In this document: positions 1 to 64,000 of the stretch, piece after piece
Numbering within the stretch: position 1 is the stretch's first letter
Layout of the letters: each line of letters opens with the position of its first letter
Source: Acidimicrobiia bacterium
GTDB lineage: Bacteria > Actinomycetota > Acidimicrobiia > Acidimicrobiales > Aldehydirespiratoraceae
DNA length: 64,000 nucleotides
Reading direction: 5' to 3'
NCBI GenBank assembly: GCA_003231645.1
Contig: QIIW01000066.1
Location: 4,094-68,093, forward strand
Translations under genes and position numbers: made by a program
The notes under the pieces: model-generated
Database searches by the model: none
Seen by the model: the letters and a program-made list of their open reading frames with translations, nothing else
What the model was told of the DNA's origin: nothing

Positions 1-258
1 GCCGATGGTCTGCAGCACCGCGAACGCCCACACGGTCGCGGCTGCTCCGTGGACGAAGGCGGTCGAGGGATGCTGTCGGCCGGCCAGCGCCCCGCCCAGG
101 AGGTAGCCGGCGATGATCATCAGATAGAGGCCCAACGACCACACCGACGAGTTGTCGTTGTGAGCGACCAACGCGTTGATGATCGCGGCAGGTCCGGTGA
201 GAAGAAGGGTCATCATCGCTCCGGCGGCGACGACGTTGAGATCGAGTTGGGAGATCAC
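1..258 (-). CDS. integral membrane protein, N-terminal part only (gene runs off the window start)
   Basis: The reverse frame ending exactly at nt 1 is open below an in-frame stop at 345-343. Its translation is VISQLDLNVVAAGAMMTLLLTGPAAIINALVAHNDNSSVWSLGLYLMIIAGYLLGGALAGRQHPSTAFVHGAAATVWAFAVLQTIG, which is strongly hydrophobic. It is absent from the ORF track because no stop lies inside the window. The start is unresolved: GTG 258 or ATG 216 (GGAG 4 nt upstream). Confidence 0.4.
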   Translation of the reverse strand, partial: MISQLDLNVVAAGAMMTLLLTGPAAIINALVAHNDNSSVWSLGLYLMIIAGYLLGGALAGRQHPSTAFVHGAAATVWAFAVLQTIG

Positions 259-349
259 GGCGTGGCTGTCGGACTCGCCGGTTGGTGACCCGTCGATCGT
301 ACCGCCGCCCGGATTTCTCCCCGGAAACTCCCGGAATTCCTCTCAACTA

Positions 350-368
350 ATCAACAATCATTGTTGAT
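350..368. promoter_or_regulatory. Fur-family operator candidate: perfect 19-bp palindrome ATCAACAAT-C-ATTGTTGAT
   Basis: Read directly: nt 350-368 is its own reverse complement around C359. It has the AAT-N-ATT core of 7-1-7 Fur/PerR/Zur boxes. It lies 18 nt upstream of the GTG of the Fur-family gene. TATGGT (375-380) is a TANNNT -10 candidate. Confidence 0.6.
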
Positions 369-386
369 AACGGCTATGGTGCGAGC

Positions 387-878
387 GTGAGATCACCGGA
401 GGCGCTCGCTCAGCGATTCAGGGAAGCCAATCTCAAGGTCACACCGCAGCGCATGGCGGTGTTCGAGGTCCTGGGCACCGGACCCGGCCACCCCGCGGCC
501 GAACAGATCCACCGTTCGGTGGTCGAGAAGCTTCCGAACGTGTCGTTGCGTACCGTCTACCAGGTACTTCGCGAACTCTCCGAGCTCGGCGAGCTGGTGA
601 TGCTCGATCTTGGCACCGGTGCTGTCCGCTACGACCACAATCTCACTCAACACCATCATCTGGTGTGTGACGAATGTGGTGCGGTCGTCGACATCCCGGC
701 CCATCTCACTGAAGTGCAATACGCCGGGGTCGCCGACCTCGGCGTCAGCGTGTCCACGGCCGAACTGGTGATGCGGGGGACCTGCTCCCCTTGCCACGCC
801 GCCGGCTCGACCACCGCCGAATCCACCAAACCAAGTTCCCAACCAACAATGCAACAACTAGGAGATCCCCATGCCTGA
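387..878 (+). CDS. Fur family transcriptional regulator (PerR-like by context)
   Basis: 163 aa. It has the winged-helix N-terminus KVTPQRMAVFEVL, an HHHLVCDECG motif and a second CSPC pair (structural Zn site pattern of the Fur family). An 8-nt overlap with the downstream rubrerythrin gene suggests an operon. Confidence 0.85.
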   Translation: MRSPEALAQRFREANLKVTPQRMAVFEVLGTGPGHPAAEQIHRSVVEKLPNVSLRTVYQVLRELSELGELVMLDLGTGAVRYDHNLTQHHHLVCDECGAVVDIPAHLTEVQYAGVADLGVSVSTAELVMRGTCSPCHAAGSTTAESTKPSSQPTMQQLGDPHA

Positions 879-1290
879 ACTGGCTGGTTCACAGACGCTC
901 GAAAACCTCAAGGCCGCGTTCGCAGGTGAGAGCCAGGCCAACCGCCGCTACCTCTACTTCGCCCAGAAGGCCGACATCGAGGGCTACCCCGACACCGCGG
1001 CTCTCTTCCGTTCGGTGGCCGAAGGTGAGACCGGTCACGCCCACGGCCACCTCGACTACATCGCCGAGGTCGGCGATCCTGTGACGGGCGAACCGATCGG
1101 TGACACCGATGACAACCTCCGGTCGGCAATCGTCGGTGAGACCTACGAGTACACCGAGATGTATCCGGGCATGGCCAAGACCGCACGTGAAGAGGGCTTC
1201 GACGAGGTCGCCGAGTGGATGGAGACCCTCGCCAAGGCCGAGAAGAGCCACGCCGGCCGCTTTGGCCAGGGACTCGAGAACCTGAGCTGA
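871..1290 (+). CDS. rubrerythrin-family diiron protein (ferritin-like domain only, no rubredoxin domain)
   Basis: 139 aa. It contains [30 protein letters not shown] and AEKSHAGRF (E...ExxH diiron motifs twice). There is no C-terminal CxxC pair. Confidence 0.85.
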
Positions 1291-1384
1291 CCAGTTGAGC
1301 TTCAGCCCCGCCGATGCCCGGATCACCGTGGTCGGCGGGGTGCGCTCATCCGGCCGTCGATCAAGTCTTCCCGAGGAGCCCCAC

Positions 1385-2782
1385 GTGACCATCACATACG
1401 ACCCGTTGGACTCGGCGTATCTCGTCGAGTCGGATCTCCGCGAGGAGATGACCCGTGTGTTCGACCTGTGCCACGGGTGTCGTCTCTGCTTCAAGTTCTG
1501 TGACTCGTTCCCGACGCTGTTCGCGTTCATCGACGAGCACGACGATCAGGATGCGGCGAAGCTCACCGCGGAGCAGCAGAACCAGGTGGTCGACGAATGC
1601 TTCAACTGCAAGCGCTGCTACATCAACTGTCCCTACACGCCCAACCAGCACGAGTGGAAGATTGACTTCCCGCGGCTCATGTTGCGGGCCGAACAGGTTC
1701 TGCACCGCGACCGCAAGTCGTCGCTGCGCGGGCGATTGGCCGACAAGGTGCTGGCCAACACCGATCTCGGTGGACGGGTCAATACCGTCATCGCTCCGGT
1801 GATCAACAAGGCTCTGGGCCGACCCGGCACCAAGATCCGACTGTTGGTCGAGAAGACCGTTGGCGTGTCGGCCCAGCGTGTGCTGCCCCCCTACTCGCGC
1901 CAACGGTTCTCCACGTGGTTCAAGAAACACACACCTTCGCTCGGCCGAGACCGTCAGGCCACCGCCGTGCTCTTCCCCACCTGCATCGTCGAGTACCAGG
2001 ATGTCGGGGTCGGCCACGACATGGTCAAGGTCTACGAACACAACGGCATCCAGTGTGACCTCCCGCGGGGCGAGGTCTGCTGCGGAGCCCCCTACCTCCA
2101 TCACGGCGATGTCGAGTCGTTCCGCGAACATGCCCGCAAGAACATCGACGTCATCTCGGAGGCCCTGCGTTCGGCCGATCAGGCCCGAGCCGCCGGTGAT
2201 CCCGACACGGTGGTGGTGGTACCCCAACCGACCTGCAGTTACGTCCTCAAGTATGACTACGTCGACTACATCGGTGGGGCCGACGCCGAGTTCATCGCAT
2301 CCCGCGCCCGCGACGCCGCCGAGTATCTGGTCGAGATTCACAAGACCGCCGGCCTCGAACTCGACGAGGAATTCCCGGGCGAGATTCCGGCCACGATCAC
2401 CTATCACGCGCCATGCCACCTTCGGGCCCAGAACATCGGCCTCAAGAGCCGCGATCTCATGAAGCTCACCGGAGCGAAGATCAAGGTGGTGGCCGAGTGC
2501 TCCGGTATCGACGGAACCTGGGGCCTCAAGGAACGCAACTTTGGCCTGGCCCGCCGTGTCGCCGCCAAGATGGCCAGGGCCATCGACAAGGCCGACAGCG
2601 AGATCGTGGCCGGTGACTGCTCGCTCGCCAACGGTGCCATCGTGCTCGAGAACGCGACGGTGCCGGTGCACCCACTGCAGATCGTGGCCCGTGCCTACGG
2701 CATCCCCGAGGAGGCGTCGGTGCCCAAACTCAGCATTCCCGACACCGTGGCCCACGACTGCGGCCCGACGGAGGAATCATGA
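1385..2782 (+). CDS. (Fe-S)-binding oxidoreductase, HdrD/GlpC/GlcF-like, with 4Fe-4S dicluster and CCG-type Cys-rich domains
   Basis: Ferredoxin-type motifs CHGCRLCFKFC and CFNCKRCYINCP are followed by two Cys-rich segments (FPTCIVE...CCGAPY; PQPTCSY...HAPCHLRA...AECSG). The ORF is open from TTG 1295. I place the start at GTG 1385 because GAGGAG lies 8 nt upstream and VTITYDPLDSAYL fits the family N-termini. Confidence 0.8.
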   Translation: MTITYDPLDSAYLVESDLREEMTRVFDLCHGCRLCFKFCDSFPTLFAFIDEHDDQDAAKLTAEQQNQVVDECFNCKRCYINCPYTPNQHEWKIDFPRLMLRAEQVLHRDRKSSLRGRLADKVLANTDLGGRVNTVIAPVINKALGRPGTKIRLLVEKTVGVSAQRVLPPYSRQRFSTWFKKHTPSLGRDRQATAVLFPTCIVEYQDVGVGHDMVKVYEHNGIQCDLPRGEVCCGAPYLHHGDVESFREHARKNIDVISEALRSADQARAAGDPDTVVVVPQPTCSYVLKYDYVDYIGGADAEFIASRARDAAEYLVEIHKTAGLELDEEFPGEIPATITYHAPCHLRAQNIGLKSRDLMKLTGAKIKVVAECSGIDGTWGLKERNFGLARRVAAKMARAIDKADSEIVAGDCSLANGAIVLENATVPVHPLQIVARAYGIPEEASVPKLSIPDTVAHDCGPTEES

Positions 2783-3381
2783 ACGCCAGGCTCACCCTGG
2801 CTGACATCGCCGACCAACGGGCCTACGAGCGCGAACGAGACGATTTCCGCGCCCGGATCATCAAACTCAAGAAGCTGCGAAGAGTGTCGGTCGGTCCGGT
2901 CGTCACTTTCGTGTTCGAGAACCGCGACACGATCAGATTTCAGATACAGGAGATGGCTCGCGTCGAGAAACTCTCCACCGGCGAGGCGATCGAAGTCGAA
3001 CTCGACACCTACAACCCACTGATCCCGATGTCAGGCGAACTATCGGGCACGATGTTCATCGAAATGGTCACCGATGAGCAACAGCGTCACTGGAAGCCCC
3101 GCCTCGTGGGCATTCTCGACGCCATGTCCCTGCGGATCGGGTCGGGTGTCGGCGCCGTCACCATCAAGGCCGAGATCGAAGAGGCCCACGCCGAGACGCT
3201 CACCCGGGCAATCCCTCCTTCGGTCAACTACATGCGGTTCGTGGTCGGTGATGATGCCATGATCGACGCGTTCGAAACGGGTCCGGTTTCACTGGTCATC
3301 GACCACCCCAACTACTCGGAATCGACGGTTCTGGCCGGCGCCACGGTCGCGGAGTTGCTCACTGACCTACGCTGTGGCTGA
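2779..3381 (+). CDS. DUF3501 family protein (uncharacterised)
   Basis: 200 aa with an ATGA stop/start overlap with the Fe-S protein gene. The N-terminal pattern RAYERERDDFRARIIKLKKLRRVSVGPVVTFVFENRDTIRFQIQEMARVE is what I associate with DUF3501. The assignment is from memory, not a search. Confidence 0.65.
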   Translation: MNARLTLADIADQRAYERERDDFRARIIKLKKLRRVSVGPVVTFVFENRDTIRFQIQEMARVEKLSTGEAIEVELDTYNPLIPMSGELSGTMFIEMVTDEQQRHWKPRLVGILDAMSLRIGSGVGAVTIKAEIEEAHAETLTRAIPPSVNYMRFVVGDDAMIDAFETGPVSLVIDHPNYSESTVLAGATVAELLTDLRCG

Positions 3382-4450
3382 CCCGGACCCTCGGAGACCG
3401 GCGATGCACTCACTCGAAGAATTCGGCGGTTGGCCCGGCATCCTCGGCCGACTCGCCGCGGGCGAAGACCTCGACGCGGCGACCACCCGGGCGGTGCTCG
3501 GGTGCATCTTGGCCGGTGAGGCCGCCGATGCCCAGATCGCAGCGTTCATGATCGGATTGCAGATCAAAGGCCCGACCGTCGATGAACTCTCGGGTATGCA
3601 AGGTTCGATGCTCGAGGCATCGAGCCCCCTTCACCTGCCGGCCGACACCATCGACATCGTCGGAATGGGAGGGGGGGCATCGCGGCGGGTCCACGCCCTC
3701 AACGTGTCGACCATGGCCGCATTCGTCGCCGCCGGCGCGGGCGCCATTGTGTGCAAGCACGGCAATCGAAAGGCCTCCTCCACGTCGGGGAGCTTCGACC
3801 TGCTCGAAGAACTCGGAGTTCCGATCGATGTCAGCCCCCGAGTGCTCGAGGACCACGTCGTCGGAATCGGTGTCGGATTCGCGTTCGCACGCACGTTCCA
3901 TCCGTCGATGCGACACGTCGCTCCGGTGCGGGCCGAACTCGGCATCCCCACGGTGTTCAATGTGCTCGGGCCGTTGGCCCATCCGGGTCGACTCACCCGT
4001 CAGGTGATCGGTGTGGCCGACTGGGAGTTGGCCCGAACCATGGCCGGCGTTCTGGCCGCCACCGGATCGGTGAGATCGTTGGTGGTGCACGGTGAGGGCG
4101 ACGACGGTCACGGCCTCGACGAGTTGACCACCGCCGGCCCGTCACGGATGCTGTCGCTCGACGGTGGTGAAATCAGCGAAATATCGGTGAATGCCGTCGA
4201 CCTGGGTCTGGACAGGGTCGACGCGTTGGCGATCGCCGGCGGTGATGCCGAGGCCAACGCCGTGATCGCCCGCTCGGTGCTCGGTGGCGAGCGCTCAGCC
4301 GCCCGTGACATCGTGGTGCTCAACGCCGCCGCCGGACTTGTGGTGGCGGGCCTCGCCGACGATCTCGGCAGCGGTGTCGATCAGGCATCAGCGGCGATCG
4401 ACGACGGTCGGGCTCTGGGCAAGCTCGAAGCCTTGGTGGCCGCGGGCTGA
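3374..4450 (+). CDS. trpD: anthranilate phosphoribosyltransferase
   Basis: Motifs AAFMIGLQIKGPTVDELSG, DIVGMGGG and KHGNRKASSTSGSFDLLEELG. The start could be GTG 3374 or ATG 3404 (MHSLEEFGGWPGILG). Confidence 0.9.
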   Translation: MADPDPRRPAMHSLEEFGGWPGILGRLAAGEDLDAATTRAVLGCILAGEAADAQIAAFMIGLQIKGPTVDELSGMQGSMLEASSPLHLPADTIDIVGMGGGASRRVHALNVSTMAAFVAAGAGAIVCKHGNRKASSTSGSFDLLEELGVPIDVSPRVLEDHVVGIGVGFAFARTFHPSMRHVAPVRAELGIPTVFNVLGPLAHPGRLTRQVIGVADWELARTMAGVLAATGSVRSLVVHGEGDDGHGLDELTTAGPSRMLSLDGGEISEISVNAVDLGLDRVDALAIAGGDAEANAVIARSVLGGERSAARDIVVLNAAAGLVVAGLADDLGSGVDQASAAIDDGRALGKLEALVAAG

Positions 4451-4530
4451 GCCTCGCCGGCACACCACGCGTCGGCGATTTCATCCCGGTGATGGTGCGG
4501 TCGTCGGGCGAGCCACCGGTGTGCCCGATG

Positions 4531-6147
4531 TCAAGCCCGGGGGTTGACGACATCCTTCAGGTGGTCGGCCAGGCGTACCGCCAAGGCCACGATGGTGTAG
4601 GTCGGCGTGGCGACCCCGCCGGTGGCGAATACCGAGCTGCCACTGATCCACAGGTTGTCGACATCGTGGACCCGGCAGTCGGCGTCGACGACGCCCTCGG
4701 TCGGGTCGTCAGCCATGCGTGTGGTGCACATGTGATGAAAGCCGATCCCGATCGGGAATCCGGTCGGGTCGAAGTCATCGGGCATCGAGCGGTACAGCGA
4801 GATGAGTTCCCCCGAGACGAGATGATCGGCGGCGTCGGCGTGCACCCCGCCGGGGATGATCTGCAGCCGGCCGGCGTTGCCGGCACCGATCTGCTCGGCC
4901 ACGGTTCGAAGTCCGGTGAGCACCGCCGCCCGGTCGGCTGCGCCGTATTGCCAGTCGAGCCTGGTACGGGGCATGCCGAACGGGTCTTTGAGTTTCGACA
5001 GGGTGACCCGACTTTCGGGGTCGAGGCGCTGCTCGGCCAGGACCTGCACGTACGCGGAGGTGGAGGCCCGCCTGCCGTCACCGCCGACAGCGTCATAGAG
5101 GGCGGCGACCCTCGACATGGTCGACCCGGCCGGCTCGTAGGGCATGCCGGCCGGTAGGTGACCGAGAAGGAACTGGACCTCCAGTCCGGTGGACCGTGAT
5201 TCGATCACCTGATCGCTGGTCAGCGCCAGGCCATACTTGACACCGTGGGTGGCGCCGGCGTGGCGACCGGTGGCGATCGTGACGTCGGTGCCATGGAAAC
5301 CGATGAGATCGTCGAATGGGGCCTCGAAAATCCCGAACCCGGCGAAGACCTGAAGATGTTCGGTGAAGTGCCTCCCGACCAGATCGGTGGAATTGCCGAC
5401 TCCGGCCGGATCGGTGTCGGTCGAAGCGAGCAGCAAACGGGCGTTCTCGATACCGCCGGTGGCCACCACGTAGGCACCGGCCTCGGCCCGGAGCGACCGC
5501 CCGGCAAGCGTGCGAACATCGACACCGACTATTCGCCGACGGTCGTTTCGCAGGTTGACGACATTGGCACCGAGCACCACACGGAGGTGATCGGCGCGTC
5601 TCAAGTCGTTTCGGTAGACAGCACCAAACGGCATGGGAAACGCCACCTGAAAGGTGATCGGCGCGACGATCGCGTTGTCGATCGGTGGGAGTTTCAGCCC
5701 CGATCGCTGGTGCCAGACCGTCGGTGAGAACTCACCGTCGGTGATCCTGCACCATTGGGCGGCCCTCTCCCAGTAGGGGAGCAACTCGCGTCGCTCCATG
5801 GGCCAGCCGGAAATGGCAAGGCTGTCTCGCTTCAAGAAATCGACCGGTTCGAGTGGCCGACAGTATCCAGCCCAGTGGTTGGTCGTACCCCCCAGATAGC
5901 GGAGACGGATCGTGTCGAGCGAAACCTCGCCGTCGAGAACCGTGAGCGGGTCGCCGACATTCTCGCCGTCGTAGAGATCCTGGGTGGCCGGATCGGGGTC
6001 GACATCACCCGATTCGAGCAGCACCACGTTGAGCCCCGAACCCGTCAGCTCGAGTGCCAGTGTGATGCCGGCGGCGCCCGCGCCGATGATGCACACGTCG
6101 CTGTGCAGCACGCTCCCGTCGGCGAGATCATCGGCCCGGCTCAGCAC
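4531..6147 (-). CDS. GMC-family FAD-dependent oxidoreductase
   Basis: 538 aa. An N-terminal Rossmann motif DVCIIGAGAAGITLALEL comes directly after the start, so there is no signal peptide. Also present are GGTTNHWAGY and the C-terminal GFHHMCTTRM...DNLWISGSSVFATGG. Confidence 0.85.
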   Translation of the reverse strand: MLSRADDLADGSVLHSDVCIIGAGAAGITLALELTGSGLNVVLLESGDVDPDPATQDLYDGENVGDPLTVLDGEVSLDTIRLRYLGGTTNHWAGYCRPLEPVDFLKRDSLAISGWPMERRELLPYWERAAQWCRITDGEFSPTVWHQRSGLKLPPIDNAIVAPITFQVAFPMPFGAVYRNDLRRADHLRVVLGANVVNLRNDRRRIVGVDVRTLAGRSLRAEAGAYVVATGGIENARLLLASTDTDPAGVGNSTDLVGRHFTEHLQVFAGFGIFEAPFDDLIGFHGTDVTIATGRHAGATHGVKYGLALTSDQVIESRSTGLEVQFLLGHLPAGMPYEPAGSTMSRVAALYDAVGGDGRRASTSAYVQVLAEQRLDPESRVTLSKLKDPFGMPRTRLDWQYGAADRAAVLTGLRTVAEQIGAGNAGRLQIIPGGVHADAADHLVSGELISLYRSMPDDFDPTGFPIGIGFHHMCTTRMADDPTEGVVDADCRVHDVDNLWISGSSVFATGGVATPTYTIVALAVRLADHLKDVVNPRA

Positions 6148-6632
6148 GCGCCCTCACCGCCCGGGACACAGACAAGGGCAACCAACGCGGCGGCTCTGGC
6201 CTCGGAGACGGCCAGCACCCATCCGTCGATCGATATGGTCTCGCCCCGACTGAACTCGCCGGAGATCACCGCGGCTGCGGCTTCGATCGGGTTGTCGACC
6301 GGGGCCGGCAGCCGCTCGAGCAGCGTGGCCGGATCGGCCTCACTCGGGTAAGTAGCCAGATAGCGGTGCCCGAGATCAGCGATGGCCGGATCGAGTTCCC
6401 TGAGCGCTGCGACATCGAGCGACTCGACGAGTTCGGTGGGTGCAGCAGTGGTCACCGGCCCCTCGGCCATGGTTGTCGACGGGGCGGTCTGCGGGACCAG
6501 CACCTTGTCACCGGAGGAGTCACCTCTTCGCCGTTCGAGCCAGCCTGCTCCGCCGGCGATCACCAGCGCCAGGACCCCTCCGCCGATCCGAAGCGCGTGT
6601 CGTCTCGAGTATTGAGTGGAGGCTTGCGACAC
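6141..6632 (-). CDS. Tat-signal small protein, probable small subunit of the GMC oxidoreductase (gluconate 2-dehydrogenase subunit 3-like)
   Basis: With the start at GTG 6632 the product begins VSQASTQYSRRHALRIGGGVLALVIAGGAGW, a twin-arginine motif plus hydrophobic region. There is a 7-nt overlap with the GMC gene. The ORF-track start at 6941 gives an implausible Arg/Ser/Thr-rich extension. Confidence 0.5.
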   Translation of the reverse strand: MSQASTQYSRRHALRIGGGVLALVIAGGAGWLERRRGDSSGDKVLVPQTAPSTTMAEGPVTTAAPTELVESLDVAALRELDPAIADLGHRYLATYPSEADPATLLERLPAPVDNPIEAAAAVISGEFSRGETISIDGWVLAVSEARAAALVALVCVPGGEGAC

Positions 6633-6825
6633 AATGGCTGATCGTAGTTGGCAGGTTCGGCGCGCTGGTGATCTCGGCTGCGACGCCGCGTCCCGTAGCC
6701 GACAAGTGGTGAACCCCATGGACTGTGACGAGTGCGTCGTGCAGCACACCGGGGCGTGCCACGACCGCGTCGTGATCCATGTGGTCGGCCGCGAGATCAG
6801 GTCGGGCTCGTGCCACGATGTCGAG

Positions 6826-7875
6826 ATGGCCGTCGAGTGGCACGAGTTGGAGACGATAGGTCTGGCGGCCGGCCTCGACGCTGTCGGGGTGGCCGGCGCC
6901 GAACCGTTCCTCGAAACCTTGGGCGATCTCGAGGCGCGCAAGGCGGCCGGACTCCACGGGGGTATTCAGTTCACGTATCGCAATCCTCGGCGATCCACCG
7001 ACCCGTCGGTCACCATGACCGGAGCACGTTCGCTGGTGGTGGGCGCACTCGACTACACCCGGCCCGCCCCTGACCGACCGAGTGGCGAACCCGTCGGCCG
7101 CGTGGCTTCCTACTCGTGGGAGGACTACTACGCGGAACTACGCACTGCTCTCGACAAGGTGGCCGAGGCGCTGCGCGGACACGGCCACCGAGCCCGGGTT
7201 GTCGCCGACCAGAACAATCTCGTCGATCGGGCGGTGGCCCATCGAGCCGGCCTCGGCTGGTGGGGGAAGAGTTCCAATATCCTCATACCGGGCGTCGGCA
7301 GCATGGTGGTGCTCGGAGCGGTGTTGACCGATGCCGAGATCACCGGTGGCCGTGCCGAGCCGGTTGCCGATCGGTGCGGTACCTGCACCCGGTGCATTGC
7401 CGCCTGCCCCACCGGTGCCATCGTTGCTCCGGGAGTGGTCGACGCTCGTCGGTGCCTGGCTTGGTTGCTCCAGCTCGACGGCGACTTTCCGGTCGAGTTC
7501 CGTGCCGCCCTCGGCGACCGGATCTATGGATGCGATGACTGCCAGGATGCCTGTCCGCCCAACCAGGTGCGTCAGCGCAGCCCTCTACGACCGGCCACGG
7601 CCGAGGCGTGGGTTCCGATCATCGAGATGCTCACCGTCGATGACGACTCCCTCATGGAGCGTTACGGTCGGTGGTACATACCGCGCCGTGATCCCGACAT
7701 CATCCGTCGCAATGCGCTTGTGGTGCTCGCCAACATCGGTGATCGCCGCGACCCGGCCACCGAAGCGGTCCTGCGATCGGCGTTGGTACACCGGAGCGAG
7801 ATGTTGAGATCCCACGCGGCGTGGGCCGCCCGTCAACTGGGGCTCAGTCACCTCGCCGGCTCCGTCACGACCTAG
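6826..7875 (+). CDS. queG: epoxyqueuosine reductase
   Basis: Two 4Fe-4S motifs, CGTCTRCIAACPTGA and YGCDDCQDACPPN, plus a HEAT-like C-terminus (ALVVLANIGD...). The start is set at in-frame ATG 6826 (MAVEWHELETIG). The ORF is open from 6616. Confidence 0.8.
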   Translation: MAVEWHELETIGLAAGLDAVGVAGAEPFLETLGDLEARKAAGLHGGIQFTYRNPRRSTDPSVTMTGARSLVVGALDYTRPAPDRPSGEPVGRVASYSWEDYYAELRTALDKVAEALRGHGHRARVVADQNNLVDRAVAHRAGLGWWGKSSNILIPGVGSMVVLGAVLTDAEITGGRAEPVADRCGTCTRCIAACPTGAIVAPGVVDARRCLAWLLQLDGDFPVEFRAALGDRIYGCDDCQDACPPNQVRQRSPLRPATAEAWVPIIEMLTVDDDSLMERYGRWYIPRRDPDIIRRNALVVLANIGDRRDPATEAVLRSALVHRSEMLRSHAAWAARQLGLSHLAGSVTT

Positions 7876-7887
7876 AGTGCTCGCGCC

Positions 7888-9018
7888 GTGGCCCGCCATC
7901 TGCTCGTCACCAACGACTTCCCGCCCAAGATCGGCGGCATCCAGAACTACCTGTGGGAGCTCTGGCGCCGGCTGCCGCCCGATGACGTTGTGGTCCACAC
8001 CACGGCCTACAGGGGCGCCGACGACTTCGACGCCGAGCAGGACTTCACCGTTGTGCGCAGCAAGAAGCCCTGGCTGCTGCCGAACCCCGTACTGGCCCGC
8101 CGGGTTGACGCTCTTGCCGACCACCACGACGCCGACTTGGTGCTGATCGACCCTGCGGTACCCGCCGGCCTGATCGGACCTCATCTCCGTCACCGCTACG
8201 GTGTCATATTGCACGGAGCCGAGGTGACCATCCCGGGCCGTATTCCGGTCAGTCGCCAACTGCTCTCGCGGGTGCTCGACAAGTCGGTCGGCGTGATCGC
8301 CGCCGGCGGCTATCCGGCGGCCGAGGCCGAACGGGCGATCGGTCGAGTCCTACCCACCACCGTGATCCCGCCCGGGGTCGATGTCGAGCGTTTCGTCCCG
8401 CTCGGTGCCTCGTCGCGCGCTGCGGCTCGAACCCGCCTCGGGTTGCCGCTCGAAGGCCCCTTGGTGGTTTCGGTGTCGCGTCTGGTGCCGCGCAAGGGCA
8501 TGGACACGCTCATTCGGGCATCGGTCGAGATTCGCCGCCGTCACCCCGATGTCACGGTGGCCATTGCCGGAAAGGGTCGTGACACCAGACGGCTGGCCGC
8601 GCTCATCGGCGAGCTCGACGCACCGGTGCGGTTGTTGGGCCGGGTCGATGATGCCGAAATGCCCGCGCTCTACGGCTGTGGCGATGTGTTCACGATGCTC
8701 TGCCGAACACGATGGGGTGGCCTTGAACAAGAGGGATTCGGCATCGTGTTCCTCGAGGCTGCCGCCGCGGGCGTCCCCCAGGTGGCGGGCCGCAGCGGGG
8801 GGGCACACGAAGCAGTCGTTCAAGATGAGACCGGGCTCGTGGTCGACGACCCCGATGACGTGAACGAGGCCGCTCGCGCCATCAACGGCCTTCTCGACGA
8901 CGACAACCGCCGAGCGGCCATGGCCGAGGCCGGCCGCGTGCGGGCGGTCGACGAGTTCTCCTACGACGTCCTCGCCCGTCGCCTCTCCACGGCGATCCGG
9001 GAGATGACGGTCGGGTGA
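7888..9018 (+). CDS. GT4 (GT-B) glycosyltransferase, actinobacterial MgtA/PimB-like mannosyltransferase family
   Basis: The N-terminus MARHLLVTNDFPPKIGGIQNYLWEL is typical of this family. The C-terminal EQEGFGIVFLEAAAAGVPQVAG is the E-x7-E region of GT4 enzymes. Confidence 0.85.
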   Translation: MARHLLVTNDFPPKIGGIQNYLWELWRRLPPDDVVVHTTAYRGADDFDAEQDFTVVRSKKPWLLPNPVLARRVDALADHHDADLVLIDPAVPAGLIGPHLRHRYGVILHGAEVTIPGRIPVSRQLLSRVLDKSVGVIAAGGYPAAEAERAIGRVLPTTVIPPGVDVERFVPLGASSRAAARTRLGLPLEGPLVVSVSRLVPRKGMDTLIRASVEIRRRHPDVTVAIAGKGRDTRRLAALIGELDAPVRLLGRVDDAEMPALYGCGDVFTMLCRTRWGGLEQEGFGIVFLEAAAAGVPQVAGRSGGAHEAVVQDETGLVVDDPDDVNEAARAINGLLDDDNRRAAMAEAGRVRAVDEFSYDVLARRLSTAIREMTVG

Positions 9019-9416
9019 ACACCGAGTCGACCGCCACCGATCAGAGCCGTCACGACGGTGTGCCGGGCCGTCGAATCGTTGGCGTGTCGTGGTCATCGAC
9101 CGCCATTTTCACGGTCACGGCGGTGACCGCCGCGATCAGTCCCGGAGTCCTGCGTTGGCCGGCGCTCCTGGTGGCGTTGTTCATGTTCGGGACGGGATGC
9201 GTGGTGTTCTTCCTGGCCGAGTCGGCGCCGCGTCGAGTGCAACTCCAGCTCATGGGATCGTTCACCGTCCAAGTGGTCGTGCCCATCACGACGGCATCCC
9301 TGCGGATCTTCACGACGCTGGCTTTGGGCGCCCTTGCCCCGATGCCGGGCCTGGGATTGGCCGGACTGTGGGGGGCGAAGTTCGGTAGATTCGGAGCCCG
9401 AAGCCGAGCCGAGTGA
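9015..9416 (+). CDS. small integral membrane protein, unknown function
   Basis: There is a GTGA stop/start overlap with the GT4 gene. Third codon positions are GC-rich in this frame. Several hydrophobic stretches are present (AIFTVTAVTAAI, LLVALFMFGTGCVVFFLA, TLALGALAPMPGLGLAGLW). Confidence 0.55.
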   Translation: MNTESTATDQSRHDGVPGRRIVGVSWSSTAIFTVTAVTAAISPGVLRWPALLVALFMFGTGCVVFFLAESAPRRVQLQLMGSFTVQVVVPITTASLRIFTTLALGALAPMPGLGLAGLWGAKFGRFGARSRAE

Positions 9417-9476
9417 CGTCACGCTCACAGTCCACTTGTTAGTGTCACGATTCGAGACACGAGGAGCGATTCGAAC

Positions 9477-9929
9477 ATGGTCGATCAAGCCACCGAGCGC
9501 ACCACCATCAACGCCACACCCGATCAGTGCTTCGACGCGGCGATCGATTTCGAGCGTTATCCCGAATGGGCGTCCGACATCAAGATGTCGCGGATACTGT
9601 CGTCCGACGACCAAGGCCGAGCCGTCGACGTCGAGTTCCGCGCCGCGGCCATGGGCCGCAGCACCACCTACACTCTCCGCTACTTCTACGGCTCCAACCC
9701 GAGGCGACTCGCTTGGCGTCTCAAGGAAGGCGATGTCACCCGCCGCCTCGACGGTGAGTACGAATTCCTGCCGGTCAAGGGCGACCCCACGAAGACCGAG
9801 GTCGTCTATCACCTGGCGGTCGACCTGTCGGTGCCGCTGCCGGGCTTCGTCAAGCGTCGGGCCGAGGCCCGCCTGCTGCGCACCGCCCTCGAGGATTTCA
9901 CCTGCTTCGTCGAGGGTCGAACCGAGTGA
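9477..9929 (+). CDS. SRPBCC-family (cyclase/dehydrase-like) protein
   Basis: 150 aa. INATPDQCFDAAIDFERYPEWASDIK is a typical N-terminal signature of the polyketide-cyclase/SRPBCC fold. Confidence 0.75.
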   Translation: MVDQATERTTINATPDQCFDAAIDFERYPEWASDIKMSRILSSDDQGRAVDVEFRAAAMGRSTTYTLRYFYGSNPRRLAWRLKEGDVTRRLDGEYEFLPVKGDPTKTEVVYHLAVDLSVPLPGFVKRRAEARLLRTALEDFTCFVEGRTE

Positions 9930-10180
9930 CGGAGATTTCCGAGGGCGATACCGGAGGGCCGACCGAACCTCTCGACGAGGTGCGCGACGCGGCAAGTGCC
10001 GTGATCAGTTCGCTCAAGAGGCTCCTGGAGGCCACCGAGAAGGTCATCGCCGACCCGGTTGCGTTCGATCAGGCCGTCGCCGGCGGGAAGGGTCTTCTCG
10101 ACGCGTTCACCCACGGATTCGTCAACGAGTCACGCCGGACCGGCGCCGCTGCGGCGGACCCCGCCGAGCAGGTTGACTGA
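9926..10180 (+). CDS. small hypothetical protein
   Basis: 84 aa with a GTGA overlap with the SRPBCC gene and GC-rich third positions. I recognised no motif. Confidence 0.45.
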   Translation: MTEISEGDTGGPTEPLDEVRDAASAVISSLKRLLEATEKVIADPVAFDQAVAGGKGLLDAFTHGFVNESRRTGAAAADPAEQVD

Positions 10181-10209
10181 GGCTGAGAGCACCACCCTCG
10201 ACCTGTCCG

Positions 10210-10229
10210 GGCCGGCCTTCGGGCGGGCC
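10210..10229 (+). terminator. GC-rich hairpin with TTCG loop, possible terminator
   Basis: GGCCGGCC-TTCG-GGCGGGCC forms 7 pairs plus 1 mismatch, 30 nt after the stop at 10180. No T-tract follows, so the call is weak. Confidence 0.25.
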
Positions 10230-10263
10230 GGAGTTCGGTGTCGTCGGGGCCGACGAGCTTTAG

Positions 10264-12207
10264 ATGACTCGCTTGGTGCCGACGTGGAATCGGATGCGTT
10301 TGGCAAGCCTGCGTCCAAGTCCGGGAGGCCCGGAGATACGGCTACACCCGAGGATCACATTGATCGTCGGTCTGCTCCCGTTGGAGCGGGTGGAACTCGT
10401 TTCCACCGCCCACAGCTTGGCCCTGGGTGAGGAGCCGCAATGGGATGGTGTGGTCGAGGTGGCCGGGGTCGAGATCGCCTTCGCCGAGGTCGCCGATGTG
10501 ATCGGCCACACGGCCGATGCCGCACCGATCATGACGGCGGCCGAAATCCCGGAGGTCATGGCATACGCCGCCGCGGTGTCGCGTGTCGACCCTACGGGGC
10601 CTGATCCCCTCGATGGTATGCGTCGGACACTGAATGACATCGCTGACGAACTCAGCGTCGCCCACAGGTTGAGGGCGGAGATGAACGCCCGTGTGGCTTC
10701 GGCTCGCGCCAACGTTGACTCCGACGCCTTCGACCGCCTCGACCGGACCGACAACGAGCTGCGTCGAGCTGCCGATCAGGCCGGTCGGCCAGATCCCTGG
10801 ACGGGCGTGTCGGATGTCGATGAGCGAACGGTTCATCTGGAGAAGGTGATCAGCGATCTGGACGAGTACCTCTCGAATCTGCCGAGTGGTGATCGGGTGG
10901 GTCTGGCGGCCGATGCCGCCACGGCGAAGGTGGCCCTCAGCGAGGGTGACGCACACCTGCCACGGGCGGCTCGACTTCTGGAGACCTGGCGGGTCCACGA
11001 GAGTCGCCGTCGCAGCATTGTGGCCAGGTTCAGGTCACTCGGGATCGACCGCGACGGTGCTCTTGCCCGGCTGGAGTCGGTACGGGCCGCGCTGTGCGCC
11101 GCGGAGGAATCGGCTACACCACGCGAGATTACCGACGAGGAGGCCGCCGAGATCGAGCGGGTCCACGACTGCTACCAGGATCATCGTGAAAGGGTTTCAG
11201 CGAGCCTGCGAAAGGGAGTGGCCCGGCGACGGATGCACGAGGCTCAGACCGAGCTGACTGCGATCCTCGAGTCGCTCGGATACGCGACGTGGTCGCAGTT
11301 CCGCTTGGGAAACGCGATGGTACAGGTCAGCGAGGAGTCGCTCAGGTCATATGAGGTCACCAGGACTGAACTTGACGCGGCCGAGCTCGAATGGGCTGAA
11401 CTCACCACACGCCTCGAAACCGACGCCGAACTCCGTGAGATCGACGCGGCCATGATCGAACTTCGCGTGGAGGTGGCCCGGCTGCTCGGCACCGACCCCC
11501 TTCAGCCGGCCGACCCGGCCGGTGATCGGCGGCTGCGCAAGGCTCTTGCCGACGTGATGATCGACGCGTCATCGTCGCCACTCGACCCGGACGAAACGAC
11601 GGCCAGGCTCCGCCTGACCCTGTCCGAATGTGGACCGTCCGGGCACCACGAACTCGAGTCGAGACGAGGAGTGCTCGCCCTGGCCGAGTCGTGGCTGGCC
11701 GTCCTGCGTGACGCCGACGCGGCCAGGCTTCGACTCATCCACGACCGACATCGGGCCACTGTGGAACTGGAGGCGCTTCGCGCCCCGGAGAATGCGACGA
11801 GAGTCGATCACCTCGACGATCAGCGTCGGGCGGTGCGTGATGCCGAGATGGCTGTGAAAGACTCCGTCGCTGCCATGCGCGCTCTCGTGGAAGCCAGGAT
11901 CGAGCTCCATGTCCTGGCCGCGACCGAACTGGCCATGGCCGAGGATCACGATGCCAAAGCGGTCATCATCGACCGCGCCGAACAGACGAGACTAGCCGTC
12001 CGATCGGCCGGATCAGGTGCCGCCGGAGGTCCGCTTCCCATTGTGATCCTGGCCGGGGGGGAGGAGCCCTCCTGTCTCGATCCCCTGCTGACGCTACCCG
12101 ATGATGTGCAGGTGATCATCGTCGGTGACGGTGATCCGATGCTGCGGTGGGCGCATTCGGTCGGCTCCGATCGCGCTAGCGTTGTCGACCGCGGTGTGCT
12201 CGTCTGA
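10264..12207 (+). CDS. large coiled-coil protein of unknown function (Ala/Glu/Arg/Leu-rich)
   Basis: 647 aa with GC-rich third positions throughout. Long heptad-like A/E/R/L stretches occupy the middle. The short ends resemble degenerate SMC/RecF-type head segments (see findings). An alternative start is ATG 10294. Confidence 0.65.
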   Translation: MTRLVPTWNRMRLASLRPSPGGPEIRLHPRITLIVGLLPLERVELVSTAHSLALGEEPQWDGVVEVAGVEIAFAEVADVIGHTADAAPIMTAAEIPEVMAYAAAVSRVDPTGPDPLDGMRRTLNDIADELSVAHRLRAEMNARVASARANVDSDAFDRLDRTDNELRRAADQAGRPDPWTGVSDVDERTVHLEKVISDLDEYLSNLPSGDRVGLAADAATAKVALSEGDAHLPRAARLLETWRVHESRRRSIVARFRSLGIDRDGALARLESVRAALCAAEESATPREITDEEAAEIERVHDCYQDHRERVSASLRKGVARRRMHEAQTELTAILESLGYATWSQFRLGNAMVQVSEESLRSYEVTRTELDAAELEWAELTTRLETDAELREIDAAMIELRVEVARLLGTDPLQPADPAGDRRLRKALADVMIDASSSPLDPDETTARLRLTLSECGPSGHHELESRRGVLALAESWLAVLRDADAARLRLIHDRHRATVELEALRAPENATRVDHLDDQRRAVRDAEMAVKDSVAAMRALVEARIELHVLAATELAMAEDHDAKAVIIDRAEQTRLAVRSAGSGAAGGPLPIVILAGGEEPSCLDPLLTLPDDVQVIIVGDGDPMLRWAHSVGSDRASVVDRGVLV

Positions 12208-12270
12208 CCCGACGATCGTCTGACCGGCAGGTCGATTCTCGATCAGTGGCTTGGGCGGCGCCCAAGGGAG

Positions 12271-13224
12271 TTGCTGGTTGTGCGATGTGGAATCGATATC
12301 GGAGGTACGAAGGTCCTCGGCTTGGCGGTTGACGCCGACCCGGTCGAACCCGTGGCTCACCGCCTCGCGCCCACCATCTACGAAGCGGATTCCCTGATCG
12401 ACACGATCATCAAGATGGTGTCCGACCTCGAGAACGACACGTGCGCTCGAATCGAGGTCGTCGGCGTCGGAATCGCCGGCATCGTTGATCGCTCCGGCAC
12501 CCTGCGGTACTCACCCAACATCCCCGGTGTGGTCGATCTCCCCATTCGCGACATTCTCGGCGAGGTGCTCGGCCGTCCCGTGATGGTCGAGAACGATGCC
12601 GCCTCGGCCACCTGGGCCGAGCATCGCTGCGGGGCAGGCGTCGGCAGCGACAACGTGGCCTTTGTCGGGCTCGGCACCGGAATCGGAACCGGCTTCGTGC
12701 TCGATGGCGTGCTGCACCGTGGTTGGCACGGCTTCTCGGGCGAGTCGGGCCACATGATCATCGACAAGACAGGCCCCACCCACATAACCGGGGCCGGTGG
12801 GCCGTGGGAGCTCACGGCATCGGGCACGGGGCTCACCCACCTGGCCCGCCGCTTCGCGGCCGAGGGTCGGCTTGCCTCGGTGCTCGAACTTGCCGGGTCG
12901 GTCGATGAGATCCATGGTCGCCACATCCAGGAATCGGTCGACTCCGGTGCGACGGATGTGGTCGCACTCCTCGAGGAGTTCGCCCGTGACGTGGGAATCG
13001 GCCTGGCCAACCTGATCCACATCCTCGATCCTGAGATCATCGTGATCGGTGGCGGTCTCGTCGACCTGGGACGTCCGCTGCTCGACGCGATCCGCTGCCA
13101 CACGGCGTCGTTCGTGTTGGGTGGGGAACACCGCCCCGCGGCCGAGATTCGACCGGCCCGGTTGGGGAGCAGGTCGGCAGCGATCGGGGCCGCCCTGTTG
13201 GCCGCGGATCTGGCCGCCACCTGA
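12271..13224 (+). CDS. ROK-family sugar kinase (glucokinase-like)
   Basis: CGIDIGGTKVLGLAV (N-terminal ATP motif), ENDAASATWAE and GTGIGTGFVLDG. The start is TTG 12271 or a GTG a few codons in. Confidence 0.85.
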   Translation: MLVVRCGIDIGGTKVLGLAVDADPVEPVAHRLAPTIYEADSLIDTIIKMVSDLENDTCARIEVVGVGIAGIVDRSGTLRYSPNIPGVVDLPIRDILGEVLGRPVMVENDAASATWAEHRCGAGVGSDNVAFVGLGTGIGTGFVLDGVLHRGWHGFSGESGHMIIDKTGPTHITGAGGPWELTASGTGLTHLARRFAAEGRLASVLELAGSVDEIHGRHIQESVDSGATDVVALLEEFARDVGIGLANLIHILDPEIIVIGGGLVDLGRPLLDAIRCHTASFVLGGEHRPAAEIRPARLGSRSAAIGAALLAADLAAT

Positions 13225-13270
13225 TCGGGATATCGGATAGCCGTCACCCATGGCCCGATAGCGTGATCGC

Positions 13271-14449
13271 ATGGATTTCCGACGGATCAATGGGCTGCCG
13301 CCCTACGTGTTCACGATCATCGATTCACTGAAGATCGAGTCACGTCGAGCGGGTCGCGATGTGATCGACCTGGGTTTCGGGAATCCCGACCTTCCGTCAC
13401 CCGACATCGCCGTGTCGAAGCTGTGTGAGGCCGCCAACAATCCACGCAATCACCGCTACTCGTCGAGTCGCGGCATACCGAAACTTCGTGAGGCGGTGGC
13501 CGGCCTCTACCGACGCCGGTTCGGTGTCGACATCGATCCTGAGACCGAGGTGATCAACACCATCGGTGCCAAGGAGGGATACAGCCACCTCATGTGGGTA
13601 CTGCTCCAGGCCGGAGACGCCGTGCTGGTGCCGTCGCCGTCGTATCCGATTCACCTTTTCGCCCCGTTGTTCGCCGGCGCCAACGTTCGTGAGATGCCTC
13701 TGACCAACGACCAGGACGATTTCTTCGACGTGCTCACCGAGAGGTTCGAGTATTCGTGGCCGCGGCCGAGAGTGATCGTCCTGTCGTTCCCCCACAATCC
13801 CACCACCACGTGTGTCGATCTCGATTTCATGCAGAGGGTGGTCGATTTCGCCCGGGAGCGAGAAATAGTTCTCGTTCACGACTTCGCCTACGCCGAACTC
13901 GGTTTCGAAGGTTTCAAGCCACCGTCGATCCTGGAAGCCGAGGGAGCCAAGGAGGTCGCCGTCGAGCTCTACTCCATGACCAAGAGCTTCTCGATGGCCG
14001 GATGGCGCATCGCCTACATGGTCGGCAACGCCGAGATCGTGGCGGCCCTGGGCAAGCTCAAGTCGTATCTCGACTACGGCACGTTCCAGCCGATCCAGAT
14101 CGCCGCCACCGTGACCCTCAACGAGGCCGTCGACTACCCGGGCGAGTTGGGTGAGATCTATCAGAGGCGACGCGACACCCTCTGCGACGGGCTCAAGCGC
14201 ATCGGATGGGACGTGGAACCGCCGCGTGGCTCCATGTTCACCTGGGCGCCCATCCCGGAGCAGTACTCCCGAATGGGTTCGGTCGAGTTCGCTTCGATGC
14301 TGGTCAAGGAAGCCGACGTGGCGGTGTCGCCCGGCGTCGGCTTCGGTCCGGGGGGCGAGGGTTTCGTGCGGTTCGCTCTCATCGAGAACGAGCAGCGCAT
14401 CAATCAAGCCGTACGGAACTTGCGCGGCGCGCTCGATTTCTTGCCCTAG
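13271..14449 (+). CDS. class I/II PLP-dependent aminotransferase (AlaC/AspC-type)
   Basis: RRINGLPPYVFTIIDSLK, IDLGFGNPDLPSP, and SMTKSFSMAGWRIAY (PLP-lysine region). Confidence 0.85.
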   Translation: MDFRRINGLPPYVFTIIDSLKIESRRAGRDVIDLGFGNPDLPSPDIAVSKLCEAANNPRNHRYSSSRGIPKLREAVAGLYRRRFGVDIDPETEVINTIGAKEGYSHLMWVLLQAGDAVLVPSPSYPIHLFAPLFAGANVREMPLTNDQDDFFDVLTERFEYSWPRPRVIVLSFPHNPTTTCVDLDFMQRVVDFAREREIVLVHDFAYAELGFEGFKPPSILEAEGAKEVAVELYSMTKSFSMAGWRIAYMVGNAEIVAALGKLKSYLDYGTFQPIQIAATVTLNEAVDYPGELGEIYQRRRDTLCDGLKRIGWDVEPPRGSMFTWAPIPEQYSRMGSVEFASMLVKEADVAVSPGVGFGPGGEGFVRFALIENEQRINQAVRNLRGALDFLP

Positions 14450-14470
14450 CGCGGCTCGGTTCGACCGGCG

Positions 14471-15952
14471 TCAGTCGGCGAGATCCCAGTCGAGGGATCG
14501 TTGCACCGCTCGCTGCCAGCGGGCGTAGAGGGCATCGGCCGATGTGCGGCGCAGGTCCGGCAGGAAGGTCCGGTCGGCCTGCCATTTGTCGGCCAGTTCG
14601 CCGGTGTTGCTCCAGACGCCTTCGGCCAGACCGGCGAGATAGGCGGAGCCCATGGCCGTGGCCTCCCGGATCTTCGATCTGACCACCGCAACGCCGATCT
14701 GATCGGCTTGGAACTGGAGCAGCATGTCCATTGCCGAGGCACCACCGTCGACCCTCAACTCGGTGATGGGAGTTCGGCTCGCCGACGTCATGGCGTCGAC
14801 GACATCGCGGCTCTGGTAGGCGATCGCCTCGACCGTGGCCCGGACGATCTCGGCCCGGCCGGTACCCCGGGTGAGGCCGATGATGGTGCCGCGGGCTCGA
14901 GCGTCCCAGTAAGGGCTGCCGAGGCCGACCAGGGCGGGCACGAACACGACACCACCGGTGTGGGGAACCGACTCGGCGAGCGGGCCCGTGTCAGATGCCC
15001 GGTCGATGATTCCGAGCCCGTCGCGAAGCCATTGAATGGCGGCGCCGGTGGCGAAGATGGCGCCCTCGTACGCGTAGCTCGTCCGGGGTGTGCGGTCCCC
15101 GATGGTCCACGCGACCGTGGTGAGCAGCCCCTCGACCGGCGGAGGACACTTGTCGCCGACGTTCATGAGCACGAACGAACCGGTGCCGTATGTGTTCTTG
15201 GCCTGGCCCGGGGAGAAGCATGCCTGGCCGAACAAGGCGGCCTGCTGGTCACCGGCCACACCGCTCACGGGTATGTCCGCCCCGGTGGGTATCTCGGCGG
15301 TGGTCACCCCGAATCGGCCCGACGACGGTCTGACTTCGGGCAGGCAGCCGGCGGGAACACCGAGCATGTCGCAGAGTTCAGGGTCCCAGTCGAGAGAGTG
15401 GATGTCGAAGAGCATGGTTCGGCTGGCATTGGATGTGTCGGTGACATGCGCGCCTCCGGTGAGATTCCAGATCAGCCAGGAGTCGACGGTTCCGAACGCC
15501 AGGTTGGCGTCGGCGGTGACCCCGCCCTCGGTGATGATCCACTCGAGCTTGGTGCCCGAGAAGTAGGGGTCGAGCACCAGACCCGTGCGGCTTCGCACCA
15601 GATCGAGTCGTCCCTGCTCGGTGAGTTGCTCGCAGCGCGAGGCGGTACGGCGGTCCTGCCAGACGATCGCCCGATGGAGTGGTCGGCCGGTGCGCCTGTC
15701 CCACACGACCACGGTTTCGCGTTGGTCGGTGATGCCGATCGCGGCGATCGGCTCGTCGACCGTGGCCGTGATCTCGGCGAGCGTGGCCACCACCGCCTGC
15801 CAGATCTCGTCGGCATCATGCTCGACCCACCCGGGTCTGGGGAAGTATTGGGTGAACTCGCGGTAGGCGAAACCGATCGGCCGGCCGTCCTCGTCGACGG
15901 CAAAGGACCTCACACCGGTGGTACCGGCGTCGATGGCGATGACGATTCCCAT
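14471..15952 (-). CDS. glpK: glycerol kinase
   Basis: MGIVIAIDAGTTGVRSF at the trimmed start (ATG 15952), GWVEHDADEIW, GDQQAALFGQ and GLGSPYWD. The ORF-track start at 16138 adds an Arg/Gly-rich extension. Confidence 0.92.
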   Translation of the reverse strand: MGIVIAIDAGTTGVRSFAVDEDGRPIGFAYREFTQYFPRPGWVEHDADEIWQAVVATLAEITATVDEPIAAIGITDQRETVVVWDRRTGRPLHRAIVWQDRRTASRCEQLTEQGRLDLVRSRTGLVLDPYFSGTKLEWIITEGGVTADANLAFGTVDSWLIWNLTGGAHVTDTSNASRTMLFDIHSLDWDPELCDMLGVPAGCLPEVRPSSGRFGVTTAEIPTGADIPVSGVAGDQQAALFGQACFSPGQAKNTYGTGSFVLMNVGDKCPPPVEGLLTTVAWTIGDRTPRTSYAYEGAIFATGAAIQWLRDGLGIIDRASDTGPLAESVPHTGGVVFVPALVGLGSPYWDARARGTIIGLTRGTGRAEIVRATVEAIAYQSRDVVDAMTSASRTPITELRVDGGASAMDMLLQFQADQIGVAVVRSKIREATAMGSAYLAGLAEGVWSNTGELADKWQADRTFLPDLRRTSADALYARWQRAVQRSLDWDLAD

Positions 15953-15996
15953 GCGTCCACGACAGTACCCGCGGTGTCGCCCTCGATCGGTCGGGA

Positions 15997-18450
15997 TCAG
16001 ATCCCGGGGTGGCCGAGTGCGACCACCCAGACGGTACCGAGAGCAAATGAGGCGACGACCATGGCCGCGGTGACCAACGACTCGTGCCGCGCCAGGAGCT
16101 GCAGGATCCGGCGGGGTCCCGGCGTGGCGCCCGCCCACTCGCGGGTTCGACGGGCGGCGGTGGGGATGGTGGAGAGGCGGAGGCGTGCACCGAAGGAGTT
16201 GGTGAGCACGAGGGTGACCGAGGTGATCATGGCGATCATGGCCCAGATCGGGCCGACGATTCCGGTGACGGCCAGGGGCACGCCGATGCCGTTGAACGCC
16301 AATGCCATGGCGAGGTTCTGTTTGGTTTTCGTGTAGCTGCTGGTGGCGATGTCACGGGCCTCGGCGATGCTGTTGATCCTGCCGCTGACCAGGACGATGT
16401 CGCTGGATTCGATGGCGATGTCGGTTCCGGCACCGATGGCCATTCCGATGTCCGCCTGGGTGAGTGCCGGCGCGTCGTTGATTCCGTCCCCGACCATCAG
16501 CACGCGTAGCCCGACATGTTGGAGCGAGCGCACGACCCTGGACTTGTCCTGGGGTAGGAGCTCGGCGCGGACGTCCTCGATGCCGACGGCGCCGGCCACG
16601 GCCTCGGCGGTGCGCCGGTTGTCGCCGGTGACCATGATCGGGGTGATGCCGGCGAGTCGTAGACGTTCGATGCCTTGTCTCGCGTCGGGTTTGATCTCGT
16701 CGGCTATGCCGATCAACCCGAGCAAGTGCCCGTCGGCGGCGACCGCGATCACGGTCTGGGCGGTGTCCTCCATCGTTCGTCGTTCGGCGCTCACGGCGTC
16801 GGTCGGGATACCGGCCGCGGCGATCCAGTCGGGCCTGCCGACCAGAACCTGCCGACCACCGACAACGGCGGTGACGCCCAGGCCGGTCTGTGACGAGAAT
16901 TCCGCGGCGGTGGCGACGGGCAGATCTCTCTTGAACGCCGCGGCCACGACGGCACGGCCGAGGGGATGCTCGGATGGTTGCTCGGCTGCGGCCGCGGTCG
17001 CGAGGACTTCTTCCTCGCGACAACCGGAAACGGTGACGATTCGCACCACCGACGGTCGGCCGGCGGTGATGGTGCCGGTCTTGTCGAGCAGCACCCGTCG
17101 GATCTCGCCGAAGACCTGGAACGCCTCGCCGGAGCGCATGAGGATTCCGCGCTCGGCGGCCATGCCGCCGCCGCGCATCATGGCCAGCGGCGTGGCCATA
17201 CCGAGGGCGCACGGGTAACCCATGACGAGAACGGCCAGTGTGGCGAATGTCGCGGTTGCGACGTCGGGGGACCCTCCGGTGAACACCGGGCCGACGATCC
17301 AGATCGTCAGGGCCGATCCGGCGACAGCGAGAACTCCCGGGACGTAGTACTTGAGGATCCGGTCGAGAAGTTGAATGATCCCGGGTTTGAGGGCGCGGGC
17401 TTCTTCGATGTGGCGGGCGACCTGGGCCAGGAACGAGTCCTCGCCGACCTTGGTCACCTCGAAGACCAGGGTTCCGGTCTGGTTGACCGATCCGCCGATG
17501 ACCTCGGCGCCATGGGCCTTCGCGGCCGGGACGGGCTCGCCGGTGACCATGGCCTCGTCCACCGTCGAATGGCCCGACACGACACGACCGTCGAGCGGCA
17601 CCCGCTCCCCGGGACGTACCCGAACCCGGTCGCCGACGGCCACCTCTTCGACCGCGATCTCGAACTCGGTTCCGTCACGAACAACGAGAGCGGTGTCGGG
17701 CTGAAGGTCGAGGAGGCGTTGCACGGATTGCGACGACCGCGTGCGAACCAGCGTGGAGGCGTAGCCCGAAAGCAGATGGTAGGTCGATATGAACACCGCG
17801 ACCGAAAGGAAATCGCCTGGGGGGAACGTTCCCGGCGCGACGAACAATCCCAGGAGGCCGCCGAAGAGGCCGCCGAACGCGCCGGCTTCGAGCAGCACAT
17901 GCTGGTTCAGGATCCCGCGACGAAGCGAAGCCCACGCCATCCGGAGAATCGGTTGGGCGGCCACGAACATGGTGGCCACCGCGAGACCCAGGATCAGCCA
18001 CGGGCCGAACAGGAACGTCTCGCCTCCCCACGTGATGCTCAACGGCCGTCCGAACCAGGAGAACGACATCAGGACCAACGTGATCACCGTGAAGCCGGCC
18101 CCGGCCGAGAACCGGTTGCGTTCCTCTCGTAACTCTGCCTCTTCGTCCTCGTAGCCCTGCACCTTGCGGGGATCTCGCACGATGTAGCCGATGTCGCGAA
18201 GGGTTTTCACGATTCCCGACGGGGTGATCCGGTCAGGGTCGTACTCGACCAGACCCTCCGAGTGTGCCAACGAAACCGACACCGCCTCGACGCCATCACG
18301 ACGGGTCAAAGCTTTCTCGATCGTCCCCACACAGAATGAACAGTGCAAGCCACCCAGCTTGACCTGTAGATGCGCCAGACCGTCGTCATCGAGCCGCGGT
18401 GACCCGTCCAACCAGCCATCACGTGGTGAGGCCTCAGTCGTCTCGGTCAT
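15997..18450 (-). CDS. P1B-type heavy-metal-translocating ATPase with non-canonical transmembrane metal motifs
   Basis: N-terminal HMA domain ([17 protein letters not shown]), TGEPVP, DKTGTIT, SEHPL and [10 protein letters not shown]. The TM motif is [11 protein letters not shown] rather than CPC. The start is trimmed to ATG 18450 ([13 protein letters not shown]). Confidence 0.9.
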
Positions 18451-18490
18451 GTGTCGATCCAGTTCCTTGTACGATCTTCTGTCCGGGAAC

Positions 18491-18522
18491 ACGGTAAACC
18501 CTGAACTTGACTTCAGGGTCAA
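18491..18522 (-). promoter_or_regulatory. MerR-type promoter/operator for the ATPase gene: TTGACC - 20-nt spacer carrying the dyad ACCCTGAA-N6-TTCAGGGT - TACCGT
   Basis: Read on the minus strand: -35 TTGACC (18522-18517), -10 TACCGT (18496-18491), and a 20-nt spacer. The perfect 8+8 inverted repeat at 18498-18519 lies between the ATPase and the divergent MerR gene. Confidence 0.55.
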
Positions 18523-18537
18523 GTGATCCTCGGATTC

Positions 18538-18981
18538 ATGCGAATTGGAGAAATGGCCGACAAGGTCGGCATCACCACCGAAGCGGTCCGCTACTACGAA
18601 AAAGTCGGTCTGCTCGCTGCGCCGCCACGAACCGCGGCCGGGTACCGGGACTACGACGGATCCGCCCTCACGAGGTTGCAGTTCATACGAACCGCTCAGA
18701 CCGTCGGGTTCACCCTTGGCGAGATCGGCGAAATCCTGGACCTGCGCGACAACGGCGAAACGCCTTGTGATCACGTACGCCACCTCATCACCCGACACGC
18801 CGCCGATCTCCAGCAGCGCATCGACGACCTCCGGGCGATACAGATAGACCTGCAGCACCTGGCAGCCGTCGCCGCGGCCGCACCCCGATCCGATGACGCC
18901 GCGACGCATTGCCACATCCTCGAAGCGGCCGGACCGGCCGGGGAGCGGTCAGGCGGCGGGAGCGGTGGGTGCCACCGGTGA
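18538..18981 (+). CDS. MerR-family heavy-metal-responsive transcriptional regulator
   Basis: [26 protein letters not shown] (HTH), GYRDYD, a Cys at the start of the dimerisation helix ([11 protein letters not shown]), and a C-terminal HCH. It is divergent from the ATPase. The start is trimmed to ATG 18538. Confidence 0.85.
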
Positions 18982-19662
18982 TTCCGTCGTGATTGCCGGC
19001 GTGGTCGTGGTGGTGGTCGTGGTGCTCGGCGGGACGAATGCGGGGTCGAAATTCTCGTAGTCGGAGCGGGTCACCGCTGCCCCGACCTCGGTGTCGCCGA
19101 ACTTGGTGGGGATGGTGACCTCCTGTCCGTTGATCAGGATCTGAACCCTGTCGATGCCGTCGAAGGCGGTGGCGGTCCACACCAGTTGGGCGGCGATCTC
19201 GGTGAGATCGCCCTCGTAGGGCTGATCGCTCGGCTGTCCCTCGGGGGTGAGGTTCACGATGTCGATCACTGCCATGTCGCCGACCTTGGCGGCGCTCAGC
19301 AACTTGAATTCGGAGAGTGTCGTGATGTAGTTGGCGGCTTCCTCGTCGCTGGTCACCGCTCCCTCCCCGAACAGGCGACTGATCACGTCGGTGATCGTCG
19401 GGTTGAGCGGGACCTCACGCTGGACCTCCACGACCGTGGCTCTCGTCGTCTCGGCCTGGCGGGTGAGCAGGTAGACGGGGGCCGTGGTGGTGATCGGAGC
19501 CTGCAGCGTGGTGGTCGTGGTGGTGAAGTCGGGGCGAAGGCTCTCGGGGAGCGAACCGGCCGGGATCACGCTGGCCGAACTGTCACTTGGCACTGAACAT
19601 CCGGTCGCCAGGATGGCGACGGCCCCGAGTACGGCCAGTGCACGGCGCGCCCGGTCGGTCAT
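18949..19662 (-). CDS. lipoprotein with GerMN domain (short LpqB-like)
   Basis: A signal peptide plus lipobox (AILATGC), a GerMN-like core (VYLLTRQ...VQREV...LSEFKLLSA...IDRVQILINGQEV) and a C-terminal Thr/Pro-rich tail. There is an ATGA overlap with the upstream kinase gene. Confidence 0.75.
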   Translation of the reverse strand: MTDRARRALAVLGAVAILATGCSVPSDSSASVIPAGSLPESLRPDFTTTTTTLQAPITTTAPVYLLTRQAETTRATVVEVQREVPLNPTITDVISRLFGEGAVTSDEEAANYITTLSEFKLLSAAKVGDMAVIDIVNLTPEGQPSDQPYEGDLTEIAAQLVWTATAFDGIDRVQILINGQEVTIPTKFGDTEVGAAVTRSDYENFDPAFVPPSTTTTTTTTPAITTESPVAPTAPAA

Positions 19663-21065
19663 TCCTCGATCTCCTCGATCGGCAGCACCACCACGAAACG
19701 TGCCCCCGGTTGCCCATCGGCACGGTCTTCGACCCAGACCCGGCCGCCGTGGAGTCCCACGTGTTCGGCCACCAGCGACAACCCGAGGCCGGAGCCGGTG
19801 TCCTGGCTACGGCGACCCCCGGCGCTGCCGCGTGAGAACCTGTCGAAGATCACGAATCGTTCGGCTTCGGGAACTCCCGGTCCGTCGTCCTCCACCGCCA
19901 GCAGGATCTCGTCGCCATCGCGGCCGAGCGAAACGCTGATGGCGCCGCGGCCGTATCTGGCGGCATTGTCGATCAGGTTGGCAATCACCTGCGCGAGGCG
20001 TCTCTTGTCGGCAACGACAATGGTTGATTGGGCGGCGAGGGTGGTCGTGACTGGTGTCTCGGGGCGCGAGGAATGGGACACGGCCTGTCGAATGAACTCG
20101 GAGACATCGATCTCCTCGGCCTGTAGCGAGGCCGATCCGACGTCGTAGCGGCTGATCTCGAGTAGATCCTCGACGAGTCGGGTGAACCGCTGCACATCGT
20201 CGGTCAGGAGGTTGAGCGCCGTGCGGCTGCGTTCGTCGAAACTGTCGCGGCTGTTGTTGAGCACCTCGACTGAGGCGTTGAGGGTCATGAGCGGACTGCG
20301 CAATTCGTGGCTGACTTCGGAGGCGAAGCGCGAGTCTCGTTGGATACGGTCCTCGAGCGCAACCGCCATCTCGTTGAAGGAGGCGGTGAGCGACGCCAGG
20401 TCGGCGTCGGCGGGGGGTTCGAGTCGGGTGTCGAGTTCACCCGCGGCGAGGGACTCTGCTGCGGCGCGGACGTCGGCCAGGGGGGAGAGGGTGAGACGCG
20501 AAGCCCACCACCCGATCGCCGCGGCCAACACGGTCGATACGGCGGCGACGCCCAACAGGATGAGGCCGAGTGCACTCAGGGTCGCCTCGATGTCGTCGAG
20601 AAATATCGCCTCGAAGTAGGCCGCGTCACGATTGGGCAGCGGGATACCGGTGATAACGGCCGGCCGGCCGTCGAGGTTGGTGCGGATGGTGCCGGCCTCG
20701 GACTTGTCGACCAGATCGAGCAACGACGCCGGAACGTTCTCGCTGTTGAACACCTGGGTGTCCGAGGCGGTCCAGCTGTCGCCGAAACGCAGAAGTGGAT
20801 AGGCACCCTTGGTGGTGCTCAGAGAACGGATGATCGCACCGAGCCCCTCGGCGTCGATCTCGGGTGTGAGTCGTGCCTGGACGCGTATCCCATTGGTGGT
20901 CACCACCCGGAACGCGGTCTCCTCTCGTGTCGCGAGCAGGTTTCGCCGAGTGAGGGTGAGGGTCGCCACGGCGATCGTGGTCGAGAGGATCAGTCCCCCC
21001 AACGCGAAGAACAGTGTGAGGCGCGACCGCAGCCCCAATCGTTCAAAGTGGGGAATCAACCTCAT
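19659..21065 (-). CDS. mtrB: sensor histidine kinase, MtrB-like
   Basis: Two TM segments, a HAMP region, the HisKA H-box SHELRSPL, and an HATPase (DNAARYG, DDGPGV, GSGLGLS). It lies between an OmpR-type regulator and the GerMN lipoprotein. Confidence 0.8.
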   Translation of the reverse strand: MRLIPHFERLGLRSRLTLFFALGGLILSTTIAVATLTLTRRNLLATREETAFRVVTTNGIRVQARLTPEIDAEGLGAIIRSLSTTKGAYPLLRFGDSWTASDTQVFNSENVPASLLDLVDKSEAGTIRTNLDGRPAVITGIPLPNRDAAYFEAIFLDDIEATLSALGLILLGVAAVSTVLAAAIGWWASRLTLSPLADVRAAAESLAAGELDTRLEPPADADLASLTASFNEMAVALEDRIQRDSRFASEVSHELRSPLMTLNASVEVLNNSRDSFDERSRTALNLLTDDVQRFTRLVEDLLEISRYDVGSASLQAEEIDVSEFIRQAVSHSSRPETPVTTTLAAQSTIVVADKRRLAQVIANLIDNAARYGRGAISVSLGRDGDEILLAVEDDGPGVPEAERFVIFDRFSRGSAGGRRSQDTGSGLGLSLVAEHVGLHGGRVWVEDRADGQPGARFVVVLPIEEIEE

Positions 21066-21082
21066 GTGTGCCAGACCCCGGC

Positions 21083-21763
<681 letters not shown>

Positions 21764-21817
21764 GGAAGCGATGCTGCCAGATATCGAGGCCCGGTGGGCG
21801 CCAAGGCGGTGATTAAG

Positions 21818-22609
21818 TCACGCGGCGTGGACACCGGCCGACTCCAGCAGTCGACAGAATGCCTCGTAGATGAGCGGAGAGGCGCCCACGAAGGCCCCGT
21901 TGTCGTCAAGGTGGAAGTCGATGATCGCCCCGGCTTCGGCGGCTATCAATGCCCCCGCCGCCGTGTCCCAGGGGGAGAGCCCCCTCTCGTAGTAGGCATC
22001 GATCCGACCGCACGCGAGCGCGCACAGGTCGAGAGCGGCTCCTCCAAGGCGGCGGATATCGCGCACTGCGGGCAACACGTTCACGAGCGCCTCGGCCTGA
22101 GCACGACGCCGTTCGCGGTCGTAGGAGAAGCCGGTGGCGACCAGAGAGGTCGAGAGATCGGTGGCGCCTCCGGCGCTGATCGGCTCGCCGTTGCGGGTGG
22201 CTCCGCCGCCGATCGTGGCTCGGAAACGCTCGCCCCGTACCGGGTCGTGGACCAGGCCGGCGACGGCTGAGCCGGAAATGCTGGCCGCCACCGAAACCGA
22301 ATACCCGGGAATGTCGTAGACGAAGTTGGTGGTGCCGTCGATCGGGTCGATCACCCAGGTGACGCCGGTGGCCGACTCGACCGACGAGCCTTCCTCACCC
22401 AGGAAACCGTCGTTGGGTCGAGCCCGGGAAATCGAATCGACGAGGGTCTTCTCAACCCAGCGATCCATACTCGTGACCATGTCGGTTCGGCTCGACTTCG
22501 TTTCGATGGTGAGGCTCGGATCGGCGCTGGAGCCGGCCACGCGTGCGATGACCAGATCGACGGCCGCATCGGCGATCACCAGAAGGTTGGCGGGAGCAGT
22601 GTCGCTCAC
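21818..22609 (-). CDS. inositol monophosphatase family protein (SuhB/ImpA/HisN-like)
   Basis: GFLGEEG, WVIDPIDGTTNF and WDTAAG motifs. The start is set at GTG 22609, which forms a GTGA overlap with the upstream small ORF. The ORF is open to 22654. Confidence 0.85.
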   Translation of the reverse strand: MSDTAPANLLVIADAAVDLVIARVAGSSADPSLTIETKSSRTDMVTSMDRWVEKTLVDSISRARPNDGFLGEEGSSVESATGVTWVIDPIDGTTNFVYDIPGYSVSVAASISGSAVAGLVHDPVRGERFRATIGGGATRNGEPISAGGATDLSTSLVATGFSYDRERRRAQAEALVNVLPAVRDIRRLGGAALDLCALACGRIDAYYERGLSPWDTAAGALIAAEAGAIIDFHLDDNGAFVGASPLIYEAFCRLLESAGVHAA

Positions 22610-22812
22610 TTGTCGCTCCGGTGTGCCCGCTCGCGGGCCTGCCTGGCGTCCCATTCGGCCATGGCCCGCAGCGTGAGCACCGCCACGATGGCGACGCCGA
22701 TGGCGGTTCCGACCGCAGCGGCGACACCAACCGCCCCGGCGCCGGGGGGTATCACTTGGCGGGACATCGCCGGGATCCTACCGACGCCACGGTGCTCACC
22801 ATGTCGACGCAT
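22606..22812 (-). CDS. small single-pass membrane protein, hypothetical
   Basis: It has a hydrophobic core GAGAVGVAAAVGTAIGVAIVAVLTL followed by a basic tail. Its stop overlaps the IMPase GTG. The start may be ATG 22767 (MSRQVIPP) rather than 22812. Confidence 0.4.
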   Translation of the reverse strand: MRRHGEHRGVGRIPAMSRQVIPPGAGAVGVAAAVGTAIGVAIVAVLTLRAMAEWDARQARERAHRSDK

Positions 22813-22832
22813 CGGCTCTAGAGTTCCGTCCC

Positions 22833-23555
22833 GTGCGCGTCTTGGTTGTGCTGCCGACCTATCAGGAGTCGACCAACATCGAGGAAGTGCTTCGTCGCGC
22901 CCTGGAAGCGGTGCCGTCGGCCTCGGTTCTCGTCGTCGACGATTCCAGCCCGGACGGCACGGCGGACATCGCCGAACGGGTCGGCGCCGAACTCGGCTCC
23001 GTCGAGGTGATGCGTCGACCGGCCAAGTCGGGCTTGGGGTCCGCCTACCGCGATGGGTTCCGGCGCGGTCTCGCCGAAGGATACGACGTCCTCATCGAGA
23101 TGGACTCCGACCTGTCCCATGATCCGGCCGCGCTGCCCAGCCTCATCGCCGGCCTGGCCGACGGTGCCGACCTGGTGATCGGCAGCCGTTACGTGCCCGG
23201 CGGCTCGATCCCCGACTGGACCTGGCATCGCCGCGCCCTGTCGAAGTGGGGGAATCGCTACGCCTCGTCGGTTCTGGGCATCAACGTCAGCGATGCCACG
23301 AGCGGCTACCGGGCCTACCGATCGGAGGTGATGGCCAAAGTCGACTTCCACACCGTGAAGGCCGACGGCTACGGGTTCCAGATCGAGATGGCACACCGGG
23401 TTCTCAGGGTGGGCGGAAAGGTGGTCGAGGTGCCGATCTCGTTCGTCGACCGCGCCCGTGGCACATCCAAGATGTCGAGCCGTATCGTGGTCGAGGCCAT
23501 GATTCTGGTGACATGGTGGGGTATACGCGACCGTCTGCTCAGAAAACGCCGCTGA
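22833..23555 (+). CDS. ppm1: polyprenol-phosphate mannosyltransferase (GT2, catalytic-domain-only Ppm1/DPM1-like)
   Basis: 240 aa. VLVVLPTYQESTNIEEVL, VLVVDDSSPDGTADIA, DSDLSHDP and GYGFQIEM are typical of GT2 dolichol/polyprenol-P-mannose synthases. Confidence 0.8.
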   Translation: MRVLVVLPTYQESTNIEEVLRRALEAVPSASVLVVDDSSPDGTADIAERVGAELGSVEVMRRPAKSGLGSAYRDGFRRGLAEGYDVLIEMDSDLSHDPAALPSLIAGLADGADLVIGSRYVPGGSIPDWTWHRRALSKWGNRYASSVLGINVSDATSGYRAYRSEVMAKVDFHTVKADGYGFQIEMAHRVLRVGGKVVEVPISFVDRARGTSKMSSRIVVEAMILVTWWGIRDRLLRKRR

Positions 23556-23573
23556 CCGCCGACAGGACCACTG

Positions 23574-24323
23574 ATGGAAACGGACCGAATCGCTCTGGTG
23601 CCGCCTCGCCGGCTCGGGTCTCTGCTTCGACAGGCGCGTGTCGCCGGCGGCATGGATCTCGACGAGTTGGCAGCGCGGGGCGAGTTCGGTCCGGTCGACC
23701 TGGACGACATCGAGGAGGGCCGACGGTCGGTCGACGACCCGACATTGGCCCGGCTTCTGTCTCTCTACGGGATCGAGGACACCGGGTTGCTACCCGAGCG
23801 GCCACGACTCGTCATCGATCTCGACAGCGGGAGGATCGCCGTCGATCAGGCCGACATCACGGTCGGGGAGACGACCGACACCGACGCCGTGCTCACCAGG
23901 TATCTGGCGCTCGTCTACCGACTTCGCGACCTTCCACTTGGTACCCCCATTCAACTTCGTGACGTCGACCTCGATGTTTTGTCGACGGCCCTTGAGATCG
24001 AGTCGAGCGACATCGAATTCCGCCTCGAACGACTCATGGGCCAGAAGGACGCGCTGCGCAGCGACCAGCGTAATCTTCGCAGGCGCCTGCTCGTACCCCT
24101 GGCCGGAGTGATGGTCGCGGCAACAGCAGTGGGAGTGCTGGTCCTGGTGTCGCAGAACAGCAACGAGATCGCCCCGGTCGGTACCGACACCCCCACCACG
24201 CGGGTTGTCACCGACCTCGGATCGGGCGGAGCGGTCCTCGACAATCCGGCGGCGCGGGTGGTCACCGACGTTGGGAACGGTGGGGCGGTCGAGTCGAATC
24301 CGTCGCCCGGATCGGGTGGCTGA
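23574..24323 (+). CDS. HTH (XRE-like) domain protein with one TM segment and a repeated C-terminal tail
   Basis: N-terminal LGSLLRQARVAGGMDLDELAARGEF...LARLLSLYGI, a TM segment LLVPLAGVMVAATAVGVLVLV, then two 18-residue repeats RVVTD(L/V)G(S/N)GGAV. Confidence 0.6.
   Translation: METDRIALVPPRRLGSLLRQARVAGGMDLDELAARGEFGPVDLDDIEEGRRSVDDPTLARLLSLYGIEDTGLLPERPRLVIDLDSGRIAVDQADITVGETTDTDAVLTRYLALVYRLRDLPLGTPIQLRDVDLDVLSTALEIESSDIEFRLERLMGQKDALRSDQRNLRRRLLVPLAGVMVAATAVGVLVLVSQNSNEIAPVGTDTPTTRVVTDLGSGGAVLDNPAARVVTDVGNGGAVESNPSPGSGG
24199..24306 (+). repeat. 2 x 54-nt imperfect in-frame tandem repeat inside the CDS
   Basis: 24199-24252 (cgcgggttgtcaccgacctcggatcgggcggagcggtcctcgacaatccggcgg) is followed directly by 24253-24306 (cgcgggtggtcaccgacgttgggaacggtggggcggtcgagtcgaatccgtcgc). 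Confidence 0.7.
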
Positions 24324-24370
24324 GCGGGACAACTGTTCCGGCCCGGTCGCGCGACTGGCATGCTGGTCGG

Positions 24371-24856
24371 GTGCGCTACTGGAGTGTTGCAGGTGGATTG
24401 CTCAGTGACGAGCGCGGGCTTCTCCTGGTTGCCAACCGGCGGCGAGGCGGGTCGGTCGACTGGTCGACGCCGGGCGGAGTAATCGATGCGGGAGAGACCC
24501 CGATCGGTGCTCTGACCCGAGAGGTAATCGAGGAGACCGGACTTGTGGTCCGGACCTGGGATTCATTGTGCTGGACGGTTGAGGTCGACTTCGTCGACAT
24601 TGAGATGCACCTCGATGTCGAGATACACTCTGCCGACTCGTTCAGCGGTGTCATCGCGCTCGGCGACCCCGATGGCATCGTCACGGCCGCGGAGTTCGTG
24701 TCCGGAAGTGAGGCGGTCGAACGTCTGCGCGCCAGCCCGATGTGGGTATCGGAGCCGCTGGGTCGTTGGATCGCCGAGCCTTGGATCGAACCGTGCCACT
24801 TCGCCTACTCGGCCTACGGGACCAGCCCGTCGAGGATGCGGGCCGAACGTCGATGA
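24371..24856 (+). CDS. NUDIX hydrolase
   Basis: NUDIX box GGVIDAGETPIGALTREVIEETGL (GX5EX7REUXEEXGU). Confidence 0.85.
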   Translation: MRYWSVAGGLLSDERGLLLVANRRRGGSVDWSTPGGVIDAGETPIGALTREVIEETGLVVRTWDSLCWTVEVDFVDIEMHLDVEIHSADSFSGVIALGDPDGIVTAAEFVSGSEAVERLRASPMWVSEPLGRWIAEPWIEPCHFAYSAYGTSPSRMRAERR

Positions 24857-26172
24857 CCGTGAGCGAGGCGCTCACCGAAGGCGCACCGCCGGATGGCTCG
24901 CTCGGATTCCTCCACGTCGACATGGATGCGTTCTTCGCCTCGGTCGAACTTCGTCGACGCCCCGAATTGCGGGGTCGGCCCGTGGTGGTCGGCGGTACCG
25001 GAGACAGGGGAGTGGTGGCGGCTGCCAGCTACACCGCACGTTCCTACGGGATTCATTCGGCGATGCCGTCGAGCCGGGCGCGGAGGCTCTGCCCCGACGT
25101 CGTGTTCATCGAGGGCGACCACGCGCTCTACGGCGAGGTGTCACAAAATGTGATGTCGATCATGCGTGGCTTCACTCCGCTGCTCGAGCCGTTGTCCCTC
25201 GACGAGGCCTTTCTCGATGTGCGCGGTGCTCTCCACGGGGTGATCCGGCCCGAGGAGATTGCGGCTCGGATACGACGTCGGATACTCGATGACGAATCGC
25301 TCACCTGCTCGGTCGGTGTGGCATCCAACAAGTTTCTGGCCAAGCTCGCCACCGAACGGGCCAAGCCCCGAGCCACGCCCACCGGCCCCGAATTCGGCAG
25401 CGGTGTGTTCGTGGTGGCGGTGGGAGGCGAACTTGAGTTCCTGCGACCGATGGCGGTTCGCGAGCTCTGGGGGGTGGGTCCGGCCACCGGGGCGAGGTTG
25501 TCAAGGATGGGAATCGAGACCGTCGGTGATCTGGCCGCTCAACCGGAGAGTCGCCTGATCGCGTCGCTGGGTCGATCCCTGGGCCATCACCTCCACCGAC
25601 TGGCGCATGCGATCGACGAGAGACCGGTGGTGGTCGACCGGGGGATGAAATCGATCGGTCACGAAGAGACCTTTGCCCGCGACATCACCGATCCGGGTGA
25701 CCTTCGGCGTCAATTGGTGAGGATGAGCGACGCGGTGGCAGCCCGGCTCAGGTCGCGAGGGCAGATGGGGCGAACCGTGAGCATCAAGGTCAGGTTCGCC
25801 GATTTCACCACGATCAGCCGCTCGTCGACAGTACCGGAGCCGATCGACGGAACAGGTGAGATCACCGACGAGGCCTCGGCCATGCTCGGGTTGCTGGACA
25901 CGACTCCGGGGGTGAGGTTGCTCGGCGTGAACGTGAGCCAACTCTCGAGTTCCCGGATCCGCCAACTCAGCCTGGAGGACGTTCACGGGTCCTCGCGCGA
26001 TCCCACCGACCCGGTGGTCGACGAGATCAGGGGCAGGTTCGGTGGTGATTCCATCGGTCGGGCGGCCGCGCTGTCGAAATCGGGCCGGCCGGCCAACAAG
26101 AAGATCGGTGACGCCCCCTGGGGCCCGGCCGCGGAACCCGAACCCGGAACGGCCGTCGAGGAGGTCGACTGA
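24853..26172 (+). CDS. dinB: DNA polymerase IV (Y-family)
   Basis: FLHVDMDAFFASVE, SYGIHSAMP, SLDEAFLDV and SVGVASNKFLAKLA. The start is trimmed to ATG 24853, which forms an ATGA overlap with the NUDIX stop. Confidence 0.92.
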   Translation: MTVSEALTEGAPPDGSLGFLHVDMDAFFASVELRRRPELRGRPVVVGGTGDRGVVAAASYTARSYGIHSAMPSSRARRLCPDVVFIEGDHALYGEVSQNVMSIMRGFTPLLEPLSLDEAFLDVRGALHGVIRPEEIAARIRRRILDDESLTCSVGVASNKFLAKLATERAKPRATPTGPEFGSGVFVVAVGGELEFLRPMAVRELWGVGPATGARLSRMGIETVGDLAAQPESRLIASLGRSLGHHLHRLAHAIDERPVVVDRGMKSIGHEETFARDITDPGDLRRQLVRMSDAVAARLRSRGQMGRTVSIKVRFADFTTISRSSTVPEPIDGTGEITDEASAMLGLLDTTPGVRLLGVNVSQLSSSRIRQLSLEDVHGSSRDPTDPVVDEIRGRFGGDSIGRAAALSKSGRPANKKIGDAPWGPAAEPEPGTAVEEVD

Positions 26173-26264
26173 ACAAACATCAGCGATCCTGGAAGCTCGC
26201 GCGTTGTTAGGCGGTTCCCGGTGTGAGACACTGTACGCACTAGGGAATCCGGGCGAGAGGAACG

Positions 26265-26654
26265 ATGGTGCCCCTGTCTGAGGACGAGCAGAGAATCCTC
26301 ATCGAGATCGAGCAGCATCTCTATGAGTCTGATCCAAAGCTTGTGCACGAGGTCTCCAAGACCACCGTCTACACCCACGCGTTCCGCAACATGAAGTGGG
26401 CCACCCTCGGCTTCGTGGTCGGGGTGGTTCTCATGGTCGTCCTTCTGGCGGCCAACTATGTCCTCGCCTTCGGTGGCTTTCTACTGATGCTCGCCAGCGT
26501 GTTGCTGTTCGAGAGAAGTGCCCGCCGCCTCGGTCGGGTCGGTCTCGATCAGATGACCCGCTCGATGCGGGGCGGGTCGATCAAGGATGCCATGGGCGGC
26601 GCCGGCGCCCGCATGCGCGAGCGCTTCAACCGTCCCGATCGGCCGCCCGAATAA
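26265..26654 (+). CDS. DUF3040 domain membrane protein
   Basis: MVPLSEDEQRILIEIEQHLYESDPKL followed by two hydrophobic helices, the typical DUF3040 layout. Confidence 0.8.
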   Translation: MVPLSEDEQRILIEIEQHLYESDPKLVHEVSKTTVYTHAFRNMKWATLGFVVGVVLMVVLLAANYVLAFGGFLLMLASVLLFERSARRLGRVGLDQMTRSMRGGSIKDAMGGAGARMRERFNRPDRPPE

Positions 26655-26664
26655 CCGAACACGC

Positions 26665-28998
26665 TCAACCCACGGGGTTCACTCGTCTGGGATCGAGGAA
26701 GTGTGCGGCGAGCTTTTGGTGGCCGACCGAGGTGTGGCAGTGTCGGGCGATCTCGTCCGACGCTCGGCATGCATCGTCGGAGATCCTCTCGGGATCGGCC
26801 GGCCGGCCGTAGCGCAGCACCGTCACGGCTCGAACGAGTTCGTGGACCCCGGGAATCTGTCGCGGCCACTCGGTCGCGATCCGTCGCTCGAACTCGAGTG
26901 GCGTCTCATGGCTCTCGTAGACGATGCCGAGAAGAGCCAGCGACGACACCGCGTCGTCGAATGCCAGCTCGGCTCGTGCCAACGGAACGCCGGAGACTCG
27001 TCTGTCCAGACGGCGACGACGAACGGTCCTCACGGCCGGAACCGCGAGGAGTGCGGCCGCCATCAGGACGACGATCCTCAGCGCTGACGGGATGCTGCCC
27101 CCGGATCCGTCGGACGGCCGGGTGGAACCGGTTGCGATGTCCGGCTGGGCCGGAACCTTCAAACCGGACAGATCACTCCCGGGGTCGGGGCCGTCGCCGG
27201 CCGCTCTCACGCGGCTGGTGGTGGGTGCAGTGTCGGTGGAGTTGAAAACCTGGCGGTTGGCGTCGTCGTTGACCCCAAATTGGGCCTCCTGCAGACCGGT
27301 GATGTCGGAGTCACGGGGGCGGGCCCGCCCGGGTGTCGGGTCGAAGGCGACCCAGCCGGCGCCGGCGAAGTAGACCTCGGGCCAGGCGTGGGCGTTGCGC
27401 CCGCGAACCACGTATACGCCTCTCGCCTCGTCCCAGTCACCCCAGGTGAAGCCGACCGCCACCCGAGTCGGGATACCGAGCGAACGGGCCATGGCGGCGA
27501 AGGTGGCGGCGAACTGCTCGCAATAGCCTCGGCGGGTCACGAAGAGGAAGTCCTCGACATCGGCGACGTTCTCACTGAGGGCGACATTGAGGTCGTATGT
27601 GAACAGATCGGGGTTGAGAAAGTAGTTCTGGAGCATCAGCGCGCGTTGGTAGTCGGTGGCGGCACCGGCGGTGATCCGGCGGGCCAGGGTGGAGACCGAC
27701 GACGGCCAGCACCGGTCGGTGGTCGGTGATTCGTTGTCGCGGCAGGCCGGTGGGAGCGCGGTGTTCTCGGCCACGAACGCGGGATCGAGGCCGGCCGTGG
27801 CGTCGGCCGGAAGGTCGGCCGGAAGGTAGTCGGGAACGGACGATTTGATCGTGTAGGTGAACCCCGCCTCCGCCTTGTCCTTGTCCTTGCTCTTGACCAC
27901 GAGAGCCCCGGTGGCCTTCTCGTATTCGAGTTCGATCCCACCGGAATCGATCACGGAGGAGACCTCGTAGGCGGCCGGTAGGTAGATGTTGCCGAGACGC
28001 CGGGTGGTGATGGTCTGGGTGATCGATCTGCGCTTCACCGACGGGTCGACGTCGGACCCGACCGGTCCGCGGATGTCGTCGAACTTCGATGACCGACGCC
28101 ACACGTTGCCGTCGAATGAATTGAGTGCCATCAACCGCCAGTAGTCCTTGTCGGCCTTGTCGACGGCGACGGAGAAGATCTCGAAGTTGGACTGTTTGAC
28201 CAGCGATGTGGAAATCTCGACGAGGGGGCTGATGACCGTGCGCGACTGGGGTCCGCCGGTGAGTTCGCGGAAATCGACGAGCGGGGCGCTCCGGGCGCCG
28301 GGGAGCAATGGTCCGACCAGGATTCCGGCGAGCACCGCCACGGCGGCAGCGGTGCCGCCGACGCGAAGGGTGGTGGAGATGCCGCGACCCGATCCACCGG
28401 CCGCCCACGCCTCCTCGCGCGCCTGACGTTCGGCCCGGAGCGTGAGCAACACGGCCCCGACCGCCGCGGCGAAGATGGCGCCATGGGCGAGTCCGTTGTG
28501 GCCAACACCCATCAGAGCACCAAAGACGAATACCGAGGTGGCCGGCAACACGGCTTCGATCGGGGACTTGAGTCTGAACGCGGCCCAGTCGGAGAGAAAG
28601 CCGAGCCACCAGCCGAACATTGCCAGCACCGCGACAAACCCCCTGACCGCGTCGACCGGCGCCGACTGATCGGTATAGATGCCCCAGGCCGCGGCGAGGT
28701 CGGTTCCCAGCGAGTCGAGTGTGGCGATGGTCGGGAAAAAGGCGCGTGCGGTGTCGGGGTAGATCACCGTGGTGAAGACGACGACGAAAGCGACTGCACT
28801 CACGAGTGCCGACAGTGGGGTGCTCAGACCGGAACGCCGCGTGGCGGCGGAGATCACGTGGGAAGCGACGACGATGATGATGACGCGGCCGAGATACGAG
28901 GTGTCGACGAACAGTCGCTCGAGACTGACCATCACCGCGATCGACAGTCCGGTGAGGGCGACTTCGGCCGCGAGCAAAGACGCCTGCTTCGGGTTCAT
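26665..28998 (-). CDS. transglutaminase-domain membrane protein (TgpA-like: N-terminal polytopic domain + transglutaminase core + DUF4129-like tail)
   Basis: Cys-His-Asp core region: RRGYCEQFAATFAAMARSLGIPTRVAVGF...GRNAHAWPEVYF...WVAFDPT. There are multiple N-terminal TM helices. The start is trimmed to ATG 28998 (ATGA overlap with the DUF58 stop). Confidence 0.85.
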   Translation of the reverse strand: MNPKQASLLAAEVALTGLSIAVMVSLERLFVDTSYLGRVIIIVVASHVISAATRRSGLSTPLSALVSAVAFVVVFTTVIYPDTARAFFPTIATLDSLGTDLAAAWGIYTDQSAPVDAVRGFVAVLAMFGWWLGFLSDWAAFRLKSPIEAVLPATSVFVFGALMGVGHNGLAHGAIFAAAVGAVLLTLRAERQAREEAWAAGGSGRGISTTLRVGGTAAAVAVLAGILVGPLLPGARSAPLVDFRELTGGPQSRTVISPLVEISTSLVKQSNFEIFSVAVDKADKDYWRLMALNSFDGNVWRRSSKFDDIRGPVGSDVDPSVKRRSITQTITTRRLGNIYLPAAYEVSSVIDSGGIELEYEKATGALVVKSKDKDKAEAGFTYTIKSSVPDYLPADLPADATAGLDPAFVAENTALPPACRDNESPTTDRCWPSSVSTLARRITAGAATDYQRALMLQNYFLNPDLFTYDLNVALSENVADVEDFLFVTRRGYCEQFAATFAAMARSLGIPTRVAVGFTWGDWDEARGVYVVRGRNAHAWPEVYFAGAGWVAFDPTPGRARPRDSDITGLQEAQFGVNDDANRQVFNSTDTAPTTSRVRAAGDGPDPGSDLSGLKVPAQPDIATGSTRPSDGSGGSIPSALRIVVLMAAALLAVPAVRTVRRRRLDRRVSGVPLARAELAFDDAVSSLALLGIVYESHETPLEFERRIATEWPRQIPGVHELVRAVTVLRYGRPADPERISDDACRASDEIARHCHTSVGHQKLAAHFLDPRRVNPVG

Positions 28999-30158
28999 GT
29001 CGTCACCGGCTTCCGGCTCCAGAGTCCGCGCCAGGCGGGTGAGATCTGCCCCGGCCCCGTGAGGTGGATCCAGCCGTGGCCGCCTGCTCCGGGTGGGGCC
29101 TGGGGGCTCCAACCTGCGGGGTCGACGGTGATCAGCGCCGACGCGTGGAGTCTTCTCGCCAGCCCGGCACGGGCCACCGGCCTCTCGAGGAGTCGGGGGT
29201 CGGCACTGATCACGACAACCCTTCCGCCGGGGGCGGGAACCGATACGTGAATGTCCGGTCCGCCCGATTCGAGCATGGCGAGGAACTCGAGCGCCTCGAG
29301 AATGCGGGGCGCACCACTGATGACATTGGTCGAGCGGCCTTCGGTGGTCTGGATCCTCGCCGAGTCGCCGGCGTTGAGGACCGATGACGCTATGGATGCC
29401 GCGATCGAAGTGGTGATGTCGAGAACATCATCGTCGTCACCCGGAGGGCGGGTGTCGATCACCAATGTGAGGCGACCATGGCGAGGCGGCTGGAACCGGC
29501 GCACCAGCAGATCGCCGTAACGAGCCGATGACGGCCAATGGACCTTGCGCAGGTCATCGCCGGATTGGTACTCCCGTAGGCCGTCGAACTCCTCGTCGCT
29601 GATGCCGAGGGCCTGCTTCTGCTGATCGCCCATCATCGGGTCGTGTCCGCTGAGTATGCGGGCCTCCGGAACGAACTCGATCGGAGGATGAACCAGCAGT
29701 GTCGTGAAACTTCCGAAGGTGCGCCCGCTTCGCGCCAGCCCGGCAGCGTCGACATCCTCGATATCGACCGGGCCGAGCCGGATGACACCTCGACGCGTCG
29801 TCGGCAGACGATAGGCGGCGATGGTGGACTCACCCGCCCTGATCGGGGCGAGTGAGAGTTTCACGCCGCGGGTGCTGCTGATCGAGTCGTTGAGCCGCAG
29901 CAGGGGGGTCTTGCGTCGGCCGAGATTGTGCACCTCGAGGTCGACCTGAATCGGCTTGCCGGCCTCGACCCGTGAGTTGGAGAGGCGGCGGGAGATGGTG
30001 AGTTGCGACGGCCGGGTTCGGCGAACGGCGACGGCGATGGCGACTGCCGTGACCGCCACCAGGCCGGCGACGATGAACTCGAGAGGTCCGAGGAGGCGAC
30101 CGGATGCGGCTACCAGCAGGCCGCCGATCAGGAGCGACCATCCTCCCCGGGTCGGCAT
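28995..30158 (-). CDS. DUF58 domain protein (vWA-like, MoxR partner)
   Basis: EFDGLREYQSGDDLRKVHWPSSARYGDLLVRRF is the DUF58 signature. There are two N-terminal TM helices. Confidence 0.85.
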   Translation of the reverse strand: MPTRGGWSLLIGGLLVAASGRLLGPLEFIVAGLVAVTAVAIAVAVRRTRPSQLTISRRLSNSRVEAGKPIQVDLEVHNLGRRKTPLLRLNDSISSTRGVKLSLAPIRAGESTIAAYRLPTTRRGVIRLGPVDIEDVDAAGLARSGRTFGSFTTLLVHPPIEFVPEARILSGHDPMMGDQQKQALGISDEEFDGLREYQSGDDLRKVHWPSSARYGDLLVRRFQPPRHGRLTLVIDTRPPGDDDDVLDITTSIAASIASSVLNAGDSARIQTTEGRSTNVISGAPRILEALEFLAMLESGGPDIHVSVPAPGGRVVVISADPRLLERPVARAGLARRLHASALITVDPAGWSPQAPPGAGGHGWIHLTGPGQISPAWRGLWSRKPVTT

Positions 30159-30159
30159 C

Positions 30160-31173
30160 TCAGCGGGTCTCGGGCCGGGGTACCGGGACGCTGTCGAGGA
30201 TCTCCGTCAGCACGTCGCGTGGCTGGATCCCGTGCAATGTGCTCTCCGGCGAGACGATCAGCCGGTGGGGGACCACGAACGGAGCAAGTGTCTTGACATC
30301 GTCGGGGATCACGAAGCCGCGCCCCTGTGACGCGGCCTGGGCTCGCGACGCACGCTGCAGGTCGAGCAGCCCGCGTGGCGACAATCCCAGCGAAAGTGCG
30401 GGGTGGCGACGCGTGGCATCCGCGAGGTCGAGCAGGTAGTCGGCCAGGGGAGCCGCGATGTGCACCCGCGTGATGGCCTTGGCCATGTCGGCCATCGTGG
30501 CGGCCGAGGTGACCGGGGTGAGGATACTGGCCGGGTCGCTGGTGCCGGCGTGGGTGGCGAGCATCAGCCGCTCGGAGACGCGAGCCGGGTAGCCGACGCC
30601 GATACGCATGAGGAAGCGGTCGAGCTGTGCCTCGGGCAGGGGGTAGGTGCCTTCGTGCTCGATCGGGTTCTGTGTGGCGATGACCATGAAAGACGAACCG
30701 AGCGGGTGGGTGACGCCATCGCTGGTCACCTGCTTCTCGGCCATCGCCTCGAGCAGCGCCGACTGGGTCTTGGGTGAGGCGCGATTGATCTCGTCGGCGA
30801 GAAGGACATCGGCGAACACCGGGCCCGGCCGGAACTCGAAGGTGTTGGTGGCACGGTTCCACACCGACATTCCGGTCACGTCCGACGGCAGCAGGTCGGG
30901 GGTGAACTGCACCCGCCCGAACCGACCGTCGATGCTCCGGGCCAGCGCCTTGGCCAAGGTGGTCTTGCCCACCCCCGGGACGTCCTCGATGAGGACATGT
31001 CCGTCGCACACCAGCGCGATCACCAGCAGATGAACGACGTCGCGTTTGCCCTGGATGACCTTCTCGACGTTGGCCTGCACCGCGGTGAGGTGCCGGGTGA
31101 GGTCGGTGGCGGCCAGCTCGGTCGGATCGTCGCCGGGTCCCCGGGCCGGGAGCTGCTCATCGGTTGTCGTCAC
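30160..31173 (-). CDS. MoxR-family AAA+ ATPase
   Basis: Walker A GHVLIEDVPGVGKTTLAKALA, Walker B LLADEINRASPKTQSALLEAM, and ATQNPIEHEGTYPLPEAQLDRF. Confidence 0.92.
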   Translation of the reverse strand: MTTTDEQLPARGPGDDPTELAATDLTRHLTAVQANVEKVIQGKRDVVHLLVIALVCDGHVLIEDVPGVGKTTLAKALARSIDGRFGRVQFTPDLLPSDVTGMSVWNRATNTFEFRPGPVFADVLLADEINRASPKTQSALLEAMAEKQVTSDGVTHPLGSSFMVIATQNPIEHEGTYPLPEAQLDRFLMRIGVGYPARVSERLMLATHAGTSDPASILTPVTSAATMADMAKAITRVHIAAPLADYLLDLADATRRHPALSLGLSPRGLLDLQRASRAQAASQGRGFVIPDDVKTLAPFVVPHRLIVSPESTLHGIQPRDVLTEILDSVPVPRPETR

Positions 31174-31310
31174 TGGGCCTCCGTCCGCCGTCGATCATGA
31201 AAAGGTCGACCGCACCCAGATTAGGTGCTGAGAGAGGCTTCGGCACGGCGCGTCGGCCCGTCAGAGTCGGATCGCCACGACCGGATGATCGGCCGAATAG
31301 ATTTCCCGCC

Positions 31311-32180
31311 ATGGCCCGCGCTCTCGCGATCGACATCGGTGGCACCAAGATCGAGGTCGCCATGGTGAGCGAAACCGGCGAATTGACCGACCGTCGCCGA
31401 GCCCCGTCCACTGATGCGTCCGATGGCGATGAGCTCTTCGAGCGTGTGGCCGCGCTCGTTTCGGTGTACGACCTTTCGGGCATCGACGTGTGCGGAGTCG
31501 GTTGTGGGGGACCGATGCGCTCCAACGGCGACCAGGTGTCACCGCTCAACATCGGCGTCTGGCGCGACTTCCCCTTGCGTCCTCGTTTGGCGGACCTGAC
31601 CGGGCTGGTGACCGTTGTCGACAACGACGCCAAGGCGCTCGCCCTCGCCGAGGGATGGCAGGGGGCGGCGAGGGACGTCGACGATTTCATCGCTCTGGTG
31701 GTCTCGACGGGTGTGGGTGGCGGGATCGTTCTCGACGGACGACTGCTCGACGGGTCCGACGGCAACGCCGGCCACATCGGTCATGTCGTCGTCGAACCCG
31801 AGGGCACTGCACTCCCGGGACATGTCAGGGGTGTCCTCGAGGCCGAGGCCTCGGGAACGGCCATAGCCTTTCGCACCGGTCGGCCGGCGGCGGAGGCCGA
31901 TACCCTCGAGATCGACAGAGCCGGAAGGCTCGTCGGCCGCGCCGTCGGGTCCGTTGCCAATCTGCTCGATCTTCGCCTCGCCGTGGTGGCCGGCTCGGTG
32001 GCCCTCGGATACGGCGAACCGTTCTTTCGGGCGGCCCAGGCCGAGATCGACCGGGTCGCCCGGCTCGATCATTCACGCGGCACACTGGTGGTGCCGGCCG
32101 GGCTGGGATCCGATGGCCCGCTGATCGGCGCCGCGGCGGTGGGGTTCAGGGGCATCGGCATCGACATCGGGGTGCGTTGA
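31311..32180 (+). CDS. ROK-family protein (second paralog; kinase or regulator lacking an HTH)
   Basis: MARALAIDIGGTKIEVAMV at trimmed ATG 31311, DNDAKALALAE, and STGVGGGIVLDG. The ORF is open from 31164. Confidence 0.8.
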   Translation: MARALAIDIGGTKIEVAMVSETGELTDRRRAPSTDASDGDELFERVAALVSVYDLSGIDVCGVGCGGPMRSNGDQVSPLNIGVWRDFPLRPRLADLTGLVTVVDNDAKALALAEGWQGAARDVDDFIALVVSTGVGGGIVLDGRLLDGSDGNAGHIGHVVVEPEGTALPGHVRGVLEAEASGTAIAFRTGRPAAEADTLEIDRAGRLVGRAVGSVANLLDLRLAVVAGSVALGYGEPFFRAAQAEIDRVARLDHSRGTLVVPAGLGSDGPLIGAAAVGFRGIGIDIGVR

Positions 32181-32181
32181 G

Positions 32182-32466
32182 ATGCGGGGTGGCACAGCCG
32201 GAGTCGTGGTGGCGGTGTTGCGTCGTCCGTCGTTGTGGTGTACCGGTGTCACCGAGGCCCGACGCCTGGTGCCCCGACGCTGGTGGACCCGCCGACCGTT
32301 CCTGCCCGTCGCCGATCGGGCATTGATCAGATTCAGGGCGGAAACCCAGTACGGCGATTCCGATCACGTGTTCGAGGCGCGGGATGTCATCACTTGGCTG
32401 GAGTGGTGCCGCATCGAGAATCGTCGCGTCCGTCGGCAGCGCGGAGGCGGCCGGGACCGACCGTGA
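32182..32466 (+). CDS. small Trp/Arg-rich hypothetical protein
   Basis: 94 aa. Third codon positions are GC-rich in this frame, whereas the overlapping 32235 frame gives Arg/Pro-rich nonsense. The ATG is 1 nt after the ROK stop, and there is a GTGA overlap with the next gene. Confidence 0.55.
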   Translation: MRGGTAGVVVAVLRRPSLWCTGVTEARRLVPRRWWTRRPFLPVADRALIRFRAETQYGDSDHVFEARDVITWLEWCRIENRRVRRQRGGGRDRP

Positions 32467-33164
32467 CCGGGCTCCCAGACCCGTCGAATCGTCCGCACTC
32501 CTCGTGGAGGGTCTCCACCGAGATCGATACGGCCGAGGCCCTGCACCAACTCGACGAACCGGCTGAGGCGGTTCGCACCGTCCGGGTGATGCAATCCACC
32601 GGGCCGGCGATCGTGTTGGGGAGTTCGCAGCCGGAATCCGATGTCGACCTTGCCGTCGCCACCGGTCTCGGTTTCGGCGTCGCGAGGCGACGCAGCGGCG
32701 GTGGCGCCGTGCTGGTGGTGCCGGGCGAGCACGTGTGGGTCGATCTGCTGATTCCGCGCCGCGACCCTCTCTGGGATGACGACATAGTGAGGGCCGCGAA
32801 CTGGGCGGGGGAGGCCTGGCTCGTCGCGCTTGGTTCGGTGGGCCTGACGGATGCGGTGATCCACCGGGGACGTCTGATCAGTACGGAGTGGTCGTCGCTG
32901 GTCTGTTTCGCCGGCATCGGCCCGGGCGAGATCGTCGTGGCCGGCCAGAAGGTCATGGGGCTGAGTCAGCGTCGTACCCGGGACTGGATTCGGATCCAGT
33001 CGCTGGTGCACACGAAATGGCGCCCGGACCTCCTGGTCGAGTCGCTGGCGCTCGAGTCGCCGCGGCGTCGACGATGCCTCTCGCAGGTGCGACGAGCCGC
33101 TGCGGCCGTCGAGGTGGGCAGCGATCTGCTCGTCCGGTCGTTGTTGGCGGCCCTGCCCGACTGA
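32463..33164 (+). CDS. biotin/lipoate A/B protein ligase family protein (LplA/LipB-like catalytic domain)
   Basis: IVLGSSQPESDV...RRRSGGGAVLVVPGEHVWVDLLI...GQKVMGLSQRR resembles the BPL_LplA_LipB fold (RRxSGGGAV and K-containing GxK motifs). The start is trimmed to GTG 32463. Confidence 0.65.
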   Translation: MTGLPDPSNRPHSSWRVSTEIDTAEALHQLDEPAEAVRTVRVMQSTGPAIVLGSSQPESDVDLAVATGLGFGVARRRSGGGAVLVVPGEHVWVDLLIPRRDPLWDDDIVRAANWAGEAWLVALGSVGLTDAVIHRGRLISTEWSSLVCFAGIGPGEIVVAGQKVMGLSQRRTRDWIRIQSLVHTKWRPDLLVESLALESPRRRRCLSQVRRAAAAVEVGSDLLVRSLLAALPD

Positions 33165-33262
33165 GCCGCTTCGACCCAACCGGCCGCGGCGAGTGCGATT
33201 GAGGGTGCGTGTCGTCACGAGACGCGAGATTCGTGACGAACACCTGTTCGGTCGCGCTCAAA

Positions 33263-33330
33263 GTGGAGATATTGGTTGCCTCAGTGGGGAAAATAGGGTA
33301 GAAGTGGAGCGAATAGGAGTATCTAGGAGC
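33263..33330 (+). promoter_or_regulatory. candidate MraZ operator: AGTGGRG direct repeats with roughly 10-bp GG periodicity
   Basis: AAAGTGGAG (33260-33268), TCAGTGGGG (33281-33289) and GAAGTGGAG (33301-33309) are spaced 21 and 20 nt apart. Weaker TTGG, TAGGG, TAGGAG and TAGGAG elements are interleaved about every 10 nt. The array sits in a locally AT-richer stretch 70-135 nt upstream of mraZ. Confidence 0.5.
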
Positions 33331-33396
33331 GCTTCGGGAATGTCAGGTGGGCATCGGGGTCCACGGTGGTCGGTTTCGAGAGAGAAGGGGGTGGAG

Positions 33397-33834
33397 ATGG
33401 CGAGATTCGTGGGAGCCCACGAATACAGACTGGACGGCCAGGGCCGCCTGATTCTTCCGGCGTCGTTTCGGGCCCAACTGGCCGCCGGCGCCTACATAAC
33501 CGCTCTCGACAACTGCCTCGCCCTCATGCCGAACGAAGAGTTCGAGGAGATGTCCGACCGCCTCGAGGCCCACATTGGCACCGGTGAGGTTCACGCCGAT
33601 GCCTACCGTGAGTTCACCAGTCTCGCTGCCGACGTGAGCCCCGACAACCAGGGTCGAATCCGCATCAAGCCGGAGCACCTCGAGGCGGCAGGGCTCATCC
33701 GCAACGTGGTCGTGGTCGGCGTCGGCAAGCGAGCTGAGATCTGGGACCAGGCGCGCTGGAAGTCCAGACGGTCGAGCCGTTCGGAAAAGCTCGCCGACGC
33801 CATCGAACGAGGCTTCGGCATCGGCACGGTCTGA
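33397..33834 (+). CDS. mraZ: transcriptional regulator MraZ
   Basis: MARFVGAHEYRLDGQGRLILPASFR plus a second half-domain DNQGRIRIKPEHL (two DXXXR motifs). The RBS GAAGGGGGTGGAG sits upstream of ATG 33397. Confidence 0.92.
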   Translation: MARFVGAHEYRLDGQGRLILPASFRAQLAAGAYITALDNCLALMPNEEFEEMSDRLEAHIGTGEVHADAYREFTSLAADVSPDNQGRIRIKPEHLEAAGLIRNVVVVGVGKRAEIWDQARWKSRRSSRSEKLADAIERGFGIGTV

Positions 33835-33934
33835 GCACACATCGCCTGACACATCACACCTCCCGCAATCCCACAGTCCCCGATTACACCAGACGAAAGG
33901 ACCAACCACCGGATCAACGGCCGAATCGAACCGA

Positions 33935-34047
33935 TCATCTGCAGTCTTCCGATCAGCAAATGGAAGACCCGTACTCCGCCCGCTTGCCATTAGCCCGATC
34001 GGGGGACAAATCCCGACGAGCGTCGCCGATCGGAGGACTGCAGATGA
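33935..34047 (+). ncRNA. structured RNA element in the mraZ-rsmH spacer (candidate mraW RNA motif / cis-regulatory or processing element)
   Basis: A 20-bp closing stem pairs 33935-33954 (tcatctgcagtcttccgatc) with 34028-34047 (gatcggaggactgcagatga): 19 Watson-Crick pairs plus 1 G-U. Inner helices are 33956-63/33987-94 and the hairpin 34000-34015. It lies 25 nt upstream of the rsmH GTG. Confidence 0.5.
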
Positions 34048-34071
34048 GCGGGAAATCGACCGCATCGATCG

Positions 34072-35070
34072 GTGATCCACACGATGCCAGCCGCCGGCCA
34101 CCCACCGAACCAAGACGAAACGCCCTCCGATGTGAGTGGGTTCGTACACGAACCTGTGATGGTGCGGGAGGTCGTGGAGGTCCTCTCCCATGTCCCGGAG
34201 GGCGTGGTGGTCGATGCGACGCTCGGCGGTGCCGGTCACTCGGAGGCGCTGCTCGCCGCCAACGATCAGATCTCGATCATCGGGCTCGATCGCGACGACA
34301 CGGCACTCGCGGCTGCCCGGATCCGGCTTGCCCCCCACGAGGATCGGGTCAGCCTCCATCACTGCCGCTTCGACTCGATGGGTGAGGTCGTTCGTTCGCT
34401 GGGCCATCGACACGTCTCGGGGTGTCTCTTCGATCTGGGAGTCAGCTCCCCGCAGCTCGATCATTTCGACCGCGGATTCAGCTTCCGCAATGACGGCCCG
34501 CTCGACATGCGCATGGATCGCAGCCAGGGCCGGACCGCCGCCGATGTCGTCAACGGCTACGACGAGGGCTCACTCGTCGACATACTTCGTCGCCACGGGG
34601 ATGAACCGCATGCTCGCCGAATCGCCTCGGCGATCGTCGCGGCGCGCCCCCTTTCCTCCACTGCCGAGCTGGCCGAGGTCGTGCGTCAAGCCGTCCCCGC
34701 GCCAGCGAGGCGGCGGGGAGGACACCCGGCGCGCCGCTCCTTCCAGGCCATCAGGATCGAGGTCAACGAAGAACTCTCGATCCTGGCCGACGCGCTGGGT
34801 CAGGCCATCGATCTGCTCGGTCCGGCGGGCAGGTGTGCGGTCTTGGCGTACCACTCCGGCGAGGATCGCATCGTCAAGCGCACCTTTCGTGATGCCGCGG
34901 GCGAGGTACCGCCACCGCGCCCCGATCTGCCCCGGCCTCCCGGCACGCTGGCCGAGGTTCGATTGCTGTGGCGGGGTGCCCACAGGCCCTCGGCCGACGA
35001 AGTTGCCCGCAATCCTCGGTCCGAGGCGGCCAGGTTCCGTGCCGTCGAGAAGCTCGGCCGGGTGGCGTGA
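34072..35070 (+). CDS. rsmH: 16S rRNA (cytosine1402-N4)-methyltransferase
   Basis: HEPVMVREVVEVL, DATLGGAGHSEALL, FDLGVSSPQLD and SGEDRIVK. The start is GTG 34072 or ATG 34084. Confidence 0.92.
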   Translation: MIHTMPAAGHPPNQDETPSDVSGFVHEPVMVREVVEVLSHVPEGVVVDATLGGAGHSEALLAANDQISIIGLDRDDTALAAARIRLAPHEDRVSLHHCRFDSMGEVVRSLGHRHVSGCLFDLGVSSPQLDHFDRGFSFRNDGPLDMRMDRSQGRTAADVVNGYDEGSLVDILRRHGDEPHARRIASAIVAARPLSSTAELAEVVRQAVPAPARRRGGHPARRSFQAIRIEVNEELSILADALGQAIDLLGPAGRCAVLAYHSGEDRIVKRTFRDAAGEVPPPRPDLPRPPGTLAEVRLLWRGAHRPSADEVARNPRSEAARFRAVEKLGRVA

Positions 35071-35483
35071 TGGCCGCAGTGACTCCGGCCCCCAGGCCCC
35101 GCACCTCACCGGCCACGGCTCGAAAGAGTGCCGAACTCAGGGTGGTCAGGGTCAACAACCGTGTACGGACGGTCGGCACCCTCGGCACCATCGTGGGGTC
35201 CTTCATGTTTCTGCTGCTGTTCATGCTTGCCGGCCTCCACGCCGTTCTCGTACAGACCCAGGCCACACTCGACTCCGTCGACGCCGAGATCTCGTCGCTG
35301 CAGGTTCAGCGAAACGAGGCGCTGGCCCAGCTCGCGTGGCACGATTCCCCCGACGGTCTGGCCGAGGCAGCCTCCAAAGCCGGCCTGGCCCTCGCCACCG
35401 ATGTCGAAACGCTTGCCCCCGTGGTGGAGGGTGACCTCATGCCGCCGGCCCGACCCGACCCGTTCGCCGGGGTGGTCGGGTGA
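35070..35483 (+). CDS. ftsL: cell division protein FtsL-like (single-pass membrane, coiled coil)
   Basis: It occupies the position between rsmH and ftsI. It has one TM helix (LGTIVGSFMFLLLFMLAGLHAVLV) followed by a coiled-coil segment. The ATG overlaps the rsmH TGA by 1 nt. Confidence 0.6.
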   Translation: MAAVTPAPRPRTSPATARKSAELRVVRVNNRVRTVGTLGTIVGSFMFLLLFMLAGLHAVLVQTQATLDSVDAEISSLQVQRNEALAQLAWHDSPDGLAEAASKAGLALATDVETLAPVVEGDLMPPARPDPFAGVVG

Positions 35484-37297
35484 GCGCCGTGAAGCGCCCG
35501 ACCACGAAGACACGAAAAGTCAGAGCTGTCCGACCGCATGTGGGAAGGGGCCGCGTCGTCGTCGTCGGCATCGTATCGGGGCTGGTGCTGGCCGGATTCA
35601 TGTGGCGGCTCGTCGATTTGCAACTGATGCCCGATCCGGAGCTGGCCTCGGGGATGGGCACCCGCATCGTCGAGCGATCGATTCGGGCACCCCGGGGTGA
35701 GATCCTCGATCGCCACGGCCGCCCGATGGCCCTCTCGCTTCCCGCCCCGACCGTGATCGCAGACCCCCGGCTGGTGCCCGCGGCACGTGTGCCCCAAATC
35801 GTCGCGGAACTCAGCCCCCTGCTTTCCACTTCCCCCGACGTATTGACTCGCCGCCTCAGCGGTGACGGCTACTTCGCCTACCTGGAACGACAGGTCGATC
35901 TCGACGTTGGAAAGAAGGTCGACGCCCTGGATCTTCCCGGAATCTCCACGATCGAGGAATCGCGGCGTGACCACCCCAATGGCGACTGTTCGGGTATCGC
36001 CGTGGTCGGCCGGGTCGACGTGGACAACAACGGGATCAGCGGGCTCGAGGAGCAGTACAACCGATCACTCATCGGCATCGACGGCCAGGTGTTCAGCGAA
36101 TCGAGCGCCAACGGTCGAAACACCATCCCGGGCGGTACCCGGGTGGTTGACGCCGCCCGGCCCGGGAGCGACCTCACCCTCACCCTCGACCGCAACATCC
36201 AGTTCCAGGCCGAGAAGCTGCTCACCGATGCGGTCGTCAAGACCGGCGGTGATCTCGGGATCATCATCATCACGGTGCCGACCACCGGTGAGATCGTCGC
36301 CATGGCCAATGTGAAACGGAACAAGACCACCGGCGAAGTCGGATGCACCACCACCAATCTCGGGGCGATCTGGACCTACGAACCCGGATCGGTGATGAAG
36401 CCGTTCACCGTGTCGAGCCTCATCGAAGGCAATCCCGCGCTCGCGTCGGAGCCGATCGAGGTTCCGTACTCGATCACCCGCGACGACGGAGCCTCGGGAA
36501 AGGTGTTCCGGGACTACTGGGTGCATGACACCGAACAGATGTCGCTCACGGACATAATCTCGAAGTCATCGAATGTAGGTGCGATTCTCGTCGGCGAGAA
36601 GGTGGGCCCCGATCAACTCCACAGCACGCTCGTCGACATGGGTTTCGGTAGTCGCACCGCACTCGGTTTCAAGGGTGAGGCCAGTGGCATCCTGAACAGG
36701 CTCGACATTAATTCTCTCGCCCTCGCCAACGTGTCGATTGGTCAGGGCATAGCGGTCTCGCCGTTGCAACTGATCAGCGCATACAACACCTTCGCGAACG
36801 GGGGCATCCAACCCGACCCGGTCATCGTGATGGACGATGCAGGGGGAGCGGGGCGACGAGTCCTCAGCTCCACCTCGGCCGAAAGGGTGCTCTCCATGAT
36901 ACGACAGGTCGTGGTCGACGGAACCGGTACCAGGGCCGCGATCCCCGGCTATGACGTAGCGGGCAAGACCGGCACCGCGTGGCAGCCGTGCTCGGTCGAG
37001 TTCGGTTACCTCTGCCAAGGCGGCGGTCGACACTACTCGGCCACGTTCGCGGGAATTGTGAGCAACGACAAGGGCCCGGCCCTCTCGGCCGTGGTCATCA
37101 TCGACAACCCCCAGAAGGCCCTCGGCCCGTACGCCGGCGGTTCGGTGTCGGCCCCGATCTTCAAGGAGATCGTCTCCTACGCGCTGCGCCAGTTGCGGGT
37201 CGCACCGGTTGGCGACCCCGGCGTCCCCCAGGACCGTGTGCGGGCTCAGCCGGCCACCCAGCCGATCGTGCCCACTCCCACCCAGGCCGCGTCGTGA
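35480..37297 (+). CDS. ftsI: class B penicillin-binding protein / peptidoglycan D,D-transpeptidase
   Basis: An N-terminal TM anchor, then SVMKPFT (SxxK), SSN and KTGTA motifs. There is a GTGA overlap with ftsL. Confidence 0.9.
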   Translation: MSAVKRPTTKTRKVRAVRPHVGRGRVVVVGIVSGLVLAGFMWRLVDLQLMPDPELASGMGTRIVERSIRAPRGEILDRHGRPMALSLPAPTVIADPRLVPAARVPQIVAELSPLLSTSPDVLTRRLSGDGYFAYLERQVDLDVGKKVDALDLPGISTIEESRRDHPNGDCSGIAVVGRVDVDNNGISGLEEQYNRSLIGIDGQVFSESSANGRNTIPGGTRVVDAARPGSDLTLTLDRNIQFQAEKLLTDAVVKTGGDLGIIIITVPTTGEIVAMANVKRNKTTGEVGCTTTNLGAIWTYEPGSVMKPFTVSSLIEGNPALASEPIEVPYSITRDDGASGKVFRDYWVHDTEQMSLTDIISKSSNVGAILVGEKVGPDQLHSTLVDMGFGSRTALGFKGEASGILNRLDINSLALANVSIGQGIAVSPLQLISAYNTFANGGIQPDPVIVMDDAGGAGRRVLSSTSAERVLSMIRQVVVDGTGTRAAIPGYDVAGKTGTAWQPCSVEFGYLCQGGGRHYSATFAGIVSNDKGPALSAVVIIDNPQKALGPYAGGSVSAPIFKEIVSYALRQLRVAPVGDPGVPQDRVRAQPATQPIVPTPTQAAS

Positions 37298-38703
37298 CGT
37301 GTTCTCTTAGCGAGGTGACAGCGGTTCTCGCTTCGATGGTCACCGAGACGACCGGCACCGCGACCACGATCGCCGATGTCGAACACGATTCACGTCGGGT
37401 CGGGCCATCGACCCTGTTCGCATGCATCCCGGGAGAGGTGACCGACGGTCACCTCCACGCCGAATCGGCGATCGACGCCGGGGCCGTCGCCCTTCTCACC
37501 GAGCGTCGGCTCGGGCTCGGGGTCGCCGAGGTCGTGGTCGAGTCGGTCCGCCGGGCGATTGGTCCCGCGGCGGCGATCGTCTACGGGAATCCCAGCCGCG
37601 ATCTCGATGTCGTCGGCATCACCGGCACCAACGGCAAGACCACCACGGCGAGACTGCTCGTCGGTGTACTCCGCCGGCTCGGTGGGTCCGTCCACGAGAT
37701 CGGCACCCTGACCGGAGTCCGTACCACACCCGAGGCCCCGGAACTGCAACGCGAACTCGCATCGTCGGTGACCCGAGGAGACTCGGCCGTGGCGATGGAG
37801 GTGTCTTCGCACGCTCTCGATCTCCACCGTGTCGACGGCACCCGCTTCCGTGTGGTGGCCTTCACCAACCTCGGTATGGATCATCTGGACCACCACGGCA
37901 CCCTCGAGGCCTACTTCGACGCCAAGGCGATGCTCTTCACCCCCGAGATGGCCGACTTCGCGGTCATCGACGGCAGCACCCAGGCCGGCGAGGAACTGGC
38001 TCGTCGGTGTGAGGTTCCGTCACTGATCATCCAACGCGACAGCGTGAAAATCGTCGAGTCGGGCCCGCGTACCGCGTCCTTTCGGTGGAGAGGGACTCTC
38101 GTCGATCTGCCTCTCGGCGGGGCGTTCAATGTCGCCAACGCGGTGCTTGCCGCGGAGATCGCGGTGGCCCTGGGCCATGACGTGGGCGACATCGTCGGCG
38201 CTCTCGCTGCGAGTGAGTCGGTCCCGGGTCGGTTCGAGAGCATCGACGAGGGCCAGGACTACACGGTGATCGTCGACTACGCCCACACCCCCGACGGGCT
38301 GGCCGCCGTGCTCGAGACGGCGCGAATGGTGACCGACGGAAAGCTGGTGGTGGTGTTCGGCGCGGGAGGCGACCGCGACACCGGGAAGCGTCCCCGCATG
38401 GGCGAGATCGCGCAGCGATGGTCCGATCGGGTGGTCGTGACGAGTGACAATCCGCGAAGCGAAGATCCCTCGGCGATTATCTCTGCCATCGTGTCGGGCA
38501 TGGGTCACCCTCCCGAATTGATCGAGCCCGACCGGCGTTCCGCAATCCGGCACGCATTGGCCGGGGCTCGTCGAGGGGATCTGGTGCTCATCGCCGGCAA
38601 GGGGCACGAAACGACCCAGACGGTCGGCGACGAGGTCCTCGATTTCGACGACCGTCAGGTTGTACGTGAGGAACTGGCCCGGCAGGCGAGGAGGGCCTCG
38701 TGA
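37294..38703 (+). CDS. murE: UDP-N-acetylmuramoyl-L-alanyl-D-glutamate--2,6-diaminopimelate ligase
   Basis: GITGTNGKTTTARL P-loop, and SDNPRSEDP (the DNPR motif associated with meso-DAP-adding MurE). The start is trimmed to GTG 37294 (GTGA overlap with ftsI). Confidence 0.9.
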   Translation: MTCSLSEVTAVLASMVTETTGTATTIADVEHDSRRVGPSTLFACIPGEVTDGHLHAESAIDAGAVALLTERRLGLGVAEVVVESVRRAIGPAAAIVYGNPSRDLDVVGITGTNGKTTTARLLVGVLRRLGGSVHEIGTLTGVRTTPEAPELQRELASSVTRGDSAVAMEVSSHALDLHRVDGTRFRVVAFTNLGMDHLDHHGTLEAYFDAKAMLFTPEMADFAVIDGSTQAGEELARRCEVPSLIIQRDSVKIVESGPRTASFRWRGTLVDLPLGGAFNVANAVLAAEIAVALGHDVGDIVGALAASESVPGRFESIDEGQDYTVIVDYAHTPDGLAAVLETARMVTDGKLVVVFGAGGDRDTGKRPRMGEIAQRWSDRVVVTSDNPRSEDPSAIISAIVSGMGHPPELIEPDRRSAIRHALAGARRGDLVLIAGKGHETTQTVGDEVLDFDDRQVVREELARQARRAS

Positions 38704-39731
38704 CCCGGCTTCTCACCGCAGCAGCGTTGTCGATGATCGTGTCGCTGTTCGGCACCAAGGCTCTCATCGTGTGGCTGGCGCGTCTCCGGATCGGCCAGCC
38801 CATACGCGATGACGGCCCCGAGGGCCATCAGACCAAGGCCGGCACACCCACCATGGGCGGCGTCGCGATCGTCGCCGGTGCCGTCGTCGGTTACATCGCG
38901 TCGGACGTGTTCGGTGGTATCTACACCCGCAGCGGAATCCTCGTGATGCTGGCCATCATCGGTGGCGGGGCGGTGGGTCTCATGGATGACTGGATCAAGG
39001 TCGTGGCCGCCCGCAATCTCGGCTTGAGCAAGCGGGCCAAGATGCTCGGCCTACTGGTTGTCGCCGTCGGATTCGCCGTCCTGCTGGACCGGTACACATC
39101 GGTGCACACCACGATCTCGTTCACCCGATTCGACAATCCCGGCTGGAATCTGGGCCATGTCGTCTGGACGGTGTGGGCGGTGCTCCTGCTGGTGGGAACG
39201 GCGAACGCGGTCAACCTGACCGATGGCCTCGACGGCCTGGCGGCGGGCGCGGCGGCGTTCGCGTTCGCGGCGTTCACTTTCATCGGATTCTGGCAGTTCC
39301 GCCACGAGGATGTCTACCTGGTGAGCCACGCCCTCGACCTGGCAGTGGTCAGCGCCGCCATGATCGGCGGGATCATCGGGTTCCTCTGGTGGAACGCCGC
39401 GCCGGCCCAGATTTTCATGGGTGACACCGGGTCGTTGGCCATCGGCACCGGGCTGGCAGCTCTCGCGTTGGCCACCAACACGCAACTCCTGCTTCCGATC
39501 ATCGCCGGCCTCTTCGTGATGGAAACCGTTTCGGTGATCATCCAGGTTCTGTGGTTCAAGCGTTTCCATCGACGGGTCTTCAAGATGGCACCCATTCATC
39601 ACCACTTCGAGCTGGCCGGCTGGCCGGAGACCACGGTGATCGTCCGGCTCTGGATCGTGTCGGGGTTGTGCACCGCGGTTGGTCTCGGATTGTTCTACGC
39701 CGACGCGATCAAGGCCGGCTTCACGGCATGA
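38700..39731 (+). CDS. mraY: phospho-N-acetylmuramoyl-pentapeptide transferase
   Basis: Polytopic membrane protein with NAVNLTDGLDGLAAG, and PTMGG near the N-terminus. There is a GTGA overlap with murE. Confidence 0.92.
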   Translation: MTRLLTAAALSMIVSLFGTKALIVWLARLRIGQPIRDDGPEGHQTKAGTPTMGGVAIVAGAVVGYIASDVFGGIYTRSGILVMLAIIGGGAVGLMDDWIKVVAARNLGLSKRAKMLGLLVVAVGFAVLLDRYTSVHTTISFTRFDNPGWNLGHVVWTVWAVLLLVGTANAVNLTDGLDGLAAGAAAFAFAAFTFIGFWQFRHEDVYLVSHALDLAVVSAAMIGGIIGFLWWNAAPAQIFMGDTGSLAIGTGLAALALATNTQLLLPIIAGLFVMETVSVIIQVLWFKRFHRRVFKMAPIHHHFELAGWPETTVIVRLWIVSGLCTAVGLGLFYADAIKAGFTA

Positions 39732-41122
39732 ACGACGGCGCGAGGGGCCTCATCCTCGACCGCCCAGGCCGGTGGCTGCTCGTCGGCATGGGAGTCACCA
39801 ACCGGTCGGTGGCCGGTGCGCTGCTGCGACGTGGCCACACGGTGATCGCCGTCGATGACGGCCCTGATCAGCAGCTTCGCCGGGCCACCGAGGATCTCGG
39901 AATCGAGCTGGTCGAGGCTCCGTCGGCCGAACGGCTCGCCGACCTCGTCGTTGGTTCCGACATCGTGGTGCCCGCGCCGGGTCTGCCGGAATCGCACCCG
40001 GCGTTCTCCCTGGCCGACGCGACCGGTCGACCGGTGGTCGGGGAACTGGATCTCGCGGCGGCGTGGGATGACCGGCCGGTGGTCGCCATCACCGGAACCA
40101 ACGGAAAGACCACCGTGGTCGAGTTGGTGATCGATTGCCTGTCGCTCTCCGGAGTGAAGGCGGTGGCGGCCGGCAACACGGGGCTGCCGCTGGTCACCGC
40201 AATCGACGATCCGTCCACCGAGATGTTCGTCGTGGAGGCTTCGTCGTTTCGTCTGGCGCGGACCACCGAGTTCCGCCCCGATATTGCCACCTGGCTCAAC
40301 TTCGCCCCCGACCATCTCGACGTTCACACCGACCTCGACGCCTACGAGTCGGCCAAGGCGACCATCTGGGCACGGGCCGGCGCCTCGACCGTCGCGATAG
40401 CCAACATCGACGATCCGATCGTGATGTCCCATGTTCCGGGTATCGCCAACCTGGTGACCTTCGGTCTCCGTGACGCCGACTGGCACCTCGACGACGAACA
40501 GCGTCTGTGTGGGCCCGACGGACCGCTCATTGCCAGATCCGAACTCTGGCGGACTCTTCCCCACGACGTGACAGATGCCCTGGCGGCCGCGGCCACGGCA
40601 ATTGCCGCCGGTGCCGATCCCAGCGGCGTCACCGAGGCCTGCCGCTCGTTTTCCGGGCTGGCCCATCGCGTCAGCGCGGTGGCCACCATCGACGGGTCGA
40701 CGTTCTACGACGACTCGAAGGCCACGACGCCTCACGCCACGGTCTCGGCCCTTCAGGGGTTCGAGTCGGTGGTTCTCATCGCCGGCGGACGCAACAAGGA
40801 GATCGACCTGTCGTCGATCCTCGCCGGGGAGGACCACATCGCCGCCGTCGTGGCGATCGGCGACGCCGCCGAGGACATCGCGCACGTCTTCGCACCGCAT
40901 TACCCGGTCGAGACCGCCTCCGACATGGACGACGCGGTTCGCCGGGCGGCACGGCTCGCCCGCGGCGGCCGCCCGGTCCTGCTCTCACCCGGCTGTGCAT
41001 CGTTCGATTGGTACCGGAACTACGGGGAGCGCGGTGACGACTTCGCTCGTGCGGTGAGGGATCTGGCCGAGGAATCGGGAGCCGGCTCGCCATCGGCCGA
41101 CACGAGCGAGGAGCGGCCATGA
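39728..41122 (+). CDS. murD: UDP-N-acetylmuramoylalanine--D-glutamate ligase
   Basis: VGMGVTNRSVAGALLRRGHTV (N-terminal Rossmann-like region) and VAITGTNGKTTVVEL. There is an ATGA overlap with mraY. Confidence 0.9.
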   Translation: MNDGARGLILDRPGRWLLVGMGVTNRSVAGALLRRGHTVIAVDDGPDQQLRRATEDLGIELVEAPSAERLADLVVGSDIVVPAPGLPESHPAFSLADATGRPVVGELDLAAAWDDRPVVAITGTNGKTTVVELVIDCLSLSGVKAVAAGNTGLPLVTAIDDPSTEMFVVEASSFRLARTTEFRPDIATWLNFAPDHLDVHTDLDAYESAKATIWARAGASTVAIANIDDPIVMSHVPGIANLVTFGLRDADWHLDDEQRLCGPDGPLIARSELWRTLPHDVTDALAAAATAIAAGADPSGVTEACRSFSGLAHRVSAVATIDGSTFYDDSKATTPHATVSALQGFESVVLIAGGRNKEIDLSSILAGEDHIAAVVAIGDAAEDIAHVFAPHYPVETASDMDDAVRRAARLARGGRPVLLSPGCASFDWYRNYGERGDDFARAVRDLAEESGAGSPSADTSEERP

Positions 41123-42321
41123 CCGCCACCCAGAGACGTTCGACCCGCCGGACGCAGAAGTCAGCGACCCGCACCCGTCACCCGACCGCGAAGGCGGCAC
41201 CTGGCGGACGGGGGCCACGGCGACCGGTCGGGCGCCGTACCCCGTTGTTCCTGGCCCTGTTCGTCACCACCACCGCGCTGGTCACCCTCGGGGTGATCAT
41301 GGTGCTCTCGGCGTCGGCGGCCGTCAGCATCGAGGACACCAACAGTGCGTGGAGCCTGTTCCTGCGCCAGCTCATGTGGACCTCGCTCGGGGCGGTGCTG
41401 CTGCTTGTCCTGATGCGGATCGACTATCGCGTGTGGCGCAAGGTGGCTCGCCCGGTAATGGCGCTGTGTGTCCTGTTGCTCGTGGCCGTGATCATCCCCG
41501 GCCTCGGGATCAAGGCCAACGGGGCGGCACGATGGCTCGGCGTCGGTTCGCTCACATTCCAGCCTTCGGAACTCGTAAAACTCACGCTGGTCCTGTTCGT
41601 GGCCGACATCCTCGCCCGGCCGGCGCGATCGATGGCGGACAACAGGTCGACGACCCGTCCCGTCGTGGTCGTCACCCTCGTCGTGGTCGTTCTCCTGATG
41701 CTCGAGCCTCACCTCGGGGCGACCATGATCGTCATGGCCATCGCCACGTCCATGCTGTTCCTGGCCGGTGCTCCGATTCGTCGCATGGCAGGTCTGGGAG
41801 CTGTCGTGGGGTCGATCGGATTCCTCGGCGTCATGGCCTCACCGTGGCGTCGTGATCGTCTGCTCGTGTTTCTTCATCCCGGTGCCGATCCCGATGGTGC
41901 CGGGTATCAGCCACTTCAGTCGTTGCACGCCATCACATCGGGTGGACTGAGTGGTGTGGGTTTGGGTGAGAGCCGGGCAAAGTGGGGGTTCCTTCCTTAT
42001 GCCCACACCGACTTCATCTTCGCCATCCTCGCCGAGGAGCTCGGCCTCATCGGGGCCACCTTCGTTGTCGGCTCCTTCGCGGTGATCGGTGTGGCCGGAT
42101 TCAAGACCGCACTTCGGGCCCCCGATCGTTTCGGGATGCTCCTGGCCGTCGGCATCACCACTTGGATCGTATTCCAGGCCGTTCTCAACATCGGCGCGGT
42201 GATGGCCGTACTGCCGGTCACCGGCGTGACGTTGCCCTTCATGTCGTTCGGTGGGTCGTCGGTCGTGATGACCATGGCCGCCATGGGAGTGCTGCTCAAC
42301 ATCGCCAGGCAGGGTCGTTGA
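41119..42321 (+). CDS. ftsW: SEDS-family peptidoglycan glycosyltransferase FtsW
   Basis: About 10 hydrophobic helices, plus FQPSELVKL and HTDFIFAILAEELGLIG motifs. There is an ATGA overlap with murD. Confidence 0.9.
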   Translation: MTATQRRSTRRTQKSATRTRHPTAKAAPGGRGPRRPVGRRTPLFLALFVTTTALVTLGVIMVLSASAAVSIEDTNSAWSLFLRQLMWTSLGAVLLLVLMRIDYRVWRKVARPVMALCVLLLVAVIIPGLGIKANGAARWLGVGSLTFQPSELVKLTLVLFVADILARPARSMADNRSTTRPVVVVTLVVVVLLMLEPHLGATMIVMAIATSMLFLAGAPIRRMAGLGAVVGSIGFLGVMASPWRRDRLLVFLHPGADPDGAGYQPLQSLHAITSGGLSGVGLGESRAKWGFLPYAHTDFIFAILAEELGLIGATFVVGSFAVIGVAGFKTALRAPDRFGMLLAVGITTWIVFQAVLNIGAVMAVLPVTGVTLPFMSFGGSSVVMTMAAMGVLLNIARQGR

Positions 42322-43469
42322 GTCCGCCGCGGGACACTTGGGCGGTCATCGCCGGTGGCGGCACCGCCGGCCACGTTCTCCCGGGGCTGGCGATAGCCGA
42401 AGAACTGGTGCGTCGGGGCCTGCCGCGGTCGGCCGTGCACTACGTCGGCAGCGCCCGTGGCATCGAGCAGAGGCTGGTGCCGGAGGCCGGATTTCCGCTG
42501 ACGGTTCTGCCCGGCCGGGGAATCCAGCGACGATTCTCTCTGGAGAACCTCCGTTCCGCGGCCGGTACCGTCTCGGCTCTGTTCACGTCAATCCGGCTGC
42601 TGAGGCGGGTCCGGCCATCGGTGGTGATCGGCCTCGGCGGCTACGCGTCGGTCCCGTGTGCGGTGGCCGCGGGGGTGCTGCGCATCCCCTTGGTGGTGGC
42701 CGAGCAGAACGCGGTCCCCGGGGCGGCCAACCGTCTGGCCGCCAGATTCGCGCGGGCGTGCGCGGTTTCGTTTCCCGCCACCAACCTGCCGCGATCCACG
42801 GTCACCGGCAATCCCGTGCGATCCGAGGTGCTGGCTGTCGACCGGGCGACGCAGAGACTGCGGGCCCGCGATACTCTGGGGGTCTCGGGTGACCGCGACT
42901 TTCTGGCCGTGTTCGGCGGGTCGCTCGGCGCCAGGCGGATCAACGAGGCGCTGTTCGAGGCTCTCCCCGGATGGAGTGGCCGCGGTGATCTGGCCATCCG
43001 ACACGTTGCCGGCACCCGCGACTACGACGACCTCGAGTCGCGGCTGTCGATCGGAACCGACGATGCACTCGCGTTCCGCCTGGTTCGATACGAGGACGAC
43101 ATGGCCTCGGTCTACGCTGCGGCCGATCTGGTGTTGTGCCGGGCTGGGGCCAGCTCGGTGGCCGAGTTGGCAGTGGCCGGGGTCCCGTCGATCCTGATTC
43201 CACTGCCGGGAGCGCCGGGCGACCACCAGACGGCCAACGCCCGGGCACTGGCCGGAGCAGGAGCAGCGGTGATGGTCCCCGATGCCGAACTCGACGGCGC
43301 CCGTCTGTCGGCCGAGGTCGAATCCCTGCTGGCCGACCGCCCGCGCCTTGCCGCCATGTCGAACGCAGCCGTCGGTTCGGCACGTCGCGACGCGGTGGCA
43401 GCGGTGGTCGATCTCGTCGTGGCCAACGCCGCAAGGCCGATTCCCGATTTCTCAGGAGGCGAATCGTGA
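42318..43469 (+). CDS. murG: UDP-N-acetylglucosamine--N-acetylmuramyl-(pentapeptide) pyrophosphoryl-undecaprenol GlcNAc transferase
   Basis: AGGGTAGHVLPGLAIAEEL, and RAGASSVAELAVAGVPSILIPLP...DHQTANA. The start is most likely TTG 42318 (TTGA overlap with ftsW). Confidence 0.88.
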   Translation: MSPPRDTWAVIAGGGTAGHVLPGLAIAEELVRRGLPRSAVHYVGSARGIEQRLVPEAGFPLTVLPGRGIQRRFSLENLRSAAGTVSALFTSIRLLRRVRPSVVIGLGGYASVPCAVAAGVLRIPLVVAEQNAVPGAANRLAARFARACAVSFPATNLPRSTVTGNPVRSEVLAVDRATQRLRARDTLGVSGDRDFLAVFGGSLGARRINEALFEALPGWSGRGDLAIRHVAGTRDYDDLESRLSIGTDDALAFRLVRYEDDMASVYAAADLVLCRAGASSVAELAVAGVPSILIPLPGAPGDHQTANARALAGAGAAVMVPDAELDGARLSAEVESLLADRPRLAAMSNAAVGSARRDAVAAVVDLVVANAARPIPDFSGGES

Positions 43470-44848
43470 CACCCGACCTGAGTGTTCCGCGTCGTGTTCA
43501 CGTCGTGGGTGCCGGTGGTGCCGGCATGGGGGCCATCGCCTCCGTTCTCCACTCGATGGGCCACACCGTCACCGGATCGGATCTCAAGGACGGTCCGGTG
43601 GTTCAACGACTGATCGCCGTGGGCATCCCGGTGAGTGTCGGCCATGAGGCACTCAACATCGGGGGCGCCGAGATGATCGCGATCAGCACGGCGATACCCG
43701 AATGGAACCCGGAGGTACGCGCCGCCCGCAAAGCCGGGGTGCCGGTGCTGCACCGAACCGAGATCCTCCCGGCCATCGCCGCCACCCGCCGCACCATCGC
43801 CGTGGCCGGAACCCACGGCAAGACCACCACGAGTTCCATGCTGTCGTTGGTACTCGTGGAGGCCAACATGGCCCCGTCATTCATCATCGGTGGTGATGTC
43901 AACGAGGTAGGCTCCGGCGCCGCGTGGGGCGAGGGCGAGTGGTTCGTCATCGAAGCCGATGAGTCCGACCGTACGTTCCTGTCGCTCGGCGCCGAGATCG
44001 CGCTCGTCACCAGCGTGGAACCGGATCATCTGGGCACCTACGGCAACGACCCCGAGGCGCTTCGCCGGGCGTTCCACCGGTTCGCCGGCGAGGCCGACAC
44101 CTGCATTGCCTGCATCGACGACCCGGGGGCCGCCGAAATCGCCTCCGGGGTGGGCGCGCTCACCTATGGCACCGACCCGGGCGCCGATCACCGAATGATC
44201 GACATCGACAGATCGCGTTCGAGCGTCTCGTTCACCCTCACCCATGACGGGGACGAACTCGTCAGGATCGATCTTCCGACCCCGGGTCTCCACAACGCCC
44301 GCAACGCCGCGGCGGCGGTCGTGGCCGGATTGTCGGTTGGAGCGCCGGTCGATGCGGCAGCACGGGCGCTGTCGAGGTTCGGCGGTGTGGCCCGGCGGTT
44401 CGAATTCCGGGGTGAGGCCGATGGGATCGTCTTCGTCGACGACTACGCCCACCTCCCGACCGAGATCGCCGCGGCGATATCGGCCGCCGAGGATGGTGAC
44501 TGGGATCGAGTCGTCTGCGTGTTCCAACCGCATCGATTCAGCCGCACCGCGGCACTGTGGCGGGATTTCGGCGGTGCATTCTCCGAAGCCGATCAACTGG
44601 TCGTCACCGAGATCTACCCGGCGGGGGAGACACCTCGACCCGGGATCACCGGAAAGCTCGTCGTTGACTCCGTGCTCGACGCCGACCCTCGATTCCCGGT
44701 CGCGTGGATGCCGCGTCTCGACGATGCCGCCGACTGGCTCGTGTCCCACCTGAGGCCGGGAGACCTCTGCCTCACGCTCGGGGCCGGTGACCTCACGGGA
44801 GTTCCCGACCTGCTGATCGAACGGATCGAGGCCAGGGGTTCGAGGTGA
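43466..44848 (+). CDS. murC: UDP-N-acetylmuramate--L-alanine ligase
   Basis: VHVVGAGGAGMGAIASVL and IAVAGTHGKTTTSSML. There is a GTGA overlap with murG. Confidence 0.9.
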   Translation: MTPDLSVPRRVHVVGAGGAGMGAIASVLHSMGHTVTGSDLKDGPVVQRLIAVGIPVSVGHEALNIGGAEMIAISTAIPEWNPEVRAARKAGVPVLHRTEILPAIAATRRTIAVAGTHGKTTTSSMLSLVLVEANMAPSFIIGGDVNEVGSGAAWGEGEWFVIEADESDRTFLSLGAEIALVTSVEPDHLGTYGNDPEALRRAFHRFAGEADTCIACIDDPGAAEIASGVGALTYGTDPGADHRMIDIDRSRSSVSFTLTHDGDELVRIDLPTPGLHNARNAAAAVVAGLSVGAPVDAAARALSRFGGVARRFEFRGEADGIVFVDDYAHLPTEIAAAISAAEDGDWDRVVCVFQPHRFSRTAALWRDFGGAFSEADQLVVTEIYPAGETPRPGITGKLVVDSVLDADPRFPVAWMPRLDDAADWLVSHLRPGDLCLTLGAGDLTGVPDLLIERIEARGSR

Positions 44849-45792
44849 GCGAACATCGTGATCGCGTGCCGGAGACGATTCGGCGTATGGGTTCGGCGTC
44901 GTTCTCGGCGAGAGTCGGCCTCGACGCCCCCATCGGACCCTTGACCACCTACCGGGTCGGGGGCAGTGCCGCCGTGCTGGTCGAGTTGGCCACCGTGGCC
45001 GAAGCCGGGGAGCTGGCCGAGATCGTGGCGACCACAGGTGTACCCACCCTGGTGATCGGTCGCGGGTCGAACCTGCTCGTGTCCGACCGTGGTTTCGCCG
45101 GCGTCGCCGTGGTTCTCGGGCCGGGATTCGCACAGATTGAGGTGTCCGGCACACGTGTGATCGCCGGTGGCGCGGCCAGGCTCCCCGTGGTGGCGAGGAC
45201 CACGGTCGATGCCGGGCTCACCGGGTTCGAGTGGGCGGTGGGAGTGCCGGGTTCGGTGGGTGGTGCGGTCCGGATGAACGCCGGCGGGCATGGGGCCGAG
45301 ATCCGCGATTGTCTGGTTTCGGCCGGGGTCGTCGATCTCGGGTCCGCAGTCACCCACGAGTTCGATCCCGAATCCCTTCGATTCGGCTACCGGACCTCGT
45401 CCGTCACCACGTCGCAGTTGGTGCTCGAGGCCACGTTCGAATTGGAACCGGGCCGTGCCGACGAAGGGCGCCGCCGGATGGCGGAGATAGTGCAGTGGCG
45501 TCGTTCCAACCAGCCAGGCGGGCAGAACGCCGGCTCTGTGTTCGCGAATCCTCCCGGACACAGTGCCGGCCGCCTCATCGACGAGGCCGGTGCCAAGGGT
45601 CTTCGCATCGGCTCGGCCCGGGTGTCCCCCAAACACGCCAACTTCATTCAGGCCGACGAGGGTGGCTCGGCCGACGACATCTTCGAACTGATGGGCCGAG
45701 TCGCCGGGATGGTCCTCGCTGCCCACGGAATCGAACTCCATGCCGAGACGAGACTGGTCGGGTTCGATCGTCGGTCTCCCGGACGGGGCTAG
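44845..45792 (+). CDS. murB: UDP-N-acetylenolpyruvoylglucosamine reductase
   Basis: FAD-binding PCMH-type N-terminus (TYRVGGSAAVLVE, GRGSNLLVSD) and GSVFANP. There is a GTGA overlap with murC. Confidence 0.88.
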   Translation: MSEHRDRVPETIRRMGSASFSARVGLDAPIGPLTTYRVGGSAAVLVELATVAEAGELAEIVATTGVPTLVIGRGSNLLVSDRGFAGVAVVLGPGFAQIEVSGTRVIAGGAARLPVVARTTVDAGLTGFEWAVGVPGSVGGAVRMNAGGHGAEIRDCLVSAGVVDLGSAVTHEFDPESLRFGYRTSSVTTSQLVLEATFELEPGRADEGRRRMAEIVQWRRSNQPGGQNAGSVFANPPGHSAGRLIDEAGAKGLRIGSARVSPKHANFIQADEGGSADDIFELMGRVAGMVLAAHGIELHAETRLVGFDRRSPGRG

Positions 45793-45800
45793 ACGCCATC

Positions 45801-46595
45801 GTGGCCATCGACCCGAGGATCAGGGCTCGCCGCGTAGCGGTCAAGAGAGCGGAGGGGCGGCGGCGCCTACGCTACCTGATGATCGTGCTGGGGCTGGGCC
45901 TCGCGCTGGGGGCGGCCTGGCTGGCCTCGCGTTCGGCCCTGCTCGACGTCGACAACTTCGAGGTCAACGGTCTCTCCACCCATTCCGATGCCGACATCAT
46001 CTCCGAGGCGGCGATCAAGTACGGCACGCCGTTGCTCGACGTCGACCTCGGTGCGGTCGACACGAGGGTCGAGGCGCTGCCCTGGGTGAAGGACGCACGC
46101 TCCGCCCGCCAATGGCCGGGCACGCTCAGGATCGATGTCGTGGAACGGGTACCGAAGGCGTTGATCCCGTCCGGCGAAGGGGTCTACGCCCTCATCGACG
46201 AGTCGGGAGTGGTCACGGCGAAGACCACCGTCGAGTCGGCGCCTGATCTGCCGGTTATCGACGTGGCGTTCGACACCGAACTTGGTCGTGTGGAGAAGGC
46301 GGCACTGCCGGGGTTGGCCGTGGTGGCGGCGATGCCGTCCGATCTGCGGCCTTGGATTCAGCGGGTTCTCGTCGATCCCGACACGGGGAAAGTCGGGCTC
46401 GACCTGGTTGGCAGTGCACGAGTCGACCTCGGGGGCGTGTCGCTGCTGGGCGACAAACTCGACGCCGTCAGGTCGGTACTGGCCGGCGCTGATCTGACCT
46501 GCCTGGCGGTGATCGACGCGACCGTGGCCGACCTGCCGACCATCACCCGCAACGCCGAGTGCAATGGTTCGCCCGACGCCACCGGAAACGGCTGA
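45801..46595 (+). CDS. ftsQ: cell division protein FtsQ (POTRA domain)
   Basis: A basic N-terminus, one TM helix (YLMIVLGLGLALGAAWLA), then a POTRA-like VDNFEVNGLSTHSDADI and WPGTLRIDVVER. The start is trimmed to GTG 45801. Confidence 0.8.
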   Translation: MAIDPRIRARRVAVKRAEGRRRLRYLMIVLGLGLALGAAWLASRSALLDVDNFEVNGLSTHSDADIISEAAIKYGTPLLDVDLGAVDTRVEALPWVKDARSARQWPGTLRIDVVERVPKALIPSGEGVYALIDESGVVTAKTTVESAPDLPVIDVAFDTELGRVEKAALPGLAVVAAMPSDLRPWIQRVLVDPDTGKVGLDLVGSARVDLGGVSLLGDKLDAVRSVLAGADLTCLAVIDATVADLPTITRNAECNGSPDATGNG

Positions 46596-46727
46596 TCGTG
46601 GTTGCTGCGACACCGTCCGCACGCGGTTACCGTTGCTCGTATACCGTCGGTCCATGGCCCGCGCCGGCACGGCGCGGCGGTTCACCGGTACAACTTCTCC
46701 CACAGAGCCGGGAAGGCTGCATCCAAT

Positions 46728-47846
46728 ATGTCTGATCCACAGAACTACCTCGCGGTGATCAAGGTCATCGGAGTCGGCGGGGGCGGTGTCAACGCCGTCA
46801 ATCGAATGATCGATGCCGGTCTCAAGGGCGTCGAGTTCATTGCCACCAACACCGATGCCCAGGCGTTGTTGATGAGTGACGCCGACGTCAAGCTCGACAT
46901 CGGACGCGACCTGACCCGCGGTCTCGGCGCGGGAAGCGACCCCGAGGTCGGTCGCAACGCGGCCGAAGCCCACCTCGATGAGATCCGTGAGACGTTGTCG
47001 GGTGCCGACATGGTGTTCATCACTGCCGGCAAGGGTGGCGGCACGGGAACCGGAGCGGCCCCGGTGATCGCCGAGGTGGCCAAGAGCCAGGGCGCGCTCA
47101 CCATCGGCGTCGTCACCCGGCCGTTCGCGTTCGAGGGTCGCCGTCGTTCGGTGCAGGCCGAGCAGGGGATTCAGCGACTCAAGGAGAAGGTCGACACCCT
47201 GATCGTGATCCCCAACGATCGGCTACTCTCGGTCGCCGACGCCGACACCTCGGTGATCAACGCTTTCAAGATGGCCGACGAGATCCTCCTTCAGGGCGTC
47301 CAGGGCATCACCGACCTCATCACCACACCGGGGTTGATCAACACCGATTTCGCCGACGTGCGTACCGTCATGACCGACGCGGGCAGTGCCCTCATGGGCA
47401 TCGGCAACGGCAGCGGCGAAGGCCGAGCAGTCACCGCGGCCCGGGCCGCGATCTCGAGCCCGCTCCTCGAGGCCAGTATCGAGAACGCCCGGGGAATTCT
47501 CCTCAACATCTCCGGGGGCACCGATCTCGGCCTGCTCGAGGTCAACGAGGCGGCGGAGATAATCCACGCCGTCGCCCACCAGGATGCCAACATCATCTTC
47601 GGTGCCGTCATCGACGACGAGATGGGCGACGACGTCAAGGTCACGGTGATCGCCGCCGGATTCGATCGTTGGGATGATTCGGCCTCGCCCCGGTCGGCTC
47701 GCCCGGTCGCACGATCCGTTACGCCATCCGATGGGACCGACGCCACCGGCGAGGTGTCGATAGCTGATGTCTTCGCCGAGACCGACGACGAACTCGATCT
47801 GGGCGATGGCGACGACGACTTCGATGTCCCCTCGTTCCTGAAGTAG
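46728..47846 (+). CDS. ftsZ: cell division GTPase FtsZ
   Basis: [31 protein letters not shown] and the C-terminal [11 protein letters not shown] peptide. GGAAGG lies 11 nt upstream of ATG 46728. Confidence 0.95.
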
Positions 47847-47883
47847 ACGTGCATCGCGGATTCTGTCCGCAGGGGTTCGGGGC

Positions 47884-48567
47884 ATGATCTCCCGTACCTT
47901 GTCGGCTGGACACGGCATGGTGGCGAGAATCGTCAGCACATCACGTATCGACGGTGATTTCAGCGTGAGGCGTGATCCCGGCGACCTGCAGCCGTTACGG
48001 GCGGCCGTGGTGTCCGGTCCGTGGACGTGGCTCGATCAAGTTCACGGGTCCGGCGTGGTTGTCGTCGAAAGTCCGGGCCAATGGGCGGGTCGCGCCGCCG
48101 ATGCCGCGGTCACCGCCACGCCGGGGTGCGTCCTGGCGATCCACACCGCCGACTGTGCGCCGGTCGTGATCATCGGCAGCGGTGCGATCGGGGTGGCCCA
48201 CGTCGGCTGGAGGGGCATCGTGGCCGGGGTCGTCCCGGCCACGGTCCACGCGATCCGGCGGATAGGGGCCGACGGTCCATTGAGCGCCCACCTCGGTCCG
48301 TGCATCAGAGCCGATTCCTACGAGTTCGGTCTCGATGAACTCGACGCGGTGGCCGCGGTGGCCGGAGATTCGGTTCGTGGTGTCACGATCGATGGCCGCC
48401 CGGCTCTCGACATGGGCGCGGCGGTGGCCGCGGTTTGGTCCGAGCTGGCCACCGACGCGGTGATCGACTCGGGTCTCGACACGGCCCGACCCGATTTTTT
48501 CTCCCATCGAACTCGTGCCGATCGTGGTCGGCAGGCCACGGTGGTGTGGTTGGAGGTCCTGTCGTGA
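47884..48567 (+). CDS. pgeF: purine nucleoside phosphorylase / laccase-domain protein (YfiH/DUF152)
   Basis: HTADCAPVV, GVAHVGWRG, and CIRADSYEF (conserved His/Cys/His set). Confidence 0.85.
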   Translation: MISRTLSAGHGMVARIVSTSRIDGDFSVRRDPGDLQPLRAAVVSGPWTWLDQVHGSGVVVVESPGQWAGRAADAAVTATPGCVLAIHTADCAPVVIIGSGAIGVAHVGWRGIVAGVVPATVHAIRRIGADGPLSAHLGPCIRADSYEFGLDELDAVAAVAGDSVRGVTIDGRPALDMGAAVAAVWSELATDAVIDSGLDTARPDFFSHRTRADRGRQATVVWLEVLS

Positions 48568-49226
48568 ACGCCATCGATCCGGAAATGGTCGCCCTCAATG
48601 TAGAGGTGTTGCGTGGGCGTCTGGCCGACGCCGGCGGCCCCGGTGTCAAGATCGTCGCGGTGACCAAGACGTTCGATGCCGGCGCCATCCGGGCCGCCGT
48701 GGCGGCCGGAATCACGGACATCGGCGAGAACTATGCTCAGGAGTGCACGGCGAAGATCGCCGAACTCGATGTGTCACCAACCGTCCACTTCATCGGCCAC
48801 CTGCAACGCAACAAGGTCCGCAAGCTGGCGCCCATCGTTGACGTGTGGCAGTCGGTCGACCGCGTCGAGGTCGGGGCGGAGATCGCCAGGCGCGCTCCGG
48901 GTGCGATGGTCATGGTGCAGGTCGACATCTCCGGCGAGGAGTCGAAGTCGGGATGCGAGGTTTCCGACACCGAATCTCTCGTCTCCCACCTCGACGGGCT
49001 CGGGCTGCGGGTGGTCGGCCTGATGGGAATCGGGCCGCTGGCCGCCCCCGAGATGAGTCGTCCCGGATTCCGGACACTCCGATCGCTGGTCGACCGGCTC
49101 GATCTCGCGGAATGCTCCATGGGCATGACTGCCGACCTCGAGGTGGCGGTCGAGGAGGGCTCGACCATGGTTCGAGTCGGAAGTGGCCTGTTCGGCGGGC
49201 GTGTCGGCCGGCCGCCGACCTCCTGA
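48564..49226 (+). CDS. yggS: YggS-family pyridoxal-phosphate homeostasis protein (YlmE)
   Basis: KIVAVTKTF (PLP lysine), HFIGHLQRNKV and MGMTADLEVAVEEGSTMVRVGS. There is a GTGA overlap with pgeF. Confidence 0.88.
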   Translation: MNAIDPEMVALNVEVLRGRLADAGGPGVKIVAVTKTFDAGAIRAAVAAGITDIGENYAQECTAKIAELDVSPTVHFIGHLQRNKVRKLAPIVDVWQSVDRVEVGAEIARRAPGAMVMVQVDISGEESKSGCEVSDTESLVSHLDGLGLRVVGLMGIGPLAAPEMSRPGFRTLRSLVDRLDLAECSMGMTADLEVAVEEGSTMVRVGSGLFGGRVGRPPTS

Positions 49227-49299
49227 TCTCACCGGGGTATGCGCCCGTGACGGGTCACGATGCGAGTAGATTCAACACACTCGATCGACGAGGGTAGGA

Positions 49300-49836
49300 A
49301 TGTTCAAGAAGGCGCTCATCTACCTGGGGCTGGGCCCCGATGAGGAGTACGACCAATACGCCGATGCCGGTGACGCCGTCGAAGCGGTGAGGCCGGTGCG
49401 TGATGCCGTGGTTGCGCGGCCGTCCGGCACCGTCCACCCGATGGCTGTTCCGCGTCCCGAACCGCGACCGGTCGTACGGCCCGTTGCCGCGGCCCAACGC
49501 CCATCGGCGCTCGCCGCAGCGGATCTCGCGCCCGATCAACGCTCGACAGGATCCGCCGTCAAGATCGTCGAATCGCTGCCCGTCAAGCCCCATGCCGCCA
49601 GCCCTTCGTCGTTCAACGAGGCCCAGGACATCGGCGACCGGTTCAAGATCGGGCAGCCGGTCATCGTCAACCTGCAAGGAGCCGATCGTGAGCTGCGACG
49701 CCGACTGATCGACTTCTCGAGCGGATTGTGCTACGCGCTCGGCGGAAAGATGGACAAGGTCGCCACCCACGTCTACATGCTCACGCCGGCCGATGTGGAA
49801 GTTTCTGCGGCCGACGCCCGCCGGGCGCTCGACTGA
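49300..49836 (+). CDS. sepF: cell division protein SepF
   Basis: N-terminal amphipathic MFKKALIYLGL and the C-terminal core FNEAQDIGDRFKIGQPVIVNL...DFSSGLCYALGG. Confidence 0.9.
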   Translation: MFKKALIYLGLGPDEEYDQYADAGDAVEAVRPVRDAVVARPSGTVHPMAVPRPEPRPVVRPVAAAQRPSALAAADLAPDQRSTGSAVKIVESLPVKPHAASPSSFNEAQDIGDRFKIGQPVIVNLQGADRELRRRLIDFSSGLCYALGGKMDKVATHVYMLTPADVEVSAADARRALD

Positions 49837-49848
49837 TCCACGGCCGTC

Positions 49849-50103
49849 ATGTCCTCGATCATCTGCTTCGCGCTCTACCTCTACCTCATCCTGATCTTCG
49901 CCCGGATCCTTCTGAGCTGGTTTCCGCTCGACCCTGGCGGCAGCGGCGCCGTGATCGCCGGATTTCTCTACATGGTCACCGATCCGGTGTTGGGGCCGCT
50001 CCGTCGGCTCATCCCCGGAGTGAGAATGGGTCGGATGATGCTCGATCTCTCGCCTCTCGTCGCCATCTTCGCAATCGAGATCCTGACCCAGTTCATCTGC
50101 TGA
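49849..50103 (+). CDS. yggT: YggT-family membrane protein (YlmG)
   Basis: 84 aa with two TM helices. ILIFARILLSWFPLDP is characteristic of YggT. Confidence 0.85.
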   Translation: MSSIICFALYLYLILIFARILLSWFPLDPGGSGAVIAGFLYMVTDPVLGPLRRLIPGVRMGRMMLDLSPLVAIFAIEILTQFIC

Positions 50104-50154
50104 AGTTGTTCTCGGTCCCCGGGCTCTCGACGTTCGCGGGTCTAGCATCGGGGG

Positions 50155-51336
50155 ATGGACGAAATCGCAGCTCTGTCCCAGGAAATCGAGTTCCACGAGA
50201 AGTTTCGTGGATACGACCCCGACGAGGTCGAGGTCTATGTCGATCGGGTGAGGAAGACGGCAGCGCTGGCCATCGGTCGGATCTCCGAACTGCACCAACG
50301 GGTCGATGCGGCCGAGGCGCTGATCGCCGCCGGCAGGGTCGATACGGCCGAGGAGACGCTCGGTCGGGCGCTGCTGCTCGCCCAACAGACTGCCGATGAC
50401 CTCGTGGCCGACGCATCCGAGCAAGCTGCCGCGGTGGTTGCCGCGGCCGATGAGAGCGGCGTGACGACCATCGAGGGGGCCCGGGCCGAGGCCGAATCGA
50501 TCCTGCGCGATGCCAACGACCGTTCGTCACGGATCATCGCCGAGGCCGAGACCGATCGACGGGAGGCGATTCGCCGAGCGGAGTCGGAGGCCGCCTCTGC
50601 TGAAGCCGATACGCGCCGGAGGCTCGAGGCCGATGTCGCCGACCTGTCCACCACACGTGGTTTCCTCGAAGACGACATAGAGATTCTCGAAAGACACGTC
50701 CGCGAGCAGCGAGCCAACCTGTCGATGATCGTGTCGTCGTTGACCGATCTGATCGAGCAGCCCGACTCGTTCCGTCTCGAGCCGGCGCCGGCCACGAGTG
50801 GCGTTGTTGTCGATCCTGTCGACGACATCTCCGACCAGTCGGAAGCCGACGTCGGCGCCACAACACCGCCCCCAGCGGATGTGGTCGAGGAGATGGAGTC
50901 CGTGGCGTCGCCGCTGTCGGAACCCGAACCCGAGACGTTGCTCATCGAGGAGCCCGTGCCCGCCCTCAACAGCAGTGCGTTCGAGGCGGTGATCGATCTG
51001 GACCGCATGGCACCGTCCGATCCGAGCCGGGAAGACCCGGAGATCGAGCCGGTGTCACCAGCGCCGCCCAGGCTGATGACCGCCGCCGACGTTGACGGTG
51101 ACATCGACAACGCAGCTCCCGTGGATCCGGGTCCCGCCACGGCACCAGTCCCGGCGGTGGCCGCCGAGCCACTTTTTGCCGAGGGTGCCGCCGTCGACAG
51201 GGCTGACCCTTTCGTGGTGCAAGTGTCGGGTCTCGCCGACGGTGACCTTCTGGCCGACGACAACGATGCGTTGTCGGCGTTCTTCGATCAGGACGACGGA
51301 GACGCCGATCGGTCGTGGTTCGGTCGTAGGCGCTGA
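50155..51336 (+). CDS. divIVA: DivIVA-domain protein (Wag31-like)
   Basis: The N-terminal FHEKFRGYDPDEVEVYVDRV lipid-binding domain is followed by long coiled-coil regions and an acidic low-complexity tail. Confidence 0.88.
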   Translation: MDEIAALSQEIEFHEKFRGYDPDEVEVYVDRVRKTAALAIGRISELHQRVDAAEALIAAGRVDTAEETLGRALLLAQQTADDLVADASEQAAAVVAAADESGVTTIEGARAEAESILRDANDRSSRIIAEAETDRREAIRRAESEAASAEADTRRRLEADVADLSTTRGFLEDDIEILERHVREQRANLSMIVSSLTDLIEQPDSFRLEPAPATSGVVVDPVDDISDQSEADVGATTPPPADVVEEMESVASPLSEPEPETLLIEEPVPALNSSAFEAVIDLDRMAPSDPSREDPEIEPVSPAPPRLMTAADVDGDIDNAAPVDPGPATAPVPAVAAEPLFAEGAAVDRADPFVVQVSGLADGDLLADDNDALSAFFDQDDGDADRSWFGRRR

Positions 51337-51339
51337 CCC

Positions 51340-51609
51340 GTGACGGAGGGCGGCGACCTCATCGAGGTGAAGGTCAACCCCCACGCCAAGCGCGGCCAGG
51401 TGAGAATCGACGGCGACACCCTCAGGGTGTCGGTGGTCGTGGCCGCGGAGCAGGGCCGGGCCAATCGGGCGGTGGAGGATGCGGTCGCCGAGGCCCTGGG
51501 ACTCAGGCGGCGGAAGGTGCGGATCGTGTCCGGCTCGAAATCGAGGCGCAAGCTGATCGCGATCGACGGGATGAGTATTGACGAGATCCGGAGTCTTCTG
51601 ACCGACTGA
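51340..51609 (+). CDS. DUF167 (YggU/UPF0235) family protein
   Basis: 89 aa. VKVNPHAKRGQV...LRVSVVVAAEQGRANRAVEDAVAEALGLRRRKVRIVSG matches the DUF167 pattern. Confidence 0.8.
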   Translation: MTEGGDLIEVKVNPHAKRGQVRIDGDTLRVSVVVAAEQGRANRAVEDAVAEALGLRRRKVRIVSGSKSRRKLIAIDGMSIDEIRSLLTD

Positions 51610-51706
51610 CTCCCGCTCGATGCGCGAGATTGCATCGTCCCAGGCCTACAATCCCTGCTTCGCCGGGGCGTCCGCCACGGAATCTGGCAGGGAAGGCAGC
51701 GGTTGA

Positions 51707-52366
51707 ATGGGCACAGCTCGCAAGGCGACACGCAAGTCGTCAACCGCGAAATCAGCGAAGAAGTCAACGTCGAAGAAGGCAGTGGCCGAGAAGGTCGGCG
51801 AATCGAAGTCTCGATCCAAGAAACTCGTGACCGGCGAGGCGGTGGTGAAGTCGACGGCTCGCAAGGCAGCCGTCAAGAAGGTGCCGAGCCCCAAGCTCAG
51901 AGGCAAGCAGGCGGCAAAGGGCACGGCGGCATCGAAGCCCACGACATCGGCAAGGAAAGTGAAGCCGAAGGCCAAGAAGGCGGCGAAGAGTCCGTTGTCA
52001 AAGAAGTTCGTCGACGAGATGAAGGCCCGCCTGATCGAGGAGCGGACCAAGTACCTCCACACCGCCGAAGACATGCGGGCCGAAGCCGACTCGCTGTTCG
52101 CGGACCGCGAGCCCGGAGATGTGCAGTTCGACGAGGAGTCGGGCGAGGGTGACACCCTCGCGGTCGAACGCGAACGCGGCTTGGCGCTTTCCTCCCAGGC
52201 ACGTTCGGCGGTTCATCAGATCGACGAGGCTCTCGCCAGGATCCAGGCCGGCACCTACGGCATTTGCGTCACGTCCGGCCTGCCCATCCCCAAGGCCCGT
52301 CTCGTCGCCATACCGTGGGCGGCCGAGCGCGTTGAGTACAAGGTCGGCGGACTATCGCGCCGCTGA
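51707..52366 (+). CDS. TraR/DksA-family protein with Lys/Ala-rich N-terminal extension and degenerate zinc finger
   Basis: The C-terminal 110 aa has a DksA-like coiled coil plus GTYGICVTSGLPIPKARLVAIPWAAERVEYK, which keeps only one of the four canonical Cys. The N-terminal ~100 aa is rich in K/A/S/T (AKKSTSKKAVAEK..., KVKPKAKKAAKSP). Confidence 0.75.
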   Translation: MGTARKATRKSSTAKSAKKSTSKKAVAEKVGESKSRSKKLVTGEAVVKSTARKAAVKKVPSPKLRGKQAAKGTAASKPTTSARKVKPKAKKAAKSPLSKKFVDEMKARLIEERTKYLHTAEDMRAEADSLFADREPGDVQFDEESGEGDTLAVERERGLALSSQARSAVHQIDEALARIQAGTYGICVTSGLPIPKARLVAIPWAAERVEYKVGGLSRR

Positions 52367-52410
52367 ACAACCGGCGTGTTTGGCCGCCACGTGATCGTGG
52401 TGGCTGAGTC

Positions 52411-53331
52411 GTGAGACGCGTCATCGAGGAATTGATCCCCGAGGGCCTCGAAGGCGAGAGGGTCGACAGGGTCGTTGCCATGCTGGCCGATGTGAGCCGT
52501 TCGGTGGCGTCGAGCCTCGTTTCCGACGACGCCGTGCGGGTTGATCAGCGGGTGGTCGCCTCCGGCTCGGCGCGTGTGACCGGCGGCCAGGTGATCTCCA
52601 TAGTTCTACCCGACACCGACGAGCCGGCCGTCGTGGGTGACCCGTCAGTGGATTTCCGGGTGGTCCACGAGGATGACCACATCCTGATCATCGACAAGCC
52701 GGCCGGCCTCGTGGTGCATCCGGGTGCCGGCAATCTCGACGCCACCCTGGTCAACGGGATTGTCGCCAGATACCCCGAAATAGCTGCAGTCGGTGAACCC
52801 CACCGTCCGGGCATCGTCCATCGTCTCGATAGGGGGACATCCGGGCTTCTCGTCGTCGCCCGCACCTCCGAGGCCCATGTCGCGCTGGTCGAACAGATGA
52901 GCCACCACGATCCGGAACGGGTCTACACCGTTCTGGTCTGGGGATCCCTCGACACATCGTCGGGCGTCATCGACGCTCCGATCGGGCGATCGAATCGCCG
53001 GCCGACCCGCATGGCCGTCGTCCGCAGTGGCCGCCCGGCCGTGACCCGCTACGAGGTCGAACGTCGATTCGCCGACCCCCATCCGACCACACTCGTCACC
53101 TGCCGACTGGAAACCGGGCGGACCCACCAGATCCGGGTTCACCTGAGCGCGATCGGCCATCCCGTCGTGGGTGACCGCGACTATGGGGGCGGCAGGCCCG
53201 GTATCGATCCGGGTCGGCCCTTCCTGCATGCCTGCCGGCTCTCGCTCATCCATCCGGTGAGTGGTGAAACGATCCGTTTCGATTCGGGCCTACCGGCCGA
53301 CCTGGTCGAGATCTTGGCCGCGCTGTCCTGA
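52411..53331 (+). CDS. rluD: RluA-family 23S rRNA pseudouridine synthase (RluD-like)
   Basis: An S4-like N-terminus, plus HRLDRGTSGLLVVART and GRTHQIRVHL motifs. Confidence 0.88.
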   Translation: MRRVIEELIPEGLEGERVDRVVAMLADVSRSVASSLVSDDAVRVDQRVVASGSARVTGGQVISIVLPDTDEPAVVGDPSVDFRVVHEDDHILIIDKPAGLVVHPGAGNLDATLVNGIVARYPEIAAVGEPHRPGIVHRLDRGTSGLLVVARTSEAHVALVEQMSHHDPERVYTVLVWGSLDTSSGVIDAPIGRSNRRPTRMAVVRSGRPAVTRYEVERRFADPHPTTLVTCRLETGRTHQIRVHLSAIGHPVVGDRDYGGGRPGIDPGRPFLHACRLSLIHPVSGETIRFDSGLPADLVEILAALS

Positions 53332-53377
53332 AGGCCACAGCCCCGACCGCCGGATCGGCCACCGGGCTCGCCCCGGA

Positions 53378-53824
53378 TCAGTCGGCGCCGGCATCGGGCC
53401 ATGCGGCATCGCCACGGGCCATGCTCGCGATCTGGGCGAGCGTGAAGGAGTCGAGAAACGTCCGCATCTGCGAACCCGCCGCTCCCCAGATCGTGAGCAA
53501 CACACACTGCCCCTCGTGATCACAGGCTCCGTCGGTGTGGGGCTCGCCGAAATCACCGGCGGTGATGGGTCCGTCGACCGCCCGCACGATGTCGGAGAGT
53601 CTGATCTGGTCGGGCCGGTGCGCGAGGACGTATCCACCGCCCACCCCCCGCTTGGAGCGCACGATGCCGGCACCCTTGAGGGCCAGTAGAATCTGTTCGA
53701 GATATGGCTGAGGCAGAGCCGTGCGTTCGGCGATCTCGCGCACCGAGGTTGGCGTCCCCTCGGTGTGGAGTGCCAGCGACAGCAGAGCCCTCGCCGCATA
53801 GTCCCCTCGGGTCGACACCCGCAT
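53378..53824 (-). CDS. Rrf2-family transcriptional regulator
   Basis: MRVSTRGDYAARALLSLAL...VREIAERTALPQPYLEQILLALKGAGIVRSKRGVGGGYVLA. Confidence 0.88.
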   Translation of the reverse strand: MRVSTRGDYAARALLSLALHTEGTPTSVREIAERTALPQPYLEQILLALKGAGIVRSKRGVGGGYVLAHRPDQIRLSDIVRAVDGPITAGDFGEPHTDGACDHEGQCVLLTIWGAAGSQMRTFLDSFTLAQIASMARGDAAWPDAGAD

Positions 53825-53891
53825 GGGCGCATACTAGCCAGGATGCCGACGATGACACGGCATCGCCCGCCCGCAACGACTCGAGGTTCAC

Positions 53892-54995
53892 GTGCAAGAC
53901 GATCGGCCGATGATTCCCCGCTTCGGTGACGACTGCGTCACGAGACTGATCCCCGCGTTGCTGGATCCGCGCGCCCGGCCGTTCGCCGCGCTCCCCGATG
54001 GCATTGCGGATGTCAGTGCCGTGGTGCTGCTGGTGGTCGATGGCCTCGGCTGGAACCAGTTGGGCCAACGTCCTCGTGTCGCTCCGGTCCTCTCGGAGAT
54101 GGAAGGTGGACCCGTCACGACGGTTGCTCCCTCGACCACCGTGACGGCGCTCACGTCGATCGTCACGGGTACCGCTCCGGGCGAGCATGGCCTGGTCGGG
54201 TACCGAATCGACGTCGGGGGGCAGGTGCTCAACGCGCTTCGGTGGTCGACCACCCGGGGTGACGCCCGATCGGTAATCGTTCCCGAGGAGTTCCAGCAGG
54301 TACAACCGTTTCTCGGCCAGCGCCCGGTGGTCGTACAGAACGCGATGTTCGCCGGAAGCGGCTTCACACGAGCCCACCTCCAGGGAGTTCGACACAGCGG
54401 ATGGAGGACATTCCCGACTCTCGCCGTCGAGGTCAGGCGGGCCCTGGCCGCCGGAGAGCCCTTCGTCTACGTCTACTACGACGGTATCGACAGGATCGCC
54501 CACGAGTTCGGATTCGGCGAGCACTACGACGCCGAACTCGCCGGGGTCGACCGCCTTGTCACCGAGTTGATGATGTCGTTGCCTCGGGGAGCGGCACTGG
54601 TGGTCACCGCCGATCATGGTCTGGTCGACTGCAGCACCGGAAAGGTCGAACTCGAAGACGCGGTGAAGCGACTGGTGGATCGCCAATCGGGCGAAGCGCG
54701 ATTCCGCTGGCTGCATGCCGAGCCCGGGCGGTCGCGGGAGCTGCTGAAGGCCGCGATGGCATCGCACGGGCACCAAGCCTGGGTGTGGTCGGCCGAGCAG
54801 CTGATCGACGAGGGATGGCTTGGCCCGGTGGTCACCGATGTGGCCCGCTCGAGACTGGGCGATGTCGCGCTCGTCGCCCGCGGCATCAACTGGTTTCTCG
54901 ACCCGGCCGACGGAGGTCGGATCACCCTCATCGGCCGCCACGGCTCACTTACCGCCGACGAAGTGCTGGTGCCGATGCTGAGCTTCGTATCCTGA
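53892..54995 (+). CDS. alkaline phosphatase superfamily protein (type I phosphodiesterase/nucleotide pyrophosphatase-like)
   Basis: LLVVDGLGWNQL, PSTTVTALTSIVTGTAPGEHG, YDGIDRIAHEFG and VTADHG are metal-ligand/nucleophile motifs of the AlkP core. The start is GTG 53892 or ATG 53910. Confidence 0.75.
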   Translation: MQDDRPMIPRFGDDCVTRLIPALLDPRARPFAALPDGIADVSAVVLLVVDGLGWNQLGQRPRVAPVLSEMEGGPVTTVAPSTTVTALTSIVTGTAPGEHGLVGYRIDVGGQVLNALRWSTTRGDARSVIVPEEFQQVQPFLGQRPVVVQNAMFAGSGFTRAHLQGVRHSGWRTFPTLAVEVRRALAAGEPFVYVYYDGIDRIAHEFGFGEHYDAELAGVDRLVTELMMSLPRGAALVVTADHGLVDCSTGKVELEDAVKRLVDRQSGEARFRWLHAEPGRSRELLKAAMASHGHQAWVWSAEQLIDEGWLGPVVTDVARSRLGDVALVARGINWFLDPADGGRITLIGRHGSLTADEVLVPMLSFVS

Positions 54996-55038
54996 ATCAC
55001 CTGCAGTCACGAGATCACCAAGAGAAGAGAGGGTTCCG

Positions 55039-55569
55039 TTGCCAGACGACGAGACCGTTGAGGTCACCCCCATCACCGATCGTCCCGAGATCCTCTCGGG
55101 CGATGCCCCCGGGCCCGACAGTGAGCCCGACGAATCGGTCGACGAGACGGTCGATCACCCGGCCAAGGTGATGCGTATCGGGGCGATGATGAAACAACTG
55201 CTTGACGAGGTCCGTTCGGCCACGCTCGACGAAGCGAGCCGAGGCCGTCTTCGCGAAATCTACGACCAATCGGTCGGTGAGCTCGGCTCGGCGCTCTCCC
55301 CCGACCTGAGGGACGAGTTGAGCCGACTCGTTCTGCCCTTCACGGGTGACGACGTCCCTTCGGCACCCGAATTGCAGGTGGCGCAGGCCCAGCTCGTCGG
55401 TTGGCTCGAAGGCCTGGTCCAAGGCATGCAGGCCATGTTGTTCGCCCAGCAGATGGCAGCTCAGCAGCAGTTGGCGACCATGCGGGGGGCGATCGGCCCG
55501 GGGCCGTCACACACCGGCGAACCCATCCCCGGACACAAGCCGGAGCAGCCCCACGGCACCTATCTCTGA
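55039..55569 (+). CDS. bpa: bacterial proteasome activator (Bpa/PafE family)
   Basis: PAKVMRIGAMMKQLLDEVRSATLDEASRGRLREIY...AQAQLVGWLEGLVQGMQAMLFAQQMAAQQQL closely matches the mycobacterial Bpa core as I remember it. The C-terminus is GTYL, where mycobacterial Bpa has GQYL. TTG start. Confidence 0.85.
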   Translation: MPDDETVEVTPITDRPEILSGDAPGPDSEPDESVDETVDHPAKVMRIGAMMKQLLDEVRSATLDEASRGRLREIYDQSVGELGSALSPDLRDELSRLVLPFTGDDVPSAPELQVAQAQLVGWLEGLVQGMQAMLFAQQMAAQQQLATMRGAIGPGPSHTGEPIPGHKPEQPHGTYL

Positions 55570-55619
55570 GCCGCCCGACGAGGGGGTGGACAACCTGATC
55601 GGCCCCCGATATGTTCGAT

Positions 55620-55668
55620 AATCACACCGCTGTGATTCCTCCACAGGACATCCACAGCTTTGTTCACA
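55620..55668 (+). promoter_or_regulatory. repeat/palindrome cluster upstream of dnaE (YCACA repeats, DnaA-box-like)
   Basis: The inverted repeat AATCACA-ccgc-TGTGATT (55620-55637) is followed by TCCACAG (55640-46), TCCACAG (55651-57) and TTGTTCACA (55660-68), all same-sense and about 11 nt apart. The cluster ends 26 nt before the dnaE ATG. Confidence 0.35.
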
Positions 55669-55693
55669 CCCCAGCGGAGACCGCGTAGCCCCG

Positions 55694-58600
55694 ATGGGCA
55701 ATTCCTTCACCCATCTCCATGTCCACACCGAGTATTCAATGCTCGACGGAGCGTCGCGCCTCGCGGACGTGATCGCCGCCGCCGCGTCGGATGGCCAGCC
55801 CGCCCTCGGCATCACCGACCACGGCAACATGTACGGGGTGCTCGACTTCTACCGCGGGTGCAACGACGCCGGTATCAAGCCGATCATCGGCACCGAGGCC
55901 TACATGGCCCATGACTCGCGGTTCGAACGGCCGAGTCGGCGGGGCAGGATCGACGATTCGGGTGGCGATACCGACGGTGGGAGGAAGCTGTACTACCACC
56001 TGACGCTGCTGGCCGAGAACAATGTCGGATACAAGAATCTGATTCAGCTCGCCAGCCGGGCCTTCATGGAGGGCTATTACTACAAACCCCGGGTTGACTG
56101 GGAGATTCTGGCCGAACATTCCGAGGGCCTGATCGCCACCACCGGTTGTCTCGGTGGACACGTGCTCCAGTCGCTGGTCCACGGCGATGAGCGAGCGGCC
56201 CTGGAGAAGGCGGCGCGTCTCCAGGAGATCTTCGGGCGCGACAACCTGTTCGTCGAGCTCCAGGACCACGGCATCCCGGAACAACACCGGACCAACCCCA
56301 AACTGCTCGAGATCGCCAAGTCGATCAGCGCTCCGCTGCTCGCCACCAACGACAGCCACTACACCCACCAGAGCGATTCACAGGCCCACGACGCTCTGCT
56401 CTGTGTGCAGACCGGCTCTCTGTTGAGTGACACCGACCGCTTCAAGTTCCACGGTGATCAGCACTACCTGAAGTCGGCCGGTGAGATGAGGCGACTTTTC
56501 GCCGAGGTCGAATCGGCCTGCGACAATTCCCTGTGGATAGCGGAACGCGCCGATGTCACCATCGAGTTCGGCAAACCGCAGCTTCCCGAGTTTCCGCTTC
56601 CCGAGGGCTTCGGGTCCGATCGCGACTATCTGCTTCACCTCACCATGGAGGGTGCCGGCGAGAGGTGGGGCGACCCGCTGCCCGATGCCGTGCTCGAACG
56701 CCTGGCCTACGAACTCGATGTCATCAACAGCATGGGATTCGCCTCGTATTTCATTATCACGTGGGACCTCATCAAGTACGCCCGAGACCACGGCATTCGC
56801 GTGGGTCCGGGCCGTGGTTCAGCCGCCGGATGCGCGGTCGCCTACACGCTGCGGATCACCGATCTCGACCCCATCGAGTACGACCTTCTCTTCGAACGCT
56901 TCCTCAACCCGGCGCGCGTGTCCATGCCCGACATCGACATGGACTTCGACACCAGATTTCGCGACGAGATGATCCGCTACGCAGCATCCCGTTACGGCCG
57001 CGACAACGTGGCCCAGATCATCACCTTCAGCCAGATCAAGGCCCGGGCCGCGGTGCGCGACGCGGCCCGCGTGCTCGGGTATCCCTACGCGATGGGCGAC
57101 CGTGTGGCCAAGGCCATGCCTCCACTGGTGATGGGCCGTGACACCCCGCTGCGCTACTGCTTCGAGCAGGATCTGAAATACGCCGACGGCTACAAGGCAG
57201 CCGGTGAGTTGCGCGACATGGCAGCGAGTGACGCCGACGTGGCAAGGGTGGTGGAGGTGGCGCGTGGGCTGGAGGGACTTCGTCGCCAGGACGGCATCCA
57301 CGCTGCGGCCGTGGTGATCACCAAGGAGCCGCTCACCGAATACATGCCGATTCAGCGCAAGCCCGAATCCGGCAAGGACATCAGCGAGGTCCCGGTCGTC
57401 ACCCAGTACGAGATGCACGGCGTCGAGGATCTCGGCCTGCTCAAGATGGATTTCCTGGGGCTGCGAAACCTCGACGTCATCAGTGACTGCCTGGAGTTGG
57501 TCAAGTCCACTCGAGGGATCGATCTCGACATCGATTCTGTTCCTCTCGACGATGTGCCGACCTTCGAGCTGCTCAGACGGGGCGACACCATCGGAGTGTT
57601 CCAGCTCGAGTCGGGGCCGATGCGGGCCCTCATACGTTCGTTGGCCCCCACGTCGTTCGACGATGTGGCGGCTCTCGTGGCGCTCTATCGGCCCGGCCCG
57701 ATGAACGCCAACATGCACAACGACTATGCCGACCGCAAGAACGGCCGCAAGCCGATCGAGGTTTTCCATGAGGACGCCAGAGAGCTCCTGGCCGACACCT
57801 ACGGACTGATGATCTATCAGGAATCGGTCATGCGGGTCGCCCAGAAGTTCGCCGGCTACTCGCTCGCCCAGGCCGATTCGCTCCGCAAGGCCTGCGGCAA
57901 GAAGGACCGCGAGATCATGGCCATGGAACGAGCCGGATTCGTCCAGGGATGTCGCGACCAGGGCTACGGCGAGAAACTCGGCACGAAACTGTTCGATGTC
58001 ATCGAGAAGTTCGCCGACTACGCGTTCAACAAGAGTCACTCGTTCGGCTACGGATACGTGGCCTACCAGATCGCCTATCTGAAGGCCAACTTCCCGGTCG
58101 AGTACTTCTCGGCCCTGCTCACCAGTGTGAAGGGCAAGCTCGAGACCGCGGCCGTGTATCTCAACGAGTGCCGGGTGATGGGTATCGAGGTGCAGGTCCC
58201 CGACATCAACCGGTCCGACTCCGACTTCACCCCGTTGCCGAACCAGGACGAGGAATCCGAATCGCTCGGCCGGATCGTGTTCGGGCTGTCGGCAGTGCGC
58301 AACGTCGGCGTGGGTTTCGTGGCCCGGATAGTCGACGAGCGCAACGCCAACGGTCCTTTCGATTCGTTCAACGATTTCGTCGAGCGGGTCGATCTCGAGG
58401 CGCTCAACAAACGCACCATCGAGTCGCTGATCAAAGCGGGCACCTTCGATTCGCTCGGCCCCCCCCGCAAGGGACTTCTCCAGGTCTTCGAGCAGATCGT
58501 CGACCTCACGACGAAACGTCGGCGCGAGCACGACATGGGGGTCATGTCGTTGTTCGGCGACGTCGATGAGGCCCCGACCTTCGAGGAGCGCCCGTCGATC

Positions 58601-59230
58601 CCGGACGTCGAGTTCGACAAGATGCCCAGGCTCGCCCACGAAAAGGAGATGCTCGGGCTCTACATCTCCGATCATCCTCTGCTCGGCATGGAGGCATTGA
58701 TCCGCCGCAAGGCCGACTGCACGGTTAGCGATCTCGCCGACATGGTCGATGGCTCGATCCGCAAGGTCGGTGGCGTCGTCACCAATCTGCAGCGCAAGTG
58801 GACCCGGGCCGGAGAGCTGATGGCCGTGTTCGAGTTGGAGGATCTGGGTGGTTCGGTTGAAGCGATGGTGTTCCCACGCACCATGCAGGACCACGGACCG
58901 AAGTTGGCCGACGACGTGATCGTGCTGATCCGTGGACGGGTCGAGAACCGCGACGACATTCCGAAACTGTTCGTCCAGGACATCGAGGTGGTCGAGGATC
59001 TCAGCGATTCGGCTCCGGTGAGAGTCAGGCTCACCCCCGAGAACCAGCAGGCGTCATGTATCGCCGAACTCAAGTCGATCCTTGCCGCCCACCCTGGCGA
59101 CTCGCCGGTCGAGCTGCATCTCAGTGATCGCCGGGTGCTACGCCTTCCCGACGACTATGCAGTCGACAGCGCCAACGGCGTCATCGCCGAACTCAGGGTG
59201 TTGCTCGGCCCCGATGCCATCCTGATCTGA
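55694..59230 (+). CDS. dnaE: DNA polymerase III alpha subunit
   Basis: 1178 aa. PHP domain FTHLHVHTEYSMLDGA, the polymerase core (GRGSAAGCAVAY, PDIDMDF), and an OB-fold C-terminus. Confidence 0.97.
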   Translation: MGNSFTHLHVHTEYSMLDGASRLADVIAAAASDGQPALGITDHGNMYGVLDFYRGCNDAGIKPIIGTEAYMAHDSRFERPSRRGRIDDSGGDTDGGRKLYYHLTLLAENNVGYKNLIQLASRAFMEGYYYKPRVDWEILAEHSEGLIATTGCLGGHVLQSLVHGDERAALEKAARLQEIFGRDNLFVELQDHGIPEQHRTNPKLLEIAKSISAPLLATNDSHYTHQSDSQAHDALLCVQTGSLLSDTDRFKFHGDQHYLKSAGEMRRLFAEVESACDNSLWIAERADVTIEFGKPQLPEFPLPEGFGSDRDYLLHLTMEGAGERWGDPLPDAVLERLAYELDVINSMGFASYFIITWDLIKYARDHGIRVGPGRGSAAGCAVAYTLRITDLDPIEYDLLFERFLNPARVSMPDIDMDFDTRFRDEMIRYAASRYGRDNVAQIITFSQIKARAAVRDAARVLGYPYAMGDRVAKAMPPLVMGRDTPLRYCFEQDLKYADGYKAAGELRDMAASDADVARVVEVARGLEGLRRQDGIHAAAVVITKEPLTEYMPIQRKPESGKDISEVPVVTQYEMHGVEDLGLLKMDFLGLRNLDVISDCLELVKSTRGIDLDIDSVPLDDVPTFELLRRGDTIGVFQLESGPMRALIRSLAPTSFDDVAALVALYRPGPMNANMHNDYADRKNGRKPIEVFHEDARELLADTYGLMIYQESVMRVAQKFAGYSLAQADSLRKACGKKDREIMAMERAGFVQGCRDQGYGEKLGTKLFDVIEKFADYAFNKSHSFGYGYVAYQIAYLKANFPVEYFSALLTSVKGKLETAAVYLNECRVMGIEVQVPDINRSDSDFTPLPNQDEESESLGRIVFGLSAVRNVGVGFVARIVDERNANGPFDSFNDFVERVDLEALNKRTIESLIKAGTFDSLGPPRKGLLQVFEQIVDLTTKRRREHDMGVMSLFGDVDEAPTFEERPSIPDVEFDKMPRLAHEKEMLGLYISDHPLLGMEALIRRKADCTVSDLADMVDGSIRKVGGVVTNLQRKWTRAGELMAVFELEDLGGSVEAMVFPRTMQDHGPKLADDVIVLIRGRVENRDDIPKLFVQDIEVVEDLSDSAPVRVRLTPENQQASCIAELKSILAAHPGDSPVELHLSDRRVLRLPDDYAVDSANGVIAELRVLLGPDAILI

Positions 59231-59269
59231 TCGCCGGCCAAGGCTGGGGTCCTGGGGGTTTTCGGCGAC

Positions 59270-60031
59270 ATGCCCAGCCTCGGACACCGCGGAGTTGCGA
59301 TTCTCGGCGAAAGGCTGTGGACTGTATGGGTTGGATTCGACGATTTCGGGAGCACGGTAGCAGTGGCGATCGAGGTAGAAACCAGAGACTGCACCAGCTT
59401 GACCGACGCCGAGTTGGCTGAGATGGCCGACCTGTGCGCTTGTTCTCCCAACGCCTACGAGGTCGGTCTGCTGTCAAAGCAGGTCGAGGAGTGGGTTCTG
59501 GTGGCGGTCGCCACCGAGTCAGGGAAGATCCGTGGGTTCTCCTACTGCACGCTCGAACGTATCGGCGGCACACCCAGCCTCTTGATCGGCGCGGCCCACA
59601 CCTGCCGAAACTCCAAGCGCGACACCGTCCTGCGGGCGATGATCACCGATCAGTTGCGGCGCTCGGTGCTGGCGTTCCCCGACGAGGATGTTCTCGTGGG
59701 CAGCCAGTTCAATGATCCCAGCGGTTTCGAGGCCTTCAAGACCCTCAATCACGTTGTGCCTCGTCCCGACCACAAGGCGTCCGGTGAGGAGCGCGCCTGG
59801 GGCCGGCGGCTGGCCAAGCGGTTCGGCATCGGTGCCACCTCCTACGAGGACCGGGTCTTCATGGTGCGTGGTCACGGTCAGCAGGCCACGGTTCTCGATC
59901 ATGAGAGTTCCAAGCCCGAGAAGATCCCGGCCGGTGTGGCCGCCCAGTTCGACGGCCTCGATGTCGTCAACGGTGATTCGCTCATAGCGTTCGGCTGGGC
60001 CATGGCCGAGGAACTCGAGAAGCTGCTCTGA
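59270..60031 (+). CDS. hypothetical protein
   Basis: GC-rich third positions from about 59360 onward. The first ~30 codons have weaker coding bias, so GTG 59363 (GGGAG 10 nt upstream; VAIEVETRDC...) may be the true start. I recognised no family. Confidence 0.55.
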   Translation: MPSLGHRGVAILGERLWTVWVGFDDFGSTVAVAIEVETRDCTSLTDAELAEMADLCACSPNAYEVGLLSKQVEEWVLVAVATESGKIRGFSYCTLERIGGTPSLLIGAAHTCRNSKRDTVLRAMITDQLRRSVLAFPDEDVLVGSQFNDPSGFEAFKTLNHVVPRPDHKASGEERAWGRRLAKRFGIGATSYEDRVFMVRGHGQQATVLDHESSKPEKIPAGVAAQFDGLDVVNGDSLIAFGWAMAEELEKLL

Positions 60032-60053
60032 GCGGACGGCCCGACCGGCCAAG

Positions 60054-60653
60054 GTGGAGTATTCGGAGGTAATCGCCCGGCGCAGGATGAGTCGCTCGTT
60101 CGAGCGTCGTCCCGTCGATCCGGGGGTGCTCGAACGGCTGCTGCGGCAGGCCCTGCGGGCGCCGTCGGCCGGCAACACCGCGTCGCTCCGGTTTCTCGTG
60201 CTTGAAGGAGCGGAACAGACCGGTTCCTACTGGGACCTGACATTGCCTCATGATCGGCGCGTCGATTTCGCGTGGCCCCGCCTGCTCGATGCGCCGGTGT
60301 TGGTGGTGCCTTGGGTCGATCCGGATGCCTATGTGAGCCGATACGCCGAGCCCGACAAGGTTCGCGCCGGTTTGGGTCGGACAGTCGATGACTGGCCGGT
60401 CCCCTATTGGTTCGTCGACGGGGGAGCCGCGGTGATGTCGCTGCTCCACGGCGCTGTCGATGTCGGGCTCGGAGCGCTGTTCTTCGGACTGTTCGATCAT
60501 GAGGACGCCGTCCGGTCGCGATACGGGGTGCCCGCCGGGAGGCGGGCGGTGGGCGTGGTCGCGTTGGGCCACGCTCGGGCCGAGCGGCCGTCGGGGTCGG
60601 CCCGACGCCCCCGGGCGCCCTTCGACGAGGTGATTCATCGGGGCCGGTGGTGA
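60054..60653 (+). CDS. nitroreductase family protein
   Basis: VIARRRMSRSFERRPVDPGVLERLLRQALRAPSAGNTASLRFLVL is a typical nitroreductase N-terminus. Confidence 0.8.
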   Translation: MEYSEVIARRRMSRSFERRPVDPGVLERLLRQALRAPSAGNTASLRFLVLEGAEQTGSYWDLTLPHDRRVDFAWPRLLDAPVLVVPWVDPDAYVSRYAEPDKVRAGLGRTVDDWPVPYWFVDGGAAVMSLLHGAVDVGLGALFFGLFDHEDAVRSRYGVPAGRRAVGVVALGHARAERPSGSARRPRAPFDEVIHRGRW

Positions 60654-60741
60654 CATCCGGCCGAGCGACGCGAACTGGCGTTGGCTTTGGCAGCGGGATT
60701 ACTCTCGTTTCGAACCACCGGACCGCATCGCGGAGGAATCT

Positions 60742-61155
60742 ATGGTCACCAAGAAGGCCACGACCGAGCAGGTACCCCTGGTCGACTACCTGCGTCTCGG
60801 CGCCCGTCCCCACCTGCGGGCCCACGAGTGCACCAACTGCGGGGCGCGTTTCTTTGATCGACGCAACGCCTGCGCCAAGTGCGGAAAGACTGCGTTCAAG
60901 AACGCCAGGATCAGGAATTCTGCGACGGTGAGGGCGTTCACGATCGTCCACCGGGCTGCGCCCGGAATCCCTGCTCCGTACGTGTCGGCGATAGTCACCA
61001 CCGAGGACGGCACGACGGTGCGATCCAACATCGTCAACTGCGAGCCGTCGCCCGACGCGGTGAAGCTCGGCATGAAAGTGAAGTTCACCACCTATGCGAT
61101 CGGTATCGACGACGAGGGTCGGGAGGCCATCGCCTACGGATACCAGCCGGTCTGA
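60742..61155 (+). CDS. DUF35 Zn-ribbon/OB-fold protein (thiolase-associated)
   Basis: CTNCGARFFDRRNACAKCGK (rubredoxin-like zinc ribbon) followed by an OB-like segment. It lies immediately upstream of a thiolase-like gene, the usual pairing. Confidence 0.8.
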   Translation: MVTKKATTEQVPLVDYLRLGARPHLRAHECTNCGARFFDRRNACAKCGKTAFKNARIRNSATVRAFTIVHRAAPGIPAPYVSAIVTTEDGTTVRSNIVNCEPSPDAVKLGMKVKFTTYAIGIDDEGREAIAYGYQPV

Positions 61156-61179
61156 CCCGGACGACAGAGAGGTATTCCA

Positions 61180-62382
61180 ATGGCAGGAGACGACGTCTGG
61201 GTCCTCGGGACCCACATGACCAGGTTCGGTCGCTATCCCGACAAGGACTGGGTCGATCTCGCGAGCGAGAGCGCGATGGCCGCCATGGCCGACGGCAAGG
61301 TCACCATCCACGACATGGAGATCCTGGCGGCCGGTTCGTTGTTCAACGTCTCGGGCGGCCCGGGACAGCGCATCCAAAAGCAGATCGGCCAGACGGGAAT
61401 TCCCGTTTACAACGTGGCCAACGCGTGTGCCACCGGTGCCACCGCTCTTCGCACCGTCTACATGGCCATCAAGGCGGGCGAGGCCGAGATCGGTCTGGCG
61501 GTGGGTGTCGAGCAGATGGGCAAGATGGGCATGCTCTCGGGTGGCACCATGAAGGTGAGCAAGACATTTGAGCCCGAAGGTCGCTACGGAGCGGTTACCG
61601 GGATCGACGGATACCTCGGCACCGAGGGCATGCCCGGCGTGTTCGCTCAGGCCGGCATGGCTTATGCGAATGAGTTCGACGGGGTCGGTTTCGAACAATT
61701 CGCGAAGGTGGCCTACAAGAACCACAAGAACTCCACGAGGAATCCGCTGGCTCAGTACCGCAAGGAATTCAGCCTCGAGGAGGTGATGGGCGCCCCGGTG
61801 ATGGCCTACCCCAACACACTGCTCATGTGTTGCCCCACGGGCGACGGTGCCGCCGCGGCGGTGCTGGTGTCGGCAGAGCGTCTCAAGAGCATGTCGAAGA
61901 GAGTGCAGAAGAGGGCCGTGAAGATCTCGGCGTCCGTGCTCACCTCCGATCCGTGGACCGAGGACTCCCAGGTCCTGCCCGACGTCAACACCCTCACCCG
62001 CAACGCCGCGAATCAGGCCTACGAGAAGGCCGGGGTCGACCCGGCCGATCTTGATCTGGTGGAACTCCACGACTGTTTCGCCACGGCCGAACTACTCCAC
62101 TACGACAATCTCGGACTCTGTGAACACGGCGGGGCCGGCGACTGGATCGACTCCGGCGGTCCGTTCCGTGAAGGTGAGATTCCGGTCAACGTGTCCGGTG
62201 GCCTGATCTCGAAGGGCCATCCGATCGGCGCCACCGGCATCGCCAACGTCTACGAGGTCACGACCCATCTTCGGGGCGAGGCCGGTGACCGTCAGGTCAA
62301 GGGCGCCAAGGTCGGCCTCACCCATGTGATCGGGCTCGGGTCGTCGTGCGCGATCCATATTCTGGAGAAGGCCGCAGCCTGA
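61180..62382 (+). CDS. thiolase-fold protein, SCP-x/lipid-transfer (Ltp)-type
   Basis: VANACATGATALR (active-site Cys region), ELHDCFA and GGLISKGHPIGATG. Confidence 0.85.
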   Translation: MAGDDVWVLGTHMTRFGRYPDKDWVDLASESAMAAMADGKVTIHDMEILAAGSLFNVSGGPGQRIQKQIGQTGIPVYNVANACATGATALRTVYMAIKAGEAEIGLAVGVEQMGKMGMLSGGTMKVSKTFEPEGRYGAVTGIDGYLGTEGMPGVFAQAGMAYANEFDGVGFEQFAKVAYKNHKNSTRNPLAQYRKEFSLEEVMGAPVMAYPNTLLMCCPTGDGAAAAVLVSAERLKSMSKRVQKRAVKISASVLTSDPWTEDSQVLPDVNTLTRNAANQAYEKAGVDPADLDLVELHDCFATAELLHYDNLGLCEHGGAGDWIDSGGPFREGEIPVNVSGGLISKGHPIGATGIANVYEVTTHLRGEAGDRQVKGAKVGLTHVIGLGSSCAIHILEKAAA

Positions 62383-62840
62383 ACCGATCGCGATGGCTCC
62401 GTGCCCGCCGTGCCTACGCCGATGTCGTGGGCGACGATGATCCGGCCCGCGTCGATGTGGCCGGCGGTGCGGTCGACCTGAGGCCGGGTTGGGACGTCGA
62501 CGAACCGGGCGATCTCCGGGTCGAGGGCGCCTCGGCGGTGGTGTCGGGACCAGATGACCTGACAGAGCTGAGACAGGTGGTCGAGCGGATGACCGGTCCG
62601 GGGTCGTGGCCGGTGTGTGGAGTGCCCGACGGATTCGTGGTGGTCGAGACCCGCCGTGTGGTGATCACACTGTCGCGACCCGGGCCGATGCTCAGGCTCG
62701 TCATGTCGATGGACGACCTGGTCGACGACCGTTCCCGGGCCTGGCGGACCTGGAAGACCGTTGTCGAGTCGGTGGGCGCCGCTCTCGGTCCGATGTTCGA
62801 CCTCACCGTCGAGGTGATGTTGGTGCGTCCAACCGGATGA
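62346..62840 (+). CDS. hypothetical protein
   Basis: GC-rich third positions, but no recognisable motif. The start is uncertain: GTG 62346 overlaps the thiolase gene by 37 nt, and GTG 62427 is the next in-frame start. Confidence 0.5.
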   Translation: MRDPYSGEGRSLNRSRWLRARRAYADVVGDDDPARVDVAGGAVDLRPGWDVDEPGDLRVEGASAVVSGPDDLTELRQVVERMTGPGSWPVCGVPDGFVVVETRRVVITLSRPGPMLRLVMSMDDLVDDRSRAWRTWKTVVESVGAALGPMFDLTVEVMLVRPTG

Positions 62841-62848
62841 CAGGTCGA

Positions 62849-64000
62849 TCAGGCGGAGGCGAGCCGTTCGAGTTCGGCGCTGATCCGCTTGACACTCACC
62901 CGCCCGTGGACACCGACCTTTTGTGCGAAGAGGCTCACCCTCAGTTCCTGGAGGCTCCACGTGAGATCCTCGAGTTCGATTGACCACGGGCGGGTGGCGA
63001 GAAGATGTTCGTGCCTGGTGTCGAGTCGGCGGATGGTACGGGTGGTCTCGCGGTCATGGGACACGGTGTCGACGATTCGGTCGAGCCGGCGCTCGGCGGC
63101 GGTCAGATAGCGGGCGATGTCGGGCAGTCGCTCGCCGCCGACTCCGGCGATGAACCCTTGGTAGACGAGTCGCTGCATCTGCTCAGAGACGTCGTCGACG
63201 GTGACGACGAACGCCTCGGTGTCGAGGAGGCCGACACGGTGCTGCAGGGTCCGCCAGGCTTCGAGCACATCGACCGAGGCGAGCGCGATATCGCGAACAC
63301 GGTCGGGAAGCCCGGATTGCACGCTGGCCTGGAGGGCCTCGAATTTGAAGGCGGTGAAGACCGTACCGCCGGCGTCGGTCATCAGATCGTCGACCGCGGC
63401 GGCCACACAATCGTCGAACCACGAGCCAGGGTCGTCGTAGGGGCTCACGACTATTGCCAGCTTGACGGAGTCGGTGAGCAGTGGACGCAGGACCCCCGAC
63501 AGCGATGGCCGGTTGCACAGGAGCAGCCGGCGGGTACCCGACCACATCGACTCTCGCTGTTCGGCCGGGGTGGCCAGGAGCCGAACCGAGACAGATGCAC
63601 CGTCGTCGACCAGCGACGGAAATGAACGTACGACCTGGCCGAGGCCCTCCGACTCGATCACTCTGGGAATCTCATCGATCGTCCACGAGGTCAGACCGAC
63701 TCGCTCGATCGGGTGTCGGCCACCCGAGAACAGGCGGCGTGCCTCGTCACGGATGTGTCGTTCGAGCAGGTCGAGGTCGTCGTCCTCGGCCAGGACACCG
63801 TGCTCGTCGACTATGCGGAAGTGGGGCACCAGATGCGTCGGCAGGTCTCGAAGATCGAAGTCGTCGGGGGTGGTGTCGACGTGGCGGATCTGCTGGAGGG
63901 CGACGCGGATCTGCTCGATGAGACGGCCATCGGTATCGAGCAGCGGCATCACCCGGGCGATGGTCTCCGGGATCGGCACCATTGCCCTGCGTATCGGTTT
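62849..64000 (-). CDS. hrpA: ATP-dependent RNA helicase HrpA, C-terminal part (gene continues past window end)
   Basis: The C-terminal domain ends ...LQELRVSLFAQKVGVHGRVSVKRISAELERLASA, as in the HrpA DUF3418 region. The reading frame stays open upstream of the track's Met at 63982 to the window edge. Confidence 0.8.
   Translation of the reverse strand, partial: KPIRRAMVPIPETIARVMPLLDTDGRLIEQIRVALQQIRHVDTTPDDFDLRDLPTHLVPHFRIVDEHGVLAEDDDLDLLERHIRDEARRLFSGGRHPIERVGLTSWTIDEIPRVIESEGLGQVVRSFPSLVDDGASVSVRLLATPAEQRESMWSGTRRLLLCNRPSLSGVLRPLLTDSVKLAIVVSPYDDPGSWFDDCVAAAVDDLMTDAGGTVFTAFKFEALQASVQSGLPDRVRDIALASVDVLEAWRTLQHRVGLLDTEAFVVTVDDVSEQMQRLVYQGFIAGVGGERLPDIARYLTAAERRLDRIVDTVSHDRETTRTIRRLDTRHEHLLATRPWSIELEDLTWSLQELRVSLFAQKVGVHGRVSVKRISAELERLASA

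Follow-up and report, generated by a model that had tools for sequence, protein, structure and literature searches.

The mraW RNA motif of the Actinomycetales is an unbranched hairpin with three stems, poorly conserved internal loops, and a CUUCCCC terminal loop (PMC2864571 Additional file 1, Table 1). It always precedes mraW (rsmH), a membrane protein gene, ftsI, and mur genes (PMC2864571 Additional file 1), and has had no known ligand since 2010 (PMC5640933). In Corynebacterium glutamicum, a 5′ end has been mapped to within the 3′ part of the mraW hairpin (PMC3890552), the motif region has been recovered from a small-RNA library (PMC4046766), and RNase III acts on the mraZ mRNA (Maeda 2016, as cited in PMC5014011). 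The motif has thus far stood as an orphan cis-regulatory RNA at the head of the most conserved bacterial cluster of cell-division and cell-wall genes.

The window (the whole 64-kb stretch of DNA that was analyzed) contains, in the intercistronic spacer between mraZ and rsmH, a conserved element that is almost certainly a cis-encoded structured RNA of the sense strand, characteristic of the class Acidimicrobiia. The initial annotation had proposed a conserved multi-helix RNA in the 5′ region of rsmH, and this proposal is borne out, on the sense strand and in this lineage of Actinomycetota. Its assignment to the mraW family is considered separately below. Coordinates of the features are collected in Table 1.

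Gene context and the start of rsmH

The rsmH gene of the window is followed by a 138-aa open reading frame that has no Pfam match and occupies the FtsL position, ahead of an ftsI-type gene. The nearest RsmH proteins and all 80 related loci belong to Acidimicrobiales or Acidimicrobiia assemblies. The spacer had been measured as 237 nt, a length that holds to the GTG at 34072, but the likelier start is the ATG at 34084, which makes the spacer 249 nt. The latter codon is favored by the match to a 328-aa database protein, by its conservation in the related loci L001, L003, and L005, and by the presence of an SD-like GGTGATC upstream. The earlier remark that rsmH lacks an obvious Shine-Dalgarno (SD) sequence therefore rested on the wrong start codon. 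Nor is the long spacer unusual, as had been supposed. It is ordinary in Acidimicrobiia, in which 59 of 80 species loci carry the element, and a long helix enclosing 65-80 nt is found at nearly all Acidimicrobiia loci that have a long spacer.

Table 1. Positions of genes and RNA features around the mraZ-rsmH spacer of the window
Feature	Positions	Strand	Basis and remarks
mraZ CDS, 145 aa	33397..33834	+	Pfam PF02381 MraZ, E = 9e-24; stop TGA 33832-34
Upstream part of spacer	33835..33930	+	C/A-rich, sequence not conserved; 33911-33930 can pair with 34063-34078 as an outward extension of P1 (fold)
Conserved RNA element, full extent	33928..34054	+	Covariance model R1, 108.4 bits, E = 2e-22; − strand 37.3 bits
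P1 5′ arm	33931..33957	+	Pyrimidine-rich core GCAGUCUUCCGAUC; includes 20-bp stem strand 33935-54
P2 hairpin	33959..33991	+	33959-66 with 33983-91, G33986 bulged; covarying pairs
P2 apical loop	33967..33982	+	ACCCGUACUCCGCCCG, containing near-invariant ACUCCGCCCG(CU); invariant columns in alignment A2
P3 hairpin	33993..34021	+	Lower helix 33993-97/34017-21; upper helix 33999-34003/34012-16
P3 loop	34004..34011	+	GGACAAAU; family consensus GAGAMAU
P1 3′ arm	34025..34051	+	Purine-rich; SD-like GGAGG 34032-36; AUG 34044-46 out of frame with rsmH
Candidate rsmH Shine-Dalgarno sequence GGTGATC	34071..34077	+	Sequence and alignment of relatives; predicted pairing with 33911-15
rsmH (mraW) CDS, 328 aa	34084..35070	+	PF01795, E = 6.7e-99; database protein 100% identical at 328 aa
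ftsI-type penicillin-binding protein	35480..37297	+	PF00905 and PF03717

Structure, covariation, and copy number of the element

The element is closed by a helix of ~27 bp (P1), which leads into a three-way junction bearing two hairpins, P2 and P3. The core of P1 had been correctly read from the sequence as a 20-bp stem in which 33935-33954 (TCATCTGCAGTCTTCCGATC) pair with 34028-34047 (GATCGGAGGACTGCAGATGA) through 19 Watson-Crick pairs and a lone G-U pair, the latter being T33947 with G34035. Within the 64 kb there is no other site for this 20-mer or its reverse complement, and shuffles expect 0.00. A repeat search delimits P1 arms of 27 nt (33931-57 and 34025-51) that are 89% complementary, and in the family P1 comprises 28 consensus pairs with ~94-95% of cells paired and compensatory changes at 25-26 pairs. 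Uninterrupted P1 pairs number 20 in the window and 12-31 in relatives. The minimum free energy of the 113-nt element is −57.5 kcal/mol (z-score −7.08, or −7.1), which is equaled by 0 of 200 shuffles. The P1 duplex alone contributes an energy of −47.5 kcal/mol in the window, with a median of −58 kcal/mol across elements, and P1 is retained in the minimum-free-energy fold of all elements folded (122/122). As pointed out at the outset, the 3′ arm carries GGAGG and, 7 nt on, an ATG (34044) that does not match the rsmH frame. A hammerhead-like CUGAUGA is present in some 3′ arms, but its positions are paired and covary, and it is therefore not a ribozyme core.

The two inner hairpins had been anticipated with different success. 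The small hairpin formerly placed at 34000-04/34011-15 is confirmed and conserved, and corresponds to P3. For the second helix, originally drawn as 33956-63 with 33987-94, the inner five pairs (33959-63/33987-91) are real and covarying and are extended by pairing of 33964-66 with 33983-85 to give P2, but the outer two (33956-57/33993-94) are not retained; in the family consensus 33956-57 pair instead with 34025-26, lengthening P1. The P2 loop is 13-16 nt long across the family, C-rich, and contains near-invariant ACUCCGCCCGCU, which is replaced by CUCUUCGCCC in a variant subgroup. A search of the 90-nt flanks found no conserved complement to the invariant P2 loop, and mutual information in the metagenome set described below (A5) revealed no extra helix; a long-range pseudoknot was rejected on these grounds.

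The compensatory changes in relatives that had been suggested as a check of the structure are abundant in two sequence sets, one of 42 genome sequences (A2) and one of 98 metagenome sequences picked by loop pattern alone (A5). In A2, 93.2% of cells are paired, compared with 35-46% in controls with slid partners, and double changes occur at 35 of 46 pairs; the observed values are matched by 0 of 500 shuffles. The corresponding values for A5 are 92.4% paired versus 35-50% when slid, with compensatory changes at 39 of 46 pairs, and nearly all of its top mutual-information column pairs belong to the P1/P2/P3 structure. The evidence is also strand-specific: at the same sites, R1 scores 54-138 bits on the + strand versus 22-52 bits on the − strand, and G-U cells outnumber A-C cells by 390 to 131.

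With regard to copy number, the initial annotation had considered a dispersed MITE-like repeat, which is not what was found: the element is unique in the window and bound to the mraZ-rsmH spacer, and R1 matches each locus once and no other site in the 64 kb of the window. A context-free metagenome scan, in which the P2 loop pattern served as the query and gene neighbors were ignored, gave 120 matches, with rsmH downstream on 104 of 105 contigs and mraZ upstream on 107 of 108. The sole match without mraZ/rsmH neighbors despite room for them, L183, is a chance match within a gene. The covariation of P2 and P3, the strand asymmetry of the scores, the excess of G-U over A-C, and the presence of a single copy at one intergenic site together indicate that the conserved object is a transcribed RNA structure.

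Proposed control of rsmH and competing explanations

Among 141 loci, the end of the element lies a median of 63 nt from the first conserved RsmH codon; the distance is <90 nt in 78%, <30 nt in 25%, and >120 nt in 7%. The 3′ arm of P1 contains the SD sequence and AUG of rsmH in roughly a quarter to a third of lineages. In the window they lie 20-33 nt past P1, where pairing with the 5′ flank is predicted; the predicted folds of the window, L001, L003, and L005 all have the SD region paired with the 5′ flank, and in the window fold the predicted mean probability of being unpaired is 0.32 for the SD region and 0.05 for the rsmH AUG. Flanks beyond P1 pair better with their own partner (−20.4 kcal/mol) than with permuted partners (−16.1 kcal/mol; Wilcoxon p = 2e-6). 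Against occlusion in the window, the gain for the outer helix that would cover the true SD is only modest (−17.2 versus −14.8 kcal/mol for permuted). Across 58 loci, the AUG of the P1 3′ arm shares the rsmH frame in 19, lies in another frame in 22, and is missing from 17. A conserved leader peptide starting from this AUG, which in the window would open a 114-codon out-of-frame reading frame overlapping rsmH, was rejected because the frame is mixed or the codon absent across loci and the positions covary as helix pairs.

A structured RNA that also exerts post-transcriptional control over rsmH is the best explanation of the data as a whole, and is judged to be somewhat more probable than not. 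Its mode of action, as we infer it, would be to set the expression of rsmH and probably of the ftsL-like gene, ftsI, and mur genes after transcription, a reading that is advanced tentatively and falls somewhat short of probable. The very stable P1 and its lineage-specific outward extension would hold the rsmH start region in or beside a long duplex, as the predicted fold suggests for the window, and a trans-acting event would then be required for release or tuning, with RNase III-type cleavage of the long duplex and recognition of the invariant loops by a binding factor as candidates. Occlusion of the start region cannot, however, act directly at every locus: the element is >120 nt from the first conserved RsmH codon in ~7% of loci, and in five (L007, L012, L016, L021, and L049) unconserved sequence separates it from an rsmH start ~150-260 nt downstream. 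It should also be noted that occlusion or RNase III alone leaves the invariant loops unexplained.

An unlikely alternative to control of rsmH translation is that the element has a purely RNA processing or stability role, being either a site at which RNase III severs the mraZ portion of the polycistronic transcript from that containing rsmH and the cell-wall genes, or a protective structured end. The initial annotation had already considered the stem a plausible RNase III site. Substrates of RNase III are near-perfect duplexes of ~20 bp or more (two helical turns), a length reached by the 20 uninterrupted pairs in the window, and P1 is a near-perfect duplex of at least 20 bp in every member, longer with its flanks. 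This role is also consistent with retention of the element where rsmH starts ~150-260 nt downstream, and with two observations in C. glutamicum, the control of mraZ mRNA by RNase III (as cited in PMC5014011) and the 5′ end within the 3′ arm of the mraW hairpin (PMC3890552). However, such a role leaves several features without an explanation: the invariant loops of the three-way junction, the proximity of the element to the RsmH core in 78% of loci, and the position of the start codon within P1 in many of them.

There is little probability that the element is a riboswitch whose junction binds a small molecule (for example, a SAM-related compound or a precursor of the cell wall) and governs rsmH together with the cell-wall genes that follow. 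The highly conserved loops and junction nucleotides, the three-way architecture, and the constant position 5′ of one gene family speak for such an RNA. A riboswitch would, however, couple its aptamer to a terminator or to SD sequestration by a P1 of marginal stability, and P1, at a median of −58 kcal/mol, appears far too stable for switching; both an intrinsic terminator and an alternative pairing are absent. No terminator-like site, with a GC-rich hairpin ahead of a U run, was found in 33100-34300, and P1 is followed by GAGCGGGAAAUCGACC. In addition, there is a single gene context and no match to an Rfam riboswitch family, and no ligand has become known for the related mraW motif since 2010 (PMC5640933).

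Little credence likewise attaches to a small RNA that is cut from the mraZ-rsmH transcript or transcribed separately, and whose C-rich loop acts in trans on G-rich (SD-like) targets in the manner of 6C RNA. The apical loop is C-rich and invariant, cutting of the long closing helix could free a stable RNA of ~100 nt, and the mraW motif region was present in the C. glutamicum small-RNA library (PMC4046766); against this, the position beside rsmH is strictly kept, and neither a promoter nor a terminator was found around the element on the + strand. A tRNA-like structure and a tmRNA were also looked for, and neither was found.

True membership in the Rfam mraW family (RF01746), as proposed in the initial annotation, is very unlikely. 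In its favor are the site immediately 5′ of rsmH/mraW and upstream of a membrane protein gene and ftsI, the similar size (~110-130 nt), the pyrimidine/purine strand bias, and the C-rich apical loop, but the RF01746 covariance model has no match in the window. Rfam searches gave neither mraW nor any other family at the gathering score over the whole window, nor at E ≤ 10 over 33250-34250. Nor does RF01746 match any of 20 relatives or, at E ≤ 10, any of 11 variant loci, whereas the gathering threshold of 50 bits is exceeded by two positive controls, from Mycobacterium and Rhodococcus (L081 and L082), with scores of 72 and 69.9 bits. In the reverse direction, R1 scores 15-25 bits at genuine mraW sites, alike on both strands, which indicates only a generic match to a long hairpin as opposed to a strand-specific similarity. 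The element also departs from the published definition of the motif, having a three-way junction and different invariant loops in place of an unbranched CUUCCCC hairpin. Finally, a dispersed repeat (MITE or REP) or an inverted-repeat operator acting at the DNA level has a practically negligible probability: a long and nearly perfect inverted repeat is present, but it is single-copy in the window and at every locus, its metagenome copies are confined to one intergenic site, and P2 and P3 covary with strand-asymmetric scores and G-U above A-C.

Comparison with known systems

Long, near-perfect duplexes in an mRNA leader or intercistronic region are found in other RNAs, including the RNase III-processed hairpins of the Escherichia coli rnc and pnp leaders and the Actino-pnp motif (RF01688), and cleavage of rnc/pnp-type leader duplexes alters the stability or translation of downstream genes. 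The element shares this feature, but those leaders are not known to have a conserved three-way junction with invariant loops, and there is no sequence or Rfam similarity; RF01688 is listed with the mraW motif in PMC2864571. The conserved C-rich hairpin loops are reminiscent of another RNA of Actinomycetota, 6C RNA, which is an independent small-RNA gene of Actinobacteria with two C-rich loops and cell-division phenotypes (PMC5014011). It differs in being an independent gene with no shared position, and the element has no Rfam match.

A further comparison concerns genes for rRNA methyltransferases, among which ermC and ksgA are autoregulated via their own mRNA, while the leaders of ribosomal protein genes mimic rRNA. 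The element resembles these systems in fronting the gene for a 16S rRNA methyltransferase. Residues 1393-1407 of 16S rRNA (GUACACACCGCCCGUC) include C1402, the base methylated by RsmH, and the P2 loop, (G)UAC-UCCGCCCGCU, shares with them a 7-mer and flanking bases, although this likeness was noted post hoc and a rough estimate puts its probability by chance at ~0.1. Conceivably, the element could be an rRNA-mimicking operator in which the P2 loop (UAC-UCCGCCCGCU) imitates 16S rRNA 1393-1407 and P3 (GGGGAGAAAUCCC) may imitate helix 45, so that free RsmH, or a factor associated with immature 30S subunits, would bind its own mRNA and tie the output of rsmH, and of the cell-division and cell-wall genes that follow it, to the state of ribosome maturation. 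This is a speculative and improbable reading; the likeness is missing from the variant subgroup (CUUCGCCC) and from mraW (CUUCCCC), and RsmH is reported to be active on assembled 30S subunits. If mimicry were true, the extra branch in Acidimicrobiia would be the first feature to expose the binding logic of the mraW motif class.

The Acidimicrobiia, to which Microthrix belongs, abound in soil, freshwater, marine, and wastewater samples. More than 150 examples of a class-wide counterpart, with very strong covariation and branched unlike mraW, are at hand, and none of the family models in Rfam release 15 matches them; they carry a regulatory RNA class of the mraW type beyond the Actinomycetales. 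Creating a new Rfam family for the element, or a clan shared with RF01746, would be justified and would provide better annotation for thousands of metagenome-assembled genomes. Its two invariant loops and three-way junction offer more handles for finding a binding partner, and the location of the rsmH start codon inside the long helix in many lineages makes the mechanism directly testable.

The mraW motif itself remains the closest comparison. Both RNAs occur in the phylum Actinomycetota at the same site, 3′ of mraZ and 5′ of rsmH, followed by a membrane protein gene, ftsI, and mur genes, and the order in the window (138-aa open reading frame, then ftsI type) is that of the operons with the mraW motif. 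Both are ~105-130 nt long and dominated by one long helix, with a pyrimidine-rich 5′ strand (GGCCUCUGCCCG in mraW and GCAGUCUCCCGG in the element), a purine-rich 3′ strand (CGGACAGGGACC and CCGGGGGACUGC, respectively), and a conserved C-rich apical loop (CUUCCCC in mraW and CUCCGCCC, or CUUCGCCC in the variant subgroup, in the element). They differ in architecture, the element having a three-way junction, the additional hairpin P3 (GAGAMAU), and an invariant loop of greater length, and in distribution, the element being found in Acidimicrobiia and mraW in Actinomycetales. The shared position, C-rich apical loop, and purine-rich 3′ strand suggest a divergent counterpart, and homology is plausible from this resemblance alone. 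The element is probably a branched, diverged counterpart of the mraW motif, outside the family as delimited by its covariance model and by its published definition.

Structure of the element in the mraZ-rsmH spacer

The long stem described in the initial annotation is present in the sequence, with 19 Watson-Crick pairs and one G-U over its 20 positions, and its arms can be extended at both ends. At up to three mismatches, the 20-mer of the stem has two sites only in the 64 kb (0.00 expected), and neither a pattern search nor BLAST nor the covariance model revealed a second copy of the element in the window, which disposes of the concern that it might belong to a repeat family. The 113-nt segment folds with an MFE of −57.5 kcal/mol (z-score −7.08; 0 of 200 shuffles equally stable). 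The closing duplex, P1, is very stable; alone, it accounts for −47.5 kcal/mol in the window and a median of −58 kcal/mol across elements, and it is retained in the MFE fold of each. The small inner hairpin that had been proposed is also present in the fold, but of the second inner helix only the inner five pairs stand, the outer two fitting better as an extension of the long stem. The observation is confirmed, and its interpretation is partly supported.

The flanking genes are as annotated (MraZ, PF02381; RsmH, PF01795), and an FtsI-type penicillin-binding protein was also confirmed in the window. GTG 34072 had been taken as the start of rsmH, but the sequence makes ATG 34084 more likely because P0001, an identical database RsmH, has 328 residues, because the same ATG is kept in the closest relatives, and because GGTGATC (34071-34077), which can pair with the 16S rRNA 3′ terminus, sits 6 nt ahead. 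The spacer, long as described, would therefore measure 249 rather than 237 nt. Two ORFs of a spurious type typical of high-GC DNA extend over the element, out of frame across mraZ and rsmH, and could mislead gene callers; the called RsmH length in relatives is 303 to 440 residues. Short direct repeats lie just upstream of and at the mraZ start, along with several GGTGG-type boxes; these could represent operator repeats for MraZ or have arisen by chance.

Positions of features in the window and in related or control rsmH loci (L numbers)
Feature	Sequence	Position	Remark
Long stem, arms	Window	33935-33954 / 34028-34047	TCATCTGCAGTCTTCCGATC / GATCGGAGGACTGCAGATGA; G-U at T33947/G34035
Extended arms	Window	33931-33957 / 34025-34051	
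Inner hairpin	Window	34000-34004 / 34011-34015	
R1 match	Window	33928-34054	108.4 bits
Spurious-type ORF	Window (+)	33960-34385	141 aa
Spurious-type ORF	Window (-)	33343-34464	373 aa
Direct repeat	Window	33112-33123 / 33345-33356	AGGTGGGCAnCG
Direct repeat	Window	33224-33235 / 33400-33411	GCGAGATTCGTG, exact
GTGG-rich tract	Window	33340-33396	
Tandem repeats, unrelated to element	Window	27802-27827; 16250-16301; 58395-58456	Periods 12, 27, 24; 2.0-2.4 copies
Distant element	L007	Region 2246-2512	
Distant element	L012	Region 2196-2500	
Distant element	L016	Region 2251-2500	
Distant element	L021	Region 2305-2506	
Distant element	L049	Region 2278-2500	
Variant subgroup	L008, L009, L010, L025, L040, L054, L055	~2310-2515	P2 loop CCCCCCUCUUCGCCC; P1 core GCGCCAYCCYCCG
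Element in "Bifidobacterium breve" MAG	L070	2341-2467	115.7 bits
Element in "Bifidobacterium breve" MAG	L074	2310-2437	98.6 bits
No R1 match; mraZ and rsmH abut or overlap	L017, L019, L026, L030, L038, L043, L058, L060, L062, L065-L067, L069, L072, L077, L080	rsmH ~2501	
Called rsmH	L081 (Mycobacterium koreense)	2407-3618	403 aa; spans mraW motif, 2436-2539

Conservation and covariation

RsmH homologues assign the window to Acidimicrobiales, and mraZ was located in each of 80 related rsmH loci, one per Acidimicrobiia species. Long mraZ-rsmH spacers are the norm in this set, and nearly all of them hold a 12-31-bp helix around 65-80 nt, with the core GCAGUCYYCCGR...YCGGRRGACUGC. The element is present in 59 of the 80 loci; R1, its covariance model, gives exactly one match per matching locus, always in the mraZ-rsmH interval, at 54-138 bits on the sense strand but only 22-52 bits on the antisense strand at the same coordinates. 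The loci lacking it, about a quarter, are mainly from Ilumatobacteraceae/Ilumatobacter, with abutting or overlapping mraZ and rsmH; the element seems to have been lost in that lineage, which makes these loci a natural contrast for functional comparison. The element also accompanies an rsmH of the Acidimicrobiia type in two public MAGs with the title "Bifidobacterium breve", and these bins are probably mislabelled or contaminated.

In an alignment of 42 genomic elements (A2), the consensus comprises P1 with 28 pairs, a P2 hairpin with invariant ACUCCGCCCGCU in its loop, and a P3 hairpin that is interrupted by an internal loop and capped by GAGAMAU. Paired cells amount to 93.2%, as against 35-46% with partners slid by 1-3 columns. 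Compensatory changes in relatives, named as a check in the initial annotation, occur on both sides at 35 of the 46 pairs, and 0 of 500 shuffles reached the observed values; the outer part of the helix varies with compensation (UCAUCUGCAG/CUGCAGAUGA, UCAUCGGCAG/CUGCCGAUGA, CUCUUCAGCAG/CUGCUGAAGAG).

A metagenome collection was scanned with a pattern of the two loops only (ACTCCGCCCGCT N10-28 GGGASAMAWCC), P1 being left out, and at least 120 contigs matched. Among the matches listed, 104 of the 105 contigs that extend 350 nt or more beyond the match have rsmH downstream on the same strand, and mraZ lies upstream in 107 of 108 with room for it; the one contig that departs from this arrangement was matched by chance, within a gene for a sensor protein, and lacks a surrounding helix. 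Of the first 100 contigs listed, 98 give an R1 match. In the metagenome set, again among the matches listed, 92.4% of cells are paired (35-50% when slid), compensatory changes occur at 39 of 46 pairs, almost all of the top mutual-information column pairs are pairs of the proposed structure, and G-U cells outnumber A-C cells (390 versus 131), which again indicates a sense-strand RNA. The element is a conserved, single-copy, sense-strand RNA structure with two invariant loops, locked in place in front of rsmH and the cell-wall genes that follow it.

The rsmH start region and possible roles

An SD-like tract and AUG in the 3′ arm of P1 share the rsmH reading frame in 19 loci, lie out of frame in 22 (among them the window, as had been noted), and are absent in 17, and their positions covary as ordinary helix pairs. 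In the variant subgroup, the arm AUG is in frame in L008, L009, L054, and L055, out of frame in L010 and L025, and undetected in L040. Over 141 loci, the median distance between the element end and the first conserved RsmH codon is 63 nt, and this distance is <90 nt in 78%, <30 nt in 25%, and >120 nt in 7%; the start codon therefore lies in P1 or a few tens of nt away in most lineages. Pairing between the 35-nt flanks beyond the modelled P1 is stronger within a locus than between loci (−20.4 versus −16.1 kcal/mol, p = 2e-6), and in MFE folds of the window, L001, L003, and L005, the true SD region is paired with the 5′ flank.

We tentatively infer a control of the rsmH start region, with or without processing, in which the duplex would hold this region closed or hard to reach, its length would suffice for an RNase III-type substrate, and the invariant loops would serve as a recognition surface for a putative partner. 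Occlusion cannot hold in the approximately 7% of loci with a distant element. In a minority of loci (L007, L012, L016, L021, and L049), the element sits ~150-260 nt ahead of the rsmH start, and the interval is not conserved in sequence; in four of these five (L007, L016, L021, and L049), the rsmH start encodes MAGES/MAGG. The invariant loops are explained neither by occlusion nor by processing, and a role in processing or stability alone appears unlikely. By analogy, the mraW-motif literature fits processing or a structured 5′ end: the mraW 5′ end assigned in C. glutamicum is 16 nt inside the 3′ end of the motif (PMC3890552), in C. diphtheriae the motif is upstream of the mapped start (PMC5784534), and C. 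glutamicum mraZ mRNA is degraded by RNase III, according to the citation of Maeda 2016 in PMC5014011.

A classical riboswitch is quite unlikely because P1, given its stability, cannot plausibly switch and a terminator is absent around the element; action as a trans-acting small RNA is similarly improbable. Mimicry of the RsmH target by the P2 loop, (G)UAC-UCCGCCCGCU, is suggested by its resemblance to 16S rRNA 1393-1407, GUACACACCGCCCGUC, which holds C1402, the base methylated by RsmH, but the match is a 7-mer with a rough chance probability of ~0.1, and the likeness is lost in the variant subgroup and in mraW; this reading is likewise quite unlikely.

Comparison with the mraW RNA motif

Membership in the Rfam mraW family (RF01746), to be checked with its covariance model, had been suggested initially, but RF01746 does not match the element, although it scores 72 and 69.9 bits, directly 3′ of the mraZ stop codon, in the mraZ-rsmH loci of M. 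koreense and a Rhodococcus used as positive controls. Rfam release 15 gave no family match at gathering scores in the entire window and, at E<=10, only three chance matches in 33250-34250, mraW not among them. The element is a genuine RNA motif, strongly conserved and apparently undescribed, because Rfam 15 holds no matching family and the literature searched yielded no description of it. In M. koreense, the called rsmH begins in mraZ, its start probably being called too far upstream owing to the structured spacer.

The element departs from the mraW motif in the model test, in the motif's unbranched architecture, and in its defining loop and taxon, and is therefore a structural variant or counterpart rather than a member. 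Position, operon, and size are common to the two, and both have a long helix, pyrimidine-rich on its 5′ side and purine-rich on its 3′ side, and an apical loop rich in C; common descent is plausible, if unproven. Judged by their sequences, the apical loops CUUCCCC of mraW, CUUCGCCC of the variant subgroup, and CUCCGCCC of the main type plausibly form a series in which the variant is intermediate.
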